From positions 1 to 33,972 of the IMG/VR virus record IMGVR_UViG_3300025277_000067: DNA of 33,972 bases; one strand, given 5' to 3'. This document shows, in pieces, positions 1-33,972 of this stretch (the stretch's first letter is position 1; every line of letters begins with the position of its first letter). A program made the position numbers and the translations under genes. Origin of the DNA: a virus. Its lineage: Duplodnaviria; Caudoviricetes. A model generated the notes under the pieces. That model had not been told where the DNA came from, made no database searches, and saw only the letters and a list, made by a program, of their open reading frames with translations.

Positions 1-1
1 G

Positions 2-1879
2 GGTTCTGGCAATTTAGGCACAGCTTTAACGACCGGAACGGATAACGTCGCCATAGGTGAGGCCGCACTTGATGCGGTGACTTCTGGCTCGGACAACACC
101 GCTGTCGGTGATAACGCTTTAGGAGCAAACACCACTGCCAGTAATAACACAGCAGTTGGTTCATTGGCCTTAACAGCCAACACCACAGGTGCAGGAAATT
201 CGGCTCTAGGGGAGAGTTCTTTAGATGCCAATACTACAGGTTCTGATAATACTGCCATTGGTAAAGGCGCACTTGGAGCTAATACGACAGCGAGTAACAA
301 TACTGCGGTGGGCAAGGATGCGATGCTTGCAAATACTACAGGCACTGCCAATGTCGCTGTCGGCAAAGGGGCTTATATAACTGGCACTACCGGAAGTAAT
401 AATGTTGCTATCGGAGATGCTGCTTTATATGCAAACACAACGGCAGATGGCAATACTGCCATAGGTAAATCTGCACTGGTTGCCAACACCACAGGTGCTT
501 CTAACGTAGCTGTTGGCTATTTAGCATTAGACGCTAACACAACCGCAAATTATATAACTGCTGTTGGAGAAAAAGCACTAAGTGCAAACACAACTGGCGC
601 AAAAAACACTGCTCTTGGTAGAGCCACATTACAAGCAATTACTACGCAATCAAATAACACCGCAGTAGGTTATAACGCTTTGTCAGGTGGTAGTAATGCC
701 GCAAGTGACAACACCGCAGTGGGCATGGACGCATTAACCGCCAATACCACAGGCGCTAACAATGTAGCAGTCGGAGTAAGTGTTTTAGCGGCAAACACTA
801 CCGCAAGCCGCAACACTGCTGTGGGCAAGGATGCGATGATTGCAAACACCACAGGCGCAGAAAATGTTGCAGTGGGGGCGTTAGCCTTGGACGCGAATAC
901 AACAGGCAACCAAAATGTTGCTGTGGGGGACGCGGCCCTGAGTACCGCAACTACAGCGACAGCCAACACAATGGTAGGTAAGTCGGCAGGAACTGCGATT
1001 ACTACGGGCGCAGAAAACGTGGGAGTGGGGACTTCAGCAATGGCGGCTGCTACCACAGGCGGCAGCAATGTTGCAGTGGGCTATATAGCTCTAGACGCAA
1101 ATACCACCGGAAGTAACAATACTGCTGTGGGAAGGGAGGCTTTATCAGCAAACACGACCGCAAATAACAACACGGCAGTCGGGTATGTGTCCGGGTCATC
1201 GAACACAACTGGCGCTGGTAATGTCAGCGTAGGAGAATCTTCCTTAAAGACCAACACTGAGGGCGATAACAATGTTGGAGTTGGCAAGAACGCCTTAGAA
1301 GCCACCACAGGAGACAGCAATACTGGTGTGGGCAAAGATGCCGGAAAGTCTATTACATCAGGCGATAACAATCTTTGTTTGGGCAGGGATGCAGGAATTG
1401 CAAGCTCTCCGGGCGGTGCGGTTACTACAGGAAACAACCAAATTTGTCTTGGTGATGAAAACATCACTCATGCACATATTCAGGTAGATTGGACAGTTGC
1501 CTCTGATGGTAGAGATAAAACAGATATTTCAGAGTTGAATTCTGGATTGAGTTTTGTCAACCAACTGAAGCCTGTCACTTATCGTTGGGATAAGCGTAGT
1601 CACTATAGCAAGGATCAAGACATTGCTCCTGATGGGCAATACAAGAGTGAGCAGCTTGACGTTGGATTTCTTGCCCAAGATGTAAATGAACTGGAAAAAA
1701 ATTACGGATTCAGCAGCGAAGAAAAAAGTAATTTGATTTCCAGTCTCAGTAATGACGGGAAAATGTATGGGCTTAAATACAACAAATTTGTACCTATGCT
1801 GGTTAATGCTGTTCAAGAGCTATCGGCTGAAGTAGAGGATTTGAAAGCGCAGCCCAAATGTAAATGTCAAGGAGATTAA
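2..1879 (+). CDS. Tail fibre/adhesin, 5'-truncated, with 14-aa YadA-head-like repeats and a C-terminal intramolecular chaperone (peptidase S74-type) domain
   Basis: The frame is open from base 2 (GSGNLGTALTTGTDNVAIG...), so the track start at 77 is not the true start. About 30 repeats of NTAVGxxALxANTTG. Autocleavage-type motif SDGRDKTDI, then LKPVTYRW, GFLAQDV and Y..FVPMLVNAVQELS coiled coil. Confidence 0.88.
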   Translation, partial: GSGNLGTALTTGTDNVAIGEAALDAVTSGSDNTAVGDNALGANTTASNNTAVGSLALTANTTGAGNSALGESSLDANTTGSDNTAIGKGALGANTTASNNTAVGKDAMLANTTGTANVAVGKGAYITGTTGSNNVAIGDAALYANTTADGNTAIGKSALVANTTGASNVAVGYLALDANTTANYITAVGEKALSANTTGAKNTALGRATLQAITTQSNNTAVGYNALSGGSNAASDNTAVGMDALTANTTGANNVAVGVSVLAANTTASRNTAVGKDAMIANTTGAENVAVGALALDANTTGNQNVAVGDAALSTATTATANTMVGKSAGTAITTGAENVGVGTSAMAAATTGGSNVAVGYIALDANTTGSNNTAVGREALSANTTANNNTAVGYVSGSSNTTGAGNVSVGESSLKTNTEGDNNVGVGKNALEATTGDSNTGVGKDAGKSITSGDNNLCLGRDAGIASSPGGAVTTGNNQICLGDENITHAHIQVDWTVASDGRDKTDISELNSGLSFVNQLKPVTYRWDKRSHYSKDQDIAPDGQYKSEQLDVGFLAQDVNELEKNYGFSSEEKSNLISSLSNDGKMYGLKYNKFVPMLVNAVQELSAEVEDLKAQPKCKCQGD

Positions 1880-1880
1880 G

Positions 1881-2210
1881 ATGGCAGTAACGAAAACACT
1901 TACTTCCGCTGTACCTCACGTTAAGTCGAGCAAGGTGGAAAGGTGGGACTTGGAAATGACTTACGAGAACGACAGTGAAGGCGATTCGACGTACTACACC
2001 GGCACGTTTTCTACAAATGTTAATAATGTAGATGATGACGGCGCTACGGTCTTTGCTAAGAAGGCTAAAGGTAGCTGGACTAAATCCGAGCTAGAGGCGC
2101 TTTGTCCGACGAGCCATTGGGACGCGGTGTTTGCCAGTCAAGTGGACAGCGTGATTACCAGCCCACCGTCGAATCCTGTGCCAGATACAAGCTACACGAT
2201 TCCTAGCTAA
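1881..2210 (+). CDS. Hypothetical protein, possibly tail-fibre associated
   Basis: 109 aa with AAGGAG RBS, immediately after the fibre gene; stop overlaps the next start. Confidence 0.55.
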   Translation: MAVTKTLTSAVPHVKSSKVERWDLEMTYENDSEGDSTYYTGTFSTNVNNVDDDGATVFAKKAKGSWTKSELEALCPTSHWDAVFASQVDSVITSPPSNPVPDTSYTIPS

Positions 2211-2899
2211 TGGCTGAAGTAACGGTACATAACATGCCTAGTGTTTTTGTCATGGAGACAGAAATGCCTGAAAGCATGGTTAATGACCTAAATGACTACC
2301 TTGACGAGTACAGGGAAGACATAAATAAAAAGTCATTGGCCGATACTTTGGTGGGGCAAATAGCTCAGGGTGAGCAACTTCTTATCGACAATGATGATTC
2401 CAGAGTTAAAGAATACACAGAGTTTATAACTAGCCTTGGGGCTGATTATGTAAACTTTTTTTGTGAAAATACCGGAACACAGCTTAAATCACCAAAAGCC
2501 GTGTCGATTGATGAAACATGGTCAGTTCATAGTTACGAAGGCGACTACAACCCGATACACGACCACGGCACTAAAACAATTATGGGGATATCTACTACGG
2601 GCTGGACAAAAGTTCCCCAGCAAATATTAGATCAGCCGACTGCGGGGTCGCCCAATTATTCTCTGTATAACACTTCTGGTGATTGCGACGGCTATATAGC
2701 ATTTCAGTATGGGAGAAACGAGCTAATGAATACAGATAGGCTCAGACCTCCTCAGTCTTTTGTTATGAAACCAGAGGTAGGAAAACTTTTGGTCTTTCCA
2801 AGCTGGCTTCAGCACATGGTTTATCCTTTCAAGGGCGATGGAGAAAGAAGAACTATTGCCTCTAATTTAAATTGTTGGGATACCGACCTAGCGGCGTAG
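2210..2899 (+). CDS. Putative 2OG-Fe(II) oxygenase
   Basis: YNPIHDH (HxH), LLVFPSWLQHMVYPF (distal His) and ERRTIASN (2OG-binding Arg), typical of phage double-stranded beta-helix oxygenases. Confidence 0.8.
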   Translation: MAEVTVHNMPSVFVMETEMPESMVNDLNDYLDEYREDINKKSLADTLVGQIAQGEQLLIDNDDSRVKEYTEFITSLGADYVNFFCENTGTQLKSPKAVSIDETWSVHSYEGDYNPIHDHGTKTIMGISTTGWTKVPQQILDQPTAGSPNYSLYNTSGDCDGYIAFQYGRNELMNTDRLRPPQSFVMKPEVGKLLVFPSWLQHMVYPFKGDGERRTIASNLNCWDTDLAA

Positions 2900-2909
2900 G
2901 GAGAATAGT

Positions 2910-3098
2910 ATGTTATATGGTCTAAGAAAATGGTTTAAATCGACCTTCCTTGGTTTTGAAGAAAAAACAGTTCGTTCTAGAAACGACAAAGGTCAATATA
3001 GGGCAGACGATAAATCAACACCAAATATAAATGAAGCCTATAAAACAGTCCAAGTTAAAAGAAAGTCAAAAAAATCTAAACGTAAAAAAAGAAAGTAA
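2910..3098 (+). CDS. Small basic hypothetical protein
   Basis: 62 aa with GGGAG RBS, RSRNDKGQYRADDKSTPNINEAY core and Lys/Arg-rich tail; fills the gap between neighbours. Confidence 0.6.
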   Translation: MLYGLRKWFKSTFLGFEEKTVRSRNDKGQYRADDKSTPNINEAYKTVQVKRKSKKSKRKKRK

Positions 3099-3099
3099 C

Positions 3100-3525
3100 A
3101 TGTATGAGTATGCTTGTAAAGTTGACAGGGTTATAGACGGTGATACTTGTGATGTAACGCTTGATCTTGGGTTTAAAATTCTGCATAAATGCAGAGTTCG
3201 TTTATATGGAATAGATACTCCCGAGTCAAGAACCAGAAACAAAGATGAAAAGGCAAGGGGATTGTTAGCAAAAGCCTATCTTGTAGATGCCATTGAGTCT
3301 TCTAAGCATCATGTTGTAATACAAACAAAGTTAAAGGACTCCAAAGGAAAGTTTGGCAGAGTATTGGGAGATGTTGTTGTCGATGGGGTAAACATAAACA
3401 CTTCTATGATTAGAAATCATCATGCTGTGGCTTACTTTGGTCAAAGTAAGCAGGAAATCGAAGATGAGCATGAGGTTAACAGGGCTAAATTAATAGAGTT
3501 GGGAGTCTTTGTTCCAAATGGCTAA
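3100..3525 (+). CDS. Thermonuclease (SNase-like) family protein
   Basis: RVIDGDT, RVRLYGIDTPE and GKFGRVLG motifs. Start moved from 3031 to ATG 3100 (MYEY...), one base after the upstream stop. Confidence 0.88.
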   Translation: MYEYACKVDRVIDGDTCDVTLDLGFKILHKCRVRLYGIDTPESRTRNKDEKARGLLAKAYLVDAIESSKHHVVIQTKLKDSKGKFGRVLGDVVVDGVNINTSMIRNHHAVAYFGQSKQEIEDEHEVNRAKLIELGVFVPNG

Positions 3526-3532
3526 ATATTAG

Positions 3533-3826
3533 ATGGAAGTATTCAGCCTAATTACTGAATTAGGTCTACCTATTGCTTCTGGTCTAATTATGGGGTTCTT
3601 TATATTTTTAGTGATGAAGCAGTTGATGGATAATCTTGTTGGTGAGATAAAGACAATACAAGGGATATCAAAAATGCTTATCACAAGAGCATCTATTATG
3701 AATAATGATATTATTCGTATTGATACTAGCGTATCAAGTGCGCTCAATTTACCGCCAGATTTAGACCGTATAGCAAGAGCAGAAAATTTTGTAGAGGACG
3801 GAAAAATAGACGCTCGTAGAGACTAG
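3533..3826 (+). CDS. Small membrane protein (N-terminal TM helix plus coiled coil), paralog of the next gene
   Basis: ELGLPIASGLIMGFFIFLVMK hydrophobic segment followed by an amphipathic helix; resembles YvrJ/BhlA-like single-TM proteins. Confidence 0.6.
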   Translation: MEVFSLITELGLPIASGLIMGFFIFLVMKQLMDNLVGEIKTIQGISKMLITRASIMNNDIIRIDTSVSSALNLPPDLDRIARAENFVEDGKIDARRD

Positions 3827-4071
3827 TGGATATTGTACAGTTAGTTTCTGATTTTGGTTTTCCGGTAGTGATGGTAGTAGGTCTTGGCTATTTTGTTTAT
3901 TTTGTGTGGCAGACGATAACAAACAAGATAGACCCTGCTGTAGATGATATGAAAACAACGATTATTCGTCTTACAGATCAATTAAGGCTATTAGATCAAG
4001 ATATGATTAGGCTGAAGGAAAAAGTAAATACTGCTTTAGAGATAAAACAAGATCATGAAAAAAAGAGATAA
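3826..4071 (+). CDS. Small membrane protein (N-terminal TM helix plus coiled coil)
   Basis: DFGFPVVMVVGLGYFVYFVWQ TM segment. GTG start overlaps the previous stop (TAGTG); aligns without gaps to the upstream protein. Confidence 0.6.
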   Translation: MDIVQLVSDFGFPVVMVVGLGYFVYFVWQTITNKIDPAVDDMKTTIIRLTDQLRLLDQDMIRLKEKVNTALEIKQDHEKKR

Positions 4072-4528
4072 GATAATTTTAGTGACGTTTGTGCTAATCT
4101 CCCAAAACGTCTTCGCTGATCAAATAATACATCAGTTTAAAAATCCAAGTTTTAGTGGCATAGGAACATCATCTCATTACTTAACTATTGATGAACAAGA
4201 AAAAACCAGACGGGATGAGATAGTTGAAGACGTAGAGAGCGCACTAAAGGAAGCCGAAAGAGAGGCTGATAACACAACTCTCGCTAAGTTTTTAAGGAAT
4301 TTAGAGTCTAGAATATATTCTCAGCTTTCTAGAGATATAGCTGAATCCTTGTTTAATTCAGAGTCTGGTGGAACCGGAGGCAGTATAGTATTAGAAGGAA
4401 ACACCATTACGTTTGTAAATGATGGAGTAAATATCACCCTTACTGTCATTGATTCAGATGGAAATGTGACAGAGATAGTTATTCCTGTAGGTATATTCGG
4501 GATATGCACGGAAGACTGTGGAATTTAA
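4055..4528 (+). CDS. csgF: Curli assembly protein CsgF-like
   Basis: Signal peptide ending VFA, then the CsgF N-terminal motif HQFKNPSFSG; F..NLESRIYSQLS helix; C-terminal beta hairpins (ITLTVIDSDGNVTEIVIP); directly upstream of csgG. Confidence 0.85.
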   Translation: MKKRDKIILVTFVLISQNVFADQIIHQFKNPSFSGIGTSSHYLTIDEQEKTRRDEIVEDVESALKEAEREADNTTLAKFLRNLESRIYSQLSRDIAESLFNSESGGTGGSIVLEGNTITFVNDGVNITLTVIDSDGNVTEIVIPVGIFGICTEDCGI

Positions 4529-5346
4529 CATTTGTTGTTTTTATTTTTATAGTTCTAGAAGGATGTGCTTCGTATGCCCCTCTAGGCGCGACAGGTTGTA
4601 GCTCTTTATTAGAGTGCACCGAAGAGCCAAAACCATTAAGACCCACTCAGGAAAATCTTCTTAATCTTCCTATCCCAAAACAAAAAGCAGTAGTGGCTGT
4701 TTATAATTTTGATGATTTAACTGGTCAGAGAAAAAGCTCACAACAAATGGCTTTGTTCAGCACAGCCGTTACTCAAGGGGCAGATCAGTACTTAATCGAT
4801 GCCTTGAGGTCTGCTGGTAGTGGAAATTGGTTTGTTGTAGTTGAAAGGGCTGGTCTTGACGCCCTGACAAGAGAAAGGCAATTAATCAGGCAAACCAGAC
4901 AAACTTATGATGGAGAGGTAGGGAACACGCTGAAACCCTTGCTTTTTGCCGGTCTTTTATTTGAAGGTGGAATTATTCAGTATGATACCAATATAGAGAC
5001 AGGTGGAAACGGAGCAAGGTATTTAGGAATAGGCTCTAGTAATCAGTGGCGTAAGGATGAGATAACCGTATCTTTGAGGGTTGTTCTTGTACAGACTGGC
5101 GAAGTATTATTAAATACAATGGTGAGCAAAACTATTTTAAGTGCTGGTACTAGCAGGGATTTGTTTCGGTTTGTGGAGATGGGCACCGAACTTGTAGAAC
5201 TTGAGACAGGGCTTTCTCAAAATGAAGCAGTTGGGTACGCAACAAGAGCAGCTATAGAGGAATCTGTTTACCAAATAATAAAAAAGGGACTAGATCAAGA
5301 AATATGGGATTTTAATTACTCAGAATTGAAAGAGGAGGAAAGATGA
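4504..5346 (+). CDS. csgG: Curli secretion pore lipoprotein CsgG
   Basis: Lipobox VLEGC; AVYNFDDLTGQRK, FSTAVTQGA, WFVVVER.GL..L..ERQLIR, EGGIIQYDTN, TGGNGARYLGIG and VSLRVV.V.TGEVL motifs. Confidence 0.95.
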   Translation: MHGRLWNLTFVVFIFIVLEGCASYAPLGATGCSSLLECTEEPKPLRPTQENLLNLPIPKQKAVVAVYNFDDLTGQRKSSQQMALFSTAVTQGADQYLIDALRSAGSGNWFVVVERAGLDALTRERQLIRQTRQTYDGEVGNTLKPLLFAGLLFEGGIIQYDTNIETGGNGARYLGIGSSNQWRKDEITVSLRVVLVQTGEVLLNTMVSKTILSAGTSRDLFRFVEMGTELVELETGLSQNEAVGYATRAAIEESVYQIIKKGLDQEIWDFNYSELKEEER

Positions 5347-6026
5347 AAAATCTTCTAAAGATCTTATTGATTTTCGTTTCTCCGATAGTGTTTGGAGCAA
5401 ACAACGACATATACATAACTCAGTCAGGGACCGGGCTAACGCTAACAATCGACCAGATAGGCGATAGCAATGTTGTAGGTACATCTCAAACGAGAGCGAC
5501 GTTTACTGGCACAAGCATGACTGTAGATGTAGATCAAGTGGGCGACTCAAATACGCTGGCAGCATCGATAGCTCAGGGAAATAGCACCTCGTTTACTGTA
5601 ACAAGCACTGGCGATAGCAATGCTACTACTCTTGCGCTTGGGGCGACAGGCGATGTTGCTAATACAGATTTCGACTTGACCGAAACTGGAGACTCCAACG
5701 TAGTTGTTTTTACTCAGGGGGCAGCAGCAACGGCGACTGCGGGAAATCAGGATATAACCATTACCGGAACATCAAATAATATTAATGCTACTTGTGAAGT
5801 GGTTGGATGTATTAATAATTGGACGGTTGATGGCGATTCAAATGATATCGATACAACCCAGACCGGAAATGCCGATCACGAAATTACAGCCTCAATAACT
5901 GGAAATACGAACAATATCGATATAGATCAAACGAATAGTACAGGTAGCGTTTCTGGAGTAGTGGTCATAACATCGACTACGAGTAACGCCACTATTGATA
6001 TAGACCAATGCACCTCTGGCTGTTGA
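5343..6026 (+). CDS. Curlin-like secreted repeat protein 1 (CsgA/CsgB-like)
   Basis: Signal peptide, then repeated QxGxxN-type strands (IDQIGDSN, VDQVGDSN, TSTGDSN, TETGDSN, TVDGDSN); Thr/Asp/Asn/Gly-rich; follows csgG. Confidence 0.8.
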   Translation: MKNLLKILLIFVSPIVFGANNDIYITQSGTGLTLTIDQIGDSNVVGTSQTRATFTGTSMTVDVDQVGDSNTLAASIAQGNSTSFTVTSTGDSNATTLALGATGDVANTDFDLTETGDSNVVVFTQGAAATATAGNQDITITGTSNNINATCEVVGCINNWTVDGDSNDIDTTQTGNADHEITASITGNTNNIDIDQTNSTGSVSGVVVITSTTSNATIDIDQCTSGC

Positions 6027-7111
6027 TTTGTTTGGTATTTTTTTGTAATTCTGCGTATTCGCAGATAGGCAGAATCTCTGAATTAAGGGGCAATGGAGAG
6101 GTTTTACGGGAGAATCAGCAGGCTAGTTTGCCGGCAGAAGCTGAGCTCGGTATCTTGAGCTATGACGATGTGCGCACAGGGAACGGGCGAATCGGCATAG
6201 AGTTCCTAGACTCTAGCATTATTCGGCTTACTGAGCATTCTAAAATTGTTATTGATGAATATATCTATGACCCTGACCCCGATAAAGGCAAGCTCGCTCT
6301 TAACATGGCTTCAGGGACAGCGAGATTTATTACCGGGGCTTTGGGCAAGATCAATAAATCCCGTGTCTCTATCTCTACCCCAAGTGCCTCAATATTTATT
6401 AGAGGCACTGATTTTACGACCACAGTTGATGAGCTAGGACGCTCCTTGGTAATCCTTCTGCCAGACGCTGCTGGAAATTCATCTGGAGAAATTACAGTTG
6501 AAACTATGGCAGGCGTCGAGGTACTAAACCAGCCATATCAGGCAACAATGGTAAGCGTTGCCGAAAGCCCACCAACACAAGCCGTGCAATTAACTAACAT
6601 GTCATTAGCCTTTATAGATAATCTTCTTATCGTAAGTCCTCCAGAAGAAGTTCAACAAGCTATTGATGAGCAAGGCCAAAGTGCAAGTAACGTGCTAGAT
6701 GTAGACTTTCTTGAGGAAAACGACCTCGACGACGATGACGGACTTTCGGAAGACGAGCTACAAGATGAAATAACGCGGTTAGATGTCGACTTTTTATCTG
6801 TAGATTTTTTACAAGACTTGCTTGAAATGATGGAGGAAATTTCCGCAGGGAAAAAAGATCAAGCTGAAGAAGGCGAACTGGATGGAGTTCAGATAGAGGG
6901 AATTATTCCGGGATTCGACCAAGATGCACAGATGTACAGCTTTGTAGAAGGAGAGATCCTTGCGTTTTTCCGGCAGGTTGAAAACACTATTGATCTGGAG
7001 TTAGACAAGAATAATGCCTATAACCTGCAAATACTTTCTGCAGGAAAGCAGTTAAATATTGTGATTAACGGTGGAGGAGACAGTGAGATCATCATCAATC
7101 AGTCTGATTAG
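6008..7111 (+). CDS. Secreted FecR-domain protein with acidic linker
   Basis: Signal peptide; D.VRTGNG...I.F.DSS.IRLTEHS.I, G.ARFITG and ISTPSASIFIRGTDF FecR motifs; Asp/Glu-rich middle; beta-rich C-terminus. Confidence 0.85.
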   Translation: MHLWLLICLVFFCNSAYSQIGRISELRGNGEVLRENQQASLPAEAELGILSYDDVRTGNGRIGIEFLDSSIIRLTEHSKIVIDEYIYDPDPDKGKLALNMASGTARFITGALGKINKSRVSISTPSASIFIRGTDFTTTVDELGRSLVILLPDAAGNSSGEITVETMAGVEVLNQPYQATMVSVAESPPTQAVQLTNMSLAFIDNLLIVSPPEEVQQAIDEQGQSASNVLDVDFLEENDLDDDDGLSEDELQDEITRLDVDFLSVDFLQDLLEMMEEISAGKKDQAEEGELDGVQIEGIIPGFDQDAQMYSFVEGEILAFFRQVENTIDLELDKNNAYNLQILSAGKQLNIVINGGGDSEIIINQSD

Positions 7112-7802
7112 TTTTTTACTGATTTCTCAGTTGATATATGCATCAGACAATTCCGTAGAAGTGCGGACCAAGGGTAGTTCGTCATTAATACATATAGACC
7201 AGATAGGGACGTCTAATACGGCAAGAGTTTGGTGCGGATTGTCTGAAGGAAACTATACAACGCATAATTGTAATAATGCAGAAATTGATATAGATCAAAA
7301 TGGTACAAGTAATATTGCAAGAGCGTATAGTCAAGTAACTTTACATACAGGAAACGAATACAAAATAGAACAAACAGGCAATGATAATTTTGGATACATT
7401 GATGCCGATGATGATTTAAATGATATGGATGTTGTGCAAAACGGTGACAATAATGACGGAGAAATCTATATGCAGGGAGATGGGAATGTTTATAGTATTT
7501 CTCAAGATGGTGATGACAAGGAAGCCGAGATAAGGGCTTTTGGCAATTATTCTGATTTTAGTATAGATCAGTCAGGTAGCGGGGAGCATTACGCCAAAAT
7601 CTATGCAAGCGGCTATGCGGATAACAATGATGCTTCTATAACGCAAACTGGGAGTGGCGACCATTATATGAGGCTGAATTTCTATACGGATGACTACGAT
7701 GTGACTGCTAGTCAATCCGGAATTACCAATAAAAGTATTACAGTAAGTTACAACTGCGTCACTAATTGTAATAAAACAGTCACAATATCTCAGAGTGACT
7801 AG
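7083..7802 (+). CDS. Curlin-like secreted repeat protein 2
   Basis: Probable GTG start at 7083 after GGAGG; signal peptide; about 8 repeats (IDQIGTSN, IDQNGTSN, IEQTGNDN, VVQNGDNN, ISQDGDDK, IDQSGSGE, ITQTGSGD, ASQSGITN) mostly spaced ~22-26 aa. Confidence 0.82.
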   Translation: MRSSSISLISFLLISQLIYASDNSVEVRTKGSSSLIHIDQIGTSNTARVWCGLSEGNYTTHNCNNAEIDIDQNGTSNIARAYSQVTLHTGNEYKIEQTGNDNFGYIDADDDLNDMDVVQNGDNNDGEIYMQGDGNVYSISQDGDDKEAEIRAFGNYSDFSIDQSGSGEHYAKIYASGYADNNDASITQTGSGDHYMRLNFYTDDYDVTASQSGITNKSITVSYNCVTNCNKTVTISQSD

Positions 7803-9573
7803 ATATATTCAGCTTGGTGGGTTGCTTATATTATTAAGTATTCCATTTGTATGGAACCTGAGTTTTATAGAGACACTGAAACTAAAGACTTTTGATTCCC
7901 TAGTTTCTGAAAAACAAGCTTCTGGATATTTCTCAATACTTTCTATTAATGAGGAAGATATAGAAAGAGAGGGGGGGTATCCTTTTGGCCGGCAAAGACT
8001 CGCAGAGATACATAATGAGCTATTAGAGAAGGGAGCTATAGGCGTAGGGTGGGTTCTAGCTTTTCCACAACCTGATAGGTTTGGAGGAGATACAGAATTT
8101 GCTAGTGCTTTATCTGGGTCGCCAAGTGTTCTCGCAATGTTTGAGAACGATAACGGAAGCTACCCCGAAACAACAGGCACCGTTATTTTAGGGGAAGATA
8201 TTGGCGGTATTCTGGCAAGTGGCGTCATACAGAATATAGACCCGCTGAAAGAAAGCTCCAGTCAGGGGATAGCGGTTGCTAGAACTGATATAGATAATTT
8301 AGTCAGAAGACTTCCTCTATTGATGAGAACTCCAGATGGATGGGTTCCTGCTTATGGAACTGAGGTTCTAAAAATACTAGCAGGTGCAGATACTTACGTT
8401 ATAAGGACAAGTGAAAATGGAATAGAAGAAGTCAGGGTCCGGGGGCTTCCTCCGGTATCTGTAGACTCATTGGGTAGAAGATGGATTAGTTATGTAGATA
8501 CTCCAGAAACAAACTTATACGAAATGGATGTTGCAGATAAGTTTGTTTTTGTAGGGTTTACGGCAAGGGGCATAATGCCTCAAATTGCAGTACCAAACAA
8601 CAAGCTGCTTGAACCGCACAAAATACAGGCGGCTTTAGCAGAAAGCATTTTGATAGAAAATAGCCCCTATATACCGAATTGGGCGTTGGCGGCAGAAGTA
8701 TTGATATTTTTTGCCGGCACAATCTTGACAGTTGTTTTGATCAATTCTTTAGGGATAACGCTAGGAATAACATTAACCGGTCTATTGTTTACAGGGGTAG
8801 GATATTTAGGACTTGCCTTAATTCAGAGGGGTTTACTGGTAGATGTAACATGGGCTCTGATATCTGAATTCATTATTGCATCTGCCGCCTTCTACCTGAG
8901 ATTTCGTGAACAGTATAAGCTACGACAGGAAATCAAAAAGCAATTTGAACACTACCTTGATCCAAGGCAGGTTAAAAAGTTACAGAAGAACCCAGAGCTA
9001 CTAAAGCTCGGAGGCGAAAAGCGACTTGCTACTTACCTATTCACTGATGTAAGAGGGTTTACCTCTATGTCCGAGTCTTTAGACCCGGCGCAAGTTACAT
9101 ATATAATGAATAGAGCCTTGACTGCGCAGCAAAAGGCTGTGCAAAAACACGGCGGCATGGTCGATAAGTATATCGGTGATGCAATGATGGCAATTTTTAA
9201 TGCACCATTAGACTTAGATAAGCACGCACATGTCGCTATTGAGTGTTCACTAGATATTCTAAAAAATATGTCGGAGCTAAATATAGAACTCGCCCAAAGA
9301 AAATTACCGCCAGTGGCTATTGGTATCGGAATCAATACTGGAGAAGCGGTTATCGGGAATATGGGAAGTGAAATGAGATTTGACTATACCGCCATTGGAG
9401 ATGCAGTAAACATAGCTGCAAGGCTAGAATCTGCAACAAAAGAAGTTGGAGAAGATATACTTATAGGAAAAGATACTAAAAACTATTGTAGTTTTAAGCT
9501 AAAATTGTTAGAGCCTATAAAAGTAAAAGGTAAAGAAAAGTCTCTGGAAATCTATACAGTGGAGGAACGATGA
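7795..9573 (+). CDS. CHASE2-domain membrane adenylate/guanylate cyclase (class III)
   Basis: N-terminal TM, CHASE2-like periplasmic region (ILSINEEDI...G.YPF.R, LAFPQPDR, D.DNLVRRLPL), 3 TM helices, cyclase motifs FTDVRGFT, DKYIGDAMMA, GIGINTG and DYTAIGDAVNIAARLE. Confidence 0.93.
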   Translation: MTRYIQLGGLLILLSIPFVWNLSFIETLKLKTFDSLVSEKQASGYFSILSINEEDIEREGGYPFGRQRLAEIHNELLEKGAIGVGWVLAFPQPDRFGGDTEFASALSGSPSVLAMFENDNGSYPETTGTVILGEDIGGILASGVIQNIDPLKESSSQGIAVARTDIDNLVRRLPLLMRTPDGWVPAYGTEVLKILAGADTYVIRTSENGIEEVRVRGLPPVSVDSLGRRWISYVDTPETNLYEMDVADKFVFVGFTARGIMPQIAVPNNKLLEPHKIQAALAESILIENSPYIPNWALAAEVLIFFAGTILTVVLINSLGITLGITLTGLLFTGVGYLGLALIQRGLLVDVTWALISEFIIASAAFYLRFREQYKLRQEIKKQFEHYLDPRQVKKLQKNPELLKLGGEKRLATYLFTDVRGFTSMSESLDPAQVTYIMNRALTAQQKAVQKHGGMVDKYIGDAMMAIFNAPLDLDKHAHVAIECSLDILKNMSELNIELAQRKLPPVAIGIGINTGEAVIGNMGSEMRFDYTAIGDAVNIAARLESATKEVGEDILIGKDTKNYCSFKLKLLEPIKVKGKEKSLEIYTVEER

Positions 9574-10049
9574 AAAATCTATTAAAAAGTATAGTTGGGG
9601 CAGTAGCTCCGAGTTTAGGAACTGCTCTAGGTGGCCCATTAGGCGGTATGGCCAGTAAGGTTATATGCGATGTTTTGGGATGTGAAGATAATCCAAAGGC
9701 TATTGATAATGCAGTACAGCAGGCAACCCCGGAGCAGTTGTTAGAATTAAAGAAGGCCGAGAAAACTTTTGAACTCCAGATGAAGGAACTAGACGTTGAT
9801 ATTTTCAAGCTTGAAACACTGGATATTCAGGATGCTAGAAGCAAGTTTAGTAAAGATTGGACCGCCAGACTTATCGGTTTGTTTACGGTTGGCGGTTTTA
9901 TGGGGTATATCTTTTTGGTGACTCTACAGCCGCCTGAACAAAACTCAGAGGCTCTAATAAATCTAGTTTTAGGGTATCTCGGAGGGTTGGCGAGTGCAAT
10001 CATTTCTTTTTACTTTGGTGCCTCACATTCTGATAATAAGGAAGAATAA
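9570..10049 (+). CDS. Holin-like membrane protein
   Basis: N-terminal APSLGTALGGPLGG segment, coiled coil, D.QDAR motif, two TM helices ending IISFYFG; directly before the lysozyme. Confidence 0.7.
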   Translation: MKNLLKSIVGAVAPSLGTALGGPLGGMASKVICDVLGCEDNPKAIDNAVQQATPEQLLELKKAEKTFELQMKELDVDIFKLETLDIQDARSKFSKDWTARLIGLFTVGGFMGYIFLVTLQPPEQNSEALINLVLGYLGGLASAIISFYFGASHSDNKEE

Positions 10050-10492
10050 TGGAAACTTCCGAAGAAGGTAAGGCTCTGATAAAAAAATTTGAAGGCTGTG
10101 AGTTAGAAAGCTATCGTTGTAGTGCTGATGTGTCAACTATCGGGTACGGGCATACTAAAGACGTGTCAGATGGGGATGTTTGCACGCAAGAAGAAGCTGA
10201 TCAGATGTTAACTGAAGATCTAGAAGAGTTCGAAGGCTTTGTGGATAAGTTAGTTACTGTAGATTTAGAGCAAAATCAGTTTGATGCGTTAGTAGCTTGG
10301 ACATTTAACCTTGGTCCTTCAAATTTAAAGAATTCTACTATGTTAAAAGTCTTGAATCAAGGGGAATATAATAAAGTTCCTAGTGAAATGAAGCGTTGGA
10401 ACAAAGCAGCCGGTAAAGTATTAGGTGGTTTAGTGAGAAGAAGGGAGGCCGAATCTCTTCTTTTTGAAGGTAAAGATTGGTATAAGGTGTAA
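10049..10492 (+). CDS. Endolysin, GH24 phage lysozyme
   Basis: LIKKFEG (catalytic Glu), TIGYGHT, QNQFDALV..TFNLG and W......VL.GL.RRR.AE motifs; no signal or SAR helix visible. Confidence 0.95.
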   Translation: METSEEGKALIKKFEGCELESYRCSADVSTIGYGHTKDVSDGDVCTQEEADQMLTEDLEEFEGFVDKLVTVDLEQNQFDALVAWTFNLGPSNLKNSTMLKVLNQGEYNKVPSEMKRWNKAAGKVLGGLVRRREAESLLFEGKDWYKV

Positions 10493-10496
10493 TTCA

Positions 10497-12362
10497 ATGC
10501 CTTTAAATAAATTTATATTTCGCCCCGGAATTAATAGAGAAGGGACAGACTATGATAATGAAGGAGGCTGGTTTGACGGTAATCTTATCCGCTTTAAAAA
10601 TGGTAGACCTCAAAAAATAGGAGGCTGGGCCAAAGACACACTCGACACCTTTTTAGGAAAAGCGAGAGCTCTTCATGCTTGGGTTTCCCTTGGAGGGACC
10701 AAGTATTTAGGTATGGGTACAACTTGGAAGTATTATGTAAAATTAGGATCAAATTTTGATGATGTTACACCTTTACGCAGCACTACCTCTGCGGGGGATG
10801 TAACTTTCTCAGCTAGTAATGGTGATGCAACAATTACTGTTACAGATTCAAGTCACGGAGCTGTGGCAAATGATTTTGTGACTTTTAGCGGTGCGGCTAC
10901 TTTAGGCGGCTTAATTACAGCTGCCGTGTTGAATCAAGAATATCAAATAGCAACCATAGTCAATACAAATAGTTATACCGTAGAGGCAAAAGATACATCT
11001 GGAAATACAGTTACCGCTAATAGCAGTGACAGCGGTAACGGTGGCGGTTCTGTTGTGGGGGCTTATCAAATTAATGTTGGTTTGGATGTATTTATTGCGT
11101 CTACCGGTTGGGGATCAGGAACTTGGGGCGCGGGTACATGGGGAAGTACTAAAACTCTTTCTGCTAGTAATCAGTTAAGACTTTGGACACATGATCATTT
11201 TGGAGAAAATTTGATCATCAATCCTCGTGGTGGAGGGGTTTATAGATGGGTAGAAAATAGTGGTACCTCAGTAAGAGCCGCCGAATTATCTGGGGTAAGT
11301 GGTGCAAATCTAGTACCCACAATTGGTCTACAGGTAATTACTTCAGAAAAAGATAGACATCTAATTGTTTTAGGAGCAGATCCTATAGAAGATTCTTCGC
11401 GCACCGGTTCAGCTGACCCTATGCTTATAGCGTTTAGTGATCAGGAAAATGAACTTGAATTTGAACCAAAAAGCACTAATACAGCTGGGTCATTACGTTT
11501 ATCTTCCGGTAGTGAAATTATAGGTGCGGTGAAAGCAAGACAGGAAATTTTAATTTGGACAGACACGGCCCTCTACAGTATGCAATTTATTGGTCCTCCT
11601 TATACCTTTGGTATAAATTTGATTAATGAAAATACAGGGCTGATGGCTCCTAAAGCAGCGGTAACTGCTCCAAATGGTGTTTATTGGATGGGGTATAATA
11701 ATTTCTATTCTTATACAGGAGCCATTAAAAAAGTTCCATGTACAATTTTGAGCTATGTATTTGATAATTTTAATGTTTCTCAAGCCTATAAAGTTCATGC
11801 TTTTACCAACTCTCAGTTTGATGAAGTCGGGTGGTTCTATCCTTCCAGTAGTGCTATCGAAATAGACAGATATATTGTCTATAATTATGCAGAAAATGTT
11901 TGGTCCTATGGAGAACTAACAAGACATGCTTGGTTGGATGCGGGAGTAGAACCCTACCCAAGAGCAACAACAGATTCCTACCTATATGAACAAGAAACAG
12001 GGTACGACGCCGATGGGAGTCCTATGACTAATGTTTATATAGAGTCTAGTGACTTTGATATAGGGGAAGGGGAGCAATTTTCCTTTATTAGTAGAATCAT
12101 CCCCGATATCAGGTTTTTAGATAACAGTAGCGGAGGACAGGTTAATTTTGTATTGAAGACACGTAATTTCCCGGGAGATAGTTTAGCAACAAACAGCACA
12201 TCCGTTATAACAAGTACAACACAACAGGCTTATGTAAGGGCAAGAGCACGCCAAGCGGCGGTTCGGTTAGAATCTGACGATGATGATGTAAATGCGAATA
12301 CATCCACAGGCTGGCGGCTAGGAGCCACTCGTTTAGATATAAAACCTGATGGCAGACGATGA
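10497..12362 (+). CDS. Tail tubular/nozzle protein (P22 gp10/T7 gp12-like beta-propeller)
   Basis: ~620 aa beta-rich protein starting MPLNKFIFRPGIN (ATG 10497 preferred); IAFSDQEN, AGSLRL, ILIWTD, EVGWFYPS and C-terminal R.RARQ...R....WRLG..R.D.KPDGRR; precedes the ejection-protein block. Confidence 0.75.
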   Translation: MPLNKFIFRPGINREGTDYDNEGGWFDGNLIRFKNGRPQKIGGWAKDTLDTFLGKARALHAWVSLGGTKYLGMGTTWKYYVKLGSNFDDVTPLRSTTSAGDVTFSASNGDATITVTDSSHGAVANDFVTFSGAATLGGLITAAVLNQEYQIATIVNTNSYTVEAKDTSGNTVTANSSDSGNGGGSVVGAYQINVGLDVFIASTGWGSGTWGAGTWGSTKTLSASNQLRLWTHDHFGENLIINPRGGGVYRWVENSGTSVRAAELSGVSGANLVPTIGLQVITSEKDRHLIVLGADPIEDSSRTGSADPMLIAFSDQENELEFEPKSTNTAGSLRLSSGSEIIGAVKARQEILIWTDTALYSMQFIGPPYTFGINLINENTGLMAPKAAVTAPNGVYWMGYNNFYSYTGAIKKVPCTILSYVFDNFNVSQAYKVHAFTNSQFDEVGWFYPSSSAIEIDRYIVYNYAENVWSYGELTRHAWLDAGVEPYPRATTDSYLYEQETGYDADGSPMTNVYIESSDFDIGEGEQFSFISRIIPDIRFLDNSSGGQVNFVLKTRNFPGDSLATNSTSVITSTTQQAYVRARARQAAVRLESDDDDVNANTSTGWRLGATRLDIKPDGRR

Positions 12363-12688
12363 GTAGGCTATTAGTTACACAACTACCCCAAGAGATAGAC
12401 GGGGTAGTTAGTTCAGACACGTATAATCGTCTAGTAAGAATATTAGAAATAAACTTAGGTGAATTCGACCCAGACAATATACGTCAAATAGAAGACACTG
12501 AAAAAGCAAAACTACAGTTTAATCCGGGGAGTTTAGTTTGGAATACAAATAATGAGTCGCTAGAAGTATGGAGTGGGAGTTATTGGTTAACACTTTCTAC
12601 TCCTCAAAGTGATCATGGGCTTTCTGCAACGGGTTCTGTAGGAGAGGTCTCCGTTAAGTTAGCCGGTGCAACAACCATAACTTTATGA
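12359..12688 (+). CDS. Hypothetical virion protein
   Basis: 109 aa, ATGA overlap with the nozzle gene; GSLVWNT...LEVW.G..W fibre-type motif. Confidence 0.6.
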   Translation: MSRLLVTQLPQEIDGVVSSDTYNRLVRILEINLGEFDPDNIRQIEDTEKAKLQFNPGSLVWNTNNESLEVWSGSYWLTLSTPQSDHGLSATGSVGEVSVKLAGATTITL

Positions 12689-12752
12689 TCATAAAGAATA
12701 TACATCATTGTTCAAATAAACTATTATTTAATCAAGGGACTTAGATAAATTC

Positions 12753-14186
12753 ATGCAAAATACCCAAGGATTACAAAGTCTAGAAGAATTAGCTGATGCT
12801 CGCTATGCATTAGCTATGCATGGTCGTTATGGGGACACAACAATAGGACATCTCACTCCGGGAGAGATGGTTCTTCCTCGACCTATAGCGGATGATCCTG
12901 TCTTAAAAAGACAGTTGTTTGACGCCTTTGAGAGACACGAGCTCAACCCTAATCAATATCAAGTAGGCCATTTTGAAAATTCAATTAATCCGCTCACAGG
13001 TGTGCCGGAGTTTGGTTTTTTCAAAAAGATTGGTAAATTCCTCAAAAAAGTAGCTCCTGAAATCGGTAAGATTGTGGGCTTTATATACGGTGGACCAGGA
13101 GGGTCTGCAGCTTTAGGAGCAGCAATCGGTGGTGCTCTTGGGTCAACGGTAAAATATGGAGGAGATATAAAACAAGCCGCGAAACACGCAGCAACTGGTT
13201 ATATGCTCGGGAGTATGGGTCAGGGGGCTGGTCTTAAGGGCGGTCAATCTGGTCAAGGAATCGGTTCTTTATTTAAATCAGCCGGTGAAGGTGGAATGTG
13301 GGGATGGGAAGCAACCCCGGCAGCAGGAGAGGGGGTTGGAGCATTTTTCCAAAATGTAGGGGCAAAAGGTGCCCAGGCCCTCGGAGCTCCTGTGGCAACT
13401 ACGCCTGCCCCTGGAACTCTTGGGGGGCTTTACGGTGGACCACCTATTAGCGTTGCTCAAGAGATTCCATCAATAGGAGATGCATGGTCTAATTTGTCTG
13501 GACCTCAAAAAATGGCCGCATCAATGATGGGTTTAGGAGCTCTTGGCGGTTTTGAAGGTGGGGAAGATACTTCTGAAATGCCTCCCCCCAGCGGAGAACT
13601 CGACAATTATCTACAAAGACCACTCACCGCCGCCTCTTTACCCACCCAATACGGCATAGAAGGTGTAGGGGCCGGTGGTCCGGGGTCAATGTTGCCCACA
13701 GGAGCAGGGATAGTTGGTGGTGAAACATTAGACCCAGCTACAGCTGCCTTTTTAAGAGAAACCTTAGATGATGAAGAATACAGCGATTTGATGTTCCCTG
13801 AATTTAAAAGAACTTATGCTAAGAACGGAGGACCCATCTTAAGCGATGGTGAAACATTAGACCCAGCTACAGCTGCCTTTTTAAGAGAAACCTTAGATGA
13901 TGAAGAATACAGCGATTTGATGTTCCCTGAGTTTAAAAGAACTCGTGCTAAGCACGGAGGACCCATCTACGAATTAGATCTACGAGGCGGTGGTGCGTCG
14001 TATGGTCCCGGTACAGGAACATCAGACGATGTACCGGCCATGTTAAGCGATGGAGAATTTGTGATGACTAAACAGAGCGTAATGGGGATGGGGGATGGTG
14101 ATCATAAACAAGGAATAGAACATTTATATACCATGATGCAAACCAATGAAAATAAAGCTAAAGGACTGGGGATAGGGAGAGCATAA
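12753..14186 (+). CDS. Putative internal virion/ejection protein (Gly-rich)
   Basis: GRYGDT..GHLTPGE, INPLTGVPEF, glycine-zipper segment and GPGTGTSDDVPAMLSDGEFVM motif; located after the nozzle gene. Confidence 0.65.
   Translation: MQNTQGLQSLEELADARYALAMHGRYGDTTIGHLTPGEMVLPRPIADDPVLKRQLFDAFERHELNPNQYQVGHFENSINPLTGVPEFGFFKKIGKFLKKVAPEIGKIVGFIYGGPGGSAALGAAIGGALGSTVKYGGDIKQAAKHAATGYMLGSMGQGAGLKGGQSGQGIGSLFKSAGEGGMWGWEATPAAGEGVGAFFQNVGAKGAQALGAPVATTPAPGTLGGLYGGPPISVAQEIPSIGDAWSNLSGPQKMAASMMGLGALGGFEGGEDTSEMPPPSGELDNYLQRPLTAASLPTQYGIEGVGAGGPGSMLPTGAGIVGGETLDPATAAFLRETLDDEEYSDLMFPEFKRTYAKNGGPILSDGETLDPATAAFLRETLDDEEYSDLMFPEFKRTRAKHGGPIYELDLRGGGASYGPGTGTSDDVPAMLSDGEFVMTKQSVMGMGDGDHKQGIEHLYTMMQTNENKAKGLGIGRA
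13718..13968 (+). repeat. In-frame tandem duplication with 129 bp period (two 122 bp copies)
   Basis: 13718-13839 and 13847-13968 differ at 4 positions; both encode GETLDPATAAFLRETLDDEEYSDLMFPEFKRTxAKxGGPI. Confidence 0.95.
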
Positions 14187-15796
14187 TGGCAACTGAACGT
14201 GAATATCTACGGGAAGAACAATTCCCACCAAATTATCTAGCACAATTTTATAGTGGCGCTCCCGGAACAAATGTTCCAGGAATCATGCCTCTATTGAATC
14301 AAGAGCTTGTTAACCGAATGATGGGGTTCGGTGTAGAGGGAGCAAATCCATACACTTACTCTGGTGAACGTATAGCAGATTTTGCTCCCGCAGAAAGAGA
14401 AGCAATGAGAATGACTGCGGAAGGCATGGGTTCCTATTTACCGTACTTTCAAAGAGGAGAACAATTGACGGAAAGTGGCCTAGGAGCAGTGACTGATGCT
14501 TATGGAGATACTCGTAATTTAATAGATCAAGCAGTTCAAGCTGGCGAAATGAGTACCGAAGAAGCAATGGGGTTGCTTAGACAAGCCCCGGGAATAGCTG
14601 GACAGGCTACTCAAGCAGGAATGGGACAAATAGACGCATCCGGCAGAGAACTTAGAGGAGCCAGAGATGTAACGGGTGGAGGACTCGGTAGGCTCAGTCA
14701 AGCTGCCGGAACCGGTTATGGGGCAACTGGTATGTTTTCTCCCGGCGGTTCTGCGGGGATACTTGGTGGGCCTGGTGGTACTCCTCCTACTGGGGGTTAT
14801 GGGGGGGTGTCTGATTTTTATAATCCTTATGAAGAACAAGTCGTTCAACAAACTATGGAGGACGTGCGTAAAGGTTTAGCTCAGGGCGATATTGCGCGCA
14901 GAGCTGGAGAAATTGGCGCAGGGGCGTTTGGCGGTTCTAGGAGCCGGTTAGCCGGACAGGAACTCGCAGAAGCCGCAGCTAGAGGTGCCACCCAACAAGT
15001 TGGCGCTATACGGGCGGGGGGTTATCAAGACGCAGCACGCAGAGCACAAGCAGCATTTGAATCACAACAAGCACGTCAAGCAAATCAAGCAAACCTACTG
15101 GCGGGGCTTGGTGCTCAACAATCTGATATCGGTGCTAGGCTAGGTACAATAGCTGGTCAAAGAGCGGGTATGGGAACTCAAATTGCTGGTCTCGGTAGTA
15201 ATTTAGCCGGGATGTACGGCACTACTGCTGGAGGAATAGGTAGTCTTGGCGGTAATTTAGCCAATATTTATGGCGGGGCGGCAGGAGATGTCTTTGGAGC
15301 TGGGGCTCAGTTAGGACAACTTGGCATGGGGGCAGGACAACAGATGTCCGGGCTTGGTTATGGCGCTAGTCAGCTATTGGGAACGGATATTAATAGAATG
15401 ATGGGTATAGGCGGTATGCAACGTGGAATGGACCAACGTGGATTAGACTTAGGTTACGGTAATTTCGTAGGTCAGTATAATCTACCGATGCAAACGCTCG
15501 GGCAGGTAGGCGATATGGCTACGGGTTGGTCTCCGGCGATGGGTGGTACAACTTTACAGCAGAAGACCACAGGACAGCAAACTAATCCACTTATGCAAGC
15601 GGCAGGAACAGCACTCACAGCATACGGAGCATTTAATAATCCAAGTGGCAGCACAGCCACGGGCGGGGTACACCAGGGACCGCCGACAAATTTGCAGCTT
15701 AACCCACAGGCGGGAGGCACTGCAGGCTTATCCCCGCCGAATCCGTATTTAACAAGTCAACAGCGCGGGCGCGGTATGGGCATGGGAGTAAGATAA
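14186..15796 (+). CDS. Putative internal virion/DNA pilot protein (Gly/Gln/Ala-rich)
   Basis: FYNPYEEQVVQQ and GAGAFGGSR motifs, long GQ/GA-rich helical repeats; TAATG coupling to the previous gene. Confidence 0.65.
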   Translation: MATEREYLREEQFPPNYLAQFYSGAPGTNVPGIMPLLNQELVNRMMGFGVEGANPYTYSGERIADFAPAEREAMRMTAEGMGSYLPYFQRGEQLTESGLGAVTDAYGDTRNLIDQAVQAGEMSTEEAMGLLRQAPGIAGQATQAGMGQIDASGRELRGARDVTGGGLGRLSQAAGTGYGATGMFSPGGSAGILGGPGGTPPTGGYGGVSDFYNPYEEQVVQQTMEDVRKGLAQGDIARRAGEIGAGAFGGSRSRLAGQELAEAAARGATQQVGAIRAGGYQDAARRAQAAFESQQARQANQANLLAGLGAQQSDIGARLGTIAGQRAGMGTQIAGLGSNLAGMYGTTAGGIGSLGGNLANIYGGAAGDVFGAGAQLGQLGMGAGQQMSGLGYGASQLLGTDINRMMGIGGMQRGMDQRGLDLGYGNFVGQYNLPMQTLGQVGDMATGWSPAMGGTTLQQKTTGQQTNPLMQAAGTALTAYGAFNNPSGSTATGGVHQGPPTNLQLNPQAGGTAGLSPPNPYLTSQQRGRGMGMGVR

Positions 15797-18343
15797 ATGG
15801 CACTTCCCTACCCTGACCCCGGAATGGTGACTATTACTGGTGACCCTAATAATCCGTTTGGTGGACAAATTACCAGTCAAAATATGAATACGGCTCACCC
15901 TAATGAAACACCAGAACAGGCAATTATGAGGCTTCATCAGGGGGGATTAGCGGTACATGAAATAGCTGAACTCACAGGTTTTCCTCAAGATCAGGTGGCG
16001 ATGCAAGTTGCTCTTGGGACCGGGGACCGTGGTTCTTTTTTGCCGGGAGGACAATTTGGTCAAGAACCGCCACCTACTGATGTGCCATCTATTGATGGCG
16101 GTATAGAGTCTCTTCTTCCTGCTCCTACTGACGCTGCCGCTCCTGATTTTGTAGATCTAGGTACTACCGCGGCTGATATAGCTGCAAATGTAAGAGGCGG
16201 TCTTGCAGAACCCAAAGAATATTTAACTGAATTGCAACTCCACGAAGCTATAACAAACCTCGGCGCTGATAGAACTGAAGCCGAAAACCAGGTATTAGAT
16301 AACGACCCTAATAACCTCGGTCTAAAAGTTTCGGCCGCTAATCTTGCTGGCGCTATTGCACGAGGAGCAGGGGATAAAGATGCAATAGACACTCTAAGAA
16401 CAGCAGGCGAAATAGATCAAGAATTTGACCTAGATAATACAGATGATGTAAAGAGTCGATTAGAAGTATATAAAAGAGCAGCAGAAATATTCTATGACAC
16501 AGATGATTTAAAAGAATTAATTCCCCAGCCCGATAAATCACTTCCATTTATGATTGCTGGCGCTGCCTTGATTCAAGCGGGTAACGAAGGAGATACATGG
16601 GGAGAAGCCTTGTCTAATGCATTTTTACAATATACCATGTCTTCTAAAAAAGAAGAACAAGACTATGAAAAACAAATACTCGGTCTTGAAATAGGAAAGA
16701 AAAAAGCAGCTCAAGAGTTGGCAACTCAAATGTTTCTAGGAGACCGTGAACAACAACAAGCGTTCGCTAACTCGATGTTAAAAGCAAATGCCAAATTTTA
16801 TAAAGTAAAAGGACAAAATCTTCCAGTACCCTTTACCGATGCAGAACTACTTGCAATTAGGAACATGGGCCCGGGGCCGGGTGTACCTGTCATACTTGAC
16901 GAGTGGAACGCGGAGAGGCACGGAGTCCTAAAGAATTTCACAGTAACTGATGCCGCTGGTAACATGATGGTTCAAGGACTCACCGACACCGAAGCTCTAA
17001 AGCAAAGAGATTCAGGGCTGTGGGAAAATGTAACAGTAGGAGACAGAACCGGCGATTTGAAGCTCTATAACATAAACGGCGTTAATAAAATGATTTTGCC
17101 AGAAGACGCTCAAAGACTTCAAAGGGACGGTAAAGAAGTATTCGCCGCAACTCCAAACAATACAATGAAAGCCCTCGATACGACGACCAACAGAAATGTA
17201 TTTGTATCTCGCTCAGCCGTTGATGCAGATAGGGCTGCAGGAACTGGTAGGTATGTGCCTGTGGAAGAAATGATAGGCTATGCTACGGATATTAACGGTA
17301 ATCCAATGATTGGTCCCGCTAGTCAGGTATTTGGTGCTGTGGGTGTAAGAGGAGCCCAAAGAGAAATAGGAAGATTCCAAGAATTATACACAAACGCTAA
17401 TTTTAATAGAAATAGAGTTCTTACCACAATAGATGAGATACGATCTGCTGTGGGAGCGGCCAGAAGTGAGAGTGGTACATTATTGTGGGGTACTGGTGGG
17501 CAAGCTGGCTTAGTTGGTAGAAGAATTATTAATGAAGTTAACCAGCTTAGCAAAGTTTTTTCTGACCCAACAAAACAATGGAATTTTTATATAAGTAACA
17601 AAGAAGATGGACTATATGATCCCCAAACAGATAGGACTCTTTCCTATGACTCCTTTCAAAAGAAATATGGGGACCGTTTTTCTGAGTCGAATCTTGGTAA
17701 ATTTTTACTTGATACAGGATTAAGAAGAGTAGAGGTTAATAACTTAATTTTTCAACTTGCTTTAACTAGCGCCATGCTAGAAGGGCAAAAGGGACGGGAT
17801 ATTTCCGACAAGGATATTGAACGATTCTTAACTAGGGCAGGTGCCAACGCTACTTCAGAAGACGAACTACTGGTTTTACTCGATAATCTTGAATTTAACG
17901 CCATAGACTATGTTGATAAACTAGCGGATAATCAAGTCAGGCTTAGTCCAACAATGATGCCAAATCCAGACGGCGACGGTAGCGTCCGTGCTTTAGAATA
18001 TCGGTTTCGAGGCATAATAGATGCGGATAACGACTATGTCCCCACACAAGGTAAAGAAACCATAGGTGAAAGAAGGCGAAGATTAGAAACTAGAAGACAA
18101 CTGCCAGGCACAGTGGGGGGTGTATCTCCAAGTGTTGCGGTAGATGGACCTACACTTGAACCGCGTCCTCTCGATGACAAGTTATCAGGAGATGGGAATA
18201 GAACTTTTCTTCAAACCTATCAGTATTTAAAGAGTCTCGACAGACGCGCCCGAGATGAACACACACAACGGCTTTTGGAGGACTTGACAAATGAGCAGTT
18301 TAACGCTTTAGACAAGTACATTTATGACCGCGGCGGTTTATAA
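15797..18343 (+). CDS. Large putative internal virion protein
   Basis: 848 aa; position in the block of large ORFs after the tail genes; Q.GR.ISDKDI motif; no enzyme motif recognised. Confidence 0.55.
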   Translation: MALPYPDPGMVTITGDPNNPFGGQITSQNMNTAHPNETPEQAIMRLHQGGLAVHEIAELTGFPQDQVAMQVALGTGDRGSFLPGGQFGQEPPPTDVPSIDGGIESLLPAPTDAAAPDFVDLGTTAADIAANVRGGLAEPKEYLTELQLHEAITNLGADRTEAENQVLDNDPNNLGLKVSAANLAGAIARGAGDKDAIDTLRTAGEIDQEFDLDNTDDVKSRLEVYKRAAEIFYDTDDLKELIPQPDKSLPFMIAGAALIQAGNEGDTWGEALSNAFLQYTMSSKKEEQDYEKQILGLEIGKKKAAQELATQMFLGDREQQQAFANSMLKANAKFYKVKGQNLPVPFTDAELLAIRNMGPGPGVPVILDEWNAERHGVLKNFTVTDAAGNMMVQGLTDTEALKQRDSGLWENVTVGDRTGDLKLYNINGVNKMILPEDAQRLQRDGKEVFAATPNNTMKALDTTTNRNVFVSRSAVDADRAAGTGRYVPVEEMIGYATDINGNPMIGPASQVFGAVGVRGAQREIGRFQELYTNANFNRNRVLTTIDEIRSAVGAARSESGTLLWGTGGQAGLVGRRIINEVNQLSKVFSDPTKQWNFYISNKEDGLYDPQTDRTLSYDSFQKKYGDRFSESNLGKFLLDTGLRRVEVNNLIFQLALTSAMLEGQKGRDISDKDIERFLTRAGANATSEDELLVLLDNLEFNAIDYVDKLADNQVRLSPTMMPNPDGDGSVRALEYRFRGIIDADNDYVPTQGKETIGERRRRLETRRQLPGTVGGVSPSVAVDGPTLEPRPLDDKLSGDGNRTFLQTYQYLKSLDRRARDEHTQRLLEDLTNEQFNALDKYIYDRGGL

Positions 18344-18345
18344 TA

Positions 18346-21300
18346 ATGTCAAATGGCAATGAAGATATAGTAGATCTTACATCAATACTTGATGAGATAG
18401 CAGCTGAAAGGCTAAGACAAGCTGGTAGAGATCAAGCGCAACAAACGCAACAACAAACAGCAGAACAAGAAAGACTCTCCAAACTTGGGGAATTTGGCTA
18501 TACTGAACGTCCTCCTACTCCTGGTCAACACTGGGTTGCCCCTCTTGCAGACTATATGTCGAATAGGGCTGCAGAAGAAGCTGCAATTGAAAAAGGAATA
18601 TTAGCGAACGATCCATTTTTTGTAGAAAATTATTTACCAACAGCTCGCCCCGAAGTTAAATCTAAATACACAGGGGTGGATTTTACAGGTGGCGCAGGTA
18701 ATGATGCCAATAAAATAATTTCTCAGTTACCTACAGAGGTTGCAGAGGATCCATACTGGGCACAAAGGGTTATACAAACACTTTATGCCGAAGAGTATGA
18801 TATACCGCGTACTTATGATTATAGGGTCAGATACGATCCACATGTTGACAAGTTAATCTTTAACGATCCATTAAACAATAATAAACCCACTATTATAAAT
18901 CCTCCGGGAATGCAATGGGCTGATTTTGCAGCTCTTGCTGAGCCTATCTCTGCTGAAGTAGCAGGTGCTGTAGCTGGGGGTGCTCTAGGCAGTTTAACAG
19001 GTACTGTAATAGGAACTGGGGGTGGTGTTTTAGTGGGAGAAACTGTAGGAACTTTAGTCTGGAGACTAATGAATTTACAAGGGCTAAAAGATCGAGGTTT
19101 CCTCCCACCGGGATATAATATAGTGGATGAAGCCGTGGATGAAGCAGTTAATACCGCAGCGTGGGGTTTAGGGGCCATCCCCCTATTTAAAGTAGCAAAA
19201 TGGGCATTTAGAATTAGCAGCCCAGGAAAAGCATTTCCAGTAGATGAAGATGAATTTGTAGCAGCATATGAAAAGGCACGAGTCAACAACCCACAAGCTA
19301 CCACCGTGAGACCATTAGGATCAACAGATCCTAGTGAAATACAGACAGTACAACCGCCAAGAGGAGCATCAGATTTTAATGCCCAGCAGGAAGTAGCTGA
19401 AGATGTTGCTGCCGTGCAGGGAGGACAGTTATTAGATCAAACTGTCCCTCAAGTTATGCTGGGGGCCGCGGACTCGGGTGTACCGATTAAAAAAACTGAT
19501 GCAGTAGGACTTGAGCAATACTTACGTTCAGAAGCTGGCACAGACTCACCAGCTGGGGAGTATCTTAGACAATTATTTGCTAGACAAGAAAAAGGAAAAA
19601 CAGCAGCCGTAAGATCTATATATGAAAGAGAAGGTATACCACCAAGTTTAGCAGCGGCAGAAGCCGGTCCCGGTGCTAGAGCAGCCAGAGGAATGGACTT
19701 TAGTGAAGCTGCAAGACAAGCCTTAGAAACTAATCCTAGAATGCAACAGGCTGAAAAAGCACTTACAGATTTAGCAAATTCGTCAGACGCTATTTTTAGA
19801 GAACTTGGAGAAGGAGGTGTTTCTGCTGCAACCGCAGGCCAAAGTATAAGGACGACATGGAAACTCGCAAGTAATAGGGCATCTCAAGCCGTAGATACTG
19901 CCTACGATGACATCGCAAAAAAATCAGGTTTTGGCGATAGAAGACTCAAGCCCTATAATTACAGCACCTTAGAAAACCCTGTAAAAAGCATAGCTAAAAT
20001 TATCAGGGAGCAAGGCCTCCCTGATTCAACAGAAGCCAATAGACTTCAGGGAATTTTAGAGTCTATTTCTCAAGGTAACATGAAATCTCACGAAGTTTTT
20101 ACAAGAGATTTAAGTAGATTAAGATCAATCATAAACGAACAACGGGCTCGAGGTAGAAACACAGACGACTTGGTAAAAATACGAGATAGCATGCTAACTA
20201 TCCGCAGAAACGCACTAGAACAAAGAGGTCACCCAGGAGCAGCGGCTGAATTTGAAGCGGCTGAAACCTTATATAGAGAATTCCAAGAAAACTATAAGAA
20301 TCGCTTAGTGAAAAATATGCTGGCTCTTCAAAGCGTCAGTGCGGACAAGTATGTTCAGGGAGATAGACAAGCGTATGAAGGATTTGTTGATTTCTTACGA
20401 TCCAACATAACTAGAAATTCCGACGGTACGTTAAACTCACCTGAGTTTATTGATAGTGTTCTATTAGATCCAGAAAATACAACTGGGCTACTAGGTCTGA
20501 GGGCAGGTCTACGCAATGAATTTATGAATAAAGTTGTTACTGAACAAGGTGGAGTATTAAAGCCTAGATCAGTGCAGGCTTACAAAAACTTTATGGATAA
20601 AAACGGCGATGTTATTCGAAAATTCTTTACAGAAGATGAAATAGCCCAGTTTGATAGTGCCGAAGCCTTCATTAAATCCTATAAGCAAAATGAAATAGCT
20701 TTAACAAAAACTAGAGATGCACTAGCTAGATCTACTACCTTAACAAATATCGTAGATCTAAAAGAAAAAGAAAAAGTTTTCAACCTAACTTGGGGACCAG
20801 GAAAAATAACCTCCACCAGAGAATTATTTGAAGCAGTCTCTGATTCTAATAATCAAGAACTCATAGACTCTTATAAAGCCTATATCTTTCGAGATATGAT
20901 GGAGAAAACACAATCAAAGGGCGCATTAAATGAAGCTACATTTAATGGAGGGAAGATAGAACAATATTTAGATGATCATGGCGATGCCATGGAAATTTGG
21001 TTCGGTACAAAATTTAGAAGCCAATTATCTAATATAGCTGCAAAGATAAAACCCTATGATGATCTAGGCCCAGCTCAACTTTCTAAAGAAGATCAGTTTA
21101 TACTAAGAAGTTTAACCTCTTTGGCAAGAGCTTACGTTGGTATATTTACAACTCCCGGTCGTGTAATGACTGCTGTTAAAACTATTTATGGTGGTAACGC
21201 ATCAAGAAGACAATTAGAACTTTTATCAGATCCAGATAAATTATACAATGTTATTATGCAAGATAAGTGGCAAAAAAATCCAGTTACAAGAGCAGTAGTA

Positions 21301-21531
21301 AGAGAAATAGGAAGGATATTTTATAGAGAAGAGGTTGATACCCCCCGAGAAAAAGAAGCGGGACGAGAGTACACAGGTACTGAACCAGAACAAACTCTCC
21401 ACATGGGTATTCCGGGATGGCAAGAACGTCAGTTTGATGAAGACTTAGGTGGTCTCAATAGAACTTTTAGATATGGTGGTCATGTGGTTAAGAATCTAGG
21501 TATGCCGCTAAAATATAGGATGGATGGATAA
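18346..21531 (+). CDS. Large putative internal virion/ejection protein
   Basis: 1061 aa, mostly helical, with a glycine-zipper hydrophobic segment (AGAVAGGALGSLTG...GGGVLVG). Confidence 0.6.
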   Translation: MSNGNEDIVDLTSILDEIAAERLRQAGRDQAQQTQQQTAEQERLSKLGEFGYTERPPTPGQHWVAPLADYMSNRAAEEAAIEKGILANDPFFVENYLPTARPEVKSKYTGVDFTGGAGNDANKIISQLPTEVAEDPYWAQRVIQTLYAEEYDIPRTYDYRVRYDPHVDKLIFNDPLNNNKPTIINPPGMQWADFAALAEPISAEVAGAVAGGALGSLTGTVIGTGGGVLVGETVGTLVWRLMNLQGLKDRGFLPPGYNIVDEAVDEAVNTAAWGLGAIPLFKVAKWAFRISSPGKAFPVDEDEFVAAYEKARVNNPQATTVRPLGSTDPSEIQTVQPPRGASDFNAQQEVAEDVAAVQGGQLLDQTVPQVMLGAADSGVPIKKTDAVGLEQYLRSEAGTDSPAGEYLRQLFARQEKGKTAAVRSIYEREGIPPSLAAAEAGPGARAARGMDFSEAARQALETNPRMQQAEKALTDLANSSDAIFRELGEGGVSAATAGQSIRTTWKLASNRASQAVDTAYDDIAKKSGFGDRRLKPYNYSTLENPVKSIAKIIREQGLPDSTEANRLQGILESISQGNMKSHEVFTRDLSRLRSIINEQRARGRNTDDLVKIRDSMLTIRRNALEQRGHPGAAAEFEAAETLYREFQENYKNRLVKNMLALQSVSADKYVQGDRQAYEGFVDFLRSNITRNSDGTLNSPEFIDSVLLDPENTTGLLGLRAGLRNEFMNKVVTEQGGVLKPRSVQAYKNFMDKNGDVIRKFFTEDEIAQFDSAEAFIKSYKQNEIALTKTRDALARSTTLTNIVDLKEKEKVFNLTWGPGKITSTRELFEAVSDSNNQELIDSYKAYIFRDMMEKTQSKGALNEATFNGGKIEQYLDDHGDAMEIWFGTKFRSQLSNIAAKIKPYDDLGPAQLSKEDQFILRSLTSLARAYVGIFTTPGRVMTAVKTIYGGNASRRQLELLSDPDKLYNVIMQDKWQKNPVTRAVVREIGRIFYREEVDTPREKEAGREYTGTEPEQTLHMGIPGWQERQFDEDLGGLNRTFRYGGHVVKNLGMPLKYRMDG

Positions 21532-22689
21532 ATGGCTTTATATACTGGAAGAAATCCTTCGCTGCCGCCACCGCGACCAATTCAAGTCCCCCCAAATAAA
21601 AGACCCCCTAGACCTAGCCCTAGTCCTCTGGGAGATCATTTAGCAAGGATGTATGACCGTGCTCCGGGGATAGCTTCTTTAGTTAATCCCCCAAGAACAG
21701 ACCCCGGTGGGCAAGCCGATAGAGAAAAATTAATGGAGATGCAAAGGGAGACTTACCGAAGGTTCTTATCTCCACCTTCAGACGACGGTGGTGGCGGTGG
21801 CGTCGGGGCTAACCCACGTCCACCTTCATATCCAGTATATCCAGCATCGACGACTCCACGTCAAGAAACGCTAAATGATTATACGGTAGTAGCCCAGGCA
21901 CATGGTCTACCTGAATCTGCTTATATATCAGAACATAATGATTTCTCTGATAGAGACTTTATTGACTCAATCTCTGGAGATAGGGATTATATTGACTCGC
22001 TTTTAGATCAGGAGAAACACTTCATTTTTAAGGATGATCTTGGACCCGGACCACCGGCTGCCGGCGGTTTTGGGATAGAGGGAATTCCCCTTAGATGGGC
22101 TCCTCCTTCTTTATTAGAAGCCGGAGAGGAGACAGTAGCTCCTCCTGCATTTGATCCGAGTGGTCTTCAAGCGAGGTTAGATGCTCTAGAGAATAGAGAA
22201 ATTCCAGGATTTGATCCGAGTGGTCTTCAAAGGCGGTTAGGTGCTCTAGAGAATAGAGGTGGATTTGATCCGAGTGGTCTTCAAGGGCGGCTAGGTGCTC
22301 TAGAGAATAGAGGTGGATTTGACCCGAGTGCTCTTCAAAGGCGGCTAGGTGCTCTAGAGAATAGAAAAATTCCAGGGTTTGATCCGAGTGATCTTCAAGG
22401 GCGGCTAGGTGCTCTAGAGAATAGAGAAATTCCTACGTTTGATCCGAGTGGTCTTCAAAGGCGGCTAGGTGCTCTAGAGAATAGAAAAATTCCAGGGTTT
22501 GATCCGAGTGATCTTCAAGCGAGGTTGGGTGCTCTAGAGAATAGAAAAATTCCAGGATTTGACCCAACTAATTTACAACAACAAATTGAAGAACTTCGAG
22601 GGGCATTAGGTAGACAATCAATGCCTGCAGCGAGTGCTGCAAGAACAAGAAGAAATCTAGGTGGTCTTGTCGGCATCCTACCAACTTAA
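21532..22689 (+). CDS. Pro-rich protein with tandem short coiled-coil repeats
   Basis: 385 aa; Pro-rich N-terminus; 7 full copies plus 1 degenerate copy of FDPSxLQxRLGALENR(xIPG/GG). Confidence 0.7.
   Translation: MALYTGRNPSLPPPRPIQVPPNKRPPRPSPSPLGDHLARMYDRAPGIASLVNPPRTDPGGQADREKLMEMQRETYRRFLSPPSDDGGGGGVGANPRPPSYPVYPASTTPRQETLNDYTVVAQAHGLPESAYISEHNDFSDRDFIDSISGDRDYIDSLLDQEKHFIFKDDLGPGPPAAGGFGIEGIPLRWAPPSLLEAGEETVAPPAFDPSGLQARLDALENREIPGFDPSGLQRRLGALENRGGFDPSGLQGRLGALENRGGFDPSALQRRLGALENRKIPGFDPSDLQGRLGALENREIPTFDPSGLQRRLGALENRKIPGFDPSDLQARLGALENRKIPGFDPTNLQQQIEELRGALGRQSMPAASAARTRRNLGGLVGILPT
22150..22580 (+). repeat. Coding tandem repeat of 60/54 bp units
   Basis: Units start at 22150, 22210, 22264, 22318, 22378, 22438, 22498 and 22558; core TTTGAYCCGAGTGNTCTTCAA...GCTCTAGAGAATAGA; all lengths are multiples of 3. 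Confidence 0.95.
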
Positions 22690-24125
22690 ACCAACCAATT
22701 TTTCCATTTTTCTTCACCAAGCACTGTTTGAGCAATATTTTGTTTCATTCTTAGTGCCTTAACTATTTTTTCGTCTACTGTGCGTTCACAAACAATATCA
22801 ATATAGGTGACTTTATTGGTTTGACCAATACGGTGCGCCCGATCCTCAGACTGAAGCCGCTTTTCTAGATCATAGTTATTAGAATAATAGATAACAGTAT
22901 TAGCAGCAGTTAGAGTGATACCATACCCGCCGGTCTGTGTATTACCAACAAAAAATCGTAGCGGGCTGTCCGGGTCTTGAAATTTATTAATCACTTCTTC
23001 TCTACGGTCTTGTGGCACATCTCCATAGTAAGTACCTATTGACTCTTCTCCGTAAAGTTTAGCTAGTTCCTTTTCTATTTTTTGAATATCGTGCCTATAG
23101 TTGGCCCAGATAATTACCTTACCATCAGTTTCTTCCAGTATTTCCAGGAGCTCCGGTAATCTTTGATTAGGTATTTCAGTAATGTTACCGTTGTCAAGTT
23201 TTACAAAACCACAAGAAACTTGATGTAATCTAATTATCTGAGTAATTAGATGTGTTATAGTCACTGTCCCCTGACTAAGAGAAGCCTTCGCTTGTTTTTG
23301 TAGTTCTTTATAGATACGTCTTTGTTCATCTGTTGTTTGAATACTTCTTTTCAGGTAGATTTTATCAGGAAGATCTAAACAGTCCTTTTTCAGTACTCTA
23401 CTACTAAATTCAAGGAGACTCTCGTTTAATTCTGTCAGGTTTTTGTACCCTAGTACCTGCTTATACGTCCTACCGTTAGCAGAACGGGCGGCTAGATTAG
23501 CATATCTCGCTCTAAACGAGTAGTAACTACTAAAGCCCAATAAACTAGGATCTAAGAAATATGCCTGACTATATAAGTCAAGAGGACTCTTAGTTACCGG
23601 ACTACCGGTCAGTATTCTTTTGTAGTAGGCGTATTTCCCTAAACGAACAGCGTTAATTGTTCTTTTTGCTTTATGATTCTTTATGGTTGTACTTTCATCT
23701 ATTATGAACATAGATTTTCTTTTGAATAAAAAATCAGTCACAAACTGAGTACCCTTTTTTGTACTCAGTGCTTCTATGTTCATTATAAGAATATTGAGCC
23801 TTTCGGGTTCTTCTGACAAACTGGATAACAGTTTCTTGTTTTTCTTTGTACTAGAATTAGACCACTTTACAACATGGTAATTGGTTTCTTCTGGGGTGTG
23901 CCTTGGTATCTCTTTACTGTACCATGTGTCATAGACTCCCTTAGGGGCAAGTATGACAACCCCGTTTAGTTTTTCTTGTCTATACAGATAAATAAAATTA
24001 TCAATTACAACCTTAGACTTACCGCACCCCATTTCCATAAAGAGAGCAAACTCTTTTCTTTCACAAGAAGTGTTCAAGGCGTCTAGTTGGTGCTGGTAAG
24101 GTTTTGTTTTGAATAAAAAGTTCAT
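22686..24125 (-). CDS. SNF2-family (SF2) helicase/ATPase
   Basis: PYQHQ Q-motif, EMGCGKS Walker A, IIDEST motif II, ILTGSP, GGYGITL and QSEDRAHRIGQ motif VI. Confidence 0.93.
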   Translation of the reverse strand: MNFLFKTKPYQHQLDALNTSCERKEFALFMEMGCGKSKVVIDNFIYLYRQEKLNGVVILAPKGVYDTWYSKEIPRHTPEETNYHVVKWSNSSTKKNKKLLSSLSEEPERLNILIMNIEALSTKKGTQFVTDFLFKRKSMFIIDESTTIKNHKAKRTINAVRLGKYAYYKRILTGSPVTKSPLDLYSQAYFLDPSLLGFSSYYSFRARYANLAARSANGRTYKQVLGYKNLTELNESLLEFSSRVLKKDCLDLPDKIYLKRSIQTTDEQRRIYKELQKQAKASLSQGTVTITHLITQIIRLHQVSCGFVKLDNGNITEIPNQRLPELLEILEETDGKVIIWANYRHDIQKIEKELAKLYGEESIGTYYGDVPQDRREEVINKFQDPDSPLRFFVGNTQTGGYGITLTAANTVIYYSNNYDLEKRLQSEDRAHRIGQTNKVTYIDIVCERTVDEKIVKALRMKQNIAQTVLGEEKWKNWLV

Positions 24126-24416
24126 CAGGTTTCTTTTTTATAAGTCCTTTCTAAATAGGCTTTACCGTAGTATCGTATAGAAAAGGTTAAGAATATATAC
24201 ATGTTTTAGCATAATTACCACTAAACCGCTAATACCCCGATAATACTTTTGTCAATAATTCCATAGGTACTTAATTTATAAAGAATTTTAGCTAGCACCC
24301 TATTAGCTTATTGACTATTATCATTTTTTTACCACGGATGCTTTTATCCAAATAAAATTACCCTATAATAAATAGGTATAAGTTTCGTTTACCCCAATAA
24401 GTAAGAGACAAGAATT
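24126..24416. promoter_or_regulatory. AT-rich divergent intergenic region, probable early promoters and possible origin
   Basis: Largest non-coding gap, between divergent genes. TATAAT at 24364-24369 on +, without a convincing -35. Confidence 0.5.
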
Positions 24417-24743
24417 GTGTCAAAATCGACAGTTTATATTGTACAAAAACCCGACGAAAAGAAAAACATCACTTCTGCACTTGATTATGGAGAATTCCAG
24501 TTTCTCCTGAGTGAATCAACTAACAACACACTGTTGTGGACTCCACAAGAAGTAGTCTCTACGCTTCAAACAAAATTAAGAAATTTTAACGACAACGATT
24601 ACCTATTACCAATAGGTGATCCTGTGGTTATTGGAATGAGTACTGCTATTGCAGCAGACTATAACGATGGCCGAGTTAGGTTTCTTAAATGGGACAACCG
24701 GGAGTATAAGTATCATTCAATTGAGGTGCAGTTATGGGAATAG
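24417..24743 (+). CDS. Hypothetical protein, first gene of the replication module
   Basis: 108 aa with GTG start; overlaps the next gene. Confidence 0.6.
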   Translation: MSKSTVYIVQKPDEKKNITSALDYGEFQFLLSESTNNTLLWTPQEVVSTLQTKLRNFNDNDYLLPIGDPVVIGMSTAIAADYNDGRVRFLKWDNREYKYHSIEVQLWE

Positions 24744-25282
24744 TGGATAAAATGGAGAGTGATGTTACACAAGACATCACAGCTGATGATTTAAAAAATA
24801 TAAGTGAACTGGGTCATCAGTTAACAGAATTAGAAGAAAAAATTCAGCTTGAAGAAGAACATTTAAAGTCATTGAAAAGTGACTATCGAAAGATTAGTGA
24901 AGATTTACTTCCAAATAAGCTACGAGAACTTGGTGTGTCCTCATTCGAATTGACAGACGGTTCAAGTATGTCAATACAGCAGTATTATTCTGCAAGGATT
25001 ACCCCCGATAACCGTGATGTCTGTTTCCATTGGTTAGAGAATAATGGTCTGGGGGACATTATAAAGAATACTGTATCAGCTAACTTCGGCAGAGGTGAAG
25101 ATGAATCAGCATCCAAACTCATGACACAGCTAGAAAGTGAAGGCCACTCACTGGTCCAAAAAAAGTGGGTGGAACCTATGACTCTTAAAGCTGTGGTCAG
25201 AGAGCAGGTTGAAAAGGGGAGCGACCTACCCCTCGAAACCTTTAATGTATATATAGGTCAAAAGATAAAGGTGAAAAAATGA
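24734..25282 (+). CDS. Conserved-type phage replication-module protein with N-terminal coiled coil
   Basis: GAGGTG RBS; coiled coil, then WL..NG.GDIIKN and V.P.TLKA.VRE motifs of proteins that typically precede phage SSB genes. Confidence 0.6.
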   Translation: MGIVDKMESDVTQDITADDLKNISELGHQLTELEEKIQLEEEHLKSLKSDYRKISEDLLPNKLRELGVSSFELTDGSSMSIQQYYSARITPDNRDVCFHWLENNGLGDIIKNTVSANFGRGEDESASKLMTQLESEGHSLVQKKWVEPMTLKAVVREQVEKGSDLPLETFNVYIGQKIKVKK

Positions 25283-26064
25283 CAGAAGCAAATGAAAAAG
25301 TAACTCAGAAAAAAGTAACAAGTAAGCAGGACTCACTCCCCGCACCTATCTCTATATTTGAAGAGGATGCGTCCGGTGGACTAGAAAATATCACCCCCGA
25401 GGACCTCACCATTCCCCGTCTTAAGATACTTCAGGCGTTGAGCCCAGAAGTAAATAAGATAGACGGTAAGTATGTCCAGGGAGCGGCAGCTGGGGATATA
25501 TTCAACACAGTAACTAGCCATTTTTACTCAGAAAGTGATCAATGTATAGTTATACCGGTAGCTTATAAGCGTATGTTTTTAGAATGGCAACCCCGTGAAA
25601 GTGGTGGTGGCTTAGTTAACCAACATACAGATGCTGCTATTCTGTCTCAAACTTCAAAGAACGAGAAGGGTGCAGATATTTTAGCAAACGGTAACTATAT
25701 CCAAACTTCTGCTACCCATTATTGTCTGGTGGTGGAGGGGGATTCTTTTCAGCAGGTGATGATACCGATGGCCGGTACGCAATTAAAGAAATCTCGTACT
25801 TGGAATTCGGTAATGATGGGGCTTAAAGTTAAATCGAGTAACGGAAATGTTTTTACTCCCCCATCGTACAGTCATAAATATGCTCTCTCAACTGTAGCAG
25901 AGTCTAACGATCTTGGTACATGGTTCGGTTGGAGTATTGAGATAGCAGGGACGCTTGAAGAGGGAGAAATGTTTCTATATGATGCGGCAAAATATTTTGC
26001 AAATAATATAAGTAATGAAGGAGGTTCTTTAGCCAGCTCTACGACCTCCGAAGCTGCATTTTAG
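25279..26064 (+). CDS. Putative single-stranded DNA-binding protein
   Basis: DL.IPRLKILQALSPE, EWQPRE.GGG, TQLKKSR.WNS and N..GTWFGW motifs; C-terminal Phe; sits before the primase. Confidence 0.6.
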   Translation: MTEANEKVTQKKVTSKQDSLPAPISIFEEDASGGLENITPEDLTIPRLKILQALSPEVNKIDGKYVQGAAAGDIFNTVTSHFYSESDQCIVIPVAYKRMFLEWQPRESGGGLVNQHTDAAILSQTSKNEKGADILANGNYIQTSATHYCLVVEGDSFQQVMIPMAGTQLKKSRTWNSVMMGLKVKSSNGNVFTPPSYSHKYALSTVAESNDLGTWFGWSIEIAGTLEEGEMFLYDAAKYFANNISNEGGSLASSTTSEAAF

Positions 26065-26077
26065 TTGAAGTTTTAAA

Positions 26078-26103
26078 ACAGGGGTGGGTGATCCCACCCC
26101 TGT
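26078..26103. terminator. GC-rich hairpin (11 bp stem, 4 nt loop); terminator or RNA-processing/translation-control element
   Basis: ACAGGGGTGGG-TGAT-CCCACCCCTGT is a perfect inverted repeat; a short T run follows it only on the - strand. Confidence 0.55.
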
Positions 26104-26113
26104 AGGACTGCGG

Positions 26114-27625
26114 TTGTTGGAAATAGCGCAAAAATTACACAGCATTTTTCATGGCTCAGGTAGAGCGCACGGTAGTTTTATAGTGGAGAATACTTCACTA
26201 GGTCAGAAAGCACAAGGGAAAGCAAAAACAATCAAAACCATTGGTGCTAGTATCAAACACTGGCGAGACCACATAGACGGTAAAGAAGGTCTAGGGGTCA
26301 TTCCGATAGACGAAGAAAATGCGGTTAAGTGGGGAGCCATTGATATTGATGTCTATTCCCTTAACTTAGAGAAACTAGTTTTAAAGATAGAAGAATTTAA
26401 ATTACCTTTAGTTGTTTGTCGTAGTAAAAGCGGCGGTGCCCATGTCTTTTGTTTTCTAAAAGAAAAAGTACCTGCAGCAGACATGCAAGATAAACTAAGA
26501 GAAATTTCTGCGGGGTTAGGCTACGGTGGGGTGGAGATATTTCCTAAACAAAGAGAAATTTTAGTAGAGCGTGGCGACATCGGTAGTTGGTTAAACATGC
26601 CCTATTTCGAGGGAGATGAGTCATTACGCTACGGTTTTAATCCAAAAGGTAAGGCGCTCTCTTTAACAAACTTTATAGCTTTTGTTGAAGAACGCTGTAT
26701 AACTCATAAAGAGTTAATAGAATTAGAAATCCCAACGCTCGAAGACATGAAGGATGGACCGCCTTGCTTACAGGTTTTACTCAAGCAAGGGTTTCCTAAA
26801 GGTACAAGAAACAACGGTCTTTTTAATGTAGGGGTATTCCTTAAGAAATCTGACCCAGAAAATTGGCAAACCGAAATAGAAGAATACAATCGTAAGTATG
26901 TTTACCCTCCCTTACCCGCTCAAGAAGTTTTAACCTTAATCGGTACACTCAAGAAAAAAGAATACAACTATAAGTGTAGTGATGAACCAATCAAATCCTA
27001 CTGTAATATCTCTAGGTGTCGGGGGTGTAAGTTTGGTATTGGTGGGGGGAATGCAACCCCCACCTTTTCTAGTTTATCTAAGCTAGACACTAAACCCCCT
27101 CTCTGGTTTTTATCTATTAACGATAAACGATTGGAGTTAACCACCGAGCAATTACAAAACCAACTAAAGTTCCAACGGGCTTGTATGGAATTACTTAATA
27201 TGATGCCCCCAAAAATACAAGAGAGGGCTTGGCAATCTTTAATACAAAGCCTGATGGACAGTGGGATGGAGATTATTGAGGTAAGTGAAGACGTAACTAT
27301 AGAAGGCCAGTTTATGGAATTACTTGAGTCATTTTGCACAGACATGGCTCAAGCAAATACAAGAGATGAGATATTATTGGGCAAACCCTACACAGAAGAC
27401 GGTAAAACTTACTTTAGAATCAAAGACTTAAAAGATTATCTAGCTAAACATAGATTTACCGACATGCAGGTTAATCAGATAGCTTCTAAATTAAGAGACT
27501 TAAAAGCTGGGCACAAGTTTTTCAACATAAAGGGCAGGGGAACTAATGTCTGGTATATTGATGAGTTTAATTACTCTGATGAAGAAAAACTTGACACCCT
27601 TGATTTTGAAGGAAGCAATATTTAA
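26114..27625 (+). CDS. Archaeo-eukaryotic primase (prim-pol) with PriCT-like domain
   Basis: WGAIDID (DxD), RSKSGGAH, LNMPY and PPCL...GTRNNGLF motifs, followed by a Cys cluster. Start probably TTG 26114 or 26117 after AGGA, because the track start 26084 lies inside the hairpin. Confidence 0.8.
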   Translation: MLEIAQKLHSIFHGSGRAHGSFIVENTSLGQKAQGKAKTIKTIGASIKHWRDHIDGKEGLGVIPIDEENAVKWGAIDIDVYSLNLEKLVLKIEEFKLPLVVCRSKSGGAHVFCFLKEKVPAADMQDKLREISAGLGYGGVEIFPKQREILVERGDIGSWLNMPYFEGDESLRYGFNPKGKALSLTNFIAFVEERCITHKELIELEIPTLEDMKDGPPCLQVLLKQGFPKGTRNNGLFNVGVFLKKSDPENWQTEIEEYNRKYVYPPLPAQEVLTLIGTLKKKEYNYKCSDEPIKSYCNISRCRGCKFGIGGGNATPTFSSLSKLDTKPPLWFLSINDKRLELTTEQLQNQLKFQRACMELLNMMPPKIQERAWQSLIQSLMDSGMEIIEVSEDVTIEGQFMELLESFCTDMAQANTRDEILLGKPYTEDGKTYFRIKDLKDYLAKHRFTDMQVNQIASKLRDLKAGHKFFNIKGRGTNVWYIDEFNYSDEEKLDTLDFEGSNI

Positions 27626-29118
27626 TGTGGAACATTGTGCTTGGTCCACCTGGGACTGGTAAAACTACTTATTTATTAAACAAAGTAGAACAGTTTCTAG
27701 AATCAGGTATAAGGCCAGAAAAACTAGGTTATGTTGCTTTTACTAAGAAAGCAGCAAACGAAGCACTAACAAGAGCAATAGCAAAGTTTGGTCACGACCC
27801 TGAAAAACTTATTTATTTCAGGACGCTTCATTCCTTATGCTATTATTGGCTAGGGCTTAAAAGAAGTGACGTCTTAACTAGAGGTAATTTGAGAGACTTC
27901 AGTAAAACGATTGGGGAAAGAATTGGTAGTGCCTGGGATGGTGAGAATCTAATGTCTCTTAATACTAAAGGAGACACTATGTTATTCTTAGAAAATATGG
28001 CACGTAATCGGTGCGTAGGTTTTAGAGAACATTGGAATAATGCAGATTCAAATATATCGTGGTTACATTTTGACTGGTTTATCAATAACTATTCAAAGTT
28101 TAAACAGAATAACTTTTTAGTAGACTATACGGACATGTTAGAAATGTTTCTTGAGTCAAAAGGTTCCCCCCACTTAGATATATTAATAGTGGACGAGGCC
28201 CAAGATCTTTCTACTCTACAGTGGCGTTGTGTAGAAAAACTAGCTGAAAATGTAAAGGAAATTTATATCGCAGGAGATGACGATCAAGCAATTTACCGTT
28301 GGGCTGGTGCAGATGTAGAGCATTTTATAGACCTAAAGGGTAAAACCACCTACCTGAAGCAATCTTATCGCGTACCTAGGAAAGTACACGATGTAGCACT
28401 AGGGGTAGTCAAGCGTATAAGTAATAGAAAGGAAAAAGTTTGGGAACCTAAAACAGAAGAAGGTTCGGTTAATTACCACACTAATTTTGAGCATGTGGAT
28501 ATCACAAAAGGAGAGTGGTTATTTTTAGCAAGGAACAATTATCTATTAAACGCAGTAGAAGAATACTTAAAGATTAATGGTCGGGTGTATCAGAGGAGTA
28601 ATAAATCTTCTGTTTCTGAAAATTTAATTGCCTCCATTAAAGACTGGGAAAACTTACGCAAAGGGGCGTCCATCGAGGCTGCAAAGGTACGAAAAATATA
28701 TAGGTACATGAAGGCCGGGAAAGGGGTTAAAAGGGGCTATAAGACGCTTAAAACGGTCAGAGACGACCTTAATTTATCCCTTACCGAGTTAAAAGCGGAC
28801 CATGGGCTATTAGTTGATTGTATCTGGCATGAATGTTTTGATTTAATTGGTAATACTCAAAGGGAATATGTTATATCTTGCCTAAGACATGGAGAAAAAT
28901 TACTCTCTTCTAAAATACGGTTGAATACTATACACGCCTCAAAAGGAGGAGAGTGTGAGAACGTGGTTTTATTAACTGACCTAGCAAATAAAACATGGGA
29001 AGAACTCTACTATAATCCAAATAATGAATGTCGAGCGTTTTATGTTGGTATTACTCGAACTATAGATAATCTACACATAATACGGGGCAAAACTCGTAAA
29101 GAGTTTTTATTTATATGA
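27625..29118 (+). CDS. UvrD/Rep-like SF1 helicase
   Basis: GPPGTGKT, AFTKKAA, FRTLHS, VDEAQD, GDDDQAIY, QSYR, TIHASKGGE and YVGITR motifs. Confidence 0.93.
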   Translation: MWNIVLGPPGTGKTTYLLNKVEQFLESGIRPEKLGYVAFTKKAANEALTRAIAKFGHDPEKLIYFRTLHSLCYYWLGLKRSDVLTRGNLRDFSKTIGERIGSAWDGENLMSLNTKGDTMLFLENMARNRCVGFREHWNNADSNISWLHFDWFINNYSKFKQNNFLVDYTDMLEMFLESKGSPHLDILIVDEAQDLSTLQWRCVEKLAENVKEIYIAGDDDQAIYRWAGADVEHFIDLKGKTTYLKQSYRVPRKVHDVALGVVKRISNRKEKVWEPKTEEGSVNYHTNFEHVDITKGEWLFLARNNYLLNAVEEYLKINGRVYQRSNKSSVSENLIASIKDWENLRKGASIEAAKVRKIYRYMKAGKGVKRGYKTLKTVRDDLNLSLTELKADHGLLVDCIWHECFDLIGNTQREYVISCLRHGEKLLSSKIRLNTIHASKGGECENVVLLTDLANKTWEELYYNPNNECRAFYVGITRTIDNLHIIRGKTRKEFLFI

Positions 29119-29699
29119 TCAACTTTTTAAAGGGAAAATTAAAAGGGTACGACCCGGCCATAAAGAATTGGGACGAACCAACCACACGTGAGTTTAACGG
29201 TGAAAAGGTTGAAGGGCGACCAACAAAAGGGTACGGAACAAAAACCTTTGTTTACGCAGGAAAAACCTACAAACCTACAAAATGGACCCCTTCTATTTTA
29301 CAGGTAAAAATGGCCACTGAATCGCTAGTCTCTAAAGAATTAGATAGGATTGTCAGGTTTAATTTTTGTTTGTGTGGGCTTTATAAAACGGGGCAAATAA
29401 GTATCCCTCATCATTCAGACACAGTACCCACATTAGAAGATTTAGTAGTGGGAGTATCTTTTGGTGCTTCGAGAATATTGGAATGGAATCAATACTATTA
29501 TCAAATAAAAAGGGAAAGTAATACCAGCAAAATCAATATCCTCCATGAAGATAACTATCTAGGAACACAACAATATCTATTAGAAGATGGAGATGTATAC
29601 ATCTTTGATGGAAATTCTCAAATGACCAGTACTCATGCAATACCGATTATGGAAGATGTGGGGGAGAGAATTAGTCTCACATTCAGAACAGGATTGTGA
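29115..29699 (+). CDS. AlkB-like 2OG-Fe(II) dioxygenase
   Basis: HSD (HxD), VSFGASR, LEDGDVYIF, THAIP and ERISLTFR (RxxxxxR) motifs. Confidence 0.85.
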   Translation: MINFLKGKLKGYDPAIKNWDEPTTREFNGEKVEGRPTKGYGTKTFVYAGKTYKPTKWTPSILQVKMATESLVSKELDRIVRFNFCLCGLYKTGQISIPHHSDTVPTLEDLVVGVSFGASRILEWNQYYYQIKRESNTSKINILHEDNYLGTQQYLLEDGDVYIFDGNSQMTSTHAIPIMEDVGERISLTFRTGL

Positions 29700-29841
29700 G
29701 AAAATTTTTAGCAAGATTCCTATACTTCCATTTTACTTGTAAAGTAAAATAGAAAGGTAACTCCATTCAAATTAGATTCAAATATACGCTTGCTATTAGC
29801 TTTGTCCTCTATTTAATAAAAAGTAAAGGTGTACAACAACA

Positions 29842-30690
29842 ATGACTTCAGACATAGAAGCAGCGGAGCATCGTTTCTTTCGCTATATAAACGAAAGACA
29901 TAGGATTTATCTAAAACGTCAGGAGGGAGAACCTTTTCCATGGACTGAGGATAAGATACTTCAAACCTACAGTTTCTGTAATGTATTCAGGGAGTTAGAC
30001 AAGGTCACTATTTGGATACGAAAAAATTGGAGGGAACCCTACGCCGATCATCCAAATTTGCCTTTTGCCATGTCCATGGCTCGCCAAATAAATTGGCCAG
30101 ATACCCTAGAAGAAATAGGCTTCCCTTATTACTGGAACCCTGAAAGAACTAAAGAAATTATGCAAGCTAGAATGGACAGAGGAGAAAAAGTTTACACAGG
30201 AGCGTATATGTTAACCGGTACTTTAGGAGGGACTAAAGTACAACAAACTGTAGATAAAATTCTCACCCCTGTGTATCATAACCCTCCTGAAATAATACCG
30301 CACTCCCTTAAAGAAACTTGGAAAAATTATCTCCCCTATGCTGGTTTCAGCGGGTTTATGTCCTATGAAGTCGTTACCGATTTACGTCACACCCGACACC
30401 TAGAAAATGCTGAAGACATTATGACTTGGGCTAACGCTGGTCCAGGAGCAAAACGAGGGTTAAATAGAATACACGGTAGATCTCTTAAGCAAGCTATTAA
30501 AGAAGATCAACTTACCCAAGAAATGAAAAGTTTACTCACTAACTTTAACCAGAATATTCTATTCCTTCTCGATAAAGAACTGGAGATGAGAGAAATAGAG
30601 CATTGTCTTTGTGAATTTGATAAGTACGAAAGAGTTCGTTTAGGGGAAGGCAGACCTAGATCAAAATATAAATATGCAGGGGAAAAATAA
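29842..30690 (+). CDS. aGPT-Pplase clade 1-like helical protein (thymine hypermodification-associated, HhH-glycosylase-like fold)
   Basis: ERHRIY..R..G...PWT.D.IL..Y.FCNVFRE.D, F.SYEVVTDL, GPGA.RGL and IEH.LCEFDKY motifs. Confidence 0.8.
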   Translation: MTSDIEAAEHRFFRYINERHRIYLKRQEGEPFPWTEDKILQTYSFCNVFRELDKVTIWIRKNWREPYADHPNLPFAMSMARQINWPDTLEEIGFPYYWNPERTKEIMQARMDRGEKVYTGAYMLTGTLGGTKVQQTVDKILTPVYHNPPEIIPHSLKETWKNYLPYAGFSGFMSYEVVTDLRHTRHLENAEDIMTWANAGPGAKRGLNRIHGRSLKQAIKEDQLTQEMKSLLTNFNQNILFLLDKELEMREIEHCLCEFDKYERVRLGEGRPRSKYKYAGEK

Positions 30691-30999
30691 ATGCCGGCAG
30701 ACTTTACCCATATTCAGGAATTGGCAGACGGAGACGTAACTAAACTAAGAGAGGCAGAAAAAAGTTACGGGGACAGTTGGCGAATGCGAGGCGGGGTAGG
30801 GGCTATGATGATGCTAGCACGTAAGTGGGACAGAATAGAAAAGCAAGTCAAGGATACCGGCTATGATATTTTTCAGGCTATAGACATAGATCAATCTGAT
30901 TCTGGAATTTTAGATGATATCAGAGACTTAAGAAGATATTTATTGCTTGTAGAATCTTACACCGGTACACGTTGGAGTAATACTAGAGAGGAAAAGTAA
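30691..30999 (+). CDS. Nucleotide modification-associated (Nmad1/DUF1599, MazG-like all-alpha NTP pyrophosphatase) protein
   Basis: SYGDSW, RKWDRI and DDIRDL..Y pattern; context in the modification cluster. Confidence 0.65.
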   Translation: MPADFTHIQELADGDVTKLREAEKSYGDSWRMRGGVGAMMMLARKWDRIEKQVKDTGYDIFQAIDIDQSDSGILDDIRDLRRYLLLVESYTGTRWSNTREEK

Positions 31000-31001
31000 A
31001 A

Positions 31002-31178
31002 ATGTCAGTAGAAATAACAAAAGAAGATCAGGATAAATACAATATAGTTCTCGAAGCCATAAGGGAAAGCGGTGCAATGAATATGTTTGGTGCCCCACGA
31101 TGGCTTGAGGAAGAGTACGGTTTATCGCGTGTTGAAGCTAGACAAATCTTTAAGAATTGGACCGCCACATATGATTAG
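31002..31178 (+). CDS. Small hypothetical protein, 58 aa (not in the ORF track)
   Basis: MSVEITKEDQDKYNIVLEAIRESGAMNMFGAPRWLEEEYGLSRVEARQIFKNWTATYD; GAGG RBS upstream; fills the gap almost exactly. Confidence 0.75.
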   Translation: MSVEITKEDQDKYNIVLEAIRESGAMNMFGAPRWLEEEYGLSRVEARQIFKNWTATYD

Positions 31179-31190
31179 ACTGGAGAAAGT

Positions 31191-31973
31191 ATGAAAATAT
31201 ATATTCCCACAAGGGGAAGACCCTATAATCAGGAAACTTTAAGGTGGTTTCCTAAAGAAATGCAGAGAGACGGATCAGTTGTATTAGTAATAGATGAAGA
31301 TGAAAAAGATAAATACCACAACTACCCAGACACACCTAGAATGGTTGTACCTAGTGATTGCATAGGTATTGGTCCAAAACGTAAATATATAGTAGAAAAT
31401 GTAGAAGACCCTCGTATAGTTATGTTGGATGATGACTTACGGTTCTATATTCGTAAAAGTCCTATTGATTGGCACCTTCGATATCTTCAATCGAGCGAAT
31501 ATCCTGCTCTATTCGGCTTGCTAGATGAGTGGATGGATCAGGGTTATGCTCATGTTGGTATAAGCGCAAGAGAAGGTAACAACCATGTAAAAAACTTATC
31601 GGTAGAAAATACTCGGTATATGCGTGTGTTGGGATATAACCTAGAAGTATTCCCTGATAGTGTGGAGTGGGGAAGAACTAGAGTAATGGAAGACTTTGAC
31701 ATTGCCCTACAACTATTAAGAGAAGGTAAAGCAAATAAGGTAAGCTATTACTACGCTCAAGGGCAAAAATCATCAAACGCAGAAGGAGGCTGTAGTGAGT
31801 GGCGCACAATTGACGTCCACAATGAAGGGGCGCAAAGACTACACGACCTTCACCCTGATCATGTTAAACTTGTGGAAAAACAAACTAAAACTGCTTGGGG
31901 CGGTTTACCCCGTAAAGATGTGAGAATTAGTTGGAAAAAAGCATATAAGGACGGAATAAATGAAAGTTCTTAA
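31191..31973 (+). CDS. GT-A glycosyltransferase, TET/JBP-associated (TAGT/JGT/GREB1-like) type
   Basis: IYIPTRGR, GIG.KR.YI, MLDDD (DxD), EDFD..LQLL..G and N..GGC motifs; GGAG RBS. Confidence 0.8.
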   Translation: MKIYIPTRGRPYNQETLRWFPKEMQRDGSVVLVIDEDEKDKYHNYPDTPRMVVPSDCIGIGPKRKYIVENVEDPRIVMLDDDLRFYIRKSPIDWHLRYLQSSEYPALFGLLDEWMDQGYAHVGISAREGNNHVKNLSVENTRYMRVLGYNLEVFPDSVEWGRTRVMEDFDIALQLLREGKANKVSYYYAQGQKSSNAEGGCSEWRTIDVHNEGAQRLHDLHPDHVKLVEKQTKTAWGGLPRKDVRISWKKAYKDGINESS

Positions 31974-32970
31974 TGTAAGGAACGCACATGATGCTCTTTT
32001 ACGGGGTCTTGATTTTTTATATACAAATGGAGTAAAAGCAGAGAGCCGAAATGGAGTAGTTTTTCAGGCTCCTACGCCGGTAACTACCGTCTACAGTAAG
32101 CCGAAAGAGAGGGTTTTATTTTGGAAAGAGCGTAACGCAAACCCGTTCTTTCATTTTATGGAAGCCTTGTGGATGATAAAGGGAGGGTATGACCTCGAAT
32201 TTGTTTATCAATATAACAAAAGAATGAAAGAATTCAGCGATGACGGCCAAACCTTGCACGGTGCTTATGGTTGGAGATGGCGGTCTTGGTTTTTTCGTGA
32301 TCAAATACCAATCATAATTAAAAGACTAAAAGAGAATCCAGAAGATAGAAGATCTGTATTACAAATGTGGGATCCTGTTGAAGATTTAGATAGAGACGGT
32401 GCTGATGTCCCTTGTAATACTTGTGTCTATTTCAAGATAGACCTAGAGGGAAAATTACAAATGACTGTTTGTAATAGATCCAATGACATAATTTGGGGGG
32501 CTTACGGAGCAAACGTAGTGCATATGTCTATGCTACAGGAATATATGGCTACGGCTATTGGTGTATCTGTGGGTAAGTATTATCAAATCAGCGATAACTA
32601 TCATGCTTATAATGTGGTGTTTGAACCATTGCTTAATAAATTTATAGAACAAGACGCAATGGACTTTTTTACACAAAAAAGATTTCTTGCTTTAAACCCC
32701 TATACAGCAGAAATGGTAAAACCGTACCCTATAGTCAATACAGATATACAAATATGGGACTTGGATCTATTGGGATTCTTCGATAGAAAACCATTTGACC
32801 ATACTATATATGAAGACCCTTTCTTTACACACGTTGCCGCACCGATACAAAATTCTTGGTGGTTATATAAATCAGGGCAGATTGAAGAAGCAATGATTGA
32901 AATACAAGAATGTAAAGCAGATGATTGGCGTAAGGCTTGTTGGGAATGGTTGGGTAGAAAATCTAACTAA
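31960..32970 (+). CDS. Thymidylate-synthase-fold enzyme, probable dUMP hydroxymethylase
   Basis: SRNG, NPFFH..E.LW, YG.R, DQ......L...PEDRR, PCN (catalytic Cys), RSNDIIWGAYGAN and NYHAY motifs; RSND and PCN differ from canonical ThyA RSCD and PCH. Confidence 0.8.
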   Translation: MKVLNVRNAHDALLRGLDFLYTNGVKAESRNGVVFQAPTPVTTVYSKPKERVLFWKERNANPFFHFMEALWMIKGGYDLEFVYQYNKRMKEFSDDGQTLHGAYGWRWRSWFFRDQIPIIIKRLKENPEDRRSVLQMWDPVEDLDRDGADVPCNTCVYFKIDLEGKLQMTVCNRSNDIIWGAYGANVVHMSMLQEYMATAIGVSVGKYYQISDNYHAYNVVFEPLLNKFIEQDAMDFFTQKRFLALNPYTAEMVKPYPIVNTDIQIWDLDLLGFFDRKPFDHTIYEDPFFTHVAAPIQNSWWLYKSGQIEEAMIEIQECKADDWRKACWEWLGRKSN

Positions 32971-32980
32971 GGAAATATTT

Positions 32981-33661
32981 ATGATTAAACAATGGTCGTA
33001 CAGTAGATTAAGTTGTTTTGAAAAATGTCCTAAACAGGCTGAATTTAAATTTATTAAGAAAATAAAAGAGCCTCCTAGCCCAGCAATGGACAGAGGCAAA
33101 AATATCCACAAACTTTGCGAAGAATTTATACGGGGTCAAATAGAAGAAATCCCTGCACAATTACAGGATTTTGAAGACGCTTTTATCCTATTAAAAGAAA
33201 TGTATCTACACGGTCATGTAATATGCGAAAGTGATTGGGCTATCACTAAAGATTGGGAGAAAACAGGTTGGTTTGAAGATGATACATGGGGGAGAGCTAA
33301 AGTAGATGCCTTTGTATATGAAGAAGGCGTAAGTAAGGAAGCCCGCGTCATAGATTTTAAGACAGGTAGGTACGACGGTAATCAAGAAGTACATAGAGAA
33401 CAATGCGAGCTTTATGGAGCTATTGCTCTTAAACGCTACCCAGAATTAGAACAGATTACTACAGAGATGTGGTACTTAGACCACGGTAAGATAGACCGTT
33501 ATATCTACACCCCGGAAAGTATTAAAGCTAGACAAGAAAGAATTAATCTTAGAGCAATAGCGATGACTACTGCAGAAGAATTTCCGGCTAACCCGTCTAA
33601 GTTTAAATGTAAATGGTGTTATTTTGGCAAACAAAATATGTGCCGAGAAGCAGAAATTTAA
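32981..33661 (+). CDS. PD-(D/E)XK exonuclease (RecB/AddB/Cas4-like)
   Basis: WSYS.L..F..CP, RG..IH, KVD, IDFKTG, Q..LY and CKWC......C motifs; start ATG 32981 after AAGGA. Confidence 0.85.
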   Translation: MIKQWSYSRLSCFEKCPKQAEFKFIKKIKEPPSPAMDRGKNIHKLCEEFIRGQIEEIPAQLQDFEDAFILLKEMYLHGHVICESDWAITKDWEKTGWFEDDTWGRAKVDAFVYEEGVSKEARVIDFKTGRYDGNQEVHREQCELYGAIALKRYPELEQITTEMWYLDHGKIDRYIYTPESIKARQERINLRAIAMTTAEEFPANPSKFKCKWCYFGKQNMCREAEI

Positions 33662-33665
33662 AGAA

Positions 33666-33972
33666 ATGTCTCAAGATGTTTTTGAATTTATGCTCCCCGA
33701 AAAAAATTGGGAAGCCCCCTTCACTTTCCCCGATCTGACGGGTCAAAAAGAAATCGCTATCGACCTTGAGACTAAGGATCCTTGGCTCAAGACTCATGGT
33801 CCAGGCTGGGCATTTAAAGACAGAGGGGAAATTATAGGTGTCGCTATAGCAACCGAAGATTGGAAAGGCTATTACCCTATCGCTCACTATAATGGCGCTA
33901 ATTTAGATAAGGGCGTAGTTTTTAGATGGCTCCAAAAACAATTAGACGCACCTAACGATAAAATTTTCCATA
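33666..33972 (+). CDS. polA: Family A DNA polymerase, N-terminal 3'-5' exonuclease domain (3'-truncated, not in the ORF track)
   Basis: MSQDVFEF...FPDLTGQKEIAIDLETKDP...IIGVAIA...GYYPIAH...KIFH, containing ExoI DxE and the start of ExoII; open to the window end. Confidence 0.85.
   Translation, partial: MSQDVFEFMLPEKNWEAPFTFPDLTGQKEIAIDLETKDPWLKTHGPGWAFKDRGEIIGVAIATEDWKGYYPIAHYNGANLDKGVVFRWLQKQLDAPNDKIFH

What the first reader, a model, noticed from the sequence alone, without database searches (positions are those of the whole stretch)
29115..32970. Thymidine hypermodification cluster that may make glycosylated 5-hydroxymethyluracil (base J-like)
Seen: between the helicase and nuclease/PolA genes lie AlkB-like, aGPT-Pplase1-like, Nmad1/MazG-like, 58-aa, TAGT-type glycosyltransferase and TS-fold genes; the last two overlap (31960/31973). 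Known: phages such as SPO1, M6, ViI and phiW-14 incorporate 5-hmdU made by a dUMP hydroxymethylase. The characterised hypermodifiers phosphorylate it and add amino-acid-derived groups. TAGT/JGT-type enzymes glycosylate TET/JBP-generated 5hmC (phages) or 5hmU (base J, kinetoplastids). Inference: here a nucleotide-level hydroxymethylase, not a TET/JBP, feeds the glycosyltransferase, and the MazG-like protein removes dTTP/dUTP. The product would be a sugar-modified 5hmU, possibly with a second modification from the aGPT-Pplase1-like protein.
Basis: partly seen in the sequence, partly recalled or inferred. Interest (0 to 1): 0.85.

Follow-up and report, generated by a model that had tools for sequence, protein, structure and literature searches.

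The report
Phage sugar-thymine cluster with thymine-making core
A marine phage carries genes that likely put hydroxymethyluracil into its DNA, likely hang a sugar on part of it and probably turn the rest back into thymine; three of these genes also sit in bacteria where neither known thymidylate synthase is found, which points to a possible third route to DNA thymine.

Summary
The cluster is real. In an HTVC023P-type marine phage, a thymidylate-synthase-fold gene with the dUMP-hydroxymethylase signature (Asp at L143, Asn at N177) lies with a TAGT glycosyltransferase, a clade-1 aGPT-PPase (M6 gp55 family, function unmeasured) and an Nmad1-like protein. No hmU-DNA kinase or amino-acid transferase is found in 12 near-complete TAGT-type relatives; across 101 loci glycosyltransferase and kinase never co-occur. 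Sugar-modified hmU is the likely product (unmeasured). The AlkB-like and 58-aa genes are not core. The gene set is in print (Wittmers 2022) and this scan met it three times before on other DNA. New here: the same three core genes, without glycosyltransferase, sit in 16 bacterial genomes in which ThyA, ThyX and thymidine kinase are not found (104 of 106 family relatives without the trio have ThyA or ThyX; thyA is missing from its usual place beside folA). SPO1 and SP8 lack aGPT1, and SP8 keeps hmU throughout. So aGPT1 most likely turns hmU back into thymine rather than adding a second group. That would answer an old question of phage biochemistry and imply a third cellular route to thymine. All chemistry is inferred.

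The parts
31960..32970 (+). dUMP hydroxymethylase-type thymidylate-synthase homologue (core)
   Evidence: Pfam/PHROG; 47% identical to M6 gp58; D149/C152/D176/N185 = L143D, C146, D169, N177 positions
29842..30690 (+). clade-1 aGPT-PPase (PF18723), HhH-glycosylase fold with invariant Cys257; predicted hmU-to-T enzyme (core)
   Evidence: distribution
30691..30999 (+). Nmad1/DUF1599-like all-helical protein; nucleotide-supply step, kinase or pyrophosphatase undecided (core)
31191..31973 (+). TAGT-family GT-A glycosyltransferase, predicted to glycosylate hmU in DNA (exchangeable decoration module)
   Evidence: PF20691; invariant R10, D80-D81-D82, D168; mutual exclusion with kinase
31002..31178 (+). 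58-aa ORF in the slot that holds a dUTPase in the closest relatives; not core
29115..29699 (+). AlkB-like 2OG-Fe(II) oxygenase; mobile neighbour, probably DNA repair, not core

Best explanation
The phage likely makes 5-hydroxymethyl-dUMP with its TS-fold enzyme, likely replicates its DNA with hmU in place of thymine, and then likely splits the hmU two ways: the TAGT enzyme is predicted to put a sugar on a fraction of sites, and the clade-1 aGPT-PPase probably reduces the rest to thymine. The predicted virion DNA holds T plus a glycosyl-oxymethyluracil (base J if the sugar is beta-glucose), like M6's T plus 5-NedU, with the glycosyltransferase standing where M6 has kinase plus amino-acid transferase. 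Shown here: family membership, active-site residues, gene linkage, absences in genomes. Inferred: all reactions, the sugar, the reductant, and the role of the Nmad1-like protein (most likely supplying hm-dUTP).
For: TS: Asp three residues before the catalytic Cys in 91 of 92 distinct homologues; Asn at N177 and Asp at D169 in 92 of 92. By the published rules (PMC13326640) that means dUMP substrate, hydroxymethyl product, and not a 5-hydroxy-dCMP synthase. Best cultured hits are M6/YuA-type enzymes. GT: R...DDD...EDF motif shared with JGT and DNA-acting phage GT-A enzymes (bioRxiv 2023.12.21.572611). PF18748 and PF18724 found in 0 of 22 TAGT-type records, 12 of them at least 90% complete, while the 3 kinase-type controls rang. 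Of 101 distinct aGPT1+TS loci: GT only 85, kinase only 9, both 0, neither 7; the labels switch repeatedly on the aGPT1 tree. GT relatives at 52-53% identity sit beside ParB + TET/JBP, with no C5-methyltransferase or TS found in these partial contigs; ParB-linked dioxygenases are described as T-dioxygenases (PMC13229309). aGPT1: the top fold match is the PaMx11 glycine:DNA transferase (Z 11.4, rmsd 3.8, 213 aligned), and its E-x-x-L-C257 aligns with the transferases' E-T-V-L-C. That family forms an exocyclic methylene which borohydride reduces to T (PMC8989533). M6, ViI, PhiW-14 and SP10 convert all hmU to T or a hypermodified base, and M6's kinase phosphorylated only about 23% of hmU in vitro. 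SPO1 and SP8 have the hydroxymethylase but no PF18723. 16 of 16 bacterial genomes with chromosomal aGPT1 + TS + tandem Nmad1 lack ThyA, ThyX over cut-off and thymidine kinase, and keep folA. In a family sample of 111, 0 of 5 trio genomes versus 104 of 106 others have ThyA or ThyX.
Against: No reaction was measured. The only TAGT role stated in the papers read for a cultured T-even phage is adding a second glucose to glucosyl-hmC (PMC13390438). A hydroxyl is a poor leaving group without phosphate, and no reductant or redox-cofactor site is evident. The bacterial trio is equally compatible with hmU-containing or otherwise modified cellular DNA, or with dTMP formation at nucleotide level. The 16 trio TSs are one clade, so they are not 16 independent events; 15 of the 16 are MAGs and completeness was not reported. 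aGPT1 also occurs beside a dCMP-type TS (Microbacterium phage GreenIvy, Asp at 177) and alone in 36 of 77 cellular loci, so the family has wider uses. The locus sample was enriched for TAGT by the queries. No dCMP deaminase was found in this phage group, and no dNMP kinase among the ORFs scanned in two complete relatives. The host is unknown.
Confidence: 0.45

Rival explanations
1. Sugar-hmU is made as above, but aGPT1 adds a second group (an amine or thiol) to hmU or leaves it; the trio bacteria would then carry hmU or a hypermodified T throughout their chromosomes.
For: Same fold and catalytic Cys/Glu as amino-acid:DNA transferases. SP10 makes glutamyl-T and has only the clade-1 protein in Table 3 of PMC5889632.
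Against: M6 gp55 was dispensable for the glycine-transfer step. Known transferases need a phosphorylated base and no kinase is present. A wholly substituted bacterial chromosome would need many host adaptations (general knowledge).
Confidence: 0.22
2. The core trio makes dTMP or dTTP at nucleotide level (TS alone, or TS then aGPT1/Nmad1); only leaked hm-dUTP, or none, reaches DNA, and the GT decorates that fraction or another target.
For: The trio replaces thyA in bacteria that keep folA, the simplest reading of which is a dTMP source.
Against: The trio TS has the same D/C/N/N signature as M6 gp58 and nests among phage hydroxymethylases. aGPT1 has a DNA-glycosylase fold. M6-type phages are reported to convert hmU to T in the polymer (PMC8989533).
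Confidence: 0.15
3. The sugar is a transient activating group, as phosphate is in M6: GT glycosylates hmU and aGPT1 displaces the sugar, so little glycosylated base remains in virions.
For: Kinase, GT-A, GT-B and a SAM-methyltransferase occupy the same slot beside an unchanged aGPT1.
Against: The trio bacteria have aGPT1 with no TAGT (0 of 5 tested) and no kinase (0 of 16). RSL1 has three TAGTs plus genes annotated as sulfotransferase and APS kinase, which fits an elaborated final glycan.
Confidence: 0.08
4. The GT does not act on hmU itself (second-sugar transferase, or protein or envelope target) and the phage DNA holds only hmU and/or T.
For: T6-type TAGT is assigned as second-glucose transferase; PHROG names the family so.
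Against: No other GT was found among the ORFs scanned in two complete relatives; the gene overlaps TS and swaps with the hmU-DNA kinase.
Confidence: 0.1

Closest known systems
M6/YuA and PaMx11 thymidine hypermodification clusters (dUMP hydroxymethylase gp58, 5-HMUDK gp54, AADT gp51, aGPT-Pplase1 gp55; PMC8989533, PMC5889632)
   Same: Orthologous TS (47%) and clade-1 aGPT-PPase (42%) next to PolA.
   Different: No kinase, AADT, PLP or rSAM enzyme; a TAGT glycosyltransferase instead; Nmad1-like protein in place of DUF3310; no dCMP deaminase.
HTVC023P-type pelagiphage TS + aG/PT-PPlase1 + 5'-deoxynucleotidase + beta-glucosyl-HMC-alpha-glucosyltransferase cluster (PMC9599517)
   Same: Same gene set in the same phage lineage (PolA 49-52% to 023Pt_psg01, HTVC027P, HTVC023P; curli module).
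   Different: The passages read only note that the GT 'broadens functionality'; they give no product, no note of the missing kinase and no role for aGPT1.
Alphaproteobacteria phage PhiJL001 gp19/gp22/gp24; Brevibacterium phage LuckyBarnes gp38-41; Ralstonia phage RSL1 ORF229-237
   Same: Cultured phages with aGPT1 + Asn177-type TS + TAGT and no kinase in the locus.
   Different: No measured base was found for any of them in the papers searched; LuckyBarnes has two TAGTs, RSL1 three plus sulfation genes.
Base J synthesis in kinetoplastids (JBP1/2 + JGT) and phage TET/5mYOX + GT-A systems
   Same: GT-A of the same family acting, by prediction, on a 5-hydroxymethylpyrimidine in DNA.
   Different: hmU comes from the nucleotide pool, not from oxidising T in DNA; the sugar and linkage are unknown.
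ThyA and ThyX thymidylate synthases
   Same: The bacterial copy of the core trio occupies their role by distribution.
   Different: TS has the hydroxymethylase signature and always travels with an HhH-fold Cys enzyme and Nmad1; T would arise after replication.

Membership tests
dUMP hydroxymethylase (SPO1 gp29/M6 gp58 type) | TS fold with catalytic Cys | tested here: met
   C152, 92 of 92
dUMP hydroxymethylase (SPO1 gp29/M6 gp58 type) | Asn at N177 (dUMP) and acidic residue at L143 (hydroxymethyl), Asp kept at D169 | tested here: met
   N185, D149, D176; rules from PMC13326640; L143 read by counting from the Cys, since MAFFT gapped that column
dUMP hydroxymethylase (SPO1 gp29/M6 gp58 type) | forms hm-dUMP | not testable with these tools
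   needs assay
TAGT/JGT-type DNA glycosyltransferase | PF20691 over cut-off; R...DDD...EDY/F motif | tested here: met
   82.7 bits vs 27.5; R10, D80-82, E167-D168-F169
TAGT/JGT-type DNA glycosyltransferase | TET/JBP partner supplying the hydroxyl | tested here: not met
   0 of 70 TAGT loci have TET nearby; TS supplies it instead
Base J pathway | beta-D-glucose on hmU | not testable with these tools
   sugar unknown
5-HMUDK/AADT thymidine hypermodification pathway | P-loop 5-hmdU DNA kinase (PF18748) | tested here: not met
   0 of 22 TAGT-type records, 12 near-complete; controls rang. The window's own phage is known over about 41 kb only
5-HMUDK/AADT thymidine hypermodification pathway | clade-2 amino acid:DNA transferase (PF18724) | tested here: not met
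   the window's protein is PF18723
aGPT-Pplase1 (PF18723, M6 gp55) | profile match, HhH fold, conserved Cys with nearby Glu | tested here: met
   171.9 bits
MazG-like NTP pyrophosphatase / Nmad1 (DUF1599) | profile or fold match | tested here: inconclusive
   no Pfam hit in 48 members; Atlas DUF1599 11%; fold rows not significant
HTVC023P-type pelagiphage | PolA and gene content | tested here: inconclusive
   PolA 49-52% to members but also 49% to a record labelled with a gammaproteobacterial host; no phylogenomics run; host not shown

The most novel reading that the evidence does not exclude
aGPT-Pplase1 is the long-sought enzyme that converts hmU to thymine inside DNA, and TS-type hydroxymethylase + aGPT1 + Nmad1 is a third, post-replicative route to thymine. 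Some bacteria took it from phages and lost thyA, so they make no dTTP and form their thymine on the chromosome, while marine phages plug a glycosyltransferase into the same core to make a base-J-like sugar-thymine not found in the papers searched.
Probability: 0.45. Interest if true: 0.95.

Novelty: new variant of a known kind. Interest (0 to 1): 0.8.

Why it matters
How M6, ViI, SP10 and PhiW-14 turn DNA hmU into thymine is reported as a fact, with no enzyme named in the papers read (PMC8989533). The distribution found here names a candidate and a cultured bacterium in which to test it. Free-living bacteria without ThyA, ThyX or thymidine kinase are unexpected: either they make T after replication or their chromosomes carry hmU or a modified T, and both would be new for bacteria. 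For the phage, a glycosylated hmU built from the nucleotide pool would be a phage counterpart of base J in a marine phage lineage described as abundant (PMC9599517). The exchangeable slot (kinase, GT-A, GT-B, methyltransferase, GT + radical SAM) predicts several further unmeasured bases.

Tried and rejected
Kinase hidden elsewhere in the genome: not found in the same phage's continuation (L004, 7.2 kb past the window) or in near-complete relatives. Reading PF18723's name ('5-hmdU DNA kinase, helical domain') as a kinase: rejected; no P-loop family matches the protein and M6's kinase is the separate gp54. dCMP- or 5-hydroxy-type TS: rejected by N185 and D176. AlkB as the hmU source or core member: present in 26 of 70 loci at three positions. 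Homology between the Nmad1-like protein and DUF3310: not detected (hhalign probability 0.3%); only their mutual exclusion stands. PDB sequence searches with the GT and aGPT1 profiles found nothing significant; Foldseek gave no E <= 0.001 for either model. Promoter/terminator scan of 29600-29900 was at chance level. Sequencing runs: no RNA holder listed; no reads were laid. The 58-aa ORF could not be searched in the ESM Atlas, so its family stays open. The Fisher P values (2e-7, 5e-9) overstate the case because kin are not independent. The careful tree did not finish; the quick tree was used, one row dropped, five rows on long branches. No complex prediction was run. Iyer et al. 2013 and the PhiJL001 genome paper were not held; from recall the former predicted base-J-like phage systems and may cover this arrangement.
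Full report
Setting. The window is a 34-kb virus record with curli csgF/csgG/FecR/cyclase genes and a helicase-primase-PolA block. The same phage continues in IMG/VR contig L004 at 99.99% identity for 7.2 kb beyond the window, through PolA to the small terminase, with no kinase. Its PolA is 49-52% identical to 023Pt_psg01, HTVC027P, DSL-LC04 and HTVC023P, so it belongs near the HTVC023P-type marine podoviruses; the host is not shown. All 20 listed sequencing runs that hold the cluster are DNA or unlabelled, 19 of them marine or seawater metagenomes, 13 marked as a possible source.

Observation. The six ORFs and the 14-base GT/TS overlap are as described. Family calls: AlkB-like, PF18723, no family, no family, TAGT, thymidylate synthase.

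The TS. Its best cultured hits are M6/YuA-type enzymes at 47-48%; its best solved relatives are the CMP hydroxymethylase entries 5b6d and 5jnh (E 1e-20). In 92 distinct homologues from the fetched loci (130 sequences over 250 aa, collapsed; the window's own and M6 gp58 included), Asp stands at the L143 position in 91, and C146, R166, D169 and N177 equivalents in all 92. PMC13326640 (abstract and sections 4, 24, 28, 29 read) gives N177 as dUMP-specific, acidic 143 as hydroxymethylating and D169N as marking 5-hydroxy-dCMP synthases. Inference: hm-dUMP synthase.

The glycosyltransferase. PF20691 at 82.7 bits, with invariant R10, D80-D82, D168 in 42 aligned sequences, the motif shared by phage DNA GT-As and JGT (bioRxiv 2023.12.21.572611, passages; its supplements are closed). 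PF18748 kinase was found in 3 of 33 records, all three with a P-loop ORF already seen in the cluster, and in none of the 22 TAGT-type records (12 at least 90% complete). PF18724 was over cut-off in 1 of 33, a kinase-type locus, with one weak hit in a GT-B-type record. Two complete relatives (G002, 60,000 of 60,325 bases; G006) were read: 154 ORFs listed, 44 scanned against Pfam, with no second GT, dNMP kinase or reductase among them. Of 141 distinct aGPT1 cores, 101 had TS and at least 3 kb on both sides: 85 have a GT only (70 TAGT, 15 GT-B-like; the second GT-B group is assigned by hhalign, probability 95%), 9 a kinase only, 0 both, 7 neither, 6 of these with a SAM methyltransferase. On a quick aGPT1 tree of 58 rows, well-supported branches force at least 6 changes of the TAGT label and 5 of the kinase label. 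The sample is enriched for TAGT by my queries, and an earlier scan note (e1-9779380, not tested) may describe a kinase-plus-GT locus, so the exclusion may not be absolute. Three GT relatives at 52-53% lie beside ParB and TET/JBP in partial contigs with no C5-methyltransferase or TS; PMC13229309 (passages) classes ParB-linked enzymes as T-dioxygenases. Against: in T6-like phages TAGT is assigned as adding a second glucose (PMC13390438, passages).

The aGPT-like protein. It is the orthologue of M6 gp55 (42%), not of the transferase gp51. (Table 3 of PMC5889632, passages, swaps the two M6 labels; Pfam and PMC8989533 agree with my reading.) The model (pLDDT 93) matches PaMx11 gp46 best (Z 11.4), then HhH glycosylases. 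C257, E258 and K261 are invariant in 85 rows, and E253 (76 E, 9 Q) and C257 align with the transferases' E-T-V-L-C. PMC8989533 (passages and sections 16, 17, 21, 23) reports that gp55 is not needed for glycine transfer and that borohydride traps the transferase's methylene as thymidine. It also reports that the kinase phosphorylated about 23% of hmU, that M6, ViI, SP10 and PhiW-14 virions hold no hmU but T or hypermodified T, and that SP8 keeps hmU throughout. SPO1 and SP8 have the TS but no PF18723; M6, Nachito and PhiJL001 have both.

The bacterial trio. A GTDB scan with the aGPT1 alignment returned 77 loci. In 16 of them aGPT1, a TS with the same D-x-x-C-N and N177 signature and a tandem Nmad1-like gene form a three-gene run with no GT or kinase. 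In six of these loci examined more closely the neighbours are ordinary chromosomal genes (recA, udg, flhA, transporters), GC content is mostly similar to the flanks, and the proteins are 37-55% identical to the window's. In all 16 genomes the trio TS is the only PF00303 match (E about 1e-20), ThyX is not over cut-off (one weak hit), thymidine kinase is not found and folA is present. All 10 comparison genomes with aGPT1 outside the trio have ThyA (5) or ThyX (5), and 3 of the 5 ThyX users lack folA. In 111 genomes of one family, 5 carry the trio and have neither synthase; of the other 106, 103 have ThyA, 1 ThyX only, 2 neither. At the thyA-folA-hflKC locus, thyA is present in G066 and G071 and missing inside the contig in trio genomes G054 and G057. 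No PF18748 in 16, no TAGT in 5 tested. The 16 TSs form one clade (support 1.0) nested among phage enzymes: likely one capture from a phage, then spread to genomes labelled Hyphomicrobiaceae, Bradyrhizobium, Hyphomonadaceae and Verrucomicrobiales. One is an isolate; completeness values were not reported. These cells need a T-position nucleotide, so the trio must supply it; T formed by aGPT1 is the reading that also explains M6 and SP8.

The 102-aa protein. All-helical model (pLDDT 89), weak MazG-like matches, DUF1599 lead. Present in 63 of 70 TAGT loci; among 101 loci it and DUF3310 never co-occur (84, 13, 0 both, 4 neither). DUF3310 is linked to T7 gp1.7 nucleotide kinase (PMC10700055, passages). 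A weak homologue (E 1e-4) is SPO1 gp30, annotated 'DNA replication', near the hydroxymethylase. [quoted passage not shown]

What is known. PMC9599517 (passages and first part of Discussion) lists TS, aG/PT-PPlase1, a 5'-deoxynucleotidase and this GT in HTVC023P-type phages without naming a product. PhiJL001, LuckyBarnes and RSL1 are cultured phages with the same kinase-less layout in the locus. Searches for a measured glycosylated hmU in phage DNA and for aGPT-Pplase1 returned no such report in the listings and passages seen. A search for a hydroxymethylase route replacing thyA/thyX returned no paper and no scan note. Subscription papers and Iyer et al. 2013 were out of reach, and no supplements were read. 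Also seen: PMC11472151, PMC11946847, PMC8256090 (passages) and PMC12686479 (first of six parts). The scan reported the phage cluster three times before.

Verdict. Real cluster; a new variant of thymidine hypermodification with a likely sugar-hmU product (about 0.65 alone). The added value is the assignment of aGPT1 as probable hmU-to-T enzyme (about 0.55) and the bacterial trio that makes it testable. Combined mechanism 0.45; interest 0.8.

Noticed in passing
L302-L306, L308-L314, L321, L331, L336, L339 (e.g. L305:5866-8727): Chromosomal aGPT1 + hydroxymethylase-type TS + tandem Nmad1 in 16 bacterial genomes in which ThyA, ThyX and thymidine kinase are not found.
   Followed up: yes
L032, L034-L036, L038-L040, L043-L044, L049 (e.g. 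L039:8016-8867): A class I SAM methyltransferase fills the GT/kinase slot beside aGPT1 + TS; could make a methoxymethyl-uracil (inference).
   Followed up: partly
L189, L190, L193, L197, L202, L203, L206, L212, L055: TAGT followed by a radical SAM/SPASM gene between aGPT1 and TS; other loci pair a GT-B with an FkbM methyltransferase (L028, L033, L042).
   Followed up: partly
L290:1654-10750 (phage RSL1): Three TAGTs, nucleotidyltransferases, genes annotated APS kinase and sulfotransferase next to aGPT1, TS and Nmad1: predicts a sulfated glycan on T.
   Followed up: partly
L292:3515-8112 (Microbacterium phage GreenIvy): aGPT1 beside a dCMP-type TS (Asp at 177) and two distant TAGT-like genes: the module may also work on hmC.
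   Followed up: partly
L130-L132: ParB + TET/JBP + cytidylyltransferase-cupin + TAGT (52-53% to the window's GT) with no TS or C5-methyltransferase in the partial contigs.
   Followed up: partly
L388:3963-4643 (SPO1 gp30): Weak homologue (E 1e-4) of the Nmad1-like protein near the SPO1 hydroxymethylase; also in SP8.
   Followed up: partly
L326-L342, L366-L378: aGPT1 homologues without TS, GT or kinase nearby in alphaproteobacteria, haloarchaea and DPANN archaea, mostly with the LCE motif.
   Followed up: no
window 4055-9573: Curli module csgF, csgG, curlin, FecR, curlin, CHASE2-adenylate cyclase, as described for this phage group (PMC9599517).
   Followed up: partly
window 21532-22689 (repeats 22143-22562): 385-aa ORF with tandem peptide repeats of about 18-20 residues; no confident family.
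   Followed up: no
window 77-1879: Repetitive tail-fibre-like protein with a C-terminal S74 intramolecular chaperone.
   Followed up: no
L098:7879-8349 and L120:10196-10615: Relatives often add a phrog_624 gene directly upstream of aGPT1 (49 of 70 loci) and a cytidylyltransferase-like gene near PolA (19 of 70); neither is in the window or L004.
   Followed up: no
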